From: an uncultured Ectothiorhodospiraceae bacterium
Lineage (GTDB): Bacteria > Bacteroidota > Ignavibacteria > SZUA-365 > GCA-2699105
Reading direction: 5' to 3'
Assembly (NCBI GenBank): GCA_964408855.1
Contig: CAYPBB010000012.1
Location: 19,321-83,320, forward strand
Length of the DNA stretch: 64,000 nt
Shown here one piece after another: positions 1 to 64,000 of this stretch. The position numbers and the translations under genes were made by a program. Under the pieces are notes generated by a model. That model ran no database searches. It saw nothing but the letters and a program-made list of their open reading frames with translations, and was not told the origin of the DNA. How positions within the stretch are numbered: position 1 is the first letter of the stretch; the number at the start of each line of letters is the position of its first letter.

Positions 1-767
1 CCGATTCGCGACGGCCGTCGATGCGGCACGAGTAACGGAGGCGGAGAACGATTTTCCCGTCCTCGACGCTGACGCTTGTGGAGGGCTGCGACGTCGTGAA
101 AAGCGCTTCTTCGACAGAAACCATGATGCTTTCGTAATCGGCGTCGCTCAGTTGTACGCTGTACTTCCGCCCGATCTGGTCGAGGATGGAACGCGCCGTT
201 TTCCAGTCGCTGCCGATCTCGATCTCAACTCTGATCTCGCTCCAGATCACAGCCAGGCCCCGGGTGAAATTCGCGATCGGATTCGTCAGTACGAGACTGT
301 TGGGGAGCTTTATGATTCTGCCGGTTGGATCGCCGTCGTTCTCCTTCTGTCCGATCTCCGCGAGTGTGATATACATCGGACCGATCTGAACTACATCGCC
401 GATATAATCCTGTATTTGCACCCGGTCGCCTACGGAAAACAGCGCCCTCCAAACGATCACCGCATGCGCCAGAATATTGACCAGCATTTCGCGGGTCAGA
501 ATGACGATTGCGACGGCGATAACGGAGATGACTGCGAAAACGGATTGGAACCAATCTATCCAGAGCGGAATAATTACCGCAATACCGGCGAGAGTAACGA
601 TATAGTTTGAAATCTGACGATTGACGATTCGGCGGTAAATATCCTTAGTGCGCCGTGCGATTATTCCGTGGATCACCATACGCAATAAGATGAGCCCAAT
701 AATCAGGCTGACCGTCGCTATGATCCGCGCTTCAAAGGACAGGAGAAAGGAATACGATCGAAACATG
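1..767 (-). CDS. Mechanosensitive ion channel, MscS family; partial, with the C-terminus running off the window start
   Basis: A minus-strand ORF starts at the ATG at 767..765 and has no stop inside the window. Its translation has three or more TM helices followed by an MscS-like beta domain (...VGDRVQIQDYIGDVVQIGPMYITLAEI...GRIIKLPNSLVLTNPIANFTRG), including the characteristic LPNS motif. Confidence 0.65.
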
Positions 768-842
768 AGAGTTTCAGAGACCCGATTGTTCGTACACATG
801 CATCATAGGATACGGCAAGGATGCCGTCCTGAAAGGAAATAT

Positions 843-872
843 AAAAAAAGGGGCGCGAATGTTATCGCGCCC
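843..872 (-). terminator. Rho-independent terminator for the hybrid kinase gene
   Basis: A perfect 8-bp GC-rich hairpin (gggcgcga / tcgcgccc) is flanked by an A8 run on the plus strand, which is a T-run on the minus-strand transcript. It lies just downstream of the minus-strand stop at 968. Confidence 0.6.
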
Positions 873-967
873 GAAACCGGTTCATTAGCGAAAAGCGGCT
901 TGTATACCGGCACCGGTCCGGTACGGTACGGTGTACGCTTCTTCCATAAAATGTGCGGCAACCGCCG

Positions 968-3913
968 CTACGAACCCTTGATCAATTCGTCGATGGTCTT
1001 GATCAGGTCCGCGCGGTTGAACGGCTTCGAGAAGAATGCGTTACAGCCTGCGGCAAGAGCGTTTTCGCGGTCGCGTGCGAAGGCGTGTGCCGTAAGCGCA
1101 ATGATTGGAATCTCTTTCCATTTCGGGTGATTCCTGATCGCCTTTGTAAGAGTGATTCCATCCTCGTTGCCTTTGATCGACAAGTCCATCAGGATGATTT
1201 GGACCGGCTGTGAGTCCAGGATCACATTCGCCTCGGAAGCGCTGACGGCAAAATGCTTTGTATACTTTTTGCCGAGCAGGATCTTCATAAAATCCTGGGT
1301 CAATGGATCGTCTTCAACAACGAGAATGACCGGGAGGTTCGCGGGAGCTTGCTGCGGTGTTGGGTTCATTTGTTCTTGTGTCTCCTTCATGTTGAGTCCG
1401 CCGTCGGGATGGAGAGGGAAGCAGATGTAGAATGCGGTCCATTCTCCTTTCATACTATCGACGGTAATGGAACCTCCGCTGGCATCGACGAATTTCTTCG
1501 TTAGCGCCAATCCTAAGCCGGTTCCTTCAAAAGTACGATCGTATCCGCCTTCTTCCTGAGAGAACTCAACGAATATTTGAGGTAAAAACTCTTTTGATAT
1601 TCCGATTCCTGTGTCGATAACGCTTATTGTGAGTTCGTCGCAGCCGGTTTTCCTGACCGAGACGGAAACGCTACCTTGCTGAGTGTATTTGATGGCGTTG
1701 CCGATGACATTCGTCAACGATTCGGCAACAGCGTATTGATCGGCATAAATTAAGAATTCATCATTGTCCATGTCCAGCGTAAGGGCAAGATTTTTCTTCT
1801 GGGCCAGTACACGGAACCCGTTCACGCAGTCCTTCACCATATGGCAGACCGGAAGCTCCTGCGGAGTGAGCGGGAAATCCTCTATGTGGAAACGGGAAAT
1901 ATCGATGATTTTATCGATCGTTTGCGTGAGCTGCGAACTCGCATTGTGGATGTAATTGAAATACGTATCGCACTGATGATCGCTTTGCTTATGGAAAATG
2001 CTCTTCACGAGATCCGAGTACCCGAGAATAATGTTCAGAGGGGTACGGATTTCGTGGCTCATGTTCGCGAGAAACTCGGACTTCAGGCGGTTCGCCTTCT
2101 CCGCGAGTTGTTTTGCGTTCGCTAGATTTTGCTCGTACTCCATCCGCTCGGTAATGTCGTTTAAATAGACGCGGATAATCTCGGTGGCGGGCACGCGCGA
2201 AACCAACTCGGAGTAGATTCTATCTCCGATGGTTGTTTCCTGCGAATGAATATGGCTGCCCGTTTCGTTCAATGTTCTGATTCCATCGCGAATCGAGATT
2301 ACTAGGGGGTGTTCGCTCTCAAGGAGCGGCAGAGATGGGAAGGTTTCGAGCGCCGCCTGGTTGAGATATGATATCTCGCCTTCGAGCGTGACCTCGAGAA
2401 TCGGATTCGGGTTGAGATCGGGGATGCTTGCGAGCCGGGTAAGTTCCTGTTCAAGCTTCTGGTTCTGCGTCCGGTCGAGAATGGTGCCGATGACAAATTC
2501 CTGACCGAAAAACTCAACTTTGCTGATTTCCATTTCGACAACGGCGGGCGACCGGCTGACGAATGTGAATTCGCAGGTACGCTTGCCTCCATACTGGTTT
2601 TCTTCGTCGAACCACTTCTTCACCGTCGCTTTATCCCGTTCGGTGACGAGATTGAGGAAGGGAAGTCCCCGAAGCGCCTTCGCATCGTATTGTACCAATT
2701 CCGAAAACGCGGAATTCGCATAGCGGATGACGTCGCCCTTGAGAAACACCAACCCGGCGCCTACGCCGTTCGAAAGCAGTTCGAGCGCCATATCCACCGT
2801 GTTTTTCAAGGTCTCTTCGGTTTCATTCCTGCCGTTGAGATTGACGATAACCCCGTGATACGAACCGTTTCCATCGTCGGCAATGGGAACCGCTTCTTCG
2901 TGATACCACCGGACGTTGTTCTCCTTTGTCACGATACGGTAATCCATGATGAACGGCCGGCGCGTCTGAATCGCATCCTGATATTGCTGGAATACTTTTT
3001 GCCTGTCTTCCGGATGAATATGCTTTTCGAGCGTATCCCGGATCATGGTCTGTTGCACCGCGCTATTGTTACCGAAGAGCTCGGCGATATCCGGGCTCAT
3101 GAAGGTCGGTTTCAGGTCGTCTTTCGTCGATGCTATGTATGTCACCGCAGAGGCGTAATTGAATACAGAGAAGGGGACGAATGCCGAATGCTGGGAAGCC
3201 GGCGGATTTTCTTTTTGATTGCCGATGTCCCTGATATGGATAAAGAGACTACTTTCATCCGGCTCGATGAAGATGGAGAACGTCCTCGCCGGAAGCCCGT
3301 TGACGGACGGCAACATAATTGTCACGTTGGAATCTGAGAGCGATGCCTGCCGGAGAATATTCTCGGATACCATCGGCTCGACGCCGTAAAACATATCGGG
3401 AAGATAGGAGCCGATTGCTTTTGATGCAGGAACGCCGAGCAGCACTTCGCATGCCGCGTCCCATGTCTCGCAATACAGTTCGGCATCGGTGACGAGGATG
3501 CATTCGCGGATGCAGCCAGCGATGCGCCGGGGAAGCACAGGATCGGCAATTATATCGGGTGCTGAGCCACCACCGGGGTCGTGGGTCGTCTGTGATTCTG
3601 TCATTAAAGTACCACCCTTTTCAGTATGAAACACGCCTCTGGGAGAGAAACGGGGCTTGAGGCTGATTCCGAATAGACCGGCGAAGGCTCCGGCGAACTC
3701 CAGAGGGAATGGTTCGCCAGCGGAGAAGGGAAACAGGAATTCGGAACGAGCATCCATACCGAAGACGCAGGAGAGCACAAGCGTCAGTATGGAGCCGCCG
3801 CAAAACATACTCCATGCGGTACAGCAGGACATGCGGTCAACGGCGCCGGTACATCGGCGTAGTTCCGCGGCATACTTGCCCGCTGTAATTTGCATAAGAA
3901 ACGAATGAATCAT
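968..3913 (-). CDS. Hybrid sensor histidine kinase/response regulator with PAS repeats, HisKA, HATPase_c and a C-terminal receiver
   Basis: The ORF spans 968..4021. Motifs seen are an H-box (MSHEIRTPLNIILGYSDL), a G-box (GTGLGLALTKKFVDASGGSITVDS), and a C-terminal REC domain (VILVVEDD...ILMDLSIKGNEDG...KPF). There are several PAS-like blocks and N-terminal hydrophobic segments. The start is uncertain: in-frame Met codons at 4021, 3913 and 3895 are all possible. Confidence 0.8.
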   Translation of the reverse strand: MIHSFLMQITAGKYAAELRRCTGAVDRMSCCTAWSMFCGGSILTLVLSCVFGMDARSEFLFPFSAGEPFPLEFAGAFAGLFGISLKPRFSPRGVFHTEKGGTLMTESQTTHDPGGGSAPDIIADPVLPRRIAGCIRECILVTDAELYCETWDAACEVLLGVPASKAIGSYLPDMFYGVEPMVSENILRQASLSDSNVTIMLPSVNGLPARTFSIFIEPDESSLFIHIRDIGNQKENPPASQHSAFVPFSVFNYASAVTYIASTKDDLKPTFMSPDIAELFGNNSAVQQTMIRDTLEKHIHPEDRQKVFQQYQDAIQTRRPFIMDYRIVTKENNVRWYHEEAVPIADDGNGSYHGVIVNLNGRNETEETLKNTVDMALELLSNGVGAGLVFLKGDVIRYANSAFSELVQYDAKALRGLPFLNLVTERDKATVKKWFDEENQYGGKRTCEFTFVSRSPAVVEMEISKVEFFGQEFVIGTILDRTQNQKLEQELTRLASIPDLNPNPILEVTLEGEISYLNQAALETFPSLPLLESEHPLVISIRDGIRTLNETGSHIHSQETTIGDRIYSELVSRVPATEIIRVYLNDITERMEYEQNLANAKQLAEKANRLKSEFLANMSHEIRTPLNIILGYSDLVKSIFHKQSDHQCDTYFNYIHNASSQLTQTIDKIIDISRFHIEDFPLTPQELPVCHMVKDCVNGFRVLAQKKNLALTLDMDNDEFLIYADQYAVAESLTNVIGNAIKYTQQGSVSVSVRKTGCDELTISVIDTGIGISKEFLPQIFVEFSQEEGGYDRTFEGTGLGLALTKKFVDASGGSITVDSMKGEWTAFYICFPLHPDGGLNMKETQEQMNPTPQQAPANLPVILVVEDDPLTQDFMKILLGKKYTKHFAVSASEANVILDSQPVQIILMDLSIKGNEDGITLTKAIRNHPKWKEIPIIALTAHAFARDRENALAAGCNAFFSKPFNRADLIKTIDELIKGS

Positions 3914-4124
3914 AGACACGATCTGGTAGTATGTCTCTCTCGGGCAATACAACACGAATAGGCAATGAAAAATACGATCAGGCGCTGTATGATATGAGCG
4001 AAAAAACGCTTTCACATGCAATTATTGCACTGCAACAGGGGTTGGCGGTTCCTAAACGATGCCTTGTCTGATAACGGATTTCTACACATTTTGAACTTTT
4101 CATCTCTTAATCCGTCATCTTTGA

Positions 4125-6365
4125 ATGAATTTTTATAGCCTCATCGCCCTCCTTTCTTTCATCTGCTTTCTGATCGCCGGCGCCGGCGTGCTTGTCGCGC
4201 AGGGGCAGAGGTTCAGAGTCGTCAACGATGAAAGCGGGGAACCACTGACAGGGGCAACCGTCTTTTCGAAAAAACTCTCAAAAGGATGTATGACAGACGA
4301 CGTTGGACAGTGTCGTATCGCTATGGCAGAGGAAGGAACGGATACATTGACCGTCTCCGCGCCGGGATACCTTTCACTTTCAATCCCTGTACGCTATTCC
4401 CGGAAGGATATCCTCATTGCTCTTCGTCAAAAAGTCTACGAAATGGAAGCTGTGCCTGTGACAACAGACCGGGATGATCTATCGCCGGAGATATTCGGGG
4501 CGGTCAGGTATGACCGGGCGATGCTTGCAGGGTCTTCGTTGGCTGGAGGCGAAAGCGATCCCTTCGCATCCGTTGCGTCGGAACCAGGACTGACTCCCAT
4601 GTCGGATTTTTCCGCCGGTCTTCGGGTGCGGGGACTTGGATTCATGCATAACCAGATTCTGTTCGACGGGGTTGAACTCTATCACCCATATCATCTTGTC
4701 GGATTCATCAGTACGTTCCCCGGTCCCATTATCGATGAGCTGGTGTTGTACCGCGACGGCACACCGCCTTCATACGGCGGCAAGCTGTCCTCCGTCATCG
4801 ATATCCGCTCTGTTACGCCTGACACTACAGCCATTCATGGCACATTCAATCTGAGTCTCATCAATGCGTCGGCGTCCGTCAACATCCCTCTGGGCAAATC
4901 CGTCGCTTCCTTGATTTCGATCCGTTCGCTCTATCTCGATCCGGTTGTACGGTCGATTACCGACGACGCAATACAGTATTCGTTTCAGGATGGATTCATG
5001 AAGACAATGTGGAAGCCCGGGAAAAACGGGACTCTTTCCGTGTCGGCGTTGTATTCGAGAGATAATTCCAGAATCGACGAGGGTTTTTGGCGCGGTACAA
5101 TCTGGCGTGCTGCGTGGTCGTCTTGGATGAGCGGGGTCGAATACGATCACTCCTTCTCGGACGGCGCCACGCTTCGATTGTCGGCGGGTCTATCCGAATT
5201 TGCCGTCTATCAGTTTAAGGATATGGAAGGATGGGAGAGCTGGGATAGCTGGTTGCGCGATTACAGCGCACGGTTCCTGTTTTCGAGGCCATTTCAACAC
5301 CATAGGCTGAATTGCGGGTTTGACATCGTACTGCATGCAACTAAATATAGCCGGGCGGATGCAATCATCATTTACGATATCGAACCCCTCCGCCCGGATA
5401 TTCCACATTATGCATCCGAATCGGCGGCATACGTCGAAGATATTCTGGATATCGCTGGTTGCGCGACACTCACCGGCGGTATGCGATTCGTACACTACAA
5501 CCGGGGCGACTTTGTTTTTGCCGAGCCTCGGGTTGCCATTCACTCGTCCGTCTCAGACCGGATTCAACTTCGGTTGGGATATCAGCAAATCCACCAATTC
5601 ACGCATGCAATTCCGGAAACGGGCTTGCCGTTTCCCATGGTTGAACGGTTTCATTGTTCGAAGGATATCACACCGGCGAGTATCAACAGCATCGCCGCAG
5701 GAGTAAGTATACAAGGCATCTTCGGCGTCTCCCTAAACGCAGAGATCAATTCATACTACCGGACATATTCGAACCTGTACGAAATGAACGGCTATTACAA
5801 CTATGACGGCTATTACAGAATACATATTTCGAAATCGACCGGTGAGGCGTATGGACTTGAAGCCTCTCTCAGAGGAATATGGAGCCGTGTTATCGGGTCC
5901 CTTAACCTGAGCATCGGCAGATCGCTCATGCAATCGCCTGAAATCGATGAAGGGAATATTTATCCTTCCCGTTATGAAATTCGCGCTGAGACAGGGGCCG
6001 CCATCTCATACAAGCCTTGGAACCAATGGCAATTCGATCTTTCATGGGCATATATGACGGGTGCTCCAATGACTGTACCTATTGGGAAAACAACGACCGG
6101 ATATATCTACTCTCACAGGAATGCATACTATCTGCCTTCTCAGCATTGGCTCGACATCAAAGCGACATACTACACCACCATGTTCGGTCTGCAATCCACA
6201 TTGTATCTGCATATCCATAATGTTTACAACAAAAACAACGCCTTTTATAGTTATGTTTTCGAGAAGGACGATCCGTTCATCCCTGAGAGTACGAATTTCT
6301 ATGAATTCACAAGAACATCGGTATTGCCCATTGTGCCGAGTATCGGTTTTTCGATGGCTTTTTAG
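4125..6365 (+). CDS. TonB-dependent outer-membrane receptor with an N-terminal carboxypeptidase-regulatory-like domain
   Basis: It has a signal peptide. A CarbopepD_reg-like block (RVVNDESGEPLTGATVFS) is followed by a plug-like region (GLRVRGLG...ILFDGVELYHPYHLVGF...GGKLSSVIDI). The C-terminal region is long and beta-rich and ends in ...SIGFSMAF, a terminal aromatic residue. Confidence 0.75.
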   Translation: MNFYSLIALLSFICFLIAGAGVLVAQGQRFRVVNDESGEPLTGATVFSKKLSKGCMTDDVGQCRIAMAEEGTDTLTVSAPGYLSLSIPVRYSRKDILIALRQKVYEMEAVPVTTDRDDLSPEIFGAVRYDRAMLAGSSLAGGESDPFASVASEPGLTPMSDFSAGLRVRGLGFMHNQILFDGVELYHPYHLVGFISTFPGPIIDELVLYRDGTPPSYGGKLSSVIDIRSVTPDTTAIHGTFNLSLINASASVNIPLGKSVASLISIRSLYLDPVVRSITDDAIQYSFQDGFMKTMWKPGKNGTLSVSALYSRDNSRIDEGFWRGTIWRAAWSSWMSGVEYDHSFSDGATLRLSAGLSEFAVYQFKDMEGWESWDSWLRDYSARFLFSRPFQHHRLNCGFDIVLHATKYSRADAIIIYDIEPLRPDIPHYASESAAYVEDILDIAGCATLTGGMRFVHYNRGDFVFAEPRVAIHSSVSDRIQLRLGYQQIHQFTHAIPETGLPFPMVERFHCSKDITPASINSIAAGVSIQGIFGVSLNAEINSYYRTYSNLYEMNGYYNYDGYYRIHISKSTGEAYGLEASLRGIWSRVIGSLNLSIGRSLMQSPEIDEGNIYPSRYEIRAETGAAISYKPWNQWQFDLSWAYMTGAPMTVPIGKTTTGYIYSHRNAYYLPSQHWLDIKATYYTTMFGLQSTLYLHIHNVYNKNNAFYSYVFEKDDPFIPESTNFYEFTRTSVLPIVPSIGFSMAF

Positions 6366-7209
6366 CTCGCTCGTGTTTTCCATTCTTATGCTGCCCGCAT
6401 GCGATATGCCCGTGACCGGCGACGACGGGACCATTGACGCAGAATGCCTTATTGCAGGCGTTTCGATAGTGCAATCCGATGACAGCGCTAACGTTGATTG
6501 TTATGTCTGGAAGTCCGCAGGACCGCGAAGCGCAGATATCAATCAAGCGGAATTAACAAATGCTTCCGTATCTATTACATTAGGCGGGAACACATTTCCG
6601 CTGGAATGGACGCCGGACACTATATATCCTCACCATGAACAGAACCTGTATCAAACGAAAGTTCCATTACAGGAAACGCAGCGCGCGACCATTACCGTCT
6701 CCTGGAACGGCAGGATGCTGAATGGCTCAATCGATTGCATTTCTATGTCCGAAACATCGCTGTTTGTCCGTAAAATCGAAAGTTCATTATACACCGGCAA
6801 GGACTCCGTTTATGAACTTAGCTTCAATCTAAAAACCATAAACGATGATGAACGATATTATTTTCTTGTCACTGAATACTCAAACGGTCATGAATTGCCT
6901 TGGAGCGGTGCTGAGTTCAGAATTCCAGATTGCAGATACTTCACAAAAGTTGAAAATAACGGGAAAACGATTGTATCGCTGCCTGTTTATGGTCTATACG
7001 CAGATTCGTTGCTAGTACATATGTCCTACATAAACGGCTCATCAGCGGTCTACAGGGCTCCGTACTTCACCGATCCAAATATGTGCCCAATCGGGAACTT
7101 ATTCGGTCTCGAACCGGTATTCTCTTATCACCTGTTCAACATGCGTGGCGATGGGTATGGTGTAACACAATACCGATCGGACTTGGTGTCTCTAATAAAA
7201 ATACATTAA
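6295..7209 (+). CDS. Lipoprotein that partners the upstream TonB receptor; DUF4249-like by position
   Basis: The ATG at 6295 lies in the frame of ORF 6082..7209 and gives a basic N-region followed by WLFSSLVFSILMLPAC, which is a lipobox. The earlier part of the ORF overlaps the receptor gene in another frame. A receptor gene followed directly by a lipoprotein gene is the arrangement known for the Bacteroidota TonB/DUF4249 pairing. Confidence 0.5.
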   Translation: MSMNSQEHRYCPLCRVSVFRWLFSSLVFSILMLPACDMPVTGDDGTIDAECLIAGVSIVQSDDSANVDCYVWKSAGPRSADINQAELTNASVSITLGGNTFPLEWTPDTIYPHHEQNLYQTKVPLQETQRATITVSWNGRMLNGSIDCISMSETSLFVRKIESSLYTGKDSVYELSFNLKTINDDERYYFLVTEYSNGHELPWSGAEFRIPDCRYFTKVENNGKTIVSLPVYGLYADSLLVHMSYINGSSAVYRAPYFTDPNMCPIGNLFGLEPVFSYHLFNMRGDGYGVTQYRSDLVSLIKIH

Positions 7210-7236
7210 CGGCAGCAACACGATTTTCGAGCGATT

Positions 7237-9531
7237 ATGAAAACGAATGCTTTCTTCCTTGCTGTAGGGTTTTTGCTTGCCATCTCCTCCGTCTCTCTTC
7301 GCGCCCAGTCGATTTCCGGTACGGTCGTTGAAGAGGGGACGGGCGAAGCGGTGGTTGGTGCAAACATCATTATTACCGGCTCCACGCGGGGTGCGGCAAC
7401 TAACCAATACGGTTTTTTCTCAATTCCCGATCTCAAACCCGGCGCGTACCTTATACGGATCAGCGCTCTGGGGTTCAAAACCGATTCAGTACGCGTCGAT
7501 CTCGTCAAACAGAGCAACACACGTCTCACAATAGAACTCAAGTCCGTCACCATCGAGATGGGCGAGGTGCTGGTGCAGGCTTCGCGCGGACCGCTGGAAT
7601 CGCGCACCGTCAGCCAGGTGGAAATGCCGATGGAACAAATTCAGCGCATTCCATCGCTCGGCGGAGAACCGGATATCTTCAAGGCGCTCCTGCTGCTTCC
7701 GGGTGTGAAATCGTCCTCCGAGATATCGAGCGGGTTGAATATCCGCGGCGGCAGCCCCGACCAGAACCTGGTGTTGCTCGACGAGATGATCATGTACAAC
7801 CCGTACCATCTGGGCGGATTTCTCAGCACGTTTAACTCCGACGCCATCAATCACGTCAAGCTCATCAAGGGAGCGATGCCTGCGGAATACGGCGGACGGC
7901 TTTCCTCGGTGATCGATGTGACGATGAAAGAGGGAAGCAAGGACAAACTGCACGGCGCCGGGGGCATCAGCATGATCGACTCCCGCCTGACGCTCGACGG
8001 GCCGATTACCGAGGACATGACCTTTATGGTGTCCGGCAGAAGGGTATACCTCGATGTGATGACGAAATTATTCTCGGAGGAGGCGCTGCCGTATTATTTC
8101 TACGACTTTCTCGCGAAAACGAATTACCGGCTCGACGATAATAATCGTTTCTTCCTATCAGGCTTTTTCGGACGCGACGTCATTGAAAACGAAGACGACG
8201 ACGGACAGGTAGACTGGGGCAGCACTGCGGTGAATCTTCGCTGGACGCATGTTTACTCGGACAACCTCTTCAGCAAGCTCTCGCTGGTTTATTCCGACTA
8301 TATGTTCGAGATGGAAGAACAGGAAAACGAGTGGGATTCTCAAAGCGGAACTTCAAGACCTACGGAAATTTTTAAATCGGTTTCCGGCATCGAGGATATT
8401 TCGCTCCGAGGCGAACTGGAGTATTTCCACAACGCCGAACATTCTATTAAAACCGGCGTTGAACTCTTCAGTCACGGGTTCCGTTCCGACGCGACCGATC
8501 AGCTCGAAGAGTTTGTGGAACTCGTTTCGGACCTCCCGAAACAGCGCAGTACACAAATCAGTTTTTTTGCGCAGGACGAATGGCAGATTAACGACCGGCT
8601 GAAGGCGAATATCGGCGGCAGGCTTTTCTACTTCGATAGAGGTAATTATTTGAAAGCCGAACCACGGTTGAACGTGCTGTACACGTTCGAAGACCGCACC
8701 GTCGTAAAGGCGGCCATCACCGGCGCAAACCAGTTCCTGCATCTGGTAAACCGCACCGACCTCGCATTGCCTATCGATATGTGGTTCCCGTCGACATCCA
8801 GGCTACAGCCGTCGTACTCGATGCAATACACCGTCGGCGCATCGCGTCCCGTGCTGGACGATTATCTCTTCACTGTTGAAGCGTATTACAAAACGATGGA
8901 CCATATTCTTGAGTTCAAGGATAACGCCGTCTTTTCATTCCTGATGCCGCTCGAGAACGAGTTAACCTCCGGGAAAGGCACTGCTTACGGTGCTGAATTC
9001 ATGTTTCAACGCAGCGCAGGAGCATTGACAGGGTGGATCAGCTATACGCTTTCCTGGGCCGACCGGCAGTTTCCGGCGCTTAATAACGGGAAGCCGTTTC
9101 CGCCCCGGTACGACCGCCGACACGACATTGCCTGCGTATTGAATTACCGGATCGGAGAAAGCTGGGAATTCACAGCAGTCTGGGTATATTCAACCGGTCA
9201 GGCGATGACATTCCCGGTCGCAAAATACGGATTGGAAGATCCAGACGGATATTCGGGATGGAATAACTCCAATTACCTATATACGGAGAAAAACGGGTAC
9301 AGACTTCCCGCATATCACCGGCTCGACCTCAATTTCTCGCATTCGTATTCATGGTTCGGCTGGGACTGGAAGGTTCATCTGAACGTCTACAACGCATACA
9401 ACCGCATGAATCCATTCACACGGTACATCGAAGATGTCTACGATCCATCCACCGGGAAAACGAAAATCGAGATGAAACAGGGCACCATTTTACCGTTCGT
9501 ACCTACGGTCGGACTCAGCTTCAGGTTCTGA
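7237..9531 (+). CDS. TonB-dependent outer-membrane receptor, paralogue of 4125..6365
   Basis: It has a signal peptide (AISSVSLRAQS). A CarbopepD_reg-like block (ISGTVVEEGTGEAVVGANIII) and a plug (GLNIRGGSPDQNLVLLDEMIMYNPYHLGGFLS...GGRLSSVIDV) follow. It ends in ...VGLSFRF. Confidence 0.8.
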   Translation: MKTNAFFLAVGFLLAISSVSLRAQSISGTVVEEGTGEAVVGANIIITGSTRGAATNQYGFFSIPDLKPGAYLIRISALGFKTDSVRVDLVKQSNTRLTIELKSVTIEMGEVLVQASRGPLESRTVSQVEMPMEQIQRIPSLGGEPDIFKALLLLPGVKSSSEISSGLNIRGGSPDQNLVLLDEMIMYNPYHLGGFLSTFNSDAINHVKLIKGAMPAEYGGRLSSVIDVTMKEGSKDKLHGAGGISMIDSRLTLDGPITEDMTFMVSGRRVYLDVMTKLFSEEALPYYFYDFLAKTNYRLDDNNRFFLSGFFGRDVIENEDDDGQVDWGSTAVNLRWTHVYSDNLFSKLSLVYSDYMFEMEEQENEWDSQSGTSRPTEIFKSVSGIEDISLRGELEYFHNAEHSIKTGVELFSHGFRSDATDQLEEFVELVSDLPKQRSTQISFFAQDEWQINDRLKANIGGRLFYFDRGNYLKAEPRLNVLYTFEDRTVVKAAITGANQFLHLVNRTDLALPIDMWFPSTSRLQPSYSMQYTVGASRPVLDDYLFTVEAYYKTMDHILEFKDNAVFSFLMPLENELTSGKGTAYGAEFMFQRSAGALTGWISYTLSWADRQFPALNNGKPFPPRYDRRHDIACVLNYRIGESWEFTAVWVYSTGQAMTFPVAKYGLEDPDGYSGWNNSNYLYTEKNGYRLPAYHRLDLNFSHSYSWFGWDWKVHLNVYNAYNRMNPFTRYIEDVYDPSTGKTKIEMKQGTILPFVPTVGLSFRF

Positions 9532-9532
9532 T

Positions 9533-10375
9533 ATGAAAACAACGTACATACTACTCCCTCTCGTTGTTCTTGCATTTGCCGGGTGCGAAAACACCGTCGA
9601 TAATCCCGAATGGCCCGAATACAAAGAACAGCTCGTCGTCACGGCGTTTGTTCGCCACAACACTGATGATTCAGTCTTTGTCCATACGAACGTACGGAAG
9701 ACGCTTCCGGTATGGGAAAAATACGAAGTGACAAAATGCCTCGTTCCGGACGCGCAGGTCGTATTAACCGGAGGGAACGGATCGCACACGATTGCATTGA
9801 CCTCGCAGCAGTCCTCCTCGTACGATAAAACGGTTATACTTTCGCCCGACAATAACAAGTACACGCTCAGAACCGACTGGCACGGTCTTTCGGCATACTC
9901 CACTGTAGAATTGCCCGTCGAAAAGACAGCCGCGCTGGAGGCGGCGTTCATTACCCAGCAGTACTCGGATTATCCCTACATCGGTATCCGTTTCCCGCGA
10001 GCAACCGATCCCGGATTATCGTACCGAATCGAGGTGGAATACAAAAATGACGCCGCGCAGGAATGGACATTCTACCGTTCGCAGAGGTATGTACCCGACG
10101 ATTATAATTGGGGTTTTGAGAATAACGCGGACGGAACCATCATGTTCCGCTTCGCTGTGGGTATCGGAACGGTGAAATTCCATATACGGGTCCGAATCAA
10201 CGTCATCAGCAAGCAGTATAAAGAGTACGTCAATTCGGTCTGGTCCTATTACAGCGGAGATGATTTCTTCGACGCGCCGAACAAGAACCCAGATTTCAAC
10301 GTACATGGCGACGGTATTGGATTCTTCTATGCCGAAGTTGAAGGAGAGTGGAAAGAGTTTACCGTGTCGAAGTAG
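9533..10375 (+). CDS. Lipoprotein downstream of the TonB receptor; DUF4249-like
   Basis: It begins MKTTYILLPLVVLAFAGCENT, which is a lipobox. Its start lies 2 nt after the receptor stop. At about 280 aa it is the size typical of DUF4249 partners. Confidence 0.55.
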   Translation: MKTTYILLPLVVLAFAGCENTVDNPEWPEYKEQLVVTAFVRHNTDDSVFVHTNVRKTLPVWEKYEVTKCLVPDAQVVLTGGNGSHTIALTSQQSSSYDKTVILSPDNNKYTLRTDWHGLSAYSTVELPVEKTAALEAAFITQQYSDYPYIGIRFPRATDPGLSYRIEVEYKNDAAQEWTFYRSQRYVPDDYNWGFENNADGTIMFRFAVGIGTVKFHIRVRINVISKQYKEYVNSVWSYYSGDDFFDAPNKNPDFNVHGDGIGFFYAEVEGEWKEFTVSK

Positions 10376-10388
10376 CAACCTGCAAAAC

Positions 10389-10424
10389 ACAAGAAAAGTC
10401 CGGCAACCGCCGGACTTTTCTTGT
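10389..10424. terminator. Bidirectional intrinsic terminator between convergent genes
   Basis: A perfect 16-bp stem (acaagaaaagtccggc / gccggacttttcttgt) with a 4-nt loop lies between the + gene ending at 10375 and the - gene ending at 10452. Confidence 0.65.
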
Positions 10425-10451
10425 TGAATTCATTCGAAGCGTGATACTGTA

Positions 10452-12197
10452 TTATTTCTTCGATTTCGATTTCGCAGGACCCATACCGGAAGGGTAATTG
10501 CGGATTTCGGAGCGGTACTCGCGAAGCGAATGCTTGTATCTGTTCAACCGTTCCTTGTACTGATTGATCTGAAAATACGGCGAGCCTGGCTGCGCATCGC
10601 GTTGCTCGTATTCGTAATAATCGGGACGGATTTCCACTCCCGGCGGTTCAGGCTGCGTATTGATATCCTTCAACATGCGCAACTCGGGGATGTTCATGCC
10701 GGTACTATCGAAGCGCAGATTGATGGAATTCATGATGCTGTCGATTCGAATGAAGATGTTCTTTGTATTGATCATGATATGCACGCCGTTTTCCGTATCG
10801 ATCGATTCCAGTTCGCGCTCCATCTGTTGCACCTGCCGTTCGTAAAACATCACAATGCTGTCCATGTCGCGGGGCTGCCATTGCGGTACACCGGCCGGCT
10901 CTTGTCCCGGGGCGAGCGTTCCGCGCCGCTGGACGGCATAGACCGATCCGGCTCCCGGTCTGCGCGGCTCGACATACGTCGCGACAAACCGCTGGTTATC
11001 GACCGGCATCTCATCGGGCGCCAGATACATCTGTATCCGCACTTCCGAACCGTTGGATGAAATTCGAATTTCGCTCCCGCTGCCTGTGCGTACCATTCTT
11101 CCCATTTCGGTTTCGACGCGGGCCTCTACTTCAAGCTGATGCGCCATATTCCGCGCCCATTGATCATATTCAGCCTGATAGCTCCTGCGCTGCGCCGTCA
11201 GTTGTTCCATCTGTTCCCGAACTTGTGTCCGGTCGATCTTCAGGCGGGAATACAGAATCGTATCCTTCGATAAAAGCAGATAATTGTTGTCTCCCGACCG
11301 CTCGCTCAACTGCCGTACGAGTACTGCCCGTGGAACGGCGGGACGATCCGAAGGACGGACCGTGTAAGCGGCGTTGCACGCTTCGAAGAACCGGCCCATC
11401 TTTTTGCGCCGGTCGACGTCGAGGCTGGCGGCGACCTTTGCCAGCAGCGACTGCTGTAAGTCGATAACCATGGGAGAGATGGCGAGGTTCTCATTCTGAT
11501 CGAACAGAACGCCTTCCTCGATCTGTTTGCTTGCGAGAAGGAATATTGTATCAAGCGCCTGTCGTTGAGCCTCCGTAGGTTGAATTTCTGAATACAAATC
11601 GTCGACGGTAATGGACGAATGCTTCGGATGGCTTCCTTGTCCGATTTCAAACACATAGCCTTTCTCCGTGGAGTTATCGATTCTCAGAACGGTCTGGCTT
11701 GAATCGTCGAGCCGCAGAACGCCGAACATGGCATATTGCAGCGCTTCATCCTTACCGGTTTTGTTGAACAGAGGCATGAGCCATCCGTTGACAACATTCT
11801 GTTCGTATGCTTGCTGCACGTTGTGCGATGTTTCGGTAAAGAGCTGCTTGATATCTCCGAACCGGAACACGGTGAATAGTACGATAAGAGCGAACGCAAG
11901 CGCGCCTACTCCGGCGAACGCCGGGAAAAACTTGCGCTGAAGCACTGTTTCCTGACCGGAGTGGTAGACAGGGCGGGGAAGCCTGCGCTCGACCGCGGAA
12001 TAAAAGTCGTTGTTCGGCGGGAGGCTCGGTGTTTGCGATAGCGCCTGCCGCAACGCAACCAGTTGCTCGTACCGTTTGCCTACTTCGGGAGAAGCGGCAA
12101 GCAGCGTCTCGATGTACATCTTGTCCTGGGGTGAGATCTCATTGTCGAGATACGAGGAGAGCAGCAAATCGAGCTGCCTGTTCGATACGCCGGTCAT
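10452..12197 (-). CDS. Anti-sigma factor: N-terminal zf-HC2-like cytoplasmic domain, one TM segment and a large periplasmic domain
   Basis: The N-terminus (LLSSYLDNEISPQDKMYIETLLAASPEVGKRYEQLVALRQAL) is typical of ECF anti-sigma factors. There is a TM segment (FPAFAGVGALAFALIVLFTVF). An ATGA overlap with the upstream sigma gene indicates translational coupling. Confidence 0.7.
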   Translation of the reverse strand: MTGVSNRQLDLLLSSYLDNEISPQDKMYIETLLAASPEVGKRYEQLVALRQALSQTPSLPPNNDFYSAVERRLPRPVYHSGQETVLQRKFFPAFAGVGALAFALIVLFTVFRFGDIKQLFTETSHNVQQAYEQNVVNGWLMPLFNKTGKDEALQYAMFGVLRLDDSSQTVLRIDNSTEKGYVFEIGQGSHPKHSSITVDDLYSEIQPTEAQRQALDTIFLLASKQIEEGVLFDQNENLAISPMVIDLQQSLLAKVAASLDVDRRKKMGRFFEACNAAYTVRPSDRPAVPRAVLVRQLSERSGDNNYLLLSKDTILYSRLKIDRTQVREQMEQLTAQRRSYQAEYDQWARNMAHQLEVEARVETEMGRMVRTGSGSEIRISSNGSEVRIQMYLAPDEMPVDNQRFVATYVEPRRPGAGSVYAVQRRGTLAPGQEPAGVPQWQPRDMDSIVMFYERQVQQMERELESIDTENGVHIMINTKNIFIRIDSIMNSINLRFDSTGMNIPELRMLKDINTQPEPPGVEIRPDYYEYEQRDAQPGSPYFQINQYKERLNRYKHSLREYRSEIRNYPSGMGPAKSKSKK

Positions 12198-12796
12198 AAC
12201 ACCCCCTCCAGGTATGGTCGTAGATAATCTCTCATCATTGTTCTTGCTCGTGATAGTCTCGATTTAACGGTACCCATTTCGCAATCCATCACTTCGGCAA
12301 TCTCCTCGTACGAAAGCCCCTGAACGTCCTTCAGCACAATGGGAATCCGGTACTTTTCCGGAAGCTGCTGAAGATACGATGAAAGGATATCGTGAAGTTC
12401 GCCGTCGTGAGGCTGCACCGAATGTTTGTTATGGATGAACTCCTGCATCGTTTCCGATAAACCTTCGAAGGAAAGAAAACGCCGCGTTTTCCGTTTTCTC
12501 ATCTCGTCGCGGCATGTGTTGACCGCAATGCGATACAACCATGTATAGAACGATGAGTGAAACCGGAAATGTTTGAGACCTTCATATGCCTTGATAAAGA
12601 CGTCCTGCGCAATATCATCCACCACATCCGAATCGCGGAAGATTGAGTAGATCAAATTGCGGATTTTCTCCTGGTAGCGTTCGACAAGCTGGCGGTACGT
12701 ACTTTCGTCGCCGCTCTGGAACAGCGTCACCAAGACTTCATCGTTCATTTCGCGCGGCCGAAGATCCACGTGTTGTTCAGATGTAAGAGTTTCCAT
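12194..12796 (-). CDS. ECF-type RNA polymerase sigma factor (sigma-70 regions 2 and 4)
   Basis: Region 2 reads DIAQDVFIKAYEGLKHFRFHSSFYTWLYRIAVNTCRD. Region 4 reads LSYEEIAEVMDCEMGTVKSRLSRAR. Confidence 0.85.
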   Translation of the reverse strand: METLTSEQHVDLRPREMNDEVLVTLFQSGDESTYRQLVERYQEKIRNLIYSIFRDSDVVDDIAQDVFIKAYEGLKHFRFHSSFYTWLYRIAVNTCRDEMRKRKTRRFLSFEGLSETMQEFIHNKHSVQPHDGELHDILSSYLQQLPEKYRIPIVLKDVQGLSYEEIAEVMDCEMGTVKSRLSRARTMMRDYLRPYLEGVL

Positions 12797-13032
12797 TCGC
12801 CTCCGTCGGTTTGCACGGTTATCGGATTAGACGGAGCCGTATCTTGAATGTTCCGTGAATATACGATTTTCATTCACCCCTTGCCTGGATCTGTCATCTC
12901 ACGATGGAAATCGTTATTTTTCTAACGAACCAAAACATTTCCACAGCTTCTACGTTATACCCCGCATCGGGACGACTTTTGTCCTGCATTGCCGTCCATT
13001 GTTTGGAAATCATTCATTTTCGAGGAGTATAT

Positions 13033-15480
13033 ATGAGAGTATTCATTGTCGGTCTTTTCTGCGCCGTATTCCTGGCCGGTTCTGCCAAAGCTCAGGATGG
13101 ATTCCAGAGCTACCATCGGCAGACCGATCTGTTATTGAGTTCGCCCGGTTCGTTGCGGTTCGGACTGAACGGTTTCGAAAATCCTGCAATGTTGAGTTAT
13201 ATCCGGAACTTCGATCTTTCCTATTCCTGGACAACGCAGGATACCGTCAACGGCGATTACAACAGATGGGGAGCGTTCGCCGGATTCCATAACTTCGGAT
13301 TCGGCGCGATGCATGAACGCTACAACGATGCCGAGGTGACCGACTACCGGCTTTCGTTCGCCGGCGGAGACAAGAGTTTCTCGACCGGCATTTCCTATGG
13401 TTGGTCGAACGGCAACCGCGCAGCATTTAACCGCGCATCCGTCTGGAATATTGGTTTCCTTGTACGACCGGCAGAATACGTTTCCATTGGTCTCGTCGGC
13501 ACGCAGCAGGTAGGAGGCAGCGGCAAGCAGGGGGTAATCGATATCGCAGCGCGCCCCTTCGGCAACGAATGGTTGACGCTCTTCGCGGATTACTCCATCA
13601 CAAACGATCAACGATTGAAAGAGGGCAACTGGAGCGGCGGCGCGGTCGTCGAAGTGTTGCCGGGGCTGCGGCTGGCGGGAAGGTATTTCGATACCAAAAC
13701 GGTTACAGCGGGCGTACAGATCGGACTTGGGGAAATCGGATTCACATCCCAGTCGCATATCCACGAGAACAAGGACGCGAATTACAATACGTACACGATC
13801 CGCGTCGGCGATAGGGATAGAAACCTATACAAGACGATCATTCCCGAAGAAAAATATTTAAAAATGGAGATGAAGGGACCTATCGCATACCAGCGATACA
13901 AGCTCTTCGACGAACGTATTACGCTCTATGAGCTACTGAAGGGTATCGACGCTGCGAGGAACGATCCGGAAATCAAAGGTATCGCCATCAATCTGTCCTC
14001 GCTTGAAACAAACCGCGAATTTGTATGGGAGTTGCGCGAGCGGCTGAAGGAATTCAGATCGGCAGGGAAGAAGGTCGTTGCTTATATCGACCGGGCGAAT
14101 ATCGATCTCTATCAGCTTGCCTCCGTGTGCGATAACATCGTCATGGATCCGATTGGTATGATCTCGCTTGAAGGATTCATCATGGGAAGAACCTTCATGA
14201 AGAACACTCTGGAAAAAATCGGTATCGGCTTCGACGAATGGAGATTTTTCACCTACAAGTCGGCAATGGAATCGTTCTCGCGCGAATCGATGTCCGACGG
14301 CGACCGCGAACAACGGCAGGCTGTGATAGACGATTACTATGCATTGGCGAAAAAGGACATATGCGAAGGCAGGAGTATCGATCCCGGCGCATTCGATGAG
14401 ATGGTAGACAATGTCGTGCTGTTCCAGGCAACGATGGCGCTCGAACGTGGATTGGTGGATACTCTCGGCAGGTGGGATGCCGTTGAGGCCGTTGTCAAGA
14501 AGCTCGAAGACGGATCGGTGCCATACACATCTGTTTCGACGCTGGATGAATTCACGCGTCCATACGATGCCAAATGGGGTGAAGAACCAAAAATCGCGAT
14601 CGTGTATGCTCTCGGAGCCTGCGCGATGGACGAAGGCATCAAGGCGCGGTCGCTGTCGAAGGTCATTCAGGGTATCGGTAAAAATCCGCAGATCAAGGCG
14701 GTCGTATTCAGAGTCGATTCCCCCGGAGGCGACGGCATGGCATCGGATATCGTAGCCGAGGCGTTGAAAGAATGCCGTAAATCGAAACCGGTCATTATTT
14801 CGCAGGGCTATGTCGCTGCTTCCGGCGGCTATTGGCTAAGCATGTACGGCGATACAATTGTTGCGGCTCCGAACACAATTACAGGCTCCATCGGCGTTAT
14901 CGGCGGATGGTTCTATAACAAGACGCTGAAAGACGAGCTTGGATTCACGACCGATCACGTTAAGAAGGGCAAACATGCGGACCTCGGTTTCGGCGCGACC
15001 ATGCCGCTCCTCGGACTTACTATCCCGGATAGAAACCTGACCCCTGAAGAGCATGCCAAAATGAAAGAGTACATCATGTATCACTATTACGATTTCGCAG
15101 GGAAGGTCGCTTCAGGCAGGGATATGGATACATCGAAGGTGCTTGAGATTGCACAGGGCAGAATATGGTCGGGAACAGACGGCGCTTCGAACGGTCTCGT
15201 CGATGTACTCGGCGGTATGATGGATGCGGTGAGAATTGCAAAAGAACGGGCGGGGATAGGGAAAGATGAACCGGTGACAATTTACCAGTATCCTGAACCG
15301 GAGCTTTTCAATCTGAGCGGACTGTTTCAGCCCTCCCTCGTCGGCGTAAATGTCATGAATGATCCGCTGGTCAGACATTTGAAATTCCGACTGGAAAACA
15401 ACGGTATACCAATGCCGATGCTTCCGGCTGAAGACTGGGATGCAACGATGCTGCATCTCGGATTCGATCTAAACAATTGA
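13033..15480 (+). CDS. sppA: Signal peptide peptidase SppA (S49 family, large two-domain type) with an extra N-terminal beta-rich domain
   Basis: The in-frame ATG at 13033 gives a signal peptide (MRVFIVGLFCAVFLAGSAKAQ). The C-terminal two-thirds carry tandem S49/ClpP-like domains (VVFRVDSPGGDGMASD...ISQGYVAASGGYWLSMYGD). The N-terminal roughly 250 aa are rich in Gly/aromatic beta-strand-like repeats. Confidence 0.75.
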   Translation: MRVFIVGLFCAVFLAGSAKAQDGFQSYHRQTDLLLSSPGSLRFGLNGFENPAMLSYIRNFDLSYSWTTQDTVNGDYNRWGAFAGFHNFGFGAMHERYNDAEVTDYRLSFAGGDKSFSTGISYGWSNGNRAAFNRASVWNIGFLVRPAEYVSIGLVGTQQVGGSGKQGVIDIAARPFGNEWLTLFADYSITNDQRLKEGNWSGGAVVEVLPGLRLAGRYFDTKTVTAGVQIGLGEIGFTSQSHIHENKDANYNTYTIRVGDRDRNLYKTIIPEEKYLKMEMKGPIAYQRYKLFDERITLYELLKGIDAARNDPEIKGIAINLSSLETNREFVWELRERLKEFRSAGKKVVAYIDRANIDLYQLASVCDNIVMDPIGMISLEGFIMGRTFMKNTLEKIGIGFDEWRFFTYKSAMESFSRESMSDGDREQRQAVIDDYYALAKKDICEGRSIDPGAFDEMVDNVVLFQATMALERGLVDTLGRWDAVEAVVKKLEDGSVPYTSVSTLDEFTRPYDAKWGEEPKIAIVYALGACAMDEGIKARSLSKVIQGIGKNPQIKAVVFRVDSPGGDGMASDIVAEALKECRKSKPVIISQGYVAASGGYWLSMYGDTIVAAPNTITGSIGVIGGWFYNKTLKDELGFTTDHVKKGKHADLGFGATMPLLGLTIPDRNLTPEEHAKMKEYIMYHYYDFAGKVASGRDMDTSKVLEIAQGRIWSGTDGASNGLVDVLGGMMDAVRIAKERAGIGKDEPVTIYQYPEPELFNLSGLFQPSLVGVNVMNDPLVRHLKFRLENNGIPMPMLPAEDWDATMLHLGFDLNN

Positions 15481-15502
15481 TAGTACTCAATATCACAATC
15501 AA

Positions 15503-15529
15503 AGCGGGCTGTTCGAAAGACAACCCGCT
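15503..15529 (-). terminator. Hairpin; candidate terminator for the Spy-like operon
   Basis: A 10-bp stem (agcgggctgt / acaacccgct) pairs with one G·U on the minus-strand transcript. It lies immediately after the minus-strand stop at 15533 and is followed by a T-rich tract on the minus strand. Confidence 0.4.
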
Positions 15530-15532
15530 ACG

Positions 15533-16054
15533 TTATCTGTCGCGAGGCGGGAATCTCCGTCGCTCACCGTCTTTACCGGGACCGGGACCGCGATCGCGGA
15601 AGGACTCGAGTATTCTGCGAACCTCTTCGGCGAACCGGTACTCGAACACCACCATTTTCGCTATCTGTTGTACGGAGAGAATATCCTTGAGCGTATACGG
15701 GAAATCATGTCTCGTCTTCTGAATCTGCTCGGTTATAGACTGTACAGTCTGAATACCGTTTAACAGTTCGTCCTCGGATGCATTGTCCTTCACCAGTTTA
15801 TGAAGGCTTTGAACGGCCTCGGCGCGCTTCTCGTTCAGCGCTTTGACTGCCTTTTTGTTATCCTTTTCTCTTGTGAAAAGGCGAGTTGCCTGGTCTTCCG
15901 TCAAATCGAGCGCTTCGATGAGTTTGATCCGCCGGAGCTGTTCGAGTTTTTCTGAAGCGGGTCCGTCGTCGGGAGGATCGGGCATCTGAGCTGCCGCCCG
16001 CACGCCCGGAAGGAATACGACCAGGCCGAAAACAAGTACGATAACTAGTCTCAT
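15533..16054 (-). CDS. Periplasmic LTXXQ-motif protein of the Spy/CpxP family
   Basis: Taking the start at MRLVIVLVFGLVVFLPGVRAAAQ gives a signal peptide. It contains an LTXXQ motif (LDLTEDQATRLF). It is helical, rich in charged residues, and about 170 aa. Confidence 0.6.
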   Translation of the reverse strand: MRLVIVLVFGLVVFLPGVRAAAQMPDPPDDGPASEKLEQLRRIKLIEALDLTEDQATRLFTREKDNKKAVKALNEKRAEAVQSLHKLVKDNASEDELLNGIQTVQSITEQIQKTRHDFPYTLKDILSVQQIAKMVVFEYRFAEEVRRILESFRDRGPGPGKDGERRRFPPRDR

Positions 16055-16073
16055 ATTGAACTCATAAAATGTT

Positions 16074-16739
16074 TCACAGAATCGATTTACCGTCAAGTTG
16101 CTCAAGTAATTCGCTCGCCGATTTCGTGGTCAGCGAACGTAATACATCATCGGTGGAAAGATACTCGTTGCTCGCAGCTAAGAACTCTTTATAAGCGATG
16201 TTTTCGAACATCTCTTCATGTACCGCAGCGATGAATGCCGTTTCTTCCTCTCCCGACAGTACCACGACGGCATTGTCGAGGCTCAGGTCGGAAAGCAGAA
16301 TGTCATCCGGCGTCTGAATCCGAATTTGCGCCAGGGGGTCTGGGTCGGTCAAAACAAGGGTCTCTTCTATTGTTGCCGAGGTTCCTCCTGGAAGGATGTC
16401 GTCACTCTGCGGCGACATTAAAAGAAAGAACGAAGCAATCACAACCGCGAGCCCACCGGCCGGAACAAAAATACGGAATGGAACGAAATCGAACAGATGC
16501 CGCCGTTTTTGCCTGTCAATTTCATCGTTTACATGTACAAGAAGGCGACTAAGCGCAGCCGACTGCACCGGTATTGCTCGTTCTTCGTGCATGAGTTGCA
16601 TTACCGGCAGAAGACGGTTGTATTCTTCCCGTAGCGCCGGATCCTGGTCCAGCATGCGCTGCACCTCGACTTTTTCGGGGTCGGAAAGGGCGCCGTTGAT
16701 GTAATCGGGCAGCAAATATTTCAATTCTTCATGTTTCAC
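16074..16739 (-). CDS. Anti-sigma factor (zf-HC2-like N-terminus, single TM)
   Basis: The N-terminus reads MKHEELKYLLPDYINGALSDPEKVEVQRMLDQDPALREEYNRLLPVM. There is a TM segment (GGLAVVIASFFLLM). It overlaps the 3' end of the upstream sigma gene. Confidence 0.65.
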   Translation of the reverse strand: MKHEELKYLLPDYINGALSDPEKVEVQRMLDQDPALREEYNRLLPVMQLMHEERAIPVQSAALSRLLVHVNDEIDRQKRRHLFDFVPFRIFVPAGGLAVVIASFFLLMSPQSDDILPGGTSATIEETLVLTDPDPLAQIRIQTPDDILLSDLSLDNAVVVLSGEEETAFIAAVHEEMFENIAYKEFLAASNEYLSTDDVLRSLTTKSASELLEQLDGKSIL

Positions 16740-17279
16740 GCTTTATATACTCCTCGATCTTCCGCACTGCATGGTAATAGTTCGCTTTCAATCCTCCAAC
16801 CGACGTATTGAGGATTTTGGATATCTCCTCATACGGGGTTTCCTGATAATATCGAAGAACAAAGACTATCCGCTGTTTTTCCGGCAGAGTGGTTATTGCC
16901 TTTTCTATCAACGATTTAAGCTCGCGTTTTTCAAGTTCTTCTGAAGGTTCGTCATCGTCCGATGGCACAGATTCAGCCACATCGTCGAGAGAAAAAAACG
17001 ACCGGAGCTTTTTCTTGCGCAGCAGATTGATGCTGAGATTCGTCGCTATGCTGAAAAGCCAGGTCGAAAACTGACTATCGCCTCTAAAGGACATAATGTT
17101 TTTATATGCGCGAACAAACACGTCCTGAGTAATATCGAGTGCGTCGTCATGATCGGCGACAATTCGCCGAACCGTCCAATACACGCGATCCTGGTTACGC
17201 AGCACTAATTGATTGAAAGCCAAGCGGTTTCCCTGCTTACATTCAAGTACAAGCTTTGCGTCGGTTCTTTCGCTCATCC
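16729..17279 (-). CDS. ECF-type RNA polymerase sigma factor
   Basis: Taking the internal Met start (MSERTDAKLVLECKQGNRLAFNQLV...), the ORF 16729..17481 has no recognisable extension upstream. Region 2 reads DITQDVFVRAYKNIMSFRGDSQFSTWLFSIATNLSIN. Region 4 reads ETPYEEISKILNTSVGGLKANYYHAVRKI. Confidence 0.8.
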
Positions 17280-17475
17280 AGGTCCACGTCGTTGTTTCTG
17301 TCAGTTTGACATTGAATCGCTGTGGGAGTTTAACAGGGGAACATAGAAAAATAAAACTTGAAAAACTTGCATGAATCATTTGCTTTTGAGCACATTTCTG
17401 GTAAATTGCACGTTGATTCATGTTGAATCTTAGCCCACACACACAACCAAGTTTCATAATTACTGTTTTTGCATT

Positions 17476-19479
17476 ATGCAAATTCGCGCGGTTGCGGATA
17501 CTTTTGTAGAATCTTCCCGCATACCTCTCATTCTGATTAAAAATGAAGAGGGCGAGATGATACTGAATGATCTTGCAAAAGACATTCTACAAAAATTTCA
17601 CATCCGCGGACAGTATAAGGATATCTGCGCTTCGATTGGGCGCTCCCTGAACGGGATTACTATCGATGAACTTGTTACCGTTGTACGAAACAGCGGCGAA
17701 CCGCTGACCGAATACTATGCTTTTGCGCCTCCTCAATCCAGCGACATTCTGGCTTGCACCGGTTTTCCGGTAGGAAACGGCGACGTTCCGCTCGTCTGTC
17801 TGCAGCTACGCGCCGATTCGATGCAGGGAATGACGCCCGGTTCGGATACGAACCACCTGCTTATGCAGGAACGCGCCGCGGAATATGCCGACCTGAACAG
17901 CTTCCTCACAGCTATTCTCGATAGCTCCACCGAAACATTTATTATTGCTGTCAGCCAGAATGGAACAATCCTGAGCTTCAACAACGGCGCATGCAATATG
18001 TTTCAGTATGCGAAACGGGAAGTGGTCGGCAGGTTGCATATCTCGGACCTGTTCGCGCCGTCGGACAGGGAAAGCGGCGTCTGGGAAGAGATGGTTGCCG
18101 ACGCATTCGCGAGAGAGAAAAGCGAACGTACCACCAACCTCCTTCGTCACGACGGCACAATATTTCCTGCGCTCGTCGATCTCACGCCGTTGAGAAACTC
18201 CGAGAACCAGACTCTTGGGACGTTGTTCCTCGGCAGGGATATGAGCGAGACGCTGAAAACGCAGCGCGCATTGGCAGACAGGAAAGAAGAGCTCGAGTTC
18301 ATCAATCTCATGTCGCTTCAGATGAGCGAGTCCCTCAAGGTCGAAGAGGTCGCCGCCATCGCGCTGAAGCAGCTTCATCACAAATTCTACGGCATGTACA
18401 GCGCGCTTTACCTCCTGAACCGGGAGGAAATGCTGTACCGGCTGACTGCGTCCATCCCGGCAGGCTTGCCCGACGAGCGCGAGCAACTGATGTATCCGAC
18501 TATCGATGATTCTCTTTTAATGGAGAACGGCGAGCTTCTCATCCGCGGAGCGGGAAAGATCACCGAATTGGGCGATTACACCGTGCCGAAGCCGGCCGTA
18601 AAGCTGATGATTCCGCTGACGCAAAAGGCTTCGCTCATCGGCGTCGCCGTCGTCATTACGCCGAGGTTGTACAACCGCGACGATGAATTGATCCGGTTCG
18701 GCGCAGCCTTGGGCGCGACAATCGGAAGCACGCTCGAAAACTCCATCCTCTTCAACGACTCGATAACCAAGTCGCAGGAAATCAAAAAGCAGAATCAGGA
18801 ACTCGACGAATTTGCGTACGTCGTATCGCACGACCTGAAAGAACCGCTGGCGGGGATTTCGTTTATCTCCAATCTCCTTGTTGACGAGTACTATAACTCG
18901 TTCGACGAGACAGGGAAGACGTACATCGCCTCGCTGATCGATTTCTCGAAACGGCTTGGAGCGTTGATCGATGCGTTGCTCGATCTCAGCCGGATCGGAC
19001 GCATCACCAATCAACTTGAACGCGTCGATTTGCAAGAGGTGTTGTTCAACGTCAAGCAAAACCTCTCGCACCGTCTCAACCGCGACGAAGTGGAATTTCT
19101 CGTGCCGAGAACCGTTCCCTACGTCTACGGCGACAAAACGAGAATCGAACAGGTCTTCTTCAACCTGGTCGGGAACGCCATCAAATTCAACGACAAGCCG
19201 CGTCCGCGGGTTGAGATTGGATACGCCGAGTACAGCGGGGAGCAGTGGCAATTCTATGTACGCGACAACGGTATCGGGATTGAATCGGAATATTTCGAAA
19301 AAATCTTCAAGATATTTGAACGGCTGCAGCCCCGCGAAGAATACGAAGGCAATGGCGCCGGTCTGACAATCGTCAAAAAGATTGTCGAACATCACGGCGG
19401 TAAAGTGTGGTTGGAATCGGTGCTCGACGAGGGCACCACATTCTATTTCACGCTTCCCAAATTCAACGAAACATCATAA
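17476..19479 (+). CDS. Sensor histidine kinase with PAS and GAF-like domains, HisKA and HATPase_c
   Basis: The H-box reads EFAYVVSHDLKEPL. The N/G boxes read NLVGNAIKFN...GNGAGLTIVKKIVEHHGGKVWLES. No TM segments were seen, so it is probably cytoplasmic. The start is uncertain. Confidence 0.8.
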   Translation: MQIRAVADTFVESSRIPLILIKNEEGEMILNDLAKDILQKFHIRGQYKDICASIGRSLNGITIDELVTVVRNSGEPLTEYYAFAPPQSSDILACTGFPVGNGDVPLVCLQLRADSMQGMTPGSDTNHLLMQERAAEYADLNSFLTAILDSSTETFIIAVSQNGTILSFNNGACNMFQYAKREVVGRLHISDLFAPSDRESGVWEEMVADAFAREKSERTTNLLRHDGTIFPALVDLTPLRNSENQTLGTLFLGRDMSETLKTQRALADRKEELEFINLMSLQMSESLKVEEVAAIALKQLHHKFYGMYSALYLLNREEMLYRLTASIPAGLPDEREQLMYPTIDDSLLMENGELLIRGAGKITELGDYTVPKPAVKLMIPLTQKASLIGVAVVITPRLYNRDDELIRFGAALGATIGSTLENSILFNDSITKSQEIKKQNQELDEFAYVVSHDLKEPLAGISFISNLLVDEYYNSFDETGKTYIASLIDFSKRLGALIDALLDLSRIGRITNQLERVDLQEVLFNVKQNLSHRLNRDEVEFLVPRTVPYVYGDKTRIEQVFFNLVGNAIKFNDKPRPRVEIGYAEYSGEQWQFYVRDNGIGIESEYFEKIFKIFERLQPREEYEGNGAGLTIVKKIVEHHGGKVWLESVLDEGTTFYFTLPKFNETS

Positions 19480-19496
19480 CAAACGTGAGAATCACA

Positions 19497-20897
19497 TTGA
19501 GCGAATCAAAAACTACACAAGGAGCATCCGTACTTGTCGTCGACGACGAGAAACTGTTTCGTGATGTGCTCTGCTCCAAGCTCAACGACCACGGCTATGT
19601 TACAGATAAAGCCATCAACGGAATCGAGGCAATCAATAAAATACAGCGGCAGCAGTACGACGTTATCCTGCTCGATATTAAAATGCCCCGCGTCGACGGC
19701 ATCGAGGTGTTGAAGCACATTAACGAGAATACGCTCGGCTCGGAAGTCATTATGCTGACAACCTTTACCGATGTCCGCACCGCAGTCGAAACGGTGAAAC
19801 TCGGCGCGTACGACTACGTGACGAAACCCTACGATTTGTCGGAATTGCTTCAGACAATCGAACGGGCGCTCGAACACAGGAAGCTGAAACTCGAGAACGT
19901 GTACCTGAAATCGGAACTCGACCGCCGTCAGCAGGCAAAGAATGTTGTGGGCAGCAGCGGCTCGTTCCAGTCAATCCTCGAAACGATTTACAAAGTGGCT
20001 CCCACCGATAGCAACTTGCTGATTCAGGGACCCAGCGGATCGGGTAAAGAGGTAATCGCGAATCTTGCATTCAAGATGAGTTCGCGAAAAGACAAACCGT
20101 TCGTCGCGCTCGACTGCGCGTCGATTCCTGAAAATCTCCTTGAAAGCGAATTGTTCGGACACGAGAAGGGCGCATTTACCGATGCCCAGGTGCTGAAACA
20201 CGGCATGGTCGAGGTCGCCAACAACGGCACCCTGTTCCTGGACGAAATCGGGGAGGTCAGCATGAGCATTCAACCGAAGCTCCTGCGCTTTATCCAGACC
20301 GGCGAATTCCGCCGTATCGGCGGCACGCAGACGATGAAGGCGAATGTCCGCATCATTGCCGCGACCAACCGCAATCTGAAGGAAGCGGTGAAGAACGGCG
20401 CGTTTCGCGAGGATTTGCTCTTCCGTCTGAACGTGATCACACTGACTCTTCCATCGCTGGCCGAACGCCGCGAAGATATCCCGGAACTTGCCCAGCATTT
20501 CCTGCTCACCAAATCGCGCGGGAAAGAACCGAAACAGTTGACCGATGACGCAATGGAAAAGCTCCAGACCTATCATTGGCCGGGCAACGTCCGTGAATTG
20601 GAGAACGTCATCGAACGCGCCATCATTCTGACCTCGGGCGACCGAATCGACGCGCAGGATATCGTACTCGACTACGCCGCGGCCACGGAAATGGACGGCG
20701 TCACCGGAAGCGAGCTGGCAAAAATGTCGCTGAGCGATATCGAACGCATCCACATCGAGCGCGTTCTGAAGGAGACGAACTTCAGCAAAAAAGACGCCGC
20801 CGAGGTTCTTGGTATCAGCCTGCGTACGCTATACACGAAAATCTATGACTACCAGATTCCCGTACCTGGTAGCAGGGCCAACAAAGGCGACAGTTGA
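19497..20897 (+). CDS. Sigma-54-dependent response regulator of the NtrC family: REC, AAA+ and Fis-type HTH
   Basis: The REC domain reads VLVVDDE...DVILLDIKMPRVDG. Walker A is GPSGSGKE. The GAFTGA-type motif reads ELFGHEKGAFTDA. The C-terminal HTH reads AAEVLGISLRTLYTKI. The start is placed at an in-frame TTG 17 nt after the kinase stop; the track ORF starts at 19407. Confidence 0.85.
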   Translation: MSESKTTQGASVLVVDDEKLFRDVLCSKLNDHGYVTDKAINGIEAINKIQRQQYDVILLDIKMPRVDGIEVLKHINENTLGSEVIMLTTFTDVRTAVETVKLGAYDYVTKPYDLSELLQTIERALEHRKLKLENVYLKSELDRRQQAKNVVGSSGSFQSILETIYKVAPTDSNLLIQGPSGSGKEVIANLAFKMSSRKDKPFVALDCASIPENLLESELFGHEKGAFTDAQVLKHGMVEVANNGTLFLDEIGEVSMSIQPKLLRFIQTGEFRRIGGTQTMKANVRIIAATNRNLKEAVKNGAFREDLLFRLNVITLTLPSLAERREDIPELAQHFLLTKSRGKEPKQLTDDAMEKLQTYHWPGNVRELENVIERAIILTSGDRIDAQDIVLDYAAATEMDGVTGSELAKMSLSDIERIHIERVLKETNFSKKDAAEVLGISLRTLYTKIYDYQIPVPGSRANKGDS

Positions 20898-20947
20898 GGT
20901 TGCGAAGAGCAACTGCTTGATTTTCAACGAATTACAGACTGCAATTC

Positions 20948-23002
20948 ATGTCAGATACTCGTAAAAGAACTCTTGTAACGTCGGCTCTGCCGTACGCGAA
21001 CGGAGATGTTCATCTCGGACATCTCGCTGGCGCGTATTTACCCGCCGATATGTATGTCCGGTATCTTCGGGCCAAACAGGAAGATGTGCTCTTCATCTGC
21101 GGATCGGACGAACACGGCGTCAGCATCCTTATCTCGGCTACAAAGGAAGGCGTTTCACCGAACGAAATCATTGACCGCTATCATACGGCGAACAAACGCG
21201 CATTCGAACGCGTCGGAATGAGCTTCGATAATTATTCGCGAACTTCGCTGCCGGTGCACCACAAGACAGCCCAGGATTTTTTCCTCGAGTTTCATGAAAA
21301 GGGCGTCCTCGAATCAAAGGAAGAAGAACAGCTCTACGACGAAAAAGCTGAGATGTTCCTTCCCGACAGGTTCGTGACCGGTACCTGCCCGCATTGCGGT
21401 TTTGAACGCGCGTACGGCGACCAATGCGAAAATTGCAGCAAATACTACAAGCAGACCGAGCTTATCAATCCCCGCAGCCTTCTCTCCGATTCCACGCCCG
21501 TCATCAGGAAGGGCATTCAATGGTATTTCCCGCTGGGCAAATATCAGGAGCGCCTCGAACAGTACGTCGAACAGCACCGGCAGGACTGGAAGGATAATGT
21601 CTACGGGCAGGTGCAAAGTTGGCTGAAGGCGGGTCTTTCCGACCGGCCCATTACCCGCGATATGAACTGGGGCGTGCAGGTTCCGCTCGCCGACTCGAAC
21701 GGTAAGGTCATTTATGTATGGTTCGAAGCAGTTCTCGGCTATGTCTCCTCGACGAAGGAATGGGCGGAACGGCAGGGCGATCCGGATAAATGGAAGGAAT
21801 ACTGGTGTTCGAAGGATACCCGGTACCTTGCGTTTATCGGCAAGGATAACATCGTATTCCATTGCCTGATGTTCCCGGCAATGCTCATGGAAAAAGGGGA
21901 CTACGTTATACCGGATAATGTGCCGGCGAACGAATTCCTGAATCTCGAAGGAAAGAAATTCTCGAAGAGCATGAATTGGAGCATCGAACTGAACGAGTTT
22001 CTGGACCGCTTCCCGGCCGATTCGCTCCGGTATGCCCTCGCTCTCAATCTGCCCGAATCGAAGGATAGCGATTTTTACTGGAAGGATTTCCAGGCGCGGA
22101 ACAACAACGAGCTTGCCGATATTCTCGGCAATTTCGTGAACCGCACTTTTCACTTCGTGAAAAAGAATTTCGACGGTGCGGTTCCGCAATCTGGAACGCG
22201 CACGGCAGAGGACGATGCCTTTTTCGATGAACTCCGCCAGACGCGCGATGCCATTGCCGGATACTATGACCGCTTCCGTTTCCGCGACGCGGTAAACGCG
22301 ACAATGAACCTTGCGCGCATCGGAAATAAGTATTTCAACGATCAGGAACCGTGGAAGACCATCAAATCCGACCGCGGCCGTTGCGCAGCTACGTTGAACA
22401 ATTGCCTTCAGGCGATCTATGCGATGTCCGTATTGTTCGAGCCTGTAATACCCGAGTCGATGCAAAAGCTGCGAACCATGTTGAATGTCGATGACTCCAT
22501 GCAAATTGGTTGGACAACCGCGCTTGAATCGTCGTTGCCGGACGGGCATATACTCGGCGAAAGCGAGATTCTTTTCAAAAAGATCGAGGACGAACAGATC
22601 GAAGCCGAGATTCAGAGACTCGGTCCTACGGCAGTTCCGCAACCTGCGCCGGTAATCGAGTATCCTGCGCTGAAAGAACAGATCGCGATCGACGATGTGA
22701 CGAAGCTCGATCTGCGCACAGCAACCGTGCTCGAAGCCGAAAGAGTTCCAAAATCCAACAAGCTGATCAAACTGAAAGTGGATCTGGGTTTCGAAACCCG
22801 CCAGATTGTCGCAGGCATCGGACATAAATATACGCCCGGGGATCTGGTAGGAAAGTCCATCGTCGTTGTCGCCAATCTTGCGCCGGCAAAGCTGATGGGC
22901 GTTGAATCGCAGGGGATGTTGCTTGCCGCTTCGCTCGGCGAGGAAGGACCGGTAGTCATCACACCATCGGCGCAGATCGCGGACGGCAGCGTTGTGAAGT
23001 GA
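20948..23002 (+). CDS. metG: Methionyl-tRNA synthetase with a C-terminal tRNA-binding (EMAP/Trbp111-like) domain
   Basis: The HIGH region reads PYANGDVHLGHLAGAY. The KMSKS-like motif reads KKFSKSMNWS. There is a zinc knuckle (CPHCG...CENC). The C-terminal OB-type tRNA-binding domain reads LDLRTATVLEAERVPKSNKLIKLKVDLG. Confidence 0.95.
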   Translation: MSDTRKRTLVTSALPYANGDVHLGHLAGAYLPADMYVRYLRAKQEDVLFICGSDEHGVSILISATKEGVSPNEIIDRYHTANKRAFERVGMSFDNYSRTSLPVHHKTAQDFFLEFHEKGVLESKEEEQLYDEKAEMFLPDRFVTGTCPHCGFERAYGDQCENCSKYYKQTELINPRSLLSDSTPVIRKGIQWYFPLGKYQERLEQYVEQHRQDWKDNVYGQVQSWLKAGLSDRPITRDMNWGVQVPLADSNGKVIYVWFEAVLGYVSSTKEWAERQGDPDKWKEYWCSKDTRYLAFIGKDNIVFHCLMFPAMLMEKGDYVIPDNVPANEFLNLEGKKFSKSMNWSIELNEFLDRFPADSLRYALALNLPESKDSDFYWKDFQARNNNELADILGNFVNRTFHFVKKNFDGAVPQSGTRTAEDDAFFDELRQTRDAIAGYYDRFRFRDAVNATMNLARIGNKYFNDQEPWKTIKSDRGRCAATLNNCLQAIYAMSVLFEPVIPESMQKLRTMLNVDDSMQIGWTTALESSLPDGHILGESEILFKKIEDEQIEAEIQRLGPTAVPQPAPVIEYPALKEQIAIDDVTKLDLRTATVLEAERVPKSNKLIKLKVDLGFETRQIVAGIGHKYTPGDLVGKSIVVVANLAPAKLMGVESQGMLLAASLGEEGPVVITPSAQIADGSVVK

Positions 23003-23523
23003 TCTCCAAACCATTAATAGCGCAATCGAAACAGTATCCGGCAATACTGCCTAACTCCTTTCTGTTACTTGTGTTATTGCTCACTGTTTCATGCGACGAC
23101 CATGGGCTTGCCCCTGTACCCAGCGAAAAGCCGGGCTTCGGCGGGACAATTACCGTTGTTTCTGCATGGCCGCCCGCCGACAGCCTCGTCGATCTCAGAG
23201 TGGTCGCATTTGAAAAATACCCGCCCGAAAATATCCTGCTGGAGGTTGCGAGCGGCAGGGCGCTCATCTCAGCGCCGCTGCAGTTCAACATCGAACGCCA
23301 GAGTTACACCATTCCCGCCGATGGAATCGCCAAGACCTACAAGTATATAGCCGTGGCGCATCAATACGGCGACAGCCTTATGACGAACTGGCGCGCCGTG
23401 GGTGTGTACTCTGCCGAAGGCTTGCCTGAACAACCCTATGAAATCGCGCTCGACGGCTCGCGCTTTTTGGGAGATGTCGATATCAAGGTTGATTTCTACA
23501 ATCTCCCTCCTCAGCCGTTTTAA
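22999..23523 (+). CDS. Hypothetical lipoprotein
   Basis: There is a GTG start overlapping the metG stop. A lipobox-like signal follows (...FLLLVLLLTVSCDDH). No recognisable domain was seen. Confidence 0.45.
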   Translation: MISKPLIAQSKQYPAILPNSFLLLVLLLTVSCDDHGLAPVPSEKPGFGGTITVVSAWPPADSLVDLRVVAFEKYPPENILLEVASGRALISAPLQFNIERQSYTIPADGIAKTYKYIAVAHQYGDSLMTNWRAVGVYSAEGLPEQPYEIALDGSRFLGDVDIKVDFYNLPPQPF

Positions 23524-23664
23524 CGCCAAAAAGAGGTTAACGGCCCAGAACCCAAACACATCGACGCACGTTTTTGATAAAGTCCGCCGAAACTCGGATA
23601 TTGGTACGACGTACACAATCCACCAAACCGGCAGGTTGTTTTTATTCATTAACCGGAGTCAGCC

Positions 23665-23922
23665 GTGCAACCCCCTGTTGAACATTGGAGCGAAGAATCA
23701 ATCGAAGTCAAGGCGTATAAGTCTGTCGAAAGCGTCCCCACCGTTGAAATGAATGACAGCAACAGACTCGGATACTACGTGTACCTCTACCTTACCGGAC
23801 AGTATTCCTCACTGAAACAGGCTATCAAACTTGCACAGGCGCGGCTTCTGGTTTCCGAGGAGGAAGCTTTCAACAGAATCGCGAACCATCTTCAACAAGC
23901 AGGACTGGAAGTGCAGGCATGA
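23665..23922 (+). CDS. Small hypothetical protein, 85 aa
   Basis: The ORF shares a 4-nt ATGA overlap with the downstream zinc-ribbon gene. No recognisable motifs were seen. Confidence 0.35.
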   Translation: MQPPVEHWSEESIEVKAYKSVESVPTVEMNDSNRLGYYVYLYLTGQYSSLKQAIKLAQARLLVSEEEAFNRIANHLQQAGLEVQA

Positions 23923-24134
23923 ACGAGAATACTTCGCATGCCGGGCAGTTGCGGGATGAAATGCGCCTTTGCCCACAATGCGGCTATGAAATTGCCAATC
24001 CAATGACCGACCGGTGTCCCCGCTGTTTTGCGCCCGTGGCGCGGCGCGAGGTGAATTGCGGAAGTTGTACCCATCAGGGGAATTGCGAATTCGCACACCT
24101 GCAGGCGTCGTTGAACCGTACGAAACAACACTGA
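23919..24134 (+). CDS. Small zinc-ribbon protein, 71 aa
   Basis: It carries CPQCG...CPRCF...NCGSC cysteine pairs. It is translationally coupled to the upstream ORF. Confidence 0.5.
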   Translation: MNENTSHAGQLRDEMRLCPQCGYEIANPMTDRCPRCFAPVARREVNCGSCTHQGNCEFAHLQASLNRTKQH

Positions 24135-24156
24135 ACTTTTATATAATGGTGTAAAT

Positions 24157-24549
24157 ATGACCATCAAAGAAACAATTCAAGGCGATGTCGTGATACTTTC
24201 CCTCAAGGGAAATCTCATGGGCGAGCCCGAGACCTCCGAGCTTCGGGATAAAATAAAAGGACTTCTGACCGACGGCTTTCTGAAAATCGTGCTCGACGCA
24301 TCGGGCGTCAAATGGATGAACAGCTCCGGACTGGGCGCCATTATCTCCGCGCTTACGTCGGTGAATAACAAAGGCGGCGATATACGCATCGCACATGTGA
24401 CCGAAAAAATCAAAAGCCTGTTCATGATCACCCAACTTATCAAGGTGTTCAAGACGTTCGATTCGAACGAACGCGCCGTCGCGAGCTTCATTGTCGATCC
24501 AATAAAGGGCGTCGCGCAGCCTTCCGAGGAAGTGCCGCCCGAGGAATAG
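24157..24549 (+). CDS. STAS-domain anti-sigma-factor antagonist (SpoIIAA-like)
   Basis: The STAS signature reads VVILSLKGNLMGEPE...KIVLDASGVKWMNSSGLGAIISAL. It is about 130 aa. Confidence 0.75.
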   Translation: MTIKETIQGDVVILSLKGNLMGEPETSELRDKIKGLLTDGFLKIVLDASGVKWMNSSGLGAIISALTSVNNKGGDIRIAHVTEKIKSLFMITQLIKVFKTFDSNERAVASFIVDPIKGVAQPSEEVPPEE

Positions 24550-24564
24550 CATCATTCTCGACAC

Positions 24565-24597
24565 AAAAAAAGGCGCTCCCACAAAGCGCCTTTTTGG
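24565..24597. terminator. Bidirectional intrinsic terminator
   Basis: The sequence is aaaaaaaggcgct-cccacaa-agcgccttttt. The stem is flanked by an A-run on one side and a T-run on the other, and lies between convergent genes ending at 24549 and 24701. Confidence 0.7.
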
Positions 24598-24700
24598 TTT
24601 CATCCACATCATTCACGGGAGGGATAGAGCAGTCATTCAATCCATTTTGTTCGACTATCGTCCCGCACCAATAAGACCATTGTAACGACGAAAAATCACG

Positions 24701-25567
24701 CTACCAGCGCGCAATTACTGTCGCGCGCGCTACGCTTCCCGAATGCACAATAACGCCGTATGCTCCGCGGGGCAACGATTGCAGTCCGATTGTCATTCGC
24801 GTTGCATTCGCCTCATACTCTGCAATGGTTTTACCGAGCATGTCAACAAGCAAGACCGACACTCCCGGCTGCGGTTGCGCTGGAAAGCTGACATAGAGTG
24901 TACTCCCTGTAGAGTAGACTTGAATATCCTCTGACAGTATGCTATGCGGGTCGACGCTGCTGACGCCGTTATCTCCCGCAGTGATTGGGGTCCCCGGCGT
25001 TGTCTGCACGGCACAATCCTTGATCTTCATGTTGGGAATATGCTCAGGTATATCGAGCCGTACCCAGCCGTAACACAATCCACCCTGTGTCTGGACGGCG
25101 ACGCCGAGGTAATGATCCATCGCGCCGTCCCATTCAAGACCCGTGAGATCGTTCATCGTGAACAGGATCGAGTTCTGGATCGCGTTGGTGTTCTTCCATG
25201 TACCAGTGGATGAAGGCCCGATGACCGCGCCGAAATCCAGCGCGGCGGCGGTGGTGCCCCATTCGACGAGCATCACACTTTGGACGTCGCCCGCGGTATT
25301 CCAGGCAACTCCGGACAGCAATCCAAACTGCCCCTGCGAGTGAGAGAAGATCAGGTCGTCGCGTCCGTCGCGGTTGAGATCGAGCGAGTATTCGCCGGGA
25401 TTGCCGATTGCCCTGGCAGCGATCACAGTATCCGGTGCGATGTCGGTGTAGAGAATTTGGCCTTCGAGAAGGGAAGGAGAGAGGAGAAGCGCCAGCACGC
25501 AGACCGGCAACAACGCAGTATAACTGTATTTCATAATTACCCCGTAGTGTGATGTTGTAAACTGCAA
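24701..25567 (-). CDS. Secreted protein with an FG-GAP/VCBS-like motif and a T9SS-type C-terminal sorting domain
   Basis: It has a signal peptide (LLPVCVLALLLSPSLLEGQ). A DLNRDGRDDLIF block is present. The C-terminal roughly 70 aa (LYVSFPAQPQPGVSVLLVDMLGKTIAEYE...LPRGAYGVIVHSGSVARATVIARW) resemble Por-secretion tail domains. Confidence 0.5.
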   Translation of the reverse strand: MQFTTSHYGVIMKYSYTALLPVCVLALLLSPSLLEGQILYTDIAPDTVIAARAIGNPGEYSLDLNRDGRDDLIFSHSQGQFGLLSGVAWNTAGDVQSVMLVEWGTTAAALDFGAVIGPSSTGTWKNTNAIQNSILFTMNDLTGLEWDGAMDHYLGVAVQTQGGLCYGWVRLDIPEHIPNMKIKDCAVQTTPGTPITAGDNGVSSVDPHSILSEDIQVYSTGSTLYVSFPAQPQPGVSVLLVDMLGKTIAEYEANATRMTIGLQSLPRGAYGVIVHSGSVARATVIARW

Positions 25568-25669
25568 AACGTTTCGTGATTATTTCATACATTATGAAAT
25601 TGAATTGGAGAATAGCTTTCGCAATTTGATATGTAAAGAGAACTAGTGTCTATCTTTGATTCTTATCTT

Positions 25670-28600
25670 TCAGAGAATAGAAATATTGCGAGCTAGAGGA
25701 CCATGGTAGTTGAACCATATTTCAAACGAAACCTTTGCATTAATATACAATTTATCAAATACCAAATGATCTACATACTTCATTGTGATGTATATGCTAT
25801 CTCCAAATGCATCTCTTGTTATATATCCATACGAGCCACCTAAAGATTTGACCTTGCCAGTAAATATAATGTTTGTAGTATTCTTTAGTGGAAAGCGAGC
25901 TTTTTTTGCAATTGATTGATCAAGTCTCTGAATTTTCAAATTATCAAATATTTCTTGCGCTTCGTCGATTTTGTTATCTTGGTAAAGGAAGCGTGCATAT
26001 AGGAATTGTGCGTCATATCGTTTGTCACCTTTTACGAATGAATTTCTTAGTAAGTGCAATATTTCCAATGTTTCATGTTTCCGTTCGCATAGATATAAAG
26101 CGAGTTGATAAAATGCATCTTTTGCTAATGGATTGTGATCAACACATGCTCGCAGAGTAACTACAGCCTGTTCTTCTTTACCTGCAGATCTATATAGTTT
26201 AGCAAGCCGAATAGCATTGTATTGATTTCGGGGATTTCCATAAAATGCGCTTTCCATTGATTTTATAGCACTTGGGTAATCATTCATTAATTGATAATAC
26301 TTTGATTCGAAATCCTTTATGAATTCCTCGTCACGATGTTTTTGCAATGTATCGAACAATACTCTTTCGATTTCCTTAGCAATTTCATTAACATCGATTG
26401 TCTCATCGTTCACTTTTAGAGCTTGTTCGAACTGGCTCAGCAATATTTTTAAAAGTGTATGGGTTGAGTATAAATCATCAGGATTCGATCGAATCATATC
26501 CTTGACCATTTTTTTTGATTTGTGACGATATGATTCCCTTGTGTGAAGATCGCGCTCCAATTCTGATCTCCAGAAATATATTTCAGACATCGTATGATCA
26601 ATTGTACTGTTACGTGGAGCCAAAGACTTTGCGCGTTTGATGTGTGTTAGTGCCTTATCAAAATTTTTATTTTTGCGCTTCATTTCAAAGATTGCTCTCT
26701 GTTGCCAATAGTAATCAGAGTTTCTATATGATTCTTCTAGGGAGAAATAGAGTTTTTCTGAGTTGTCATCATTTGGAAACATATCTCTTATTGCGGCTGC
26801 TTTGATTAACCCCCTGAATGCCTTATAATCTGACGAGTAGTCCAAATCCAAAGTAAGCAATATCTTTTCGAGTTGATCGTATTTATCGTCTTGATCTATC
26901 AGCACTCTTTCAAATACCTCATTCGCAATATGTGGATGTCGCGCAACATAATTAATGTCTCCAGTTTTACGTGAATATATACTATAGATTATACTTTCAA
27001 GTGGTTTAAATATGCAGGTCTCGAATTCATCGAAGGCAATATTATGAACTCTACTGATAAAACCAGCACGCACCTCAACATTTAATCGATGCAATACGCA
27101 TATTGTCAAATAAACTTTTTTCGCGGATTCGTTTGTGATAGAATTGTACTCATCCAATATTATATCAGAAAAAGGCTTGCCTAACGTCGCTTCATGAAGT
27201 GCTACCAATAGTTGACGTCCGCTTCTGCTCTCCAGTTCCTTGTAACGTTCTTCTGTGGCTAATGACGACAAATAGCCCAATGAATTGTGCGTTTCAAGCA
27301 ATTTTAACAACTCAGTGATTTCTGATCGAGACAAATATTCGAGATCATACGATTTCGTTACCATGGAATTGATCATGTCACGTTTATCATTCAACTCATT
27401 ATAGCGATCGGTCGCAAATATTGTTATCGGTAGATCGTCTTGAATTGCAGCTTTTAGTATTGATGAAATGGTGTCCATCCATGTGGATGCAGAGTCAATA
27501 AATAAATATATACGATCGCCGCATAGTTCGTAAAGTTCTTTGATAGCTTTGTAATCTGGAGAAGCATCGTTTCGCAGGTAAAGGCACAAAACATCGTAAG
27601 CCACTGCACCATCCCATGCCATTCTGCGAAGAAGAATGGACTTCCCAGAACCAGCATAGCCCTGTATTAGTATTAATTGCTGATTGTAGCTGCAAATGTC
27701 TTCAGCATCGAGAAATATATCAGTTTCGATTCGATACGCCAAATCACGTTTAACATCAAGATTGCACTCGATTGGAGCCCAATTGTTTGAATACCCTCTG
27801 TAGAAATCTTTTGGCGAAACAGTTTCCTTGTTCATTGATGCATGGACAAATTCGAAATCGCGATTTAGTAATATATTGATCATATCACTATGAGCCAGAT
27901 CAGTTCCACCTCTGTACCGCCTTTTAATTGGATGATCAACTTCTATGACTTTTGTAAGTAGAGACTTGTTAGCGTCGCTTATTTCATGATTCAGTGCAAT
28001 CATGAAATTTCCAAAAGTAGCATTGATCGTTGTCACTCGCTTGGATTCCCAATAACGAACTACTTCCTCGCTGATATTTGGGGCAACATAATAATATCGC
28101 GGCCTGGATATTGCCATTCTATCCATTCTATTTAAAAATATCCGAATATCGCTGTCATCCAAACTAGAGCCAATAAATACAATTGGATACCGCCGTCCAT
28201 GTTCCTCGAGTTTTGTAAATAAACTATTCCTGTTATTTTCATAATTTGCATATTGGTCGTGATCTAGAATAAGGGGTGTATTGATGTCATATATATTGTC
28301 AATACATCCATGTAGTTTGACATACATCAAATAGCTCTCATCTATTAGCAGCTCCTCAACTCGTTCGCCATCTTTTTTGAAAACAGCTAACTTTTGTACT
28401 GATTTTTTGCATTCATCGTATGCATTCTCTATTATCAAATCGTAGTTAATAGTGAAAATAGCTTTCCAAGGTATTTCCGGAAGAAGTAAATGGCATTTTG
28501 CAGGCATGAACGATTTAAAAATCTCTCTGATATATTCTTGAACGCTTATTAGATCATGTTCACTTATTGCTAAGCCAGCAACAGTTGCCAAATTGGAAGT

Positions 28601-28768
28601 ATTATATTTCCCAGATAGAAATCGTGTACTAAGCATTTTCGCGAGATCACTTGATAGAGGTGGCTTACTCCCATCGTTTGAGCGAGCGTCTCTTGTAACC
28701 CCAGCTCCAAAAAAAAGTACTACTTTTCTTTCGAGAATATTATTGAGCAATGTATCGGGTATATTCAT
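25670..28768 (-). CDS. SIR2-like domain, STAND-type P-loop NTPase and TPR-like helical array with a cold-shock-like C-terminal domain (1032 aa); candidate antiphage defence protein
   Basis: The N-terminal SIR2-type Rossmann domain has VVLFFGAGVT, FTINYD and KLHGC motifs. Walker A (QGYAGSGKS, residues 370-377) and Walker B (RIYLFIDSAS) are present. A long helical-repeat C-terminal half follows. The last roughly 65 aa (GKVKSLGGSYGYITRDAFGDSIYI) look like a cold-shock domain. The gene is markedly AT-rich compared with its flanks. Confidence 0.8.
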   Translation of the reverse strand: MNIPDTLLNNILERKVVLFFGAGVTRDARSNDGSKPPLSSDLAKMLSTRFLSGKYNTSNLATVAGLAISEHDLISVQEYIREIFKSFMPAKCHLLLPEIPWKAIFTINYDLIIENAYDECKKSVQKLAVFKKDGERVEELLIDESYLMYVKLHGCIDNIYDINTPLILDHDQYANYENNRNSLFTKLEEHGRRYPIVFIGSSLDDSDIRIFLNRMDRMAISRPRYYYVAPNISEEVVRYWESKRVTTINATFGNFMIALNHEISDANKSLLTKVIEVDHPIKRRYRGGTDLAHSDMINILLNRDFEFVHASMNKETVSPKDFYRGYSNNWAPIECNLDVKRDLAYRIETDIFLDAEDICSYNQQLILIQGYAGSGKSILLRRMAWDGAVAYDVLCLYLRNDASPDYKAIKELYELCGDRIYLFIDSASTWMDTISSILKAAIQDDLPITIFATDRYNELNDKRDMINSMVTKSYDLEYLSRSEITELLKLLETHNSLGYLSSLATEERYKELESRSGRQLLVALHEATLGKPFSDIILDEYNSITNESAKKVYLTICVLHRLNVEVRAGFISRVHNIAFDEFETCIFKPLESIIYSIYSRKTGDINYVARHPHIANEVFERVLIDQDDKYDQLEKILLTLDLDYSSDYKAFRGLIKAAAIRDMFPNDDNSEKLYFSLEESYRNSDYYWQQRAIFEMKRKNKNFDKALTHIKRAKSLAPRNSTIDHTMSEIYFWRSELERDLHTRESYRHKSKKMVKDMIRSNPDDLYSTHTLLKILLSQFEQALKVNDETIDVNEIAKEIERVLFDTLQKHRDEEFIKDFESKYYQLMNDYPSAIKSMESAFYGNPRNQYNAIRLAKLYRSAGKEEQAVVTLRACVDHNPLAKDAFYQLALYLCERKHETLEILHLLRNSFVKGDKRYDAQFLYARFLYQDNKIDEAQEIFDNLKIQRLDQSIAKKARFPLKNTTNIIFTGKVKSLGGSYGYITRDAFGDSIYITMKYVDHLVFDKLYINAKVSFEIWFNYHGPLARNISIL

Positions 28769-28796
28769 GTTGGCATGATATTTGTTAAATAAATAG

Positions 28797-28835
28797 ATAC
28801 TTGACAGCTAAAACATTGAATTAGCTGTCAAGTAT
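28797..28835 (-). repeat. Perfect 14-bp inverted repeat (atacttgacagcta ... tagctgtcaagtat), a candidate terminator or operator at the island boundary
   Basis: The inverted repeat was read directly from the sequence. It lies between the YbjN-like stop (28846) and the SIR2-STAND start (28768). Confidence 0.5.
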
Positions 28836-28845
28836 CAAAAATCGA

Positions 28846-29436
28846 TTATTTCTTCTTCGCTGCGGGCTTTTTCGCTGGGGCTTTGGGAGCCGGAGCAGCT
28901 TTTTTGGCGGGAGCTGCTTTCTTTGCCGGAGCCTTCTTTGCTGGCGCTTTGGCAGGGGGAGCGACAGGCATCGGTAATTCTTCCATACCCATGATGGTAG
29001 AATTGGCGTCAACGGCGCGTCTGCCGCCGGCCATTCTCCTGATCTCATCGTCGCTTTCGTCGGCGACAAACGCAACCGTCGCGATCGTCGTACGCAGTTC
29101 GTTGGCGTCAAGGTTCGCGCCGGCAATCGTATGGCTGTAGGTAATGGTATCGTCGAACAGCAGTCCGTACGCGCCCATGAGCGTATTGGCGTTCAGACGC
29201 ATCAGATGCTGAAGAAGTTTCGGACCGATCTTCGCGTCCTGCACCACGTACGCCATCGCCTTCACGAGGCATTCGTCCTTATGAAGCGGCAACACGTACA
29301 CATGCACCGCCGCGGAGCCGCGCCTGACCACCCATTCGCCGTCGAATTCCTGTACGATATCCTTATACTGTTTGCCGTAGGTATCCTTCAGGTACTGCTT
29401 GATCTTGCTTTTGGTTTGATTCACGATATTTGCCAT
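28846..29436 (-). CDS. YbjN-like domain protein with a C-terminal histone-H1-like Lys/Ala/Pro-rich tail
   Basis: The globular N-terminal roughly 150 aa (WVVRRGSAAVHVYVLP...CLVKAMAYVVQD...NTLMGAYGLLFDD) resemble the YbjN putative sensory-transduction-regulator fold. The C-terminal 40 aa read PAKAPAKKAPAKKAAPAKKAAPAPKAPAKKPAAKKK. It lies 15 nt downstream of pspA on the same strand. Confidence 0.55.
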   Translation of the reverse strand: MANIVNQTKSKIKQYLKDTYGKQYKDIVQEFDGEWVVRRGSAAVHVYVLPLHKDECLVKAMAYVVQDAKIGPKLLQHLMRLNANTLMGAYGLLFDDTITYSHTIAGANLDANELRTTIATVAFVADESDDEIRRMAGGRRAVDANSTIMGMEELPMPVAPPAKAPAKKAPAKKAAPAKKAAPAPKAPAKKPAAKKK

Positions 29437-29450
29437 GGCTCTCTACTCCG

Positions 29451-30140
29451 CTACTCTTTAACTTCAGGTGATGTTTTTCCAGCGGCGGCTTTTAACAGCG
29501 CCAGTTCGTCTTCGACGGCGCTGCCGCTTTCCAGCTTCGCGAACTCGTCTTCCAGCTTGGTGGAGGAATCGCCCGCAAGTTCGGCGTAGGCTTCCGCTTC
29601 CGATTCCGCTTTCAGCACCTTCTGTTCGTACTTGTCGAAGTTCGCGAACGCGCCGTCGCCGAGACCGGCAAGATTCTTGGAAATGGTTTTCTTCGCCTGC
29701 GCGGCCTGATGGCGGGCAATGAGCGTGCTTTCGCGGACGCGCGCCTCGTCGAGCTTCTTCTTGAGCTGATCGAGCTGATCGCGCAGCGTAGCGGCGGTTT
29801 TCTTCGCTTCGGCGAGCGGCATTTCAAGGTCGGACACCGCTTTGACGAAGGAGTTCTTCTTTTCGAGCGCCATGCGCGCCATGTCGTCGCGTCCGGCGGT
29901 CACGGCTTTCATTGCGCGTTCCTGCCATTCGTCGGCTTGTTTCTTCTTGTCGTTGTACTGCTTTTCCAGATGTTTTTCGTTCGCGATTGCGGAGCCGACA
30001 GCGGTCGTCGCCTTGTTCACGGCTTCCTGCATCTCGATAACCATCTGCTTGATCATTTTCTCGGGATCTTCCGCCTTATCCAACAGGTCGTTGATATTCG
30101 CTTTGAAGATGTCCGAAATCCGGGAGAAGATGCCTGCCAT
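29451..30140 (-). CDS. pspA: PspA/IM30 (phage-shock protein A / VIPP1) family protein
   Basis: The start is taken at MAGIFSRISDIFKANINDLLDKAEDPEKMIKQMV..., a canonical PspA N-terminus. It is all coiled-coil and about 230 aa. Confidence 0.85.
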   Translation of the reverse strand: MAGIFSRISDIFKANINDLLDKAEDPEKMIKQMVIEMQEAVNKATTAVGSAIANEKHLEKQYNDKKKQADEWQERAMKAVTAGRDDMARMALEKKNSFVKAVSDLEMPLAEAKKTAATLRDQLDQLKKKLDEARVRESTLIARHQAAQAKKTISKNLAGLGDGAFANFDKYEQKVLKAESEAEAYAELAGDSSTKLEDEFAKLESGSAVEDELALLKAAAGKTSPEVKE

Positions 30141-30274
30141 CCCGATTCCTCCATTATGGTGATGATGATTCAGTGTGTTCCGATAGAATGCCGCAATATA
30201 GGCATTTGCCGTAGCAGGCACAATGCGATTGCGGCGTTTCGTTCAATAACGATGGTATTCGCAGAAGCGCCGCG

Positions 30275-30320
30275 AATGTTTCAGACCCGGTATGAATGTT
30301 TCACACCCGGTATGAAAGTC
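30275..30320. promoter_or_regulatory. Tandem 20-bp direct repeat (gaatgtttcaSacccggtat, two copies plus a partial third), each with an internal TTCA-N9-TGAA dyad, in the pspA / nfeD divergent promoter region
   Basis: The repeat was read directly from the sequence. It lies about 135 bp upstream of pspA and about 175 bp upstream of nfeD. Confidence 0.45.
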
Positions 30321-30494
30321 GCCGCCGATTACCTGCTCCAAGCCGCATGCAGATAAAATCTCTCGTCAGCGGCGGATGCATCTTCCCATTCATTCCAAAA
30401 ATAAATACATTGTCATATCCGTCAGGCAACCAAACGGGCGCAACTCACAGCGTCCACTATCGTATAGAACTACGCACCATCAACGAGTCTTCCC

Positions 30495-31229
30495 ATGCTG
30501 ACGCTTTATTTAGTATGTCTGATGTTCGGCGGTACGCTGCTGGCGATCTCGCTGTTCACCGGCGGCGATCACGATTCCGGCCACGGCGGTATCGGGCACG
30601 GCGACGGCGACCTTCACCTCGGCGACACCCATATCGGCGGTGATGTGCATGGCGAGATCGGTCACGGGGGAGGCGACGCGCATATCCTCGACTCAGGCGG
30701 AGCGGATGCGCATACGGACATCGCCACACATGCCGATTTCCACGGCGGCGGTCACGACGTAGCCCATACAGGTGATGTTCACACCGAAGTGCAGGGGCAG
30801 AACGTAGGCGAAGCGTTCAAATTCATCAGTCTCCGCAGCCTCATCTTTTTCACCGCGTTTTTCGGTTTAACCGGCAGCGTCCTCACCTGGCTGACCATAG
30901 GTTCCGTGCTGACATTCGTATCCGCATTAGGCATGGGTTCTTTCGCATCGGTGTTGACGCACAAACTGATGAACTATTTCAAACGCACCGAATCGGGCGA
31001 GAGCATCGATCTCAAGCAGCTCGAAGGGCATTCCGCGCAGATCGTGATTCCGCCCACGAAGACGGCGAAAGGAAAGATCATGCTGGAAGCGCACGGACAG
31101 CGGCATGTGTTGCTGGCGCTTGTAGACGCCGATTCCGAGAAGGAAACATTTCCGCCGAATGCCTGGGTACTCATCCTCCGGGTCGAGGGGCAACTCGCAT
31201 ATATTATCGAAGCAGATTATATCCAATGA
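30495..31229 (+). CDS. NfeD-like (YqiJ-type) membrane protein with a His/Gly/Asp-rich insert
   Basis: It has an N-terminal TM segment, a low-complexity HGGIGHGDGDLHLGDTHIGGDVHGEIGHGGGDAH... region, two or more further TM segments, and a C-terminal OB-fold-like NfeD domain (GKIMLEAHGQRHVLLALVDAD...VLILRVEGQLAYII). It is followed immediately by a flotillin gene. Confidence 0.65.
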   Translation: MLTLYLVCLMFGGTLLAISLFTGGDHDSGHGGIGHGDGDLHLGDTHIGGDVHGEIGHGGGDAHILDSGGADAHTDIATHADFHGGGHDVAHTGDVHTEVQGQNVGEAFKFISLRSLIFFTAFFGLTGSVLTWLTIGSVLTFVSALGMGSFASVLTHKLMNYFKRTESGESIDLKQLEGHSAQIVIPPTKTAKGKIMLEAHGQRHVLLALVDADSEKETFPPNAWVLILRVEGQLAYIIEADYIQ

Positions 31230-31250
31230 CCATATACACAGACTATTGGA

Positions 31251-32741
31251 GTGCCGCTTATGGAAGCTGAATTCATCGTATCAATCGGCGTAATCGGATT
31301 TTTCGCCGTTCTCATTATCATGTTCTTTATCAGCAGGTTCCTGTTGATCTGCCACCCGAACCAGGTCATTATCCTCTCAGGCCGGAGGAGAAAGCTCGCC
31401 GACGGAAGCACGGTCGGATACCGCATGATTCGCGGCGGGAGGGCGTTCCGGATGCCGATAATCGAACGCGCGGCGAAAATGTCGCTCGAGACAATCCCGA
31501 TCGACCTCACGGTCATCAACGCGTACTCGCGCGGCGGTATTCCTCTGAAGGTCGACGGTATTGCGAACATAAAAATCGATTCTACCGAGCCGACCTTCGG
31601 CAACGCGGTTGAACGCTTTCTTGCCAAGACGCAGGAAGAGATCCACGAGATCGCAAAGGACACGCTTGAAGGCAACCTGCGCGGCGTCGTTGCCAGCCTC
31701 ACCCCTGAAGAAATCAACGAAGACCGTCTGAAATTCGCACAGACGCTTATCGATGAGGCCGATAACGACCTGAAGCAGCTCGGTCTGCAACTTGACACAT
31801 TGAAGATTCAAAATGTAAGCGACGAATCGGGATATCTTGATTCAATCGGACGCAGAAAGACAGCCGAGGTGATTGCCGAAGCCCGGAAGGCCGAAGCAAC
31901 GAAGTCGGCGGAAGCCGAGCAGGCGGAGGCCGAATCGCGCAGGGCTGCCGAAGTGGCGAAAGCGGAATCCGAGCGGGATATCGAAAGCGCGCGGATCGAC
32001 AAAGTACGCACCGTCGAAGTGAACCAGGCAAAAGCCAGCATCGATGTTGAAACGGAACGCAATACGCTGCGTATTCGTAAAGCAGAACTCGAAAAAGAGG
32101 CGATCATCCGCGAGAAAGAAGCCGAGGTAGCAGGCGAGAAAGCGCGCGCGATGTTCGAACAGGAAGTTCAGGAACAGCGCATCATCCTCCAAAACAAAAA
32201 GCTCATGGCGGATGTCATTGAACCGGCGCGCGCGAAGAAAGAGGCGATGGAAATGGAAGCCAAAGGCGCCGCGGCATCGATCATCGAAAACGGTAACGCA
32301 AAAGTGGAAGTGCTCCACCGGATGATCGAAGCGTACAAGAGCGCCGAAGGCGACGGCGAACGCGTCTTCATGCTGAACATGCTTCCGGAAATCATCGAAG
32401 AGCTTACCGCGACGGTCAACAGAGTGACTATCGACAAGGTCAGCGTGATCGATAACGGCGGTAACAACGGCGGCGGAGTCGGGAAGTTCATCAATCAGCT
32501 TCCGACTGCCGTACTCACGTTAGCGGAAACCATTGAAAACGCAACCGGCATCAATATTCTCAAGCAGTTGCAGGATTCAATCGGTACGGGCGAGCATAAA
32601 GATAAACCGGTTGGAATCCGTCCTCCCGGAACTCCTCCGAAAACCGCTGTCCACACACCGATAGCGCCGAAGGAAGACCAGCATCAGGATGAAAAGAAAG
32701 AGAACCCGTTTATTCCGCCTGATCTCCCGAAGTTCCCCTAA
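31251..32741 (+). CDS. Flotillin / SPFH (band-7) family protein, YqiK-like
   Basis: An N-terminal TM segment is followed by an SPFH domain (NQVIILSGRRRKLADGSTVGYRMIRGGRAFRMPIIERAAKMSLETIPIDLTVINAYSRGGIPLKVDGIANIKI). A long EA-rich coiled coil follows. It is about 500 aa. Confidence 0.8.
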   Translation: MPLMEAEFIVSIGVIGFFAVLIIMFFISRFLLICHPNQVIILSGRRRKLADGSTVGYRMIRGGRAFRMPIIERAAKMSLETIPIDLTVINAYSRGGIPLKVDGIANIKIDSTEPTFGNAVERFLAKTQEEIHEIAKDTLEGNLRGVVASLTPEEINEDRLKFAQTLIDEADNDLKQLGLQLDTLKIQNVSDESGYLDSIGRRKTAEVIAEARKAEATKSAEAEQAEAESRRAAEVAKAESERDIESARIDKVRTVEVNQAKASIDVETERNTLRIRKAELEKEAIIREKEAEVAGEKARAMFEQEVQEQRIILQNKKLMADVIEPARAKKEAMEMEAKGAAASIIENGNAKVEVLHRMIEAYKSAEGDGERVFMLNMLPEIIEELTATVNRVTIDKVSVIDNGGNNGGGVGKFINQLPTAVLTLAETIENATGINILKQLQDSIGTGEHKDKPVGIRPPGTPPKTAVHTPIAPKEDQHQDEKKENPFIPPDLPKFP

Positions 32742-32769
32742 TCGCGCAATCGCATTTCAGGAAAACAGA

Positions 32770-32799
32770 CAGGGACGGAGCAATCCGTCCCTGTTTCAT
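32770..32799. terminator. Intrinsic terminator, bidirectional
   Basis: A 9-bp perfect stem (cagggacgg / ccgtccctg) is followed by TTTCATT. It lies between convergent genes ending at 32741 and 32815. Confidence 0.6.
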
Positions 32800-32814
32800 T
32801 ATATGCTGTCTGTT

Positions 32815-33459
32815 TTATTTACCGCCGATGGCAGGAAGGATCAGTTTTTCCGCGGAGAGCTCGTTCACGGTTTCCTTTGCATTATTCTGCATCAGGAGTT
32901 CGAGGTTCGCAAGCGCGGTGCGTTCGGTAATCGAGAAGCCGAGCCAGACAATCTGTCCCGTCTGTACATCGTACAACCGGAGGGAAAATTTCCCAAGATC
33001 GCCTGTATAAAGCGGCTCGCGGTCCGGAATTGTTGCAAGCGGATTATCGTAGTAGGAGAGGGAGTTCGCCCAACTGAGACTCCTCGACTTGAAAAGCGGC
33101 GATTTATCCGAAGCCGATTCGATATCGAGCGTGCGCGAGGGCACAAGAGTCAGCACCGCCTGGATGTCCTGCTGCTTCATAATATCGAGCGCCTGCTGCT
33201 GTGTGGTCTTGCGGATCGAAGGAAAGACATCGGAAGCAACGAGCAGTTTCAATCCTCTGGCTTCGAATTCCTTGACAAACAAGCCTTCTATCATGACTCG
33301 ATCATTGACATCGGGTATATCGACGACAAGCATCATGTGGTCGTAATACCGGCCGATAAGATTATTCGATCTGAATGAATGCACCTCGGTTGATGTGCAT
33401 CCGGCAATGACTGCAGATGAGACGAGAGCGGCAAAGAGAAGTTTTGGGTAGGAGACCAT
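32815..33459 (-). CDS. Hypothetical lipoprotein
   Basis: There is a signal/lipobox (LLFAALVSSAVIAGCTST). No recognisable catalytic motifs were seen. Confidence 0.5.
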   Translation of the reverse strand: MVSYPKLLFAALVSSAVIAGCTSTEVHSFRSNNLIGRYYDHMMLVVDIPDVNDRVMIEGLFVKEFEARGLKLLVASDVFPSIRKTTQQQALDIMKQQDIQAVLTLVPSRTLDIESASDKSPLFKSRSLSWANSLSYYDNPLATIPDREPLYTGDLGKFSLRLYDVQTGQIVWLGFSITERTALANLELLMQNNAKETVNELSAEKLILPAIGGK

Positions 33460-33578
33460 TCTTATCCTGATAAGCCAAAAACATCAACAAGCTAATAACA
33501 TACGAGTCTTTTCCTTTCTTATCAAACATCGATCCGAATGTGGGCGTTCCGAGGCGGGTACGAGTTATACGGGTTACG

Positions 33579-34568
33579 CTAGAGATCGCCGATTGCTTTC
33601 GCCAATGCCTTTTTATTTTTCCGGGAGAACAACAGCTTCCACTGAGCCGGCAGCACGCGCGCGACCCGTTCGGACTCGCTTGCGAGAAGCGCTTTGTATG
33701 CATTCCACGCTCCGCTTTCCGGCGCTGTATAGTGACGTTCGATGGTATCTATATATCCAAGCATTACTGTCGCGTCGTTCATCTCGCCGAGCAGGTCCTG
33801 GATGTTTTTCAGGGCGGCGACCATCTGCAGATGTCCATCGCCGAGCAACGCCGAAAACGATTCGAGCGTGTAGCGTAATCGTTTGCACCTGATCCGGAGG
33901 TTGTGGTACTCTTCCGGATGAAGCGTGCCGGCGAGCACCGGGACGTCCTGTACATCGGCGATACGTTTGTAGACGATGGATGGCACCATCGAGCCGATTG
34001 TCGTGTACGAGCTGCCTTTCGGCAGTGTTGAAGGGGAGAGCGGTTGCGAAAGCAACTCAAACGCTTCGTGTTGGAATCTGCCGTACCTGGGACTATCGAG
34101 CCACAGCAACAGCGATCGTCTGGATTTCTGCCGCTTCGAGCGCAACGCGGTGAACAGACGTTTCATTTCGGAAGCTACATCCACTGAACCGCCTGTGTAT
34201 TGCCCGAGCTTGCTCAACAACACATCCATGTCGCGCACAGCGCCGAGCGCGTTCGCCGTCCGCCGTATCGGTTTGTACACTGTCCGCTCGTACACATCCG
34301 GAAATGCGCTCCTGAAAATGGAGTACGCACTGCGCAACCGGCGGGTTGAAACGCGCATCTGGTGTACGCCTTCGATATCGCTTCCCTCCATAGCGGCGAA
34401 CTCATGCCGTTTCATCGATTGCAAATGGAATAAAACGACTTTCCGGCCCGCCTCGGCGAAGAGGTCGGTCGCCAGGAGTGCAGGGGATTCGGAGAGACCG
34501 GTATCGACCGGCGAGATGGATTTGTCCTGTCCCGGAGAGAGAATAACTGAAGGCATCGGCTCTTTCAC
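33579..34568 (-). CDS. CHAD-domain protein
   Basis: A CHAD-like helical region is present (GVHQMRVSTRRLRSAYSIFRSAFP...). The start is uncertain. Confidence 0.5.
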   Translation of the reverse strand: MKEPMPSVILSPGQDKSISPVDTGLSESPALLATDLFAEAGRKVVLFHLQSMKRHEFAAMEGSDIEGVHQMRVSTRRLRSAYSIFRSAFPDVYERTVYKPIRRTANALGAVRDMDVLLSKLGQYTGGSVDVASEMKRLFTALRSKRQKSRRSLLLWLDSPRYGRFQHEAFELLSQPLSPSTLPKGSSYTTIGSMVPSIVYKRIADVQDVPVLAGTLHPEEYHNLRIRCKRLRYTLESFSALLGDGHLQMVAALKNIQDLLGEMNDATVMLGYIDTIERHYTAPESGAWNAYKALLASESERVARVLPAQWKLLFSRKNKKALAKAIGDL

Positions 34569-34734
34569 GGCTGATTACTGTGGCGGAATGTTGCTGCCGC
34601 TTGTTCTCATTCGTCTTCACACACGGTTCAACATACTTCAAAATTGTGTTGTTTTCAAGGATATAAGTGAATACCGGGAATTGTCGTATGTTGGTATATG
34701 AGACATACCGAAAGAAACGCCGGAGTACATTGCG

Positions 34735-35694
34735 ATGAACGCTAACACCCGGCACCTGATTATGCTCTTTACCCTCGCGGGGATGTGGGCGCCTTCTTTT
34801 CTCTTCATCAAAATCGGGCTCCAAGGGTTCGAGCCAATAACGCTTGGATTTTTCAGACTGCTGCTCTCCGCCGTTTTGATGTACGGCATACTACGCTGGA
34901 ACCGGCTGTCGCTGCCCTCGACCTGGAAGGAATGGAAATACATTGCCGCGATGGGACTGACGGCAAACGCGATACCGTTTGTCCTGTTTCCGTTCGGCGA
35001 ACAATACGCAGAAAGCGGGGCAGCATCGGTAATTAACGGAACGACGCCCATTTTCACTGCCATCTTTGCTCATCTTTTCATCGCGAATGAGCGAATGAAC
35101 GCCCGGCGCATCGGCGGCATTGCTGTAGGATTTGCTGGCATCGTCGTCATGTTTCTGCCATCATTCCTGAAGAAAGAGTTTCAACACGATTCGCCCTGGG
35201 GACTGGCTGCATTTGGAGTTGCGGCGCTTTTGTACGGTCTGGCAGGAATTATCGCGAAAAAGAAACTGACTGTATTTCCGCCCCTCGTAGTGAGCACCGG
35301 ACAGTTTGTAAGCGCCTCCGCCATGCTGCTGCCTGTTTCATTCATCGTCGAGTCTCCGCTCTCATCGCGTCCTACATTCGCCGCTACCGCATCCGTTGCG
35401 TTTCTTGCTGTCGTTGGTACGGTCGCGGCGTATATTCTGTATTATCGATTCATTGCAACGGCGAACATTACGTTCGTTGCGTTGACAACGTTCCTCATGC
35501 CGCCATTGGGACTGATTCTCGGCATCATTTTTCTGAAAGAGCATCCATCGATGTTCAGTTTTCTCGGTTGCGCTCTCATTCTCGCGTCCGTGTTTATCCT
35601 CAATCGCACCGGCGATGTCGTGAAGCAATTCTTCAGAAAACAGACGGCAAATACGTACGCGGTAGTTGTTCACTCGGTGAACGATACGGAATAG
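34735..35694 (+). CDS. EamA/DMT-family transporter
   Basis: It has about ten TM helices in two EamA-like halves (MLFTLAGMWAPSFLFIKIGLQGFEPITLGFFRLLLSAVLM...). Confidence 0.75.
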   Translation: MNANTRHLIMLFTLAGMWAPSFLFIKIGLQGFEPITLGFFRLLLSAVLMYGILRWNRLSLPSTWKEWKYIAAMGLTANAIPFVLFPFGEQYAESGAASVINGTTPIFTAIFAHLFIANERMNARRIGGIAVGFAGIVVMFLPSFLKKEFQHDSPWGLAAFGVAALLYGLAGIIAKKKLTVFPPLVVSTGQFVSASAMLLPVSFIVESPLSSRPTFAATASVAFLAVVGTVAAYILYYRFIATANITFVALTTFLMPPLGLILGIIFLKEHPSMFSFLGCALILASVFILNRTGDVVKQFFRKQTANTYAVVVHSVNDTE

Positions 35695-35713
35695 AAATGG
35701 ATCCGGAGGCAGG

Positions 35714-37795
35714 TTAGTCGAGGAATTTCCAGTCGACGCCGAACTGCAGGCCGCGTTCCGGCATTGGGTAGAAACCGGTCGTGATGTAGCGTTCGTCCAG
35801 CGCATTGTACAACACCAGATGCAGTGTCGCAGTGTCCCTGATCGTCGCATAGAGATAGAGGTCCAACCGCAAGTGACCGGTATATTTCCGTGTGTAGGTT
35901 TGAGGGGAAAGCAGGGAAGGAACCGCGAAGACGCCGTCTTCGGGAAGGAAGAGAAGCGGCGTGTATTCACCCGCGTACTCAACGGATGCGCCGGTTTTAA
36001 GATCAAGGGTCTCGATAAGATTCTTATTCGCGCGGACAAACAGCCCTGCGGAACCCTGCCATTCCGGAGTCAGGTTGTACCCAGCGAGCGCGCCGGTATT
36101 GGTCTCGACGAGCATCGTCCCTTTTACATCGGCGCCAAAGATCCACCATTGTGCGCACACAGATCCGGAAAACCCGTAATACTCAGCGGTTTCGTCGATG
36201 AGCGAGTATTTCCAGGCATAGCGGGAAAACATGCGGTCGCCTGTATGTATCTGACCGGTAACCAACAGCGATTGCGAGGATTTTCGGAAAAAGGCCGCGA
36301 TCGAAGAAGTAGTGTATTGCGAGTTGTACCGCAACCCTGCTTCTGCAATAATCGAGTGTTCGTAATCGGGTTCCGCGCCTGCGGAACCGAGCGTCCGCCG
36401 GTTGATGTACTGCGTCTCGAACAGCGAGTATGGTCTTGTACCGGTTGAAAGACCCGCCCATAGCGTCAATTCATCAGTCAAGTCGGTTTCGACAGTCGTT
36501 CCAGCTCCGTACGTGTACTGCCAGTATGTATTCTCGAGCCTTCCTAAAATCTGAAGCCGGAATGCATCGAGCGCAAATCGAAGCGATGCCTTTCCCATTG
36601 AAGTCATGGTTTCGCGCAACTGGTAGTAGCCGCCTCCGTCGCGGAACTGCCATCCACCCATCGCGCCCGCAAGTTCGAGTTGCGCCCAGCCGGTATTCAC
36701 CGAATGCATGGCTTCGAAAAATATGTTGCTCCACTTCCTCGTCGTTTGCAAACGCGACGCAGACCACGCAAGACTATCGTTACGCGGCACACCTTCGTCT
36801 CTGTAGAGCCGTGCGCCGTTGTGAAAGCCGAGTCTGGCAGTGGTAATCATACTGGAATTACCGAACCACCTGTACGAACCTTCGCCGTACACTGTGTTCG
36901 ATTGTTCCCGGAGATATATCGTTGAGTTGAATAGTTGGGCAAGAATGGCGCTGAACGCTGTATCGCGGAACGGTTCTGTATCCGGATCGGGATAGATGAA
37001 CGCCGTCGAGTCCGCGTTAATCGTTCCTTCGATTCCGCCGTTGATATGTGTATAGTGATCGTTGTACCAGTCGGCAATTTTTATCGACAGGCGTTCGTTC
37101 AAATCGCTTCGGTATTCAAGCCTGACATTCCAGCGTTCGTTGGTCGTATTGCGGAACCGGCCTGCGTCGCCCGATCCGTATGACTGACGCGTCAATCCAG
37201 CGGCGAAGTTATCTGCGACTCCGGTATTGAGAGAAAAATCCACGTCGGTGTAGAGATAATCGTACGGACCAAACATGTGCCGTAACCGCGTTTCGGGATG
37301 GGGGGAATTTCGGACCGGGGTCACGATTTCCGCCGTAGCGAGCGCGCCTGTGCCACCGTACCAGAACGCCTGATGCATCGGATACACGATGATCGCCGAT
37401 GCGTCTTCCATCGCGGCCATCTCCCAGCGCGGTAGAAAAGTCATAGGATCCGTAATAGCGATGCCGTTCCTGCTGATGCGCTGATGTACCGGCAGCGATC
37501 CATGCATCCCGGTCCAGGACGGCGCGCCGGATACTCCGAGAGAATACATGGAAATACCGTGGGCAAGAGTCAACGCTTCGCCGGCGTCCCGGTAATTGTA
37601 GCGGAGAAGGGAATCGCGGCGGATGTATTGTATTGCTGCCGAACGCACTTCCTCTGTGTCGATCAGGGCGGGACGAAGCGTGTCCGCCGGCGCGGTTGCC
37701 GGGCGGGCGGCAAGCCGCAGCGAATCCGATTTCTGCGCGATCGCCGTCGATACAATGAAAACAGTTGCCGCACACAGGATCAACGCTCTGCTCAT
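35714..37795 (-). CDS. Outer-membrane beta-barrel protein, possibly a TonB-dependent receptor-like protein
   Basis: It has a signal peptide (LILCAATVFIVSTAIAQ). There is a weak plug-like N-terminal region and a long beta-rich C-terminal region. The family assignment is tentative. Confidence 0.45.
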   Translation of the reverse strand: MSRALILCAATVFIVSTAIAQKSDSLRLAARPATAPADTLRPALIDTEEVRSAAIQYIRRDSLLRYNYRDAGEALTLAHGISMYSLGVSGAPSWTGMHGSLPVHQRISRNGIAITDPMTFLPRWEMAAMEDASAIIVYPMHQAFWYGGTGALATAEIVTPVRNSPHPETRLRHMFGPYDYLYTDVDFSLNTGVADNFAAGLTRQSYGSGDAGRFRNTTNERWNVRLEYRSDLNERLSIKIADWYNDHYTHINGGIEGTINADSTAFIYPDPDTEPFRDTAFSAILAQLFNSTIYLREQSNTVYGEGSYRWFGNSSMITTARLGFHNGARLYRDEGVPRNDSLAWSASRLQTTRKWSNIFFEAMHSVNTGWAQLELAGAMGGWQFRDGGGYYQLRETMTSMGKASLRFALDAFRLQILGRLENTYWQYTYGAGTTVETDLTDELTLWAGLSTGTRPYSLFETQYINRRTLGSAGAEPDYEHSIIAEAGLRYNSQYTTSSIAAFFRKSSQSLLVTGQIHTGDRMFSRYAWKYSLIDETAEYYGFSGSVCAQWWIFGADVKGTMLVETNTGALAGYNLTPEWQGSAGLFVRANKNLIETLDLKTGASVEYAGEYTPLLFLPEDGVFAVPSLLSPQTYTRKYTGHLRLDLYLYATIRDTATLHLVLYNALDERYITTGFYPMPERGLQFGVDWKFLD

Positions 37796-38787
37796 AACCT
37801 CCTCCTCAGGCGCGTCAGACGGGCTTTCATTCCCTGAAGCGCCGAGATGATGGACGAGCCGTTGTATACCGCCTCGGAATAAGGAACAAGCGCTCCGCCG
37901 AAACTGCGCTTGAATTCAATAACTCCGGGCGTGTTCGCTCCCCGGAAATCGAACGAGGTATATCCGTCCCGCGAAAATGTCCTCAGAACGGCATCGACAA
38001 GCGCATGGTTGGCGGATACTTCTTCGCTTTGTTCGGAGCTCCCGGCTATCCAGTCGTACACATGCGGATGCCGGTGAATCGTCATTCTCGATGCAAGAGG
38101 CGTTCCCGCCTTGTCATACGCGATGAACATTCTTCCACCGCGTTGTAAGGCGCCTGAAATCCATGTTTGCACCGTTTCGACGGGGATCGGCGGTTTTATG
38201 CCGTGCCTTGCATAGCTGTACCGGTGCTGCTCAAGAAATATATCCACATCCGCGCGTTCGGCAACGACGATTCCCGCTTCCTGCGCGCGGCGCAGTTTGC
38301 GGCGAAGGCTCGACGAATAGCCACGCCATACGGAATCGATATCCCGGATGTCGATAATATATGTATAGAGGTGATGGAGGTTCCAGCCCGCCCACGCGAA
38401 CGGCCGCAGGTCGGTGCACGCCGGATGCAGCGAAAGCGATGCGAACCCGGTATCCGCTGTTACCAACCGGAGCGTTCCCTCGACCGCTCTGAGGAATACT
38501 GTTTCGTTCTCCGCATGATGCGAGATGATCAGATTTTGATAAGGAGTCAACGGATGCGAGGTTGCAACCGGAATACCGAGCACCCTCTTTCGAAAGCAGG
38601 GGATCGCGCATAGGAGCTTCCCATCTTCGCGTACCGCGCGGATCGATAATTCCATGCCTCTTGTCTCGGCGGCAAAACGGAGCCATTCCGTGCTGCTGAA
38701 TACCGTCCCTTGCGGGGATGACGACTGAAACGATTCCCATTCGGGGAGGTCGTCGATGGAATATGTCGCGGCTGCGAGTGAGCTCAT
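37792..38787 (-). CDS. FemAB/BioF2-like (CelD-type) GNAT-fold acyltransferase
   Basis: It has a two-lobed GNAT-like architecture of about 330 aa and overlaps neighbouring genes by 4 nt. The call rests on overall resemblance to the Acetyltransf_6 family and carries moderate confidence. Confidence 0.45.
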   Translation of the reverse strand: MSSLAAATYSIDDLPEWESFQSSSPQGTVFSSTEWLRFAAETRGMELSIRAVREDGKLLCAIPCFRKRVLGIPVATSHPLTPYQNLIISHHAENETVFLRAVEGTLRLVTADTGFASLSLHPACTDLRPFAWAGWNLHHLYTYIIDIRDIDSVWRGYSSSLRRKLRRAQEAGIVVAERADVDIFLEQHRYSYARHGIKPPIPVETVQTWISGALQRGGRMFIAYDKAGTPLASRMTIHRHPHVYDWIAGSSEQSEEVSANHALVDAVLRTFSRDGYTSFDFRGANTPGVIEFKRSFGGALVPYSEAVYNGSSIISALQGMKARLTRLRRRL

Positions 38788-39686
38788 TTCCCGGGTTGTT
38801 GGTACATACTATCCATGGTCAGAGTTGCGACGAGACGCAATAAGTAGTATTCATACTCCAGCGCCGCGGCCATTTGTTCCCCGATTGTCTGTGCCGATAA
38901 TAGTTTGTTCCTGAATGCCGATTTTATCTGGTTTACCTTCGGCGACGCATCGACATCCAGTTGAAGAGCCCAAACCTGCGAAAGCTCGAACAACCGGTAC
39001 GCTGCATTCAGATAACGGTCTTCGCCGCTCCCAGCCGCTGTATTTCCTTCCGCATAGAGCGAGTCGGAACGCTTGAACATCGATTCGAGCCTGTTTTCCT
39101 GATCGATATCTCTTAGAATGTCCTTGAGCATGATATACGAGTAATCCGACATTTTGCTCATGGGATTGATCATGAGATCGTTTTTCGCAATCAGCCTGTC
39201 GATCTCGTTCTTCCATCGCGGCAAATGCTCGAGGCGTTCGGGTGTATGCTGAAAACGCATCGTATACAGAAGCGTGTACGCGGTATAGATACCCATCATG
39301 GAATTGGTCAATCTGACGCCCAATGCAGCCCCGGCGTCGGGCGCGAACCGCTTGGAGTACTCCTCGATAGGAGGGGTATTGACGCCCTGAGCGTCCAGCG
39401 TCCGGGCGATGATCATCAATTGCTGCGCGTTGGCATATTGCAGCATTGCCAATCGTTCCAGCGGATCGTCTTCGGGGGCATTGCGGAAAGTCTTATCCGC
39501 GCGCGCCTGCAGCGTTTCGAGCACGGAACGCGGCTGGCGGGGCTGAGGCGCAGCGGCAGCCGTTGTATCCTGCTGCGGTGAAGGCGTCTGTTCCTGTTGA
39601 CGGGTCGGCTCGCGCTGGGTACCGTTTTCACCGCATCCGGCGGCGAATAAAAGCGCGGCAAGAAGAACGAGAGGGAAATTTCGCAT
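38784..39686 (-). CDS. Hypothetical lipoprotein
   Basis: It begins MRNFPLVLLAALLFAAGCGENG. A Gln/Pro/Thr-rich linker follows. Confidence 0.5.
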   Translation of the reverse strand: MRNFPLVLLAALLFAAGCGENGTQREPTRQQEQTPSPQQDTTAAAAPQPRQPRSVLETLQARADKTFRNAPEDDPLERLAMLQYANAQQLMIIARTLDAQGVNTPPIEEYSKRFAPDAGAALGVRLTNSMMGIYTAYTLLYTMRFQHTPERLEHLPRWKNEIDRLIAKNDLMINPMSKMSDYSYIMLKDILRDIDQENRLESMFKRSDSLYAEGNTAAGSGEDRYLNAAYRLFELSQVWALQLDVDASPKVNQIKSAFRNKLLSAQTIGEQMAAALEYEYYLLRLVATLTMDSMYQQPGK

Positions 39687-39692
39687 CGATTG

Positions 39693-40682
39693 TTACTTGA
39701 TGATGGAGAATGAGCGGACCAAATCGTTAATCGATTCGGCATAATTGTCGTACCGGGTAACGGTTGTATCGACGGCGCCGAATATGGCGATGATCCGTTT
39801 TCGCGCCGGATTGTATAACCAGAACATTTTTCCCATGAGGTTCGGCTCGGTGATGGATACGGTCAGTTCCTCGCGTAACGGTTTGAGTCTATGAATCGAT
39901 GTATCCGCAACCAGTTGCTGTTCGACCATCCATTCCGGCAATTCGGCTATCCGGACGATTGTTTCCAGCTTTTGCGAAGACGGATTCTGATACGACAACA
40001 GAACGCCTTCAGTCGCCTCATGCACGAATGGGATTTTCACCGGCGTCCGTTTATTGATATCCCAGGCTACCGGATACTTGAATTCAACCCCGAGCAAGTC
40101 GGAAGCATAGGATGAAATGCCCGCTTCCCGGACGGTAACATCGAAGTTGTCTTCCTTCTGCCACCATCCGCGGATATAATCCCCGCGGTCGGCGAATGGC
40201 ACTTTCCAGGAGCCTCGTTCGCGGTTCAGAGTGAAAAGCCCCGAACTTTCGAACTGCTGCCCTTCCACTGTCACCACGAACGTTACCGTCATCTGTGCGC
40301 GGGTTGTGTCTTTCAAATCGATTTCAAGCACATCGATCCTCGAGAACGAATACACGAACGGTTCCTTGCCCGCAGTACGCTGACCGTCGAACCATGCCGC
40401 GAATGTTGAAGGATCCACGACGCCCTGAGCTTTCAGGTTCTCTCTCGATTTCCATGTGAGCATAGTATAGAAGCCGGCAGGATCGGCGGCATCCTGAAAC
40501 AGCGTCGTCCATCGTTCGAATGTTTCCTTTGCCTCGCGATACAGAATCTGTTCGGGGGGGAGAGTAGTCGGAATATCCAAATCGTCGGGTTCAACCTGCC
40601 GTTTTCCACCACAGGAAAACAGACCTGCTGAAAGCACAAGGAATAGAGAAACGGATATGGTTCGATGGATTGAAGTATGCAC
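39693..40682 (-). CDS. Hypothetical lipoprotein
   Basis: It has a signal/lipobox (SLFLVLSAGLFSCGGK). Confidence 0.5.
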   Translation of the reverse strand: MHTSIHRTISVSLFLVLSAGLFSCGGKRQVEPDDLDIPTTLPPEQILYREAKETFERWTTLFQDAADPAGFYTMLTWKSRENLKAQGVVDPSTFAAWFDGQRTAGKEPFVYSFSRIDVLEIDLKDTTRAQMTVTFVVTVEGQQFESSGLFTLNRERGSWKVPFADRGDYIRGWWQKEDNFDVTVREAGISSYASDLLGVEFKYPVAWDINKRTPVKIPFVHEATEGVLLSYQNPSSQKLETIVRIAELPEWMVEQQLVADTSIHRLKPLREELTVSITEPNLMGKMFWLYNPARKRIIAIFGAVDTTVTRYDNYAESINDLVRSFSIIK

Positions 40683-40686
40683 GCTG

Positions 40687-41670
40687 TCAGGGTAGAATAG
40701 TTTGTTCGACTTTTTCTTTCTCGATGCTCGATTCCGGGGCTACCCAGCGCTTGATCTTCGGCGCCGCGGTCCGTGTCTCGACAGGGCTGCATTTATAGAA
40801 CGCCGCGGAAACCGGCGGAACCTTCTGCCGCGCAGGAACGAGATCGATGGATCCGGCCGGAATACCATCGTGTCCGATATATTTCCGGTCGAGTACAATC
40901 GTTGAATAGGACCTCGTCAGCCTGTTGCCTTCATATAAATCGCGCAATCGCGCGGCGTACAGGGAACGCACTTCTTCGACGGCGTAATGCGTCGTATCGA
41001 TGATACTGCTATCGGGCAGAAAGGTCACGACACGCGCGGCATCTCCAGCATGCACGAACACCGGCGTTCCGACGACGACCTTCCGGTAGATTTCCTTTGC
41101 GTCCTCGCGGCTGAGACGGACACAACCATGCGACGATGGACGTTTGCCGAGATAATTATAATATCGCCAGCCGAGGAGGGAGTGAAAACCGACTCCCCAA
41201 TTAAAGCCCAGCCAGTTGAACACCTTCGTTGAGTCGAACTGTACCGAGTATAGCCAGTCGATTTTGTTCTGTACAAGAAAGACACCTTTGCGTGTGGCAA
41301 TGCCTTTGTCGAGGCGCGGAGTGCCGGTGGAGATTTTGTAGATTTTGGTAGCGCTGTCGCGGCTGTGCAGATAGAGCTGTTGTTCGTCGAGACGGATCTC
41401 AAGAATGTGAAGCATCGACGTGTAGACGGTATCCTTCATCCGTCCAATCTGCGAAAGGAAGGTGTATTCCTCCGGCGCCTGACCGGCGGGATGCGCTCCG
41501 CTGCCGTGATGATACATCACCGATGAATGGTTGTACGTATCTGACCCGGCAAACAGATCTATCAGCCCGGAGGTGAAAAACCAGAATACGGGCAGAGTCA
41601 GGGCTACGCTGAACAAGCGCACCCGTATGCGTCTATAATAGCCTTCTTTTAGCTCGTCGAGATCGGGCAT
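40687..41670 (-). CDS. L,D-transpeptidase (YkuD domain), membrane-anchored
   Basis: The start is taken at the internal Met (MPDLDELKEGYYRR...), which gives an N-terminal TM segment (LFSVALTLPVFWFF). The catalytic motif SHGCVRLSREDAKEIY is present. Confidence 0.7.
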   Translation of the reverse strand: MPDLDELKEGYYRRIRVRLFSVALTLPVFWFFTSGLIDLFAGSDTYNHSSVMYHHGSGAHPAGQAPEEYTFLSQIGRMKDTVYTSMLHILEIRLDEQQLYLHSRDSATKIYKISTGTPRLDKGIATRKGVFLVQNKIDWLYSVQFDSTKVFNWLGFNWGVGFHSLLGWRYYNYLGKRPSSHGCVRLSREDAKEIYRKVVVGTPVFVHAGDAARVVTFLPDSSIIDTTHYAVEEVRSLYAARLRDLYEGNRLTRSYSTIVLDRKYIGHDGIPAGSIDLVPARQKVPPVSAAFYKCSPVETRTAAPKIKRWVAPESSIEKEKVEQTILP

Positions 41671-42128
41671 AGAACCTTTCAAGGTAACATGCAATGAAAT
41701 ATCGATGTAAAATATCGAAAAGAAGAGTAGGGAGCAATCCTGAACAGCTGCAAACCTGCCTGTGTACCGCCTTTTTGCCTTTCCATCAATTTCCGAGGAT
41801 ATTATTGTAGAAACCGGATTCTCCAAACGGAACTGGGCGGTCAGTTCCATGTTTCCGGGAGCCGGGAGCTGTCCTCTGCAAATGTTTGCATCTCGGAATG
41901 TTTTTCCTCATTTTATTTGTTCAATTCCATGAGAAATTCATCGAATAATACCGCGCATACGCGTAGCGACACGAACAAAGACTCAAACCGGGACCGCACA
42001 TCATTCAGGACGAACCTTGCATTTACTCAACATCGGTCAGGAAACAAAGGTATGATTACCCGGAAGACGAGACATTCCTCCATCCCATTTCAATATTCAC
42101 ATACATAGAACACGAAAGGAATTCGGCT

Positions 42129-43922
42129 ATGCAAAGGACCATCAAGGACTTTGACGATTCCGTTCATATAGACGCCCTCGCGGGCGATACGATTGCCACA
42201 CCCGAACTGGTTGATTCGTACATCGAAAAGCTGCTGCAACGCGAACGTCTCCGGCTTTCGAAAGAATTCGGATTGAACGACGCGCCCATCGAACATGCGA
42301 GCCGGGCGGCGGAACACCCGTTCACGGCTGAGCAGCGCAGTACAACAACTGTCCTTTTCGGGGGATTGACATGGAAACACGAACGGCTGATTCAGGCGCA
42401 TTTACAGTCGCTCGGATACCGGTGCGAATACCTGCCCACGCCCAATGTCAAGGCATTCCAGACCGGGAAAGAGTACGGCAACAACGGGCAATGCAATCCG
42501 ACGTATTTCACAGTCGGGAATCTGGTTAATTACCTTCAGCATCTGGAAGAACAGGGAATCGGCAGAAGGGATATCATCGAGAACTATGTGTTTTTTACTG
42601 CCGGGGCATGCGGTCCTTGCCGTTTCGGCATGTATGAATCGGAATACCGGCTTGCGTTGAGGAATTCCGGTTTCGAAGGCTTCCGTGTCCTGCTGTTTCA
42701 GCAAACCGGCGGATTGAATCAGATCGATGCGAGCGCAGGACTGGAGATGAATCTCGATTTCTTCCTTGGGATTCTCAATGCGCTCAATATCGGGGATCTC
42801 CTCAACGACATAGCGTATCAGATCAGACCGTATGAAACGGTCCCAGGAGCGACGGACGAGGCGTTGAGTGAGAGCATCGAGCATCTCGCCGGAATCCTTG
42901 AAAAGAAACAGCCATACACACTCGGTGAAACCGGCATCGCGTCCGCGCTCTCATCCGGATTAAAAGGGCAGGTCGAAGTGCTCATGAAGTACTTTGAACA
43001 ACTCTTCGGATCGGACCTCGTCGAAGGAATGGAACATTGCCGGCGAATCTTCAGCGCTGTCGAAGTCGACAGGACGCGCATTCGTCCGATAGTGAAAGTT
43101 ACCGGCGAGTTCTGGGCGCAGACAACTGAAGGCGATGGAAATTTCAACATGTTCCCATTCCTCGAACGCGAGGGCGCCCAGGTGCTTGTGGAACCGATTG
43201 CCACATGGCTGCTATACATGCTCCATCAGGTCAAGCAGGAACTCGACGACAGAAAATATATCGAAATCTCCGCCAACGCCGGATTTATGGAGCGCTTTCT
43301 CCCGAAATTCAAAAGCTGGAAGAACCACAAACAATCCAAATTCCTGCTGACCCTCGGCGAATCGCTGTTCATCAGGGAATACAACAAGCTGCGCAATGCG
43401 CTTGGCGGCGTCCCGCATCCTCTTTCCGATCAGTACGAGATGCAACGGATAGCGCATCCGTATTATAATACGCGCGTGGAAGGCGGCGAAGGTCACCTGG
43501 AAGTCGCAAAGAACATCTATTATTCGAGCAAAAATCTCTGCCATATGGTGCTCTCGCTGAAGCCGTTCGGTTGCATGCCCAGCACGCAATCAGACGGAGT
43601 ACAGTCCGCGGTGACATCGCATTTCCGCGATATCATCTACCTGCCCATAGAAACCTCCGGCGAAGGCGAAATCAACGCCCACAGCCGCGTTCAGATGGCG
43701 CTGGGCGACGCCCGCGCAAAGGCGAAGACCGAATTTGCCCATGCGATGGAAACGCGCTCGCTCACGATCGATGAGCTGAAACAGCACGTCGAAGAGCATC
43801 CGGATTTAAAAGATCCTTTCCATCGTATCCCGAAGCAGGCGCATCTCGCCGGAACCGCGGCGAATTTTGCCTGGTATGTTGCCGACAGGATGAATAAACC
43901 CGGGAAGGCGGTGAACGCATGA
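42129..43922 (+). CDS. Protein associated with a 2-hydroxyacyl-CoA dehydratase/activase-like system (DUF2229-like)
   Basis: A Cys cluster (AGACGPCRFGMYESEY) is present. The fold is HgdA/B-like. A 4-nt overlap links it to the downstream activase gene. Confidence 0.5.
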   Translation: MQRTIKDFDDSVHIDALAGDTIATPELVDSYIEKLLQRERLRLSKEFGLNDAPIEHASRAAEHPFTAEQRSTTTVLFGGLTWKHERLIQAHLQSLGYRCEYLPTPNVKAFQTGKEYGNNGQCNPTYFTVGNLVNYLQHLEEQGIGRRDIIENYVFFTAGACGPCRFGMYESEYRLALRNSGFEGFRVLLFQQTGGLNQIDASAGLEMNLDFFLGILNALNIGDLLNDIAYQIRPYETVPGATDEALSESIEHLAGILEKKQPYTLGETGIASALSSGLKGQVEVLMKYFEQLFGSDLVEGMEHCRRIFSAVEVDRTRIRPIVKVTGEFWAQTTEGDGNFNMFPFLEREGAQVLVEPIATWLLYMLHQVKQELDDRKYIEISANAGFMERFLPKFKSWKNHKQSKFLLTLGESLFIREYNKLRNALGGVPHPLSDQYEMQRIAHPYYNTRVEGGEGHLEVAKNIYYSSKNLCHMVLSLKPFGCMPSTQSDGVQSAVTSHFRDIIYLPIETSGEGEINAHSRVQMALGDARAKAKTEFAHAMETRSLTIDELKQHVEEHPDLKDPFHRIPKQAHLAGTAANFAWYVADRMNKPGKAVNA

Positions 43923-46900
43923 CGACCAGGTACTACATAGGGCTGGACGTTGGTTCCACTACCGTTAAAGCCGTCGTTGTAGACGCAGCCAGAGACGCAA
44001 TAATCTGGAGAGATTACCAGCGCCACGAAACGAAGCAAGCGGAAAAAGTGCTCGACTTTCTTACCCGGATGAAAGAAGAAACAGGTTTCGAGAACGACTC
44101 GACCAGGATCTATATCACAGGGTCGGGCGGGAGCAATCTGGCGCAGTACATCGGAGCGAAATTTGTTCAGGAAGTGAACGCCGTCTGTCTCGCCGTCGAG
44201 AAACTGTACCCGGAAACCGGATCGGTCATCGAACTCGGCGGTCAGGATGCGAAAATCATTATCTTCAAAGAAGACCCCGAAACCGGAAAGAAGAAGAAAA
44301 TCCCTTCCATGAACGATAAATGCGCGGGAGGAACGGGCGCGGTTATCGATAAAATCAACGCCAAACTGAGAATTCCCGCAGCGCAACTTTGCGAACAACG
44401 CTACAACAACATCAAGCTGCATCCCGTCGCAGGGAAATGCGGCGTGTTCGCGGAAACGGATATCAACGGGCTGCAGAAGCAGGGCGTTCCTGCCGACGAA
44501 CTGATGGCTTCGCTCTTTGAATCGCTGGTTCAACAGAACCTCTCGGTGCTGACGAGAGGTCACACGCTTCGTCCTCATGTGCTGTTGCTCGGCGGTCCGA
44601 ATACCTTCATCAAAGGGATGGTGGAATGCTGGCGGTACAACATTCCGAAAATCTGGCACGAGCGGGAATTCTCGCTCCCCGAAGGCGTCAGCCCTGAAGA
44701 ACTCATCCTCGTCCCCGACAACGCCGTCTATTTTGCCGCCCTCGGCGCGGTTGAATTCGGGATGGAAGACGAAAACGGCGCCGGAATCTTCCGCGGAACA
44801 GCCGAACTCGAAACCTACCTGGCGCATGGCCGCGATCTGGAAAAACAGAAACGCGGCGGTGGCGCAAAGTTGTACAAAACCGAGGAAGAGCTTGCGGCAT
44901 TCAAGGATGAGTATAAACCGTACGAATTCCAGCCTAAAACGCTTGCACATGGAACAGTATTCCGGGCGTACCTGGGAATAGACGGGGGATCGACATCCAC
45001 GAAGGGCGTTCTGATAGATGAGAACAAGGATGTCGCATTCATCGCCTACCAGCTTTCGAAGGGCAATCCGATCGAAGACACGATGCATATCATTTCGCTG
45101 CTCGAAGAACAGGTCGCTGCGCAGGGAGCGACGCTGAAAATCCTCGGCGCGGGGACTACCGGGTATGCAAAGGACATCCTGAAAGACACCATCGGCGGCG
45201 ACGTGGCGCTGGTGGAAACCGTCGCGCACACACAGGCCGCTCTGCACTTCTATGACGATGTCGACGTGATCTGCGATGTCGGAGGTCAGGACATCAAAAT
45301 CATTATCCTGAAAGATGGTAGGGTCACTGACTTCAAGTTGAATACACAGTGTTCGGCAGGGAACGGGTACTTCCTTCAGGGCACTGCCGAAACCTTCGGA
45401 TTCCCGGTCGAGGAATTTGCCGACCGCGCATTCAGCGCTGCGGCGTTTCCGGAATTTGGTTACGGATGCGCCGTGTTCATGCAAAGCGATATCGTCGATT
45501 TCCAGCGGCAGGGATGGCAGCCCGAAGAAATAATGGCAGGATTAGCCAACGTTTTGCCGAAGAATATCTGGCTTTATGTATCGCAGATCCCCAACCTCGC
45601 GAAGCTCGGCGCGCGGTTCGTGTTGCAGGGCGGAACGCAACGTAATCTCGCAGCAGTAAAGACCCAGGTCGATTTTATCCGGTCGCGGTTCAGAGGATTG
45701 GACATCCAGCCTGATATTATCGTCCACCGGCATACAGGCGAAGCCGGAGCGATCGGTGCGGCGGTTGAATCGGCACGGCTTCACAGGCTTGGCCGGGAGA
45801 CGACATTCATCGGACTGGAGGCTGTCAGAACTATCCGCTATAAGACCACCCGAAGCGAGGATACCCGTTGTTATTTCTGTAAAAATAAGTGCCTTCGCAC
45901 GTTCATCGACGTCGAAACCGCAGCGAATACAACAGCGGAGGATGTGGTTCTTCCGGTCTTCGAGACACCCGCCGAACCTGCTCATGAGAGCAAGGTTCCG
46001 CTGGCTCCGGGCGCAAACCGCCTCATCCTGGCCACATGCGAAAAAGGAACGGTGGAAGACGTAGCTGAAATGCGCGTCATCGCCAAGGGATTGAACGACA
46101 ACAGAAAGAAATACCCAAATCTGGTGGAATATACAGCGAAGGAAGCATGGAGAGCGCAGAACCCGAAACCCGCTCCGGCACCCCAGACGCGCAAAGGTTT
46201 GTTCTCGCGGAGCAGCGGCAAAGAGGATACGCGCGCCCGCAGAGGCGAAGTGCGGATCGGTATTCCGCGGGCGCTGAACATGTACCAGCACATGCCGTTC
46301 TTCTCCGCCTATTTCGAGAGTCTCGGAATCCGCAGCGACCGAATCGTGTATTCGGATTTTACGACCGAGGAGCTCTATAAGGAAGGCTCAAAGCGGGGAA
46401 GTATCGATCCGTGTTTCCCAAGCAAGGTATCTCTGGCGCATGTCCATAACCTGCTGTTCCATAAGCATCAAGCCACGCCGCTCGATTTTATCTTTTTCCC
46501 GATCGTCGACGACATGCCGACCGATTTATACCGCGTGCAGGCTTCGAAAGCCTGCCCAACCGTGACGGGCACTGTCGAGACGGTAAAAGCCGCATTCACA
46601 AAAGAGGGCGATCTGTTCGAGAAGCAGGGGACGAAATACATCGATCCATTCCTGAGCATGAACAATAATGAATTGGTAAAGCGTCAGTTATACCAGACAT
46701 TTAAAGACATACTCGAGCTATCCGAAGAGGAAAACGCCTTTGCGGTCGAAGAAGGATACCGGGCGCTGGAACGGTTTTTCGTAACGACGAGGGAAAAGGC
46801 GCGGGAGATCATCGACGAGCTGGAACGGGAAAATCGTATCGGCATCGTACTCCTCGCTCGTCCGTATCACTCCGATCCGGGCATCAATCATCTCATTCTC

Positions 46901-47494
46901 GAAGAATTCCAGAAACTCGGTTATCCGGTGCTTTCGCAGGATTCGCTTCCGACCGATCCGGAAATCCTTGAACGGGTATTCGGCGACGATGTCCGGGCCG
47001 GAACAATCGCCCATCCCATGGATATCAGCGATGTCTGGAAAAACTCGTACAGCGAGAACACCTCGAGGAAAATCTGGGCGGCAAAATACGTTGCCCGGCA
47101 CCCCAATCTGGTGGCCCTTGAACTCAGTAGTTTCAAGTGCGGGCACGACGCTCCGATTTATTCTTTGATCCAGGAGATTATAGAATGTTCGGAAACTCCG
47201 TATTTTGCATTCAAGGATATTGATGAAAACAAGCCTTCGGGTAGCATCAAGATCCGCGTCGAAACCATCGGGTATTTCCTGAAGCGTTACCGCGAAGACA
47301 TGGTCGAGCGGACCCGGCAGAAGGAAGAGATTGCCCAGCGGTTGCGAGACTACGAGCTTCGGTTGCGAAAAGCTCTCGAACAGAAACCTGTTACGCGCAC
47401 GTACACGCTTCATGGTACAACGCCTCATTCCGAACCGGTTGTGCAGATTCAGTTGCCTGAGTATGCAAACGCCGCCATGGGGGATGAGCAATGA
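43919..47494 (+). CDS. Large CoA-substrate-specific enzyme activase: two BadF/BadG/BcrA/BcrD-type ATPase domains plus a dehydratase-like domain
   Basis: Two repeats of the acetate/sugar-kinase-fold activase signature are present (YYIGLDVGSTTVKAVVVD... and YLGIDGGSTSTKGVLID...), with C-x-x-C Fe-S ligands. It is 1191 aa. Confidence 0.7.
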   Translation: MTTRYYIGLDVGSTTVKAVVVDAARDAIIWRDYQRHETKQAEKVLDFLTRMKEETGFENDSTRIYITGSGGSNLAQYIGAKFVQEVNAVCLAVEKLYPETGSVIELGGQDAKIIIFKEDPETGKKKKIPSMNDKCAGGTGAVIDKINAKLRIPAAQLCEQRYNNIKLHPVAGKCGVFAETDINGLQKQGVPADELMASLFESLVQQNLSVLTRGHTLRPHVLLLGGPNTFIKGMVECWRYNIPKIWHEREFSLPEGVSPEELILVPDNAVYFAALGAVEFGMEDENGAGIFRGTAELETYLAHGRDLEKQKRGGGAKLYKTEEELAAFKDEYKPYEFQPKTLAHGTVFRAYLGIDGGSTSTKGVLIDENKDVAFIAYQLSKGNPIEDTMHIISLLEEQVAAQGATLKILGAGTTGYAKDILKDTIGGDVALVETVAHTQAALHFYDDVDVICDVGGQDIKIIILKDGRVTDFKLNTQCSAGNGYFLQGTAETFGFPVEEFADRAFSAAAFPEFGYGCAVFMQSDIVDFQRQGWQPEEIMAGLANVLPKNIWLYVSQIPNLAKLGARFVLQGGTQRNLAAVKTQVDFIRSRFRGLDIQPDIIVHRHTGEAGAIGAAVESARLHRLGRETTFIGLEAVRTIRYKTTRSEDTRCYFCKNKCLRTFIDVETAANTTAEDVVLPVFETPAEPAHESKVPLAPGANRLILATCEKGTVEDVAEMRVIAKGLNDNRKKYPNLVEYTAKEAWRAQNPKPAPAPQTRKGLFSRSSGKEDTRARRGEVRIGIPRALNMYQHMPFFSAYFESLGIRSDRIVYSDFTTEELYKEGSKRGSIDPCFPSKVSLAHVHNLLFHKHQATPLDFIFFPIVDDMPTDLYRVQASKACPTVTGTVETVKAAFTKEGDLFEKQGTKYIDPFLSMNNNELVKRQLYQTFKDILELSEEENAFAVEEGYRALERFFVTTREKAREIIDELERENRIGIVLLARPYHSDPGINHLILEEFQKLGYPVLSQDSLPTDPEILERVFGDDVRAGTIAHPMDISDVWKNSYSENTSRKIWAAKYVARHPNLVALELSSFKCGHDAPIYSLIQEIIECSETPYFAFKDIDENKPSGSIKIRVETIGYFLKRYREDMVERTRQKEEIAQRLRDYELRLRKALEQKPVTRTYTLHGTTPHSEPVVQIQLPEYANAAMGDEQ

Positions 47495-47766
47495 ACAAGA
47501 GCAAGGTGATGTTCGAAATATACCGGGAGAGTGAATACAACAGACGATTCCATGTTGTATATTTCACTGAATTGAACGAAGGCAATAAGGAATTCGAAAT
47601 AAACCGTGCGATGGCTGGCGAACACTTTATCGACGGCTTTTTCCTCGAGGATGCGCAGCACGAAGCAAAGGAAGCAATCCAACGCCTGTTGACCGAACTG
47701 AACAGCGGTTCGCCGGTATCGGAATACGATGCCGAGGAGATGTTGAAGGGTGTTCTGGTCAGCTGA
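47491..47766 (+). CDS. Small hypothetical protein, 91 aa
   Basis: An ATGA overlap with the activase stop suggests it is co-translated. Confidence 0.35.
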   Translation: MNKSKVMFEIYRESEYNRRFHVVYFTELNEGNKEFEINRAMAGEHFIDGFFLEDAQHEAKEAIQRLLTELNSGSPVSEYDAEEMLKGVLVS

Positions 47767-47788
47767 ATTCGTTTACGTCTGCGTTACC

Positions 47789-48823
47789 ATGGCGAAAATC
47801 CGGATGCACCGATGGATCGATTGGAGCGTAAAGAAGGCCGGCATTGCCGGCTTTCTCTATCTCACGTTTGTAAGCCTGGAATGTCTTATGGCGCAATCGC
47901 GTATCGTGTATTTTGGCGATTCGATTACGGAAGGCTGGATTGATGCCAGAAAAGCACCTGAAAATGCGTTTCCCGCAAAAACCGATTCCATCCTCCAGGG
48001 ATGGGGGTACCGTGTGGAATCCGTCAATGCCGGTATTGGAGGTCAGACAACATCCGATGCGTTACAGCGCATTTCCGAGGATGTGCTTTTCAAGCATCCG
48101 GATATTGCCGTTATCGCGTTCGGCTCCAACGACTATTTCATTCTCGACGTGAACACCGGTTCACGCGTAGCGCAAGCGGCATTCAAGCGGAATATCTCCA
48201 CAATAGTGGAAATGTGTCTCGGGGTAGGAATAAAACCGGTGCTGTTGGGAATTCCTCCTATCCTCGAACGCAGATTTTATCAGTATACCGCCGAGGAAGC
48301 ATACGTACCCTTGGGCGGCGCACAAACACTGAATGCCGAATACGACGCAATCATCGAAGCGGCGGCTCAGCATTTCAATGTTCCGTATGTCCATATCGAT
48401 TTCGGCGACGAAACCGAACGGGCGGTCTGGCTTGGCTTTGACGGGGTGCATCCACTAGCTTCGGGGCATATGTTGATTGCGCACGCGCTTGCCCAGACTC
48501 TCGAAAACCAGATTAAAGTGGGTCCCCTCGAACCGCTGATCATGGAAAACATGGAGTTGTATCCGTCCCCGGTCAATTTTACTACAACCGGATACGTCGT
48601 ATTTCGCGTGGGCGTGAACCGTCCGCACCAGTTTGCGCTGCACATATATAACAACGCAGGAATGCGTCTGCGGTCAATCATTTATAACGCGACCAAGAAG
48701 GGCACACACTACGTCCTTTGGGATGGGAAAACGGACAGGGGAACAATTGTCGAGTCCGGAGCATATTTCCTTCAGATCGTGTCGCCGACCGGTAGAATAT
48801 CCAAGCATCTCATCGTCTTGTAG
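47789..48823 (+). CDS. SGNH/GDSL hydrolase with a T9SS/FlgD-Ig-like C-terminal sorting domain
   Basis: Block I reads IVYFGDSITEGW. Block V reads DGVHP. The C-terminal roughly 80 aa read GTHYVLWDGKTDRGTIVESGAYFLQIVSPTGRISKHLIVL. The track ORF starts at 47750. Confidence 0.65.
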   Translation: MAKIRMHRWIDWSVKKAGIAGFLYLTFVSLECLMAQSRIVYFGDSITEGWIDARKAPENAFPAKTDSILQGWGYRVESVNAGIGGQTTSDALQRISEDVLFKHPDIAVIAFGSNDYFILDVNTGSRVAQAAFKRNISTIVEMCLGVGIKPVLLGIPPILERRFYQYTAEEAYVPLGGAQTLNAEYDAIIEAAAQHFNVPYVHIDFGDETERAVWLGFDGVHPLASGHMLIAHALAQTLENQIKVGPLEPLIMENMELYPSPVNFTTTGYVVFRVGVNRPHQFALHIYNNAGMRLRSIIYNATKKGTHYVLWDGKTDRGTIVESGAYFLQIVSPTGRISKHLIVL

Positions 48824-48831
48824 GAGCTATA

Positions 48832-49998
48832 ATGAAGATCATCTCACCGCTTTTCCTGATTGCCGCTCTGGCGCTGCCCATATTGCAGGCGCCGGCTCAG
48901 CGGAATGTCAGAATCGATGCGGGGGCATATAAACCTGGAAACGACATCCCCCTCGGGATTCCTCACGGTACATGGGATTTCGACGAATGGCCCGGCGTCG
49001 ATCATGAGGTCAAATACAGAGACCCGTTCATGTATAACCGGAATCCCGGAGACAAAGTCAAGATCGATTACACGCTGTCGGTGTTCGACGAGAACGATCA
49101 CGAAGGGTACTTGAAGACCCCCGATCAACTCACGATGCACGGTTTCATCTCCCTGAACCAGATCCTTGCCGAGGGCGGCGGGAAAACCATCGTCGGCATT
49201 TTCACGCATCCCGACGATGAAATCCTTCTTGCGGGCGGTTTGTTCGCCGCGGCGGCAAAAAACGGCTGGAAAGCGAAAATCTACCTCGTCTCGAACGGCG
49301 CCGACGGTTCCGAAGGGGTGGATTCCGAACCCTCGCCGATTGTCGGTGGATACAACTCGTTCGGAGTCATGCCCAACGGTAAAATCCGCGTGGATACGGA
49401 TATCAAAGGGCAGCGAAAAGTCGGAGTTATTGCCGGGTACGCGAGGAAGCTCGGAGTTCCCATCTCGGTGATGCAACTTGATATGGAAATCGACGGCAAG
49501 AAGGTTGTGCAAGTCGGGGAAACGCCGGGGCTGGACTGGGAGAAAACCTTCGGCGAAGGCACACCTTACAGGAAAGCCATATATGACCAGATACTCAATA
49601 TCATCCGGAACGAATCGCCGGATATCCTTATTACCCATGGCACGAACGGCGAATACAACAACTTTCTGCACAAAACAGTTAACCGCTCGGTGATAGCAGC
49701 TGCGGAGGCATCGCAACAACCGCTGACGCTGTTCACCGCGTTTCCCGAATACAACTACAACGACCATATCACACATTTCGTCGATCTCGATGAAAACGAC
49801 AAAGCCGCGCGTCAGAAGAAATTCGATGCATTCAAGGCGATTACATTCCTTCATACCCCCGGCATGGATTATGACAAGCCCTGGAACCCGGATGATGATT
49901 TGATGGACGGGGCGTTCGTGAAGGACTACGGCTATACTCCCTCGGAAGGCTATCCTCCGCGCTACGAGTTTTTCCAGAAGGTCGATCTGAATCGTTAA
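48832..49998 (+). CDS. PIG-L/LmbE-family deacetylase with an N-terminal signal peptide and extra domain
   Basis: It has a signal peptide (LFLIAALALPILQAPAQ). The LmbE motif reads IVGIFTHPDDEILLAGG. Confidence 0.65.
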   Translation: MKIISPLFLIAALALPILQAPAQRNVRIDAGAYKPGNDIPLGIPHGTWDFDEWPGVDHEVKYRDPFMYNRNPGDKVKIDYTLSVFDENDHEGYLKTPDQLTMHGFISLNQILAEGGGKTIVGIFTHPDDEILLAGGLFAAAAKNGWKAKIYLVSNGADGSEGVDSEPSPIVGGYNSFGVMPNGKIRVDTDIKGQRKVGVIAGYARKLGVPISVMQLDMEIDGKKVVQVGETPGLDWEKTFGEGTPYRKAIYDQILNIIRNESPDILITHGTNGEYNNFLHKTVNRSVIAAAEASQQPLTLFTAFPEYNYNDHITHFVDLDENDKAARQKKFDAFKAITFLHTPGMDYDKPWNPDDDLMDGAFVKDYGYTPSEGYPPRYEFFQKVDLNR

Positions 49999-50007
49999 GC
50001 ACGGTCG

Positions 50008-51069
50008 ATGAACATCGTATTCGTCTGCAACCATTTTCTGCCACGCATAGGCGGGGTGGAACTCAGCGTACATCACACCGCCCGGGCGCTTGCCCGGGCT
50101 GGTCACAATGTGACCATCGTCACGGAAACTCCCGCATCTCGCGAAGATCGATCAAACGAAGCATATACTGTAGAGCGGTTTCAGGTGCCTGTTGTCCGCC
50201 CGATTACCAGGCTCTTTTACTGGCGCGAGATGTGGCGTCGGCGGCGGATTTTTCGCAGAGCGGACGCCCTTCATTTTCACGATTACACGCCGTTCATCCA
50301 CTGGTACCTGCCGCTCGCACTCATCATCCGTAGACCGCGATACGGCATTACCTTCCATGGCTTCGAAGGCTTTCCGATAAAACTGAGACATAAGTTCCTT
50401 CGAACGCTCTGCATTCCTTTCATGGATGTCGTATTCGGCGTCGGCAATTACCTGAAGAAATATTACGGTCACCGGTTCGATGCGTTCTATATCGGCGCGC
50501 CAGTTACACACGTGGAAGAGACAGAAGTTCATATGACCTGGGATTTCTTCTTCGCCGGGCGGCTCGAACCCGACACCGGCATTTTCGAATGCGCCTCGGC
50601 AATTGCGCAAGCGGCATCCGGACTGCGCCGTCAGGTAACCATGTGCTGCGCCGGTGAAGGATCGCTCAAAGAAGCCATACGTTCGCTCGGCAATGAGTGT
50701 TGCCACATATCGACGCCGGGGAATATCGCCAATCCCGCAGGAGAGTACCGGCAATCGCGCTTTGTCGTTGCGACCGGATTTCTTGCAATCTTCGACGCGT
50801 TTGCATCGGGCGCTCCGGCGTTGATTCCCGCGCTCACCCCGATAAAACGCGATTATCTGGCTTCGATTCCCGGTATCGGGTCGATGGCATTTATTGCCGG
50901 CGACCGATTGCAGTTGGCTCAGGTCGTATCCGATCTTCTTGACAATCCTGACCGGGTGGAAGAGAAAGTCCGCACCGCCCGCAAATTCGCAAACGCGCTT
51001 TCATGGGATAATATCGCTTCTATGTATATTGACGCGTACGAAAAAGCCGGTCCGGAGCGTACCCGGTAG
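50008..51069 (+). CDS. Glycosyltransferase family 4 (GT-B)
   Basis: The N-terminus (MNIVFVCNHFLPRIGGVELSVHHTARALARAGHNVTIV) is typical of GT4. Confidence 0.7.
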   Translation: MNIVFVCNHFLPRIGGVELSVHHTARALARAGHNVTIVTETPASREDRSNEAYTVERFQVPVVRPITRLFYWREMWRRRRIFRRADALHFHDYTPFIHWYLPLALIIRRPRYGITFHGFEGFPIKLRHKFLRTLCIPFMDVVFGVGNYLKKYYGHRFDAFYIGAPVTHVEETEVHMTWDFFFAGRLEPDTGIFECASAIAQAASGLRRQVTMCCAGEGSLKEAIRSLGNECCHISTPGNIANPAGEYRQSRFVVATGFLAIFDAFASGAPALIPALTPIKRDYLASIPGIGSMAFIAGDRLQLAQVVSDLLDNPDRVEEKVRTARKFANALSWDNIASMYIDAYEKAGPERTR

Positions 51070-51119
51070 CGGGCGCGGTTTGGCACGGCCAATGACGGTC
51101 ATCAAGGTTTCCTCCAGGA

Positions 51120-52310
51120 ATGAATCTATCTGAATATCACCACCTGTTTCTCGGATTGTCGACATTCGAAAGTCTGCCGCAACGCGAACAGGGAATCGCG
51201 TTCGATCTTGCGGGAAGAGGGGCAAAGGTGGATTTCGTTGAAATCGTACCGTCGCTTGCCGGCTTGTTCAGGCGGCAGTTCGACCGGCTCTTCAGGCGAT
51301 CGGCTGTCGACAGCCGCAGGTTCATGAAACCGTTGCCGGAAGGATTTCACATTCACATTCCGCCGAGAGTACCGACGTCTTTTCGTAACAGCGTGACACC
51401 GTTTTATGACCGGTTTGCATTCCGGTCATGGTTCCGTAGAACATTCAGAAATCAACCGTGGGACAGGACAATTGTGTGGAATATGTTTCCGCTCTGGTGG
51501 AAATGGTACCTCGACCGCGATTTCATCAATCCAAGGTTAGTGATATACGATATCGCCGACGATTTATCGGTATTCTGTTCATCCAGCTATGCAATGAACC
51601 GTATGCAGGCAGCCGAAACGCTCCTTGCGAAGGAAGCCGATCTAGTCACATTCAGCGCGCGCGAAATGCGCGGCGATATCGAGCGGCGATTGCCCGGCAA
51701 GGAAGCGGTCTTTCTTCCGAACGCCATGTCGGATCTGTTCATTGCAGTTGCGAACGAACAAGCGGGAAACGCTGCGGATACAAAGAAGATAATCGGGTTT
51801 GTCGGATTCCTGAGCGAGAAATGGATCGACACAGAACTTCTTCTGCAGGTCGCGGAACGATATTCCGATTGCACCGTCTCTATTATCGGTCCGATGCAGA
51901 AAGGGTTGGCTGAACGTTTCCAGCAATATGCGAATGTTTCAATGACCGGCTTTGTGGATCAGGAACGAGCCGTCGAGTACATGAAAACATTCGATGTCGC
52001 GTTGATCCCATTCCGGCAGAACGAGATTACACGCGTCGTGAACCCGTTGAAGCTCTACGAGTATGCCGCCGCGGGTTTACCCATTGTAACGATTTCAACC
52101 GACGAATTACAGCATTACTCCGAGTTCCTCTATCTGTCGGCATCGAGGGAAGAGTTTCTGGGAAATATCGAAATTGCGTTGCGCGACAATTCGCCCTCTT
52201 CGATCGCAGCGCGAAAAGCATTCGCGCTTCGTCATACGTGGCATTCCAGAATCGACGATTTCCAATCCGCAATACACGAAAACACCTTTCTACCCGGGAA
52301 AGGAGAGTGA
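51120..52310 (+). CDS. Glycosyltransferase (group-1 C-terminal domain)
   Basis: The C-terminal region is GT1-like (IGFVGFLSEKW...FDVALIPFRQNEITRVVNPLKLYEYAAAGLPIV). Confidence 0.55.
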   Translation: MNLSEYHHLFLGLSTFESLPQREQGIAFDLAGRGAKVDFVEIVPSLAGLFRRQFDRLFRRSAVDSRRFMKPLPEGFHIHIPPRVPTSFRNSVTPFYDRFAFRSWFRRTFRNQPWDRTIVWNMFPLWWKWYLDRDFINPRLVIYDIADDLSVFCSSSYAMNRMQAAETLLAKEADLVTFSAREMRGDIERRLPGKEAVFLPNAMSDLFIAVANEQAGNAADTKKIIGFVGFLSEKWIDTELLLQVAERYSDCTVSIIGPMQKGLAERFQQYANVSMTGFVDQERAVEYMKTFDVALIPFRQNEITRVVNPLKLYEYAAAGLPIVTISTDELQHYSEFLYLSASREEFLGNIEIALRDNSPSSIAARKAFALRHTWHSRIDDFQSAIHENTFLPGKGE

Positions 52311-53617
52311 CCACATTGGTTCAGGCGCTGAAACAACATCTGAAAGAGTATATCGGTTTGGCTGCGAAGCAAAGCGGGATCGTTCTTATCGGAGATGTTG
52401 TAGCGAAGGCATTGACATTCGCGATATCCCTGACGGTGATGAAATTCGTGTCTCCGGCGGAATACATCGTATTTGGAATGTTCCTCACCGTACAAGCCAT
52501 CATCGCGCAGCTCGCCGATAGCGGCGTCAATCAGAGTTTCACACGCTTTTATGCGCTGTACGCACCAGGCAATCCGGCACGAGCGAACGCGCATTACCGT
52601 CTTGCGCTGCAGATAAAGATCGTCGTACTGGCGGCATTCGGGGTCGTACTATACATCTTCGCCGAACCGCTCGCTGTGCTGAGCAAGTATCCCGAACTCA
52701 AGGATGCATACCGCTTATTGAGTATCGGAGTTATCGGCGTCGGTTTTTTCGAGTTCTTCCAGGCGGTATTTCAGGCGAGACAGGATTTCAAGCAACTCAC
52801 CGCGCTCCGTGTAAGCGAGGCGGCATTGAAAATCGGCTTCATTTATCTTTTCGCTTCGGTTGCTACCTTCTCGCTGACCACTGTCTACATCGCCTATGCA
52901 GCTGTGCCGTTGGCGGTGATATTGGTGGTCTTTGCGTTTTCGAAGAAACTCCGGGTTCACGCCGAATATGATAAAAAGGATATCGGCGGAGAGTTGTTTT
53001 CGTTCGTGCGCTGGTTGATGCTGACCTCGTTCGCAATGATCTTCCTTCAGCACCTCGATGTATTGCTCATCGGACCGATGCTTGTTCACAATGCGCACGA
53101 TGCAGGGTTATTCGTCGCGGGGAAGAAACTCTGCACGCCCTTCTTCGTGCTTTCGGCATCCATCGCGACCGTTTTCTTCCCCAAGGCCATGGCGCTGCGC
53201 ACCGTCGAGGAGATGAAGCGGTACGTCAAACGGACGCTCCAGGTATCGGTTCCCGTAGCTGCGGGTTCCGCCTTTTATGTCGTCGCACTATATCTGCTCA
53301 TCCCGGCATATTTTCCGGATTATACATCGGCATTACCGGTTGTCTATATACTTTACATCGGGTGGGCCTGGACAATCATTGGCAACCCGCTTACCATGCT
53401 GATGCTGAGTCTCAACAAAGCGAACGTCGCCACCGCCGTAAGCATTGTACAGCTTGTGGTGACCATTGTATCGCATTATCTGTTCATTCAATGGCTCGGC
53501 GGGGTAGGAGCGGCGCTCAGCAACGTTGTTATCTGGTTTGCAGCCGGAAGTTATTCTCTTTGGTATATTTACACACACAGAAAAGACATCGAACACGTGC
53601 ACCGGCTTGAACCATGA
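52307..53617 (+). CDS. Polysaccharide flippase (Wzx/MOP superfamily)
   Basis: It has about 12 to 14 TM helices. A GTG start overlaps the upstream stop; the track ORF starts at 52238. Confidence 0.65.
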   Translation: MTTLVQALKQHLKEYIGLAAKQSGIVLIGDVVAKALTFAISLTVMKFVSPAEYIVFGMFLTVQAIIAQLADSGVNQSFTRFYALYAPGNPARANAHYRLALQIKIVVLAAFGVVLYIFAEPLAVLSKYPELKDAYRLLSIGVIGVGFFEFFQAVFQARQDFKQLTALRVSEAALKIGFIYLFASVATFSLTTVYIAYAAVPLAVILVVFAFSKKLRVHAEYDKKDIGGELFSFVRWLMLTSFAMIFLQHLDVLLIGPMLVHNAHDAGLFVAGKKLCTPFFVLSASIATVFFPKAMALRTVEEMKRYVKRTLQVSVPVAAGSAFYVVALYLLIPAYFPDYTSALPVVYILYIGWAWTIIGNPLTMLMLSLNKANVATAVSIVQLVVTIVSHYLFIQWLGGVGAALSNVVIWFAAGSYSLWYIYTHRKDIEHVHRLEP

Positions 53618-54180
53618 TTGGATTGTTGCTGCGTCTGATACATAGGATTGTACGCCGAGCGGAACGCGAGTCGTTCATGCATCGTATCGCAACATTGAAT
53701 CGCGAAGGACACGATATCGATACCGGCGCAATATTCGGTCCGCGTCTTGAAGTACACGCTGCGCCGGATAGCCTGATCACCATTGAACGCGGCGTTGAAA
53801 TCCTTCACGATTCATGGATAATAACGCATGAAGGAAACCGCTTGACACTGCGCGAAAATGTGTTCATCTCTCAGCATTGCACGATATCGGGCAACGTCGA
53901 AATAGGGAAGAACACCCTTCTCGGCGGATTCATCAGCGTCATCGATGCAAACCATAACTTCGACCGCTCTGATCTTCCCATCCGCGATCAGGGCGGTTCG
54001 AACGCGCCGGTCGTCATCGGAGAAGATGTTTGGATTGGCGCTTCCTCGGTCATCCTTGGCGGCGTCACCATCGGCGATCATTCCATCATCGGGGCGAACA
54101 GCACGGTAACCGGCGATATTCCGCCCTGGTCGGTTGCTGTCGGTTCGCCCGCGCGCGTCGTGAAAATACGCGAACATTAA
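53614..54180 (+). CDS. Hexapeptide-repeat (LbH) sugar O-acetyltransferase
   Basis: LbH repeats are present (VWIGASSVILGGVTIGDHSIIGANSTVTGDIPPWSVAVGSPARVV). Confidence 0.75.
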   Translation: MIGLLLRLIHRIVRRAERESFMHRIATLNREGHDIDTGAIFGPRLEVHAAPDSLITIERGVEILHDSWIITHEGNRLTLRENVFISQHCTISGNVEIGKNTLLGGFISVIDANHNFDRSDLPIRDQGGSNAPVVIGEDVWIGASSVILGGVTIGDHSIIGANSTVTGDIPPWSVAVGSPARVVKIREH

Positions 54181-54185
54181 TCCGT

Positions 54186-55232
54186 ATGGATATCCGGCAG
54201 ACATCGTTCGAAGACCCCATGTTGCAGGCGGCATGGCAGGAACTATACAATGCGGATGACCTTGCGACCGGAACGTACTTTCAATCCTACGAATGGAACC
54301 GAACGTGGTGGGAATTCTACGGCAAGCCGGCATCCAACCATTCGCTACTATTATTACTGCTTACCGAGGGTTCACGGATTACGGCCATTGCGCCATTGTA
54401 TTCCGGCACGCGTAGCATGTTGAACCTTCCGCTCTGGCGACGGATACGCTGGATCGGCGACGCGCTGCCGCCATATCCTGATATTCTCGTCCGAAGCATG
54501 CATGCTTCCGAGGCATGGCGCGCAATCTTTGATTACATCGGCGCACGCTATCCTTCGGCATGGTTGGAATTGGGAGGAGCGCTTTCCAGCGGCTCGCTCG
54601 ACGGAATTTCTGATGCCGCCTATGAACGCCGTACACAACCCGACGACGTCTACCACTGGGTTGATATACCTGTGAGAGCGGGGGATGATTCATGGTTTAC
54701 CGCCGGTCTCTCGAAAACGCTGCGGCGGTATAGGGCGTCGGGTTCCATTACTTGGGAATTTTCCCAGCGCGTCCTGAGGACCGAACTGCTCGGACACATG
54801 ATATCATATAATACATCAACTTTTGGAGCGAAGAGTTATTTTGCTTCCGCGCAAAACGAAGCATTCTTCTCCGCTCTCGCCGAGCGCGATGCATCGAAGA
54901 CATGGTATTCTACGCTGTCATTCGAAGGCGTCCCGGTAAGTGTGATGTTCGGGTTCCGCCGCCGGGATGTTCTTTACTTTTTTCTGAGCGGCACGACGCA
55001 TGCGTTTCCCGATCCGAATGTCCGTTTGGGCGGATTGAACCGGTATCTTTTATTCAAGCACATGCAGGAAAGCGGTATCCGGCGTTTCGATTTTCTTCGC
55101 GGCGACGATGCATATAAACTCGAGTACAGACCGGAGACGATGTACTCGAAAACATGTACTTTCATACCGCATCGAAAGACCGGGTATTACGCAGCAACTG
55201 CACTGCGAAAGCTCCGAAAACTGGCAGGCTAA
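54186..55232 (+). CDS. FemAB/BioF2-like (CelD-type) acyltransferase, paralogue of 37792..38787
   Basis: The start is taken at MDIRQTSFEDPMLQAAWQELY..., since the upstream part of ORF 54030..55232 overlaps the LbH gene in another frame. The fold is a two-lobed GNAT-like architecture. Confidence 0.5.
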   Translation: MDIRQTSFEDPMLQAAWQELYNADDLATGTYFQSYEWNRTWWEFYGKPASNHSLLLLLLTEGSRITAIAPLYSGTRSMLNLPLWRRIRWIGDALPPYPDILVRSMHASEAWRAIFDYIGARYPSAWLELGGALSSGSLDGISDAAYERRTQPDDVYHWVDIPVRAGDDSWFTAGLSKTLRRYRASGSITWEFSQRVLRTELLGHMISYNTSTFGAKSYFASAQNEAFFSALAERDASKTWYSTLSFEGVPVSVMFGFRRRDVLYFFLSGTTHAFPDPNVRLGGLNRYLLFKHMQESGIRRFDFLRGDDAYKLEYRPETMYSKTCTFIPHRKTGYYAATALRKLRKLAG

Positions 55233-55235
55233 TCC

Positions 55236-55787
55236 ATGAAGGCGGTGAAAACAAATACGCTCGACTTTTTCCGGATGCCCCTGGAGGCGATTGTTGCGCC
55301 TTTCGCTGGTATTGATATGGCCGTAAGAATTGCTGATGGTCCGGATGATATCGACGAGGTATTTTTTTCGCATCATCATTTCCGTGATATCTACGAGAGC
55401 AGATACGCAGCCGGACACCGTGCGATAATTGCTTCTCTTTCAGGTCAACCGGCGCATATTGCCTGGATCGCCACAGGTAAATTGAGAATCGACGAACTGG
55501 CGTACACATGGCAGCTCAGCGAAGGAATCGTATGTTTGTACGATTGCCGCACCCTCGAACCGATGCGGGGCAGGGGCGCATATCCTTCAACTTTACGATG
55601 GATTTCGGACCATTGCAGCGCGCAACGAATAATCGGCATCTGGATTTACTGCGAACCCGGGAACATTGCATCCGTCCGCGGAATAGAAAAGGCAGGATTC
55701 GAACTTATTGGCAAGGCGGCGGCGATGTTTTTTTTGGGTATGTGCGTGCAACGGAGATGGGATAAGAGGCTCAGGGAATGTTTATAA
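55236..55787 (+). CDS. GNAT-family N-acetyltransferase
   Basis: A GNAT motif is present (MRGRGAYPSTLRWI...IGIWIYCEPGNIASVRGIEKAGFE). Confidence 0.5.
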   Translation: MKAVKTNTLDFFRMPLEAIVAPFAGIDMAVRIADGPDDIDEVFFSHHHFRDIYESRYAAGHRAIIASLSGQPAHIAWIATGKLRIDELAYTWQLSEGIVCLYDCRTLEPMRGRGAYPSTLRWISDHCSAQRIIGIWIYCEPGNIASVRGIEKAGFELIGKAAAMFFLGMCVQRRWDKRLRECL

Positions 55788-56581
55788 TTTCTCAACTTCT
55801 CGAAAAATTGACATACCGGCGGCTGAAACAGCGCGCGGACCAGATAACGCAGCTCTGGCGCAATCCTCTTTATACCGTATACCCCCGGCAAATAAATATC
55901 GAGAGCGGCCCGCCCCGGCGGGTAGTTGTTTTAACGCCGCATGCCGACGACGAAACATTCGGCGCCGGTGGCGCGATTCATCTGCATTGCCTGCGCTCCG
56001 ACGATGTCCGTATCCTCTTGTTTTCAGATAATATAGCGAGCGTGGTCGCTGGACAGATGCCGGAAGAAGAAATTCTCTTGCACCGCGAACGCGAGTTCTC
56101 CGGGGCGATGAACGCGCTTGGCGTCTCGAAATTCAGTTCGCTTCGTTTATCTGACGAGGATTTTACGCCGGAATCGGTGAAAAATACAATTCTCCGGGAC
56201 TATCTCATTGAGAATCAACCCGATCTTTTGTATCTTCCATCTTTGTTTGATAACCATCAGGATCACCGAACGTTAAATCTTTGGGCGGTTTCTGCTCTAA
56301 AACAAATCCCACACCACACCATTCTCTGCAGAGGATACGAAGTGTGGAGTCCGTTACCCGCCACGTCGGCGCTGAATATCTCCCCGGTTATCGGCATCAA
56401 GCAACAGGCAATGCGGTGTTATGCAAGCCAGTTGCAGAATATTCGTTACGATCATCACATTACAGGGCTCAACGCGTACCGCGCGATGACGTTCGGCGAT
56501 ACGGCTCTGTATGCGGAAGCGTTTCTTGAAACGCCCGCGGATGATTATATAGCACTAGTTGAATCGTACCTTGCAAGTTAA
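55778..56581 (+). CDS. PIG-L/LmbE-family deacetylase
   Basis: The motif RVVVLTPHADDETFGAGGAI is present. Confidence 0.7.
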   Translation: MFIISQLLEKLTYRRLKQRADQITQLWRNPLYTVYPRQINIESGPPRRVVVLTPHADDETFGAGGAIHLHCLRSDDVRILLFSDNIASVVAGQMPEEEILLHREREFSGAMNALGVSKFSSLRLSDEDFTPESVKNTILRDYLIENQPDLLYLPSLFDNHQDHRTLNLWAVSALKQIPHHTILCRGYEVWSPLPATSALNISPVIGIKQQAMRCYASQLQNIRYDHHITGLNAYRAMTFGDTALYAEAFLETPADDYIALVESYLAS

Positions 56582-56613
56582 CTGATTTACGTTCTATCAG
56601 GAGGAATGTATCA

Positions 56614-57384
56614 ATGCGGCACATGATAAACCCGCTTCGTGCGTTACTGACGCTGGCTGCGTGCATTGCGATCTCGACCGCTCTGCAAGCGCAGGTCGGT
56701 AAAAACCTCATTATCAACAACTTCCTCTCAGACCCCGAAAACGTTGAGACCCATTTCGTTATCAGCGACGTCGACGGTGTGGGACCCAATGTGAAGATTT
56801 CCATTTTCAGCGAAGACGGAAAACTTGTCTACGAGCGCTACGAAACGCTGAATGCCTACGGAAAGCTCAATTACAATCCGCTGACGCATCTCAACGCCTA
56901 CCAGCACGGGTACAATCAGAACCCGAAATTCCGCGGCACGGTACGTATCGAAAGCGACGGCGCGAATGTCATCGGTCAGTACTGGGAATTCTACAAGGCG
57001 AAGGAACAGACCTACAAGAATATCGCGGTGCCTGCAGCCGACGGCATCGGTTACGACAAGCTTATCTGCCAGCACTTCGTTTCCGATAAAGGAATCGAGT
57101 CGGCAATCGTGATCGCCAACGCCGAAGCAGTCCGTCCCGTGACATTGAACATCAAGTTCTACTCCGATCAGGGCGGTCTGGTTGCGAGCGAAAAAGCCAT
57201 TATTCAACCGAACGGCATTATCCGCCTCGACCCGTACAAGGTCACTCGCGGTATCGTCATGACGGGCACGGCATATATTACCGTTGTCGGCGCCGGTAAA
57301 GTAACGGGCGAATACTGGCAGGCATCCGAAAAAGAAAAATACCAGGTGGCGCTGCCGCTTGAAGGCGTAACGAAAGTGCGGTAG
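56614..57384 (+). CDS. Secreted hypothetical protein, tandem paralogue A
   Basis: It has a signal peptide (LLTLAACIAISTALQAQ). It shares conserved blocks with the next gene (NNFLSDPENVETHFVISDVDGVGP / KLNYNP / GEYWQASEKEKYQVALPLE). Confidence 0.55.
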   Translation: MRHMINPLRALLTLAACIAISTALQAQVGKNLIINNFLSDPENVETHFVISDVDGVGPNVKISIFSEDGKLVYERYETLNAYGKLNYNPLTHLNAYQHGYNQNPKFRGTVRIESDGANVIGQYWEFYKAKEQTYKNIAVPAADGIGYDKLICQHFVSDKGIESAIVIANAEAVRPVTLNIKFYSDQGGLVASEKAIIQPNGIIRLDPYKVTRGIVMTGTAYITVVGAGKVTGEYWQASEKEKYQVALPLEGVTKVR

Positions 57385-57388
57385 GAGA

Positions 57389-58174
57389 GTGGTCCGCCGC
57401 ATTTCCATAGCGCTTGGAATAAGCATCCTTCTATTGTGCATACACGGTAGCGTGTATGCACAATTTTTGGGTTTGCAGGGACAGATCCCGACGCTGCGCG
57501 TCGGCGATCAGCTTGTCGTGAATTATTTCGATTCCGATCCGGACAAGTATGAAACCCACCTTGTCATTACGGATGTGGAAGGCGCCGGACCTGTTGTGAA
57601 CGTCCTGGTGTACGACGCCGAGGGCACGCTTTTGGATCAGCAGTTCTATTTTCTGCCGATTTTCGGCAAGGTGAACTACAATCCCGCCGAGCATATCGGC
57701 AACAAGAAATTCCGAGGTTCGATACGTATCCTCTCGGACGGCGGAAACGTCGCCGCCCAATACTGGCAGTTTTACAGGGACGAGGACGAGAGCGCGTTCA
57801 ACACCGCCATTCCCGCATCCGATGCAGCCGGAAGTTCGGCGCTTCTGGTGCAGCATTTCGTCTCCGATCCAAACATCGACGCAAAGCTCATCTTCGTGAA
57901 TCCATCCGGCGACAGCGCAGCGACGGTTGCGGTAACGTTTTATCTCGATAGCGGCAAGCAACTGACGCGCGACAAACACCGAATCCCTCCAAACGGCTGC
58001 ATCGTTCTCAATCCATTCGAGGAAAACGAGGGACTGATCAAAACCGGTGTTGCGTACTGCGAAGTGCTTTCAGGACGTACCATTACCGGCGAGTACTGGC
58101 AGGCATCGGAACGCGAACGCTATCAGATTTCTCTTCCCATGGAAATTATTCCGGAACGCGGCAGAAACTGGTGA
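57389..58174 (+). CDS. Secreted hypothetical protein, tandem paralogue B
   Basis: It has a signal peptide. The homologous blocks read NYFDSDPDKYETHLVITDVEGAGP / KVNYNP / GEYWQASERERYQISLPME. Confidence 0.55.
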   Translation: MVRRISIALGISILLLCIHGSVYAQFLGLQGQIPTLRVGDQLVVNYFDSDPDKYETHLVITDVEGAGPVVNVLVYDAEGTLLDQQFYFLPIFGKVNYNPAEHIGNKKFRGSIRILSDGGNVAAQYWQFYRDEDESAFNTAIPASDAAGSSALLVQHFVSDPNIDAKLIFVNPSGDSAATVAVTFYLDSGKQLTRDKHRIPPNGCIVLNPFEENEGLIKTGVAYCEVLSGRTITGEYWQASERERYQISLPMEIIPERGRNW

Positions 58175-58309
58175 TATCATTCGATACGCATGTTCATCTG
58201 CTGTGTTCGTTCAGTAAATTGTTCTTATCTTTAAGAAAAGGGCATATTTCAAATACGCTCAACTTTACATAACATTTATTATGAGCAATCAACTGGACCA
58301 AGCAGATAG

Positions 58310-59080
58310 ATGAAAGTCTCGACCAAACAAAACTGGGAAACCTTCTGGGAGGAAAAATCCAACCTCGAAGAAGTCTACGCCAACAGCGACCGCATCAGAA
58401 AAAATCTGCTGCAACTCATGCCGCTTAACGGCAAGTATGTACTCGAAGTCGGCGCCGGAACCGGCAGAGACAGTTTTTACATGGCTCAGGACGGCGCGAA
58501 AATCGTTTGTCTCGACTACTCCATGAACTCGCTGAAAATAATCCGGAAAGCGCTGCCCGATCCGGAAATCATTTCTGCCGTCGGCGGCGATGCGTTCCGG
58601 CTTCCGTTCCCGGACGGTACATTCGACGTCGTTTTCCATCAGGGGCTTCTCGAGCATTTCCGTGAAACCGAAGCCTTGAATCTCCTCAAGGAAAACGTCC
58701 GCGTCCTCAAACAAGGAGGACTGATTATCGTGGATGTGCCGCAGCGCTGGCATATCTATACTATAATCAAGCATATCCTCATCGCGTTGAACTCGTGGTT
58801 CGCCGGTTGGGAACGCGAATTCTCTGAACGCGAAATCAGGCGCATCCTTGCCGGACTGGGTATGAAACACCGGCATTCCTATGGCGAGTGGATGTATCCG
58901 AGTCTCTTTTACCGGATGTTTCGCGAAGGGTTCCGAAAAATTGGGCTGAAATTACCCTTGTACCCTCGTATATTCCCACCGTTGAGCCGCCTGCGCTCAA
59001 AAGTCCGCGATGCTATGGACGGCACATCGGTGAAAATCAATACCGCGCTCTCCATCGGCATCATCGCAGAGAAACTTTAA
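58310..59080 (+). CDS. Class I SAM-dependent methyltransferase
   Basis: Motif I reads VLEVGAGTGRDSFYMAQDGAKIVCLDYS. Confidence 0.7.
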   Translation: MKVSTKQNWETFWEEKSNLEEVYANSDRIRKNLLQLMPLNGKYVLEVGAGTGRDSFYMAQDGAKIVCLDYSMNSLKIIRKALPDPEIISAVGGDAFRLPFPDGTFDVVFHQGLLEHFRETEALNLLKENVRVLKQGGLIIVDVPQRWHIYTIIKHILIALNSWFAGWEREFSEREIRRILAGLGMKHRHSYGEWMYPSLFYRMFREGFRKIGLKLPLYPRIFPPLSRLRSKVRDAMDGTSVKINTALSIGIIAEKL

Positions 59081-59098
59081 TAGGACGAGCTTTAGATA

Positions 59099-60247
59099 AT
59101 GCCGCGTAAACCATTGAAAATACTGGTCTTTAACTGGCAGGATGTCACAAATCCTCTCGCTGGAGGAGCCGAAGTACATCTCCATGAAGTATTCGAACGC
59201 ATCGCCTCGCGCGGTCACGAAGTAACGCTTTTCTGTCATTACTTCGAGGGCGCCGCCCGCGATGAAGTACGCAACGGAATTCGTATCATCCGTCATGGAG
59301 GACGGTCACTGTTCAATTTTCAGGTGCCGCTCTGGTACTGGAAGCGGTTCAAGAAGGAGGGGTACGATGTCATCATCGACGACGTGAACAAGATTCCCTT
59401 CTATACTCCCCTGTTCGTCGATAAACCGGTGCAGGGGGTCACGCACCACTTGTTCGGCAAGAGTATTTTTCTAGAGACGATCTTTCCCTTCGCCCTCTAT
59501 GTCCACCTTGCGGAAAAGCTGATCAAGCCAATCTACCGGCACGTGCATTTCATCATCGGGTCGCCGAGCACGCATAAGGAATACATCGAATGGGGGTTCC
59601 CGGCGGAGCTGGTATCGGTCGTCAATTACTGCGTCAATAAAACAGTGTATTATTCCGAGCCGGCCAATGCTTTCGATAAGAATCGGGTCGGCTATTTCGG
59701 CAGACTGAAGAAGTACAAGAGCGTGGATCATTTTATTCAGGCGTTCGCGATGATCAAGGATCAGTACCCGGCCTTGAAAATTGAGATCATCGGCGACGGC
59801 GACGACAAGCCCCGCCTTGAGGCCGAAGCCAAACAGTGCGGTGTGGAGGATCGGGTTGTTTTCCATGGCTTTATACCTGAAGAAGCGAAGGCTCCCCTGC
59901 TGCAAAAAATGAATTTCGTCGTCAACACCTCGTCCAAGGAAGGATGGGGACTGACCGTCGTCGAGGCGAATGCCTGCGGCGCGCCGGTCATTGCGGCGAA
60001 TGTCCAGGGCTTGCGCGACTCCGTCGTCGACGGGAAGACGGGCATGCTCTACGAATTTGCCAACGTCCACGAGCTTGCCTCGCGGATGCGCACGCTTCTC
60101 GATAATCCCGCGCGCCGGAACGAGCTTCGCGAAGGCGCCCTGAAATGGGCGGCGGGCTTCGACTGGGAAGTGGCGACGGACCAGACGCTGGACCTGATAT
60201 ACAAAACAATCGACCGGTGGAACGAGCGTAAAAACGGCGTCCGTTAG
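59099..60247 (+). CDS. Glycosyltransferase family 4
   Basis: The N-terminus reads GGAEVHLHEVFERIASRGHEVTLFCH. The C-terminal GT1 domain reads TSSKEGWGLTVVEANACGAPVIAANV. Confidence 0.75.
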   Translation: MPRKPLKILVFNWQDVTNPLAGGAEVHLHEVFERIASRGHEVTLFCHYFEGAARDEVRNGIRIIRHGGRSLFNFQVPLWYWKRFKKEGYDVIIDDVNKIPFYTPLFVDKPVQGVTHHLFGKSIFLETIFPFALYVHLAEKLIKPIYRHVHFIIGSPSTHKEYIEWGFPAELVSVVNYCVNKTVYYSEPANAFDKNRVGYFGRLKKYKSVDHFIQAFAMIKDQYPALKIEIIGDGDDKPRLEAEAKQCGVEDRVVFHGFIPEEAKAPLLQKMNFVVNTSSKEGWGLTVVEANACGAPVIAANVQGLRDSVVDGKTGMLYEFANVHELASRMRTLLDNPARRNELREGALKWAAGFDWEVATDQTLDLIYKTIDRWNERKNGVR

Positions 60248-60320
60248 CGGCGTTGTTTTCGCCGGTAATTCCCGTACATTTGAACCAAGCACATCATAAC
60301 TGATTACAGGGTTTTACATT

Positions 60321-60674
60321 ATGCGTTACGCACTTCTTCCTTTCTTCCTGTTGTTACTTGTTGCCGGATGCGCAACCGACCGCGAACTCCAAATGGATCC
60401 GGAAATAGATCTCACTTCCCTGCCCGCCGAGGCGCAAAGCTGGTTGTGCGATTTCGAAGATATCTGTATCTCCGTCGCAGATAACAAAAGCTTCAACGAA
60501 GCGAAGCAGCTCGAAGCCGATATTAATCGCGCAATCAATCTTCTTGCTGAGCTGGATACCGACAATCCGCATTCCTGGTACAGCATGCTCGATAAAACCC
60601 AGCGCGACCGCATGCAATCGCTCATCATCGGTATTGCCGTACATTACGGGATCAAAGGGCTGCTGAAGATATAG
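60321..60674 (+). CDS. Small lipoprotein
   Basis: It begins MRYALLPFFLLLLVAGCATD. Confidence 0.5.
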   Translation: MRYALLPFFLLLLVAGCATDRELQMDPEIDLTSLPAEAQSWLCDFEDICISVADNKSFNEAKQLEADINRAINLLAELDTDNPHSWYSMLDKTQRDRMQSLIIGIAVHYGIKGLLKI

Positions 60675-60818
60675 GGAAATCCTTCGCATACATTTCTGTC
60701 TAAGCCTACCTACATACTGGTAATTTTAATTACTTAGACTTTTGACTTGACAAACCTCGATTGTTGAGTTATATTCGCTTTGTAACAGCCATTACCGGAA
60801 TTCGTATTCTCTTATTCT

Positions 60819-61862
60819 TTGTTTATTTCAAACAGAGACAAGAAATACCGCCAAAGGCGCTGTCTCGATGATTTCGCGGGAGTGAATGATGTCGAGACAT
60901 TCCACACTCATTTTACGAAGGGTATCGATGTGACTGTACCTTGTAGCCAATCGCGCAGATATCAAGCGATCTTCGTTCTGGTTCTCGTAGTTATAATGTA
61001 TTGCAATATATCTGTCGAAGCACAAACAGTGACAAACGAGGTGACCGCCGAACTTCGGCTTCGAGGTATCGCAAAGAAGTACGGCGGGTTCATCTTCGAC
61101 GTCAAGGTGACCAACAACACCGACTTCCCTATTCGCCTGTACTACACCGGCACAGACGAAAACCTTGTTCTGACCGACAACAAAGGCGGACGCTGGGAAA
61201 CGGTATTGCCTGTGCGATCAATTGGGAGCCCGTACAAAATACTTGAACATCAGACGTTTTCGGATGCTTTTGAGGTAACAACACTTGGCGTGACGGATAC
61301 AGTAATTGACAACTACCGGTTTGGACCTGTTTTTGAGGCAGGAGAGTATACAGCAACATTTCCGCTATACTATCAATATGCAAACTCTTATAATCCAGCA
61401 ATAAGACTAGAAGTTGCGACTCGCTTCGCCGTACTCCCAGCAACAAAGGATGAAATTGACGCTGTGGATAGATTTAGGGTTCTAGTAGCCGCGGTCGAGC
61501 TACGATTCAACGGAATACCTGAGCAGGATAGCGAAAGGTTAAAGGACGAGTATTGGGAATTGAGATCTCATATTGAAATTTGCAAGGGAATGGCCGTTCA
61601 TCGAAGGTTTATGCAATCTGTTCTTACCGTAGTAATGAAAAATCACGAACAGCAACCAGAGGAAAGGAGGCGCTTATTACATGAGTATATCTTAATGTAT
61701 CCAGATGCTCCTTATGTTCGCCGTGCTGTCAATGAGCTTCAGAATATTGGTGTTGGCGAAGCGTTTCAAGACGAAATAAATTCAATACATCCTGAATCTC
61801 TTGCTGTTAGACTATTAAATAATACGGCAAGTGTTGGGTTCAACAATATTCAAAGGAGGTAG
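60819..61862 (+). CDS. Hypothetical secreted protein
   Basis: A probable signal peptide (AIFVLVLVVIMYCNISVEAQ) is present. The true start may be the in-frame GTG at 60930. GC content drops within the gene. Confidence 0.4.
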   Translation: MFISNRDKKYRQRRCLDDFAGVNDVETFHTHFTKGIDVTVPCSQSRRYQAIFVLVLVVIMYCNISVEAQTVTNEVTAELRLRGIAKKYGGFIFDVKVTNNTDFPIRLYYTGTDENLVLTDNKGGRWETVLPVRSIGSPYKILEHQTFSDAFEVTTLGVTDTVIDNYRFGPVFEAGEYTATFPLYYQYANSYNPAIRLEVATRFAVLPATKDEIDAVDRFRVLVAAVELRFNGIPEQDSERLKDEYWELRSHIEICKGMAVHRRFMQSVLTVVMKNHEQQPEERRRLLHEYILMYPDAPYVRRAVNELQNIGVGEAFQDEINSIHPESLAVRLLNNTASVGFNNIQRR

Positions 61863-61865
61863 ATC

Positions 61866-62672
61866 ATGAGCAACAAAATCACTTTTGTATTCGTAATTTT
61901 ATCAATACTCATCGCTTGCACAGAGAAACCGACTGAACCGGCGCAGCGTTATGCAACTAATATGCCGGGTGAATTATTCTTTGGTCCATATAACTCAGAT
62001 AATCCTTATGATTCGGTAGGAATACAGCACAATATATGCGTCAATTATGCATTAAGCTGTATGCAGTCCACGGATACCACAAAAGAACTATGTCTAGCAT
62101 CTATTCGTAGTGCGTTAATTAATTATGGAGTGAATCATACATCGTTAAGTCGATCGGCTCTTGAGGTAATTTACGATTCTTCATATGCACTTGTGATTAG
62201 AACACGCTATTCACAACCATCGGAACTGAATTCTGATCCTGGAATTTGGAACCCTTCGGAGCATGCATTTATTAGACGGCTTTCCGTTATACTGACATCC
62301 AGCCTCTCCTTTGATATTGTTCGAGATAGTATTGCAGTAGTAGAAGGAGAGATTTTATCATCATCTAATAGATCTCGGAGAATTTTGGAATTCGTTTCTA
62401 TCTTGAAGCATTCATGCTACTATTGGAATGCTTCTGCATCCGGATTATCCAAGCAGTCATTCTCCAAATATACGAACTGCCAAGAAGAATACATCTATCC
62501 TGATATAGTAAGAGTGGCCGATGATATTGGGTATAAATATGGCATTGAAATTGGAGATAACGATTTTTGTCTTGCAAAAGAACTTGCTTGTATGTCGTCG
62601 ACTGTTGCAGCCATTATGTATTATTCAGGTTCCGAGTATCCCATCCATATTACTGTATTCCTTGGATTATGA
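61866..62672 (+). CDS. Hypothetical lipoprotein encoded in an AT-rich region
   Basis: It begins MSNKITFVFVILSILIACTEKP, which is a lipobox. Several Cys are present. Confidence 0.45.
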   Translation: MSNKITFVFVILSILIACTEKPTEPAQRYATNMPGELFFGPYNSDNPYDSVGIQHNICVNYALSCMQSTDTTKELCLASIRSALINYGVNHTSLSRSALEVIYDSSYALVIRTRYSQPSELNSDPGIWNPSEHAFIRRLSVILTSSLSFDIVRDSIAVVEGEILSSSNRSRRILEFVSILKHSCYYWNASASGLSKQSFSKYTNCQEEYIYPDIVRVADDIGYKYGIEIGDNDFCLAKELACMSSTVAAIMYYSGSEYPIHITVFLGL

Positions 62673-62710
62673 TAACATTGCCTATTGCACACACTAACAA
62701 ACAACGAAAT

Positions 62711-63652
62711 ATGCATATGAAAACACTACTTAATCTCACAATGCTTGTGGCTTGTCTGTCGTCAATTACGATAGCGCAGCCCGGCTTAATTACTCGGCAC
62801 CCTTCCGAAGATTCATGCGAAGTAATAGAATCGATGCTCACTCTTCCAATACCCATCATTCGAAATGATATGAGTTGGGAAGTGGTGACAACCTATCTTG
62901 TTGCTGATACGGTATGCAAAGCACTAAATAAGATGCAAATCGATAGTCTTGTCAAACTACTATCAGACGATTCTCTGCTCGTAGCGATCCGAAGTTGCCT
63001 AAAATGCCAGGATTACGATTATCTTTTATATTACCATCAAACCATACAAACGATCCTCAACAAGCCAGACAATTACAAGGCCTCATTCTTCGATCTGGAG
63101 AAATCGCTTTTCGCGGAATGGGAAAATCGACATGGGCCTTTTAGCAAAATCACTAATATTCTTCGCAAGTGCATAATTATAAGGGCAAGAGTTACAAATG
63201 TTATTGAGAGAACTGATATCGGTTTTAGTGGAGATATACTCCCACCGTTTGATACCACTGTAACGCATACATTCTGTGCTGAATTGCAACTTGTGGATAT
63301 TATTTTTGGAAATCCACGCTACTACTTTATCCGCAATTCATCCGAAGACGGCGATCAACGCATGCAGTGTTCTTGGGGTACATTTGAGTCACTTCCAATA
63401 AATGGCGTTTTCGAACCACCTTTGACATCTTACGTACCCTTGCAAATTAACAGTGAGTATATATTTGTTATCTCAATGGGACCACTTCTTTTTCGCCAAC
63501 CAAATGTATGCAATATCACTCCATGGCGTATATACACATTCCCTATTGATAGCGATGAAATAGTATTTGATCCTGACAACACACTTGGTAATGGCACCGA
63601 AGGCGCCTACCAAGCATTTAAGTACCACATACAATCATTAATAGGCTTTTAG
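62711..63652 (+). CDS. Hypothetical secreted Cys-containing protein encoded in an AT-rich region
   Basis: The start is taken at MHMKTLLNLTMLVACLSSITIAQP, which gives a signal peptide. The upstream part of ORF 62567..63652 overlaps the previous gene. Confidence 0.45.
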   Translation: MHMKTLLNLTMLVACLSSITIAQPGLITRHPSEDSCEVIESMLTLPIPIIRNDMSWEVVTTYLVADTVCKALNKMQIDSLVKLLSDDSLLVAIRSCLKCQDYDYLLYYHQTIQTILNKPDNYKASFFDLEKSLFAEWENRHGPFSKITNILRKCIIIRARVTNVIERTDIGFSGDILPPFDTTVTHTFCAELQLVDIIFGNPRYYFIRNSSEDGDQRMQCSWGTFESLPINGVFEPPLTSYVPLQINSEYIFVISMGPLLFRQPNVCNITPWRIYTFPIDSDEIVFDPDNTLGNGTEGAYQAFKYHIQSLIGF

Positions 63653-63669
63653 ATAAGAAGGGTGTTATT

Positions 63670-64000
63670 ATGATACAGCATTTCATTTCCCATATAGCAT
63701 TACTTGTTTGCTTGACACAGATCTCTTTTACTCAATGCCTCCCTGAGTATAGTATATCATGCAAGCATGCACTTACAGGCGCCAATATCTGCATGCCTGT
63801 AAATGACAATTTAGATTATATAACAAAATGTCGATTGCCCATTAATATATGCGTTCAAGAAAGATACGAAGAAAAACCCCCACAAGCTACGCTTTTGTCC
63901 GCTCACATTTGCCCACATTCAGGATCCGATATTTTTGGAATGCTTAAACAGGCTACTGCATGGGCTGCAAACAGCTTGTGGATGATATGCAATAATGTGC
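63670..64000 (+). CDS. Hypothetical secreted Cys-rich protein, partial (runs off the window end)
   Basis: It begins MIQHFISHIALLVCLTQISFTQC, which is a signal peptide. There are 10 or more Cys in 110 aa. Confidence 0.4.
   Translation, partial: MIQHFISHIALLVCLTQISFTQCLPEYSISCKHALTGANICMPVNDNLDYITKCRLPINICVQERYEEKPPQATLLSAHICPHSGSDIFGMLKQATAWAANSLWMICNNV

What the first reader, a model, noticed from the sequence alone, without database searches (positions are those of the whole stretch)
25568..28845. A single-gene AT-rich islet encodes a SIR2 / STAND-NTPase / TPR giant protein, a candidate antiphage defence system
The 1032-aa ORF (minus strand, 25670..28768) starts with a SIR2-type Rossmann domain. 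It carries the GAG loop (VVLFFGAGVT), the Asn/Asp pair (FTINYD) and a His (KLHGC), all consistent with defence-type SIR2 NADases. A P-loop NTPase follows, with Walker A GYAGSGKS and Walker B IYLFIDSAS. A long helical or TPR-like repeat region follows in turn. This architecture parallels the SIR2-STAND (Avs-like) antiviral NLR-type proteins, in which a C-terminal sensor triggers NAD+ depletion. The gene's codon composition is strikingly AT-rich compared with the roughly 58% GC flanks, which suggests recent horizontal acquisition. It is inserted between a T9SS cargo gene and the psp/flotillin membrane-stress cluster. No companion gene shares its composition, so it appears to be a single-gene system.
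Basis: partly seen in the sequence, partly recalled or inferred. Interest (0 to 1): 0.9.

Follow-up and report, generated by a model that had tools for sequence, protein, structure and literature searches.

The report
SAMD9-like SIR2–STAND antiviral sensor gene
A single foreign-looking gene encodes a large bacterial immune-type switch protein, with an NAD-destroying SIR2 domain, an ATP-driven switch, a helical repeat arm and a cold-shock-type nucleic-acid-binding end; this is the same layout as the core of the human antiviral protein SAMD9, and it belongs to a common but untested branch of a known phage-defence class.

Summary
A 1032-aa ORF (25670..28768, minus strand) fills a 3.3-kb AT-rich islet: gene GC is 36.5% and GC3 32%, against 53-56% and 64-69% in the neighbours. 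Pfam finds SIR2_2 (E 1.4e-17), nSTAND_NTPase5 (E 1.4e-21) and TPR above threshold. NACHT and AAA_16 match only at the P-loop.

A family profile matches CspE at E 7e-10 and CspA at E 1.3e-9 (hhalign against CspA, 97%).

The SIR2 residues G21, G23, N108, D110 and H153 and the NTPase residues K376 and R455 are invariant in 52 homologues; D425 is nearly invariant. N108, K376, D425 and R455 align with EfAvs5 N141, K379, D426 and R453. Mutation of the first three abolishes defence.

The predicted structure (pLDDT 86) best matches EfAvs5 and, over the longest span, human SAMD9 cryo-EM structures.

The family is large: 1,552 representatives at E<=1e-30, about 1030 aa each. Across the nine homologue loci examined it has no conserved partner gene, it often sits beside restriction-modification, toxin-antitoxin or PARIS genes, and it occurs on conjugative plasmids.

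Relatives of the host have this slot empty.

Verdict: a new member of the known SIR2-STAND (Avs5-like, SAMD9-like) kind, from a subfamily with no experimental work that I could find. Interest 0.4.

The parts
25535..28845 (.). AT-rich one-gene islet. It comprises the gene plus a 102-nt downstream and a 77-nt upstream intergenic stretch, and it probably also includes the first 33 nt of the annotated TTG-start ORF of the neighbouring gene.
   Evidence: GC in 50-nt and 400-nt windows drops from 0.52-0.58 to 0.22-0.41 between about 25.53 and 28.85 kb. The neighbour is called at 277 aa (ATG start) in locus L002. The slot between the YbjN-like gene and the h85/STAS block is empty, or holds one unrelated small gene, in 8 related metagenome loci.
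25670..28768 (-). SIR2-nSTAND5-TPR-CSD gene, 1032 aa plus stop codon.
   Evidence: ORF list. An identical protein, P0001, lies on two further contigs. Homologues align from residue 1 to the end.
27989..28768 (-). aa 1-260: complete SIR2 (SIR2_2) domain, the predicted NAD+ hydrolase effector. It has the GAG loop (G21, G23), N108, D110 and H153.
27809..27988 (-). aa 261-320: poorly conserved linker between SIR2 and the NTPase. It occupies the same position as the delta domain of SAMD9.
   Evidence: Lowest conservation in the protein, with mean pairwise identity 0.29. pLDDT dips to 62-77 here. The SAMD9 domain order is taken from PMC13600222.
27374..27808 (-). aa 321-465: STAND nucleotide-binding domain. 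Walker A is GYAGSGKS (K376), Walker B is LFID (D425), and the sensor-1 arginine is R455.
   Evidence: Pfam nSTAND_NTPase5, E 1.4e-21. K376 and R455 are invariant and D425 nearly invariant. They align with EfAvs5 K379, D426 and R453 after allowing for a 20-residue offset in the PDB chain.
26729..27373 (-). aa 466-680: helical domain 1, winged-helix domain and helical domain 2 of the NOD module. The invariant R610-H611 pair follows the winged-helix beta-hairpin and is a candidate for the MHD-type histidine.
   Evidence: Secondary structure of the model. This is the most conserved part of the protein, with mean pairwise identity 0.52. The assignment of H611 is an inference.
25889..26728 (-). aa 681-960: array of about 14 helices in TPR-like pairs, the presumed sensor and autoinhibitory arm.
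   Evidence: Pfam TPR_19 and TPR_14 above threshold at aa 829-890. The model shows helices from H685 to H955. The family profile matches consensus TPR proteins.
25673..25888 (-). aa 961-1032: C-terminal cold-shock-type OB domain, a five-strand barrel. Aromatic residues sit at the RNP1 and RNP2 positions (Y980, Y982, Y993).
   Evidence: The window protein alone is sub-threshold for Pfam CSD (E 0.0028, 17.9 bits). A family profile of this region hits CspE at 6.7e-10, CspA at 1.3e-9 and CspB at 1e-8. hhalign against E. coli CspA gives probability 97.2%. PF00313 is precomputed for about a quarter of the listed homologues. The model has strands E969-1031.
28796..28836 (-). Perfect 16-bp hairpin with a 9-nt loop, followed by a U-rich tract. 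It starts 10 nt after the stop of the YbjN-like gene and ends 27 nt before the ATG of the SIR2-STAND gene. It is probably the terminator of the psp-ybjN transcription unit.
   Evidence: Inverted repeat I3, 100% complementary. RNA fold gives -24.6 kcal/mol with z -6.5, and none of 200 shuffles folds as well. The function is inferred.

Best explanation
The gene encodes a stand-alone, horizontally acquired antiviral STAND (NLR-like) protein of the SIR2-STAND kind. In the resting state the TPR-OB arm folds back on the ATP-bound NOD and keeps the N-terminal SIR2 domain from pairing. When an infection-derived ligand binds the TPR-OB arm, the NOD opens and oligomerises. This brings SIR2 domains together and switches on NAD+ hydrolysis. 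NAD+ depletion then halts the infected cell and the phage (abortive infection).

Shown here: the domain architecture, the intact catalytic and nucleotide-binding residues, the structural kinship with EfAvs5 and SAMD9, mobility of the gene, and its lack of a partner gene.

Inferred: NADase activity, oligomerisation, the identity of the trigger, and the antiphage phenotype.
For: Domains are SIR2_2, nSTAND_NTPase5 and TPR above Pfam thresholds, plus a CSD/OB at the C-terminus.

In 52 homologues the SIR2 residues G21, G23, N108, D110 and H153 are invariant, as are the NTPase residues G373, G375, K376 and R455; D425 is nearly invariant.

N108, K376, D425 and R453-equivalent R455 align with EfAvs5 N141, K379, D426 and R453. 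Mutation of N141, K379 or D426 abolishes EfAvs5 defence. H153 aligns with the catalytic H146 of the NADase KomC.

The NOD profile finds EfAvs5 as its only significant PDB sequence hit (E 1.7e-8).

Genomic behaviour is typical of defence genes. No neighbour is conserved. Five of seven chromosomal homologue loci carry restriction-modification, toxin-antitoxin, ThsB-TIR, HEPN-MNT or PARIS-like genes, IS elements or conjugation genes within 10 kb. Full-length copies lie on conjugative plasmids next to IS elements, VapBC and Abi genes. The gene is AT-richer than its flanks in 8 of 9 homologue loci.

In this window it occupies a slot that is empty or differently filled in 8 related loci.
Against: There is no experimental evidence for any member of this subfamily in the literature I could search.

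PADLOC reports no Avs model for the window protein or for seven homologues, only SIR2-level matches. My control was uninformative, however, because an EfAvs5 NOD fragment also hit nothing in PADLOC.

The sensor region is conserved across phyla, with TPR pairwise identity 0.39 and CSD 0.36, and protein length is nearly constant. This is unlike the poorly conserved sensors of characterised Avs5 proteins.

In this window the gene has no defence neighbours.

Only 27 nt separate a strong hairpin from the start codon, and the sigma-70 scan found no more sites than in shuffled sequence. Expression in this host is therefore unproven.
Confidence: 0.72

Rival explanations
1. The machine is the same, but the trigger is a nucleic acid rather than a phage protein. 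The C-terminal cold-shock domain, together with the TPR arm, binds single-stranded RNA or DNA made during infection, or a damaged host RNA. That binding releases the NOD and activates the SIR2 NADase.
For: The C-terminal domain is a bona fide CSD by profile (CspE E 7e-10, CspA E 1.3e-9; hhalign 97%). It keeps aromatic residues at the RNP1 and RNP2 positions of CspA: Y/F, F, F and mostly H in the family, and Y980, Y982 and Y993 in the window protein. The sensor half is conserved in bacteria and in an archaeal MAG, and protein length is constant. That fits a generic ligand better than a fast-evolving phage protein. Some Avs5 clades protect against an ssRNA phage.
Against: In SAMD9 the homologous-looking OB domain is documented as a protein-protein element. 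It is anchored on TPR2 and contacts SIR2 during activation. All Avs5 triggers known so far are proteins: T7 gp1.7 and JADA. In the window protein the RNP2 histidine is a threonine. I could not inspect model coordinates to see whether the RNP face is exposed.
Confidence: 0.2
2. This is not an immune protein. It is a regulated sirtuin (a protein deacylase or ADP-ribosyltransferase) whose activity on cellular targets is gated by a STAND switch, as part of stress or RNA-metabolism signalling.
For: NCBI names some homologues 'SIR2 family NAD-dependent protein deacylase'. STAND-TPR proteins also act in bacterial signal transduction (PMC5445408). The gene lies next to the psp/flotillin stress genes.
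Confidence: 0.05
3. The SIR2 domain is only a dimerisation scaffold, as in human SAMD9, and the protein has lost or never had an enzymatic effector. Alternatively, the gene is a silent passenger in this genome.
For: SAMD9's SIR2-like domain does not bind NAD and acts through SIR2/SIR2 and OB/SIR2 contacts. No promoter could be assigned here.
Against: Unlike SAMD9, this SIR2 domain is complete, and its NAD-site residues are invariant across 52 diverged sequences. Such conservation is not expected for a scaffold. The protein has no other candidate effector domain. The ORF is intact and identical on three independent assemblies.
Confidence: 0.05

Closest known systems
Avs5 / AVAST type 5 (SIR2-STAND): EfAvs5, EcAvs5, PaAvs5-1/2/3
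   Same: N-terminal SIR2_2 NADase effector, then a STAND NOD, then a helical-repeat C-terminal sensor, all in one gene. The catalytic Asn, Walker A Lys, Walker B Asp and sensor-1 Arg align. EfAvs5 is the best Foldseek hit (E 2e-25) and the only significant PDB sequence hit of the NOD (E 1.7e-8). The likely mechanism is the same: oligomerisation or filamentation activates NAD+ hydrolysis (PMC11897194, PMC12931631).
   Different: Characterised Avs5 proteins are about 830-850 aa. Their NOD is annotated nSTAND3, and their C-terminal repeat region is short and poorly conserved, with no OB domain reported. The window protein is 1032 aa. Its NOD scores 77 bits on nSTAND5, and nSTAND3 does not appear in the hit list down to E 1. 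It has about 280 aa of TPR plus a cold-shock domain, and its sensor half is conserved across phyla. Sequence identity to EfAvs5 is 13-17%.
Human SAMD9/SAMD9L and the bacterial SAMD9-like STANDs ('Avs5 from Desulfobacula', Avs6, Avs9)
   Different: The window protein has no SAM domain and no AlbA_2 tRNase domain, so SIR2 is its only candidate effector. [quoted passage not shown] There is no sequence-level match of the NOD to SAMD9, only a marginal one for the OB (E 0.2). Identity is 12-14%. I could not test whether A0A1F9N8W4, the 'Avs5 from Desulfobacula' of PMC12680541, belongs to this exact family.
Other SIR2 NADase defence proteins: ThsA (Thoeris), DSR2, KomC (Kongming), SIR2-HerA
   Different: These proteins are regulated by SLOG, HEAT-like, KomB or HerA partners, not by a fused STAND NTPase. 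The matches cover only aa 1-250.

Membership tests
Defence-type SIR2 (Pfam SIR2_2, PF13289) NADases | Profile match above the curated threshold | tested here: met
   64.5 bits against a cut-off of 24.5, E 1.4e-17, aa 103-248.
Defence-type SIR2 (Pfam SIR2_2, PF13289) NADases | Catalytic Asn and His and the glycine-rich NAD loop are present | tested here: met
   G21, G23, N108, D110 and H153 are invariant in 52 sequences. H153 aligns with KomC H146 and N108 with KomC N107 and EfAvs5 N141.
Defence-type SIR2 (Pfam SIR2_2, PF13289) NADases | NAD+ hydrolase activity | not testable with these tools
   This needs biochemistry.
STAND NTPases, nSTAND_NTPase5 (PF25199) | Profile match above the curated threshold | tested here: met
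   77.3 bits against a cut-off of 34, E 1.4e-21, aa 321-464. The same holds for the plasmid homologues, at 86-100 bits.
STAND NTPases, nSTAND_NTPase5 (PF25199) | Walker A, Walker B and sensor-1 Arg, followed by a helical domain and a winged-helix domain | tested here: met
Avs5 / AVAST type 5 | Single polypeptide with an N-terminal SIR2 effector, a STAND NOD and a C-terminal repeat sensor | tested here: met
   EfAvs5 is the top Foldseek hit.
Avs5 / AVAST type 5 | NOD of the nSTAND3 type, as in EfAvs5 and PaAvs5 | tested here: not met
   nSTAND3 is absent from the hit list down to E 1, while nSTAND5 scores 77 bits. As a control, an EfAvs5 NOD fragment scores 37.7 bits on nSTAND3 and 34.1 bits on nSTAND5. 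The two models are therefore neighbours, and this criterion separates subfamilies rather than kinds.
Avs5 / AVAST type 5 | Recognition by a curated defence-system model (PADLOC or DefenseFinder Avs5) | tested here: inconclusive
   PADLOC 2.0.0 gives only ThsA, Dsr2 and PDC-S25 SIR2-level hits for the window protein and for 7 homologues. The EfAvs5 NOD control fragment also hit nothing. DefenseFinder is not available here.
Avs5 / AVAST type 5 | Phage protection that depends on the SIR2 and Walker motifs | not testable with these tools
   This needs plaque assays.
SAMD9 family core (SIR2-like, STAND, TPR, OB) | Same order of the four core modules, with a cold-shock-like OB at the C-terminus | tested here: met
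   The architecture is as described in PMC5445408 and PMC13600222.
SAMD9 family core (SIR2-like, STAND, TPR, OB) | Whole-chain structural similarity | tested here: met
SAMD9 family core (SIR2-like, STAND, TPR, OB) | Significant sequence similarity to SAMD9 | tested here: not met
   The NOD profile gives no SAMD9 hit at E<=10. The OB profile gives only E 0.2-0.3 over 21 residues. The whole-protein profile does not place SAMD9 in its best 60.
SAMD9 family core (SIR2-like, STAND, TPR, OB) | AlbA_2 tRNase effector | tested here: not met
   The protein starts directly with SIR2, and no AlbA_2 hit was found.
Cold-shock domain (PF00313) | Profile match | tested here: met
   The window protein alone is sub-threshold (17.9 bits against 27). 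The family profile hits CspE, CspA and CspB at 7e-10 to 1e-8, and hhalign gives 97%.

The most novel reading that the evidence does not exclude
This subfamily is the prokaryotic version of the complete SAMD9 core in which the SIR2 domain is still a working NADase. Its conserved TPR-cold-shock-domain arm senses a nucleic acid (phage ssRNA or ssDNA, or damaged host RNA) rather than a phage protein. That would make it a nucleic-acid-sensing bacterial NLR. It would also be a simple model, with NAD+ as read-out, for the still unknown ligand and activation step of human SAMD9/SAMD9L.
Probability: 0.18. Interest if true: 0.7.

Novelty: new member of a known kind. Interest (0 to 1): 0.4.

Why it matters
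SIR2-STAND proteins are established phage-defence sensors. Their structural kinship with human SAMD9/9L, mutations in which cause MIRAGE and related bone-marrow syndromes, has recently been noted. The subfamily found here is large and remarkably uniform, and it is also present on Klebsiella, E. coli, Vibrio and Acinetobacter plasmids.

It differs from the tested Avs5 proteins in keeping the full SAMD9-type C-terminal half (a long TPR array plus a cold-shock OB domain) together with an apparently active SIR2 domain. If it is shown to work, it would extend the Avs5 class to a widespread clade that PADLOC 2.0.0 did not flag as an Avs system. It would also give a tractable bacterial system for asking what the TPR-OB module of SAMD9-like proteins recognises.

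For this genome, it documents a clean one-gene acquisition into a variable slot.

Tried and rejected
Search for an empty site:
- The first genome-contig scan, using the YbjN-like neighbour as query, found no relative.
- The second scan, using MetRS, returned 80 loci. The closest is only 69% identical, and synteny ends after the next gene.
- Exact look-ups of the two flanking proteins gave no contig lacking the islet.
- A metagenome scan with PspA finally gave 8 syntenic loci.

Insertion mechanism: there is no tRNA in the whole window, no integrase or transposase next to the gene, and no flanking direct repeats beyond chance-level short matches.

Promoter: the sigma-70 scan found no more sites than in shuffled sequence (16 against 13 +/- 3.9). 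I made no promoter claim.

NACHT or AAA_16 membership is rejected. These models match only the P-loop, below threshold.

DSR1/DSR2 and ThsA membership is rejected. The matches cover the SIR2 domain only.

NCBIfam gave nothing above cut-off.

- The AlphaFold-database fold library was not available. I therefore could not compare the model with A0A1F9N8W4 or with Avs6 and Avs9.
- The supplement of PMC12680541 is not held.
- The viral fold library gave only generic TPR and AAA hits.
- The phage collection gave no match.

Literature searches for 'nSTAND5', 'STAND NTPase 5' and SIR2+STAND+cold shock domain+TPR found nothing relevant.


Full report
OBSERVATION

The minus-strand ORF 25670..28768 encodes 1032 aa.

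GC in 400-nt windows falls from 0.50-0.58 to 0.33-0.41 between 25.6 and 28.8 kb. Gene GC is 0.365 with GC3 0.32. MetRS, the putative T9SS cargo gene, the YbjN-like gene, PspA and the flotillin gene have GC 0.53-0.56 and GC3 0.64-0.69. The window background in 1-kb windows is 0.518 +/- 0.034.

The trough covers only this gene and its two short intergenic flanks (50-nt windows).

DOMAINS

Pfam gives the following above curated thresholds:
- SIR2_2 at aa 103-248, 64.5 bits.
- nSTAND_NTPase5 at aa 321-464, 77.3 bits.
- TPR_19 and TPR_14 at aa 829-890.

NACHT and AAA_16 match only about 20-30 residues around the P-loop and are below threshold. PADLOC recognises only the SIR2 part, through ThsA models (E 3.5e-17), and reports no Avs model. 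NCBIfam has nothing above cut-off.

The window protein has a weak CSD hit at aa 970-1030 (E 0.0028). A profile of this region from 30 homologues (A2) hits CspE, CspA and CspB at 7e-10 to 1e-8. hhalign against E. coli CspA gives 97% probability. Aromatic residues stand at the RNP1 and RNP2 positions.

The architecture is therefore SIR2, linker, NBD-HD-WHD-HD, TPR, then a cold-shock OB domain.

FAMILY

The word-indexed search found 533 homologues. The best 120 are nearly all about 1030 aa, 36-42% identical and aligned over about 100% of the query, and all 120 carry SIR2_2 plus nSTAND5; about a quarter also carry a precomputed CSD hit. Sources include Ignavibacteriaceae, Desulfobacterales, Verrucomicrobiota, Nitrospirota, Flavobacteriia, Sphingobacteriia and an Odinarchaeia MAG.

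An exhaustive profile search of 1.84 billion cluster representatives gave 1,552 proteins at E<=1e-30. The best 150 all align along the profile; most are full-length at about 1030-1050 aa, and some are shorter, apparently truncated sequences of 600-930 aa.

In a 52-sequence alignment (A1):
- The SIR2 residues G21, G23, N108, D110 and H153 are invariant.
- The NTPase residues G373, G375, K376 and R455 are invariant, and D425 is nearly so.
- R610-H611, after the winged-helix hairpin, are invariant.

Mean pairwise identity by region is SIR2 0.49, linker 0.29, NBD 0.46, HD/WHD 0.52, TPR 0.39 and CSD 0.36. The sensor half is thus only moderately less conserved than the catalytic half.

STRUCTURE

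AlphaFold2 with A1 gave mean pLDDT 86.2 and pTM 0.75.

Foldseek against the PDB:
- EfAvs5, 'SIR2-STAND' (9jap): E 2e-25, TM 0.27-0.32.
- Six human SAMD9 cryo-EM chains: E 1e-22 to 2e-20, TM 0.41-0.45 over about 1200 columns.
- AVAST5 filament (9nc9): E 1e-16.
- DSR2: E 1e-10, with low whole-chain TM (0.21-0.24).

RELATION TO Avs5

By sequence, the family profile hits EfAvs5 in two places: SIR2 at 4.9e-10 and NOD at 2.3e-7. A NOD-only profile (A3) has EfAvs5 as its only significant PDB hit, at E 1.7e-8.

After allowing for the 20-residue offset of the PDB chain, N108, K376, D425 and R455 align with EfAvs5 N141, K379, D426 and R453. N141A, K379A and D426A abolish EfAvs5 defence (PMC11897194). 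H153 aligns with KomC H146.

The characterised Avs5 proteins differ, however. PaAvs5-1 has 828 aa and the EfAvs5 PDB chain 869 residues. Their NOD is annotated nSTAND3. Their C-terminal helical region is short and poorly conserved, and no OB domain is reported (PMC11897194, PMC12931631).

As a control, an EfAvs5 NOD fragment scores 37.7 bits on nSTAND3 and 34.1 bits on nSTAND5. The two Pfam models are close neighbours. The window protein is a core nSTAND5 member, whereas EfAvs5 sits between the two models.

RELATION TO SAMD9

SAMD9/9L are described as SAM, AlbA_2 (tRNase), SIR2-like, STAND, TPR and a cold-shock-like OB domain, with bacterial relatives that lack some N-terminal domains (PMC5445408).

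Recent cryo-EM work (PMC13600222) shows three things. The SIR2-like domain of SAMD9 lacks the NAD-binding lid. The OB domain is anchored on TPR2. SIR2/SIR2 and OB/SIR2 contacts are needed for activation.

PMC12680541 reports that SAMD9 is structurally similar to 'Avs5 from Desulfobacula sp.' (A0A1F9N8W4, called AVAST type V by DefenseFinder), to Avs6 and to Avs9. PMC12803255 notes that the Avs5 sensor clusters with SAMD9.

The window protein shares the full SIR2-NOD-TPR-OB order and the whole-chain fold. It lacks AlbA_2, keeps a complete and conserved SIR2 domain, and shows no significant sequence match to SAMD9.

It is plausible, but untested, that A0A1F9N8W4 belongs to this same family. The AlphaFold-database library was unavailable and the paper's supplement is not held.

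GENOMIC BEHAVIOUR

Seven chromosomal homologue loci share no neighbour. Within 10 kb they carry:
- a Type ISP/MmeI-like restriction enzyme and an IS110 element (L083);
- an IS3 element and an AAA_16 protein (L085);
- an IS3 element, HicAB and VapBC (L086);
- a Type I restriction-modification system, ThsB-TIR and HEPN-MNT (L087);
- a relaxase, a coupling protein, a serine recombinase, HigB and a second nSTAND5-like protein (L088);
- MmeI/Eco57I-like genes and an AAA_15+DUF4276 (PARIS-like) pair (L089);
- mostly housekeeping genes (L084).

Full-length relatives at 28-35% identity lie on 15 plasmid records, and 15 of the 24 matching plasmid records are typed conjugative. The hosts are Klebsiella, Escherichia, Vibrio, Psychrobacter and Acinetobacter. 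On the two plasmids examined they sit between IS elements or beside VapBC, an integrase and an Abi gene. No phage record carries the gene.

The gene is AT-richer than its flanks in 8 of 9 homologue loci.

THE INSERTION SITE

Eight metagenome loci have PspA 69-83% identical to the window's. They keep the order PspA, YbjN-like, [slot], h85, STAS on one strand. The slot is 0.38-0.44 kb and empty in three of them, holds one unrelated small gene in four, and is 1.16 kb with no convincing gene in L096. None has the SIR2-STAND gene or the putative T9SS cargo gene.

In the window the slot holds both genes. The h85-STAS block is also inverted relative to PspA-YbjN and is joined to MetRS. The islet therefore sits at a variable slot and rearrangement junction.

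No tRNA, integrase or meaningful flanking repeat marks the boundaries.

A perfect 16-bp hairpin (-24.6 kcal/mol, z -6.5) lies between the YbjN-like stop codon and the ATG, only 27 nt upstream of the ATG. No promoter could be assigned.

CONCLUSION

This is a stand-alone, horizontally acquired SIR2-STAND protein, and the most likely mechanism is trigger-induced oligomerisation that activates NAD+ depletion.

It is best filed as a new member of the known SIR2-STAND (Avs5-like, SAMD9-like) kind. It belongs to a large subfamily (nSTAND5 plus a long TPR array plus CSD) for which I found no experimental work.

What the TPR-CSD arm recognises is open. A protein trigger, as in the known Avs5 proteins, is the default assumption. 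A nucleic-acid trigger acting through the cold-shock domain is the most novel reading that the evidence does not exclude.

Noticed in passing
window 61400-64000 (runs off the window end): A second AT-rich patch, with GC 0.38-0.40 against a background of 0.52. It holds three hypothetical ORFs on the plus strand (60819..61862, 61866..62672, 62567..63652) that look secreted or lipoprotein-like and have no Pfam hit. It may be another foreign islet.
   Followed up: partly
window 28796-28836: A perfect 16-bp hairpin with a 9-nt loop (RNA dG -24.6 kcal/mol, z -6.5) followed by a U-rich tract. It lies 10 nt after the stop of the YbjN-like gene and 27 nt before the SIR2-STAND start codon. It is probably the psp-ybjN terminator. 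If so, the defence gene may be expressed only by read-through or from a promoter that overlaps the hairpin.
   Followed up: partly
window 23665-24549 versus loci L090, L092, L094, L096, L098, L100, L118, L158: The h85-STAS gene pair is inverted relative to PspA-YbjN when compared with eight related metagenome loci. In the window it is joined to MetRS, which is not nearby in those relatives. The islet lies exactly at this rearrangement junction.
   Followed up: partly
window 28846-29436 (-): The YbjN/TY-Chap1-like protein carries a Lys/Ala/Pro-rich tail resembling histone H1 (AKKAPAKKAAPAKK...), encoded by degenerate 15-18-nt tandem units. The tail varies in length in relatives.
   Followed up: no
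window 30495-31229 (+): A 244-aa protein directly upstream of the flotillin gene, in the position usually held by NfeD. It has a long His/Gly/Asp-rich N-terminal region (HGGIGHGDGDLHLGDTHIGGDVHGE...) and no Pfam hit. It might bind metal.
   Followed up: no
L088 964-5598 (Parapedobacter defluvii, GCA_014642075.1): A second, 1544-aa protein with a weak nSTAND5 NTPase hit (26.5 bits) and no recognised effector domain. It lies 4.4 kb from the SIR2-STAND homologue, inside a conjugative element that also carries a relaxase, a coupling protein, a serine recombinase and HigB.
   Followed up: partly
PADLOC model CSD_V and NCBIfam retron Se72 effector, matched at aa 971-1035 of homologues P0002, P0101 and P0113 and at aa 980-1031 of the window protein: The C-terminal cold-shock domain also gives weak matches to stand-alone CSD effector models used for defence systems: PADLOC CSD_V at E 1.5e-5 to 5e-3, and NCBIfam retron Se72 effector at E 0.07. 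Cold-shock domains therefore recur in defence contexts.
   Followed up: no
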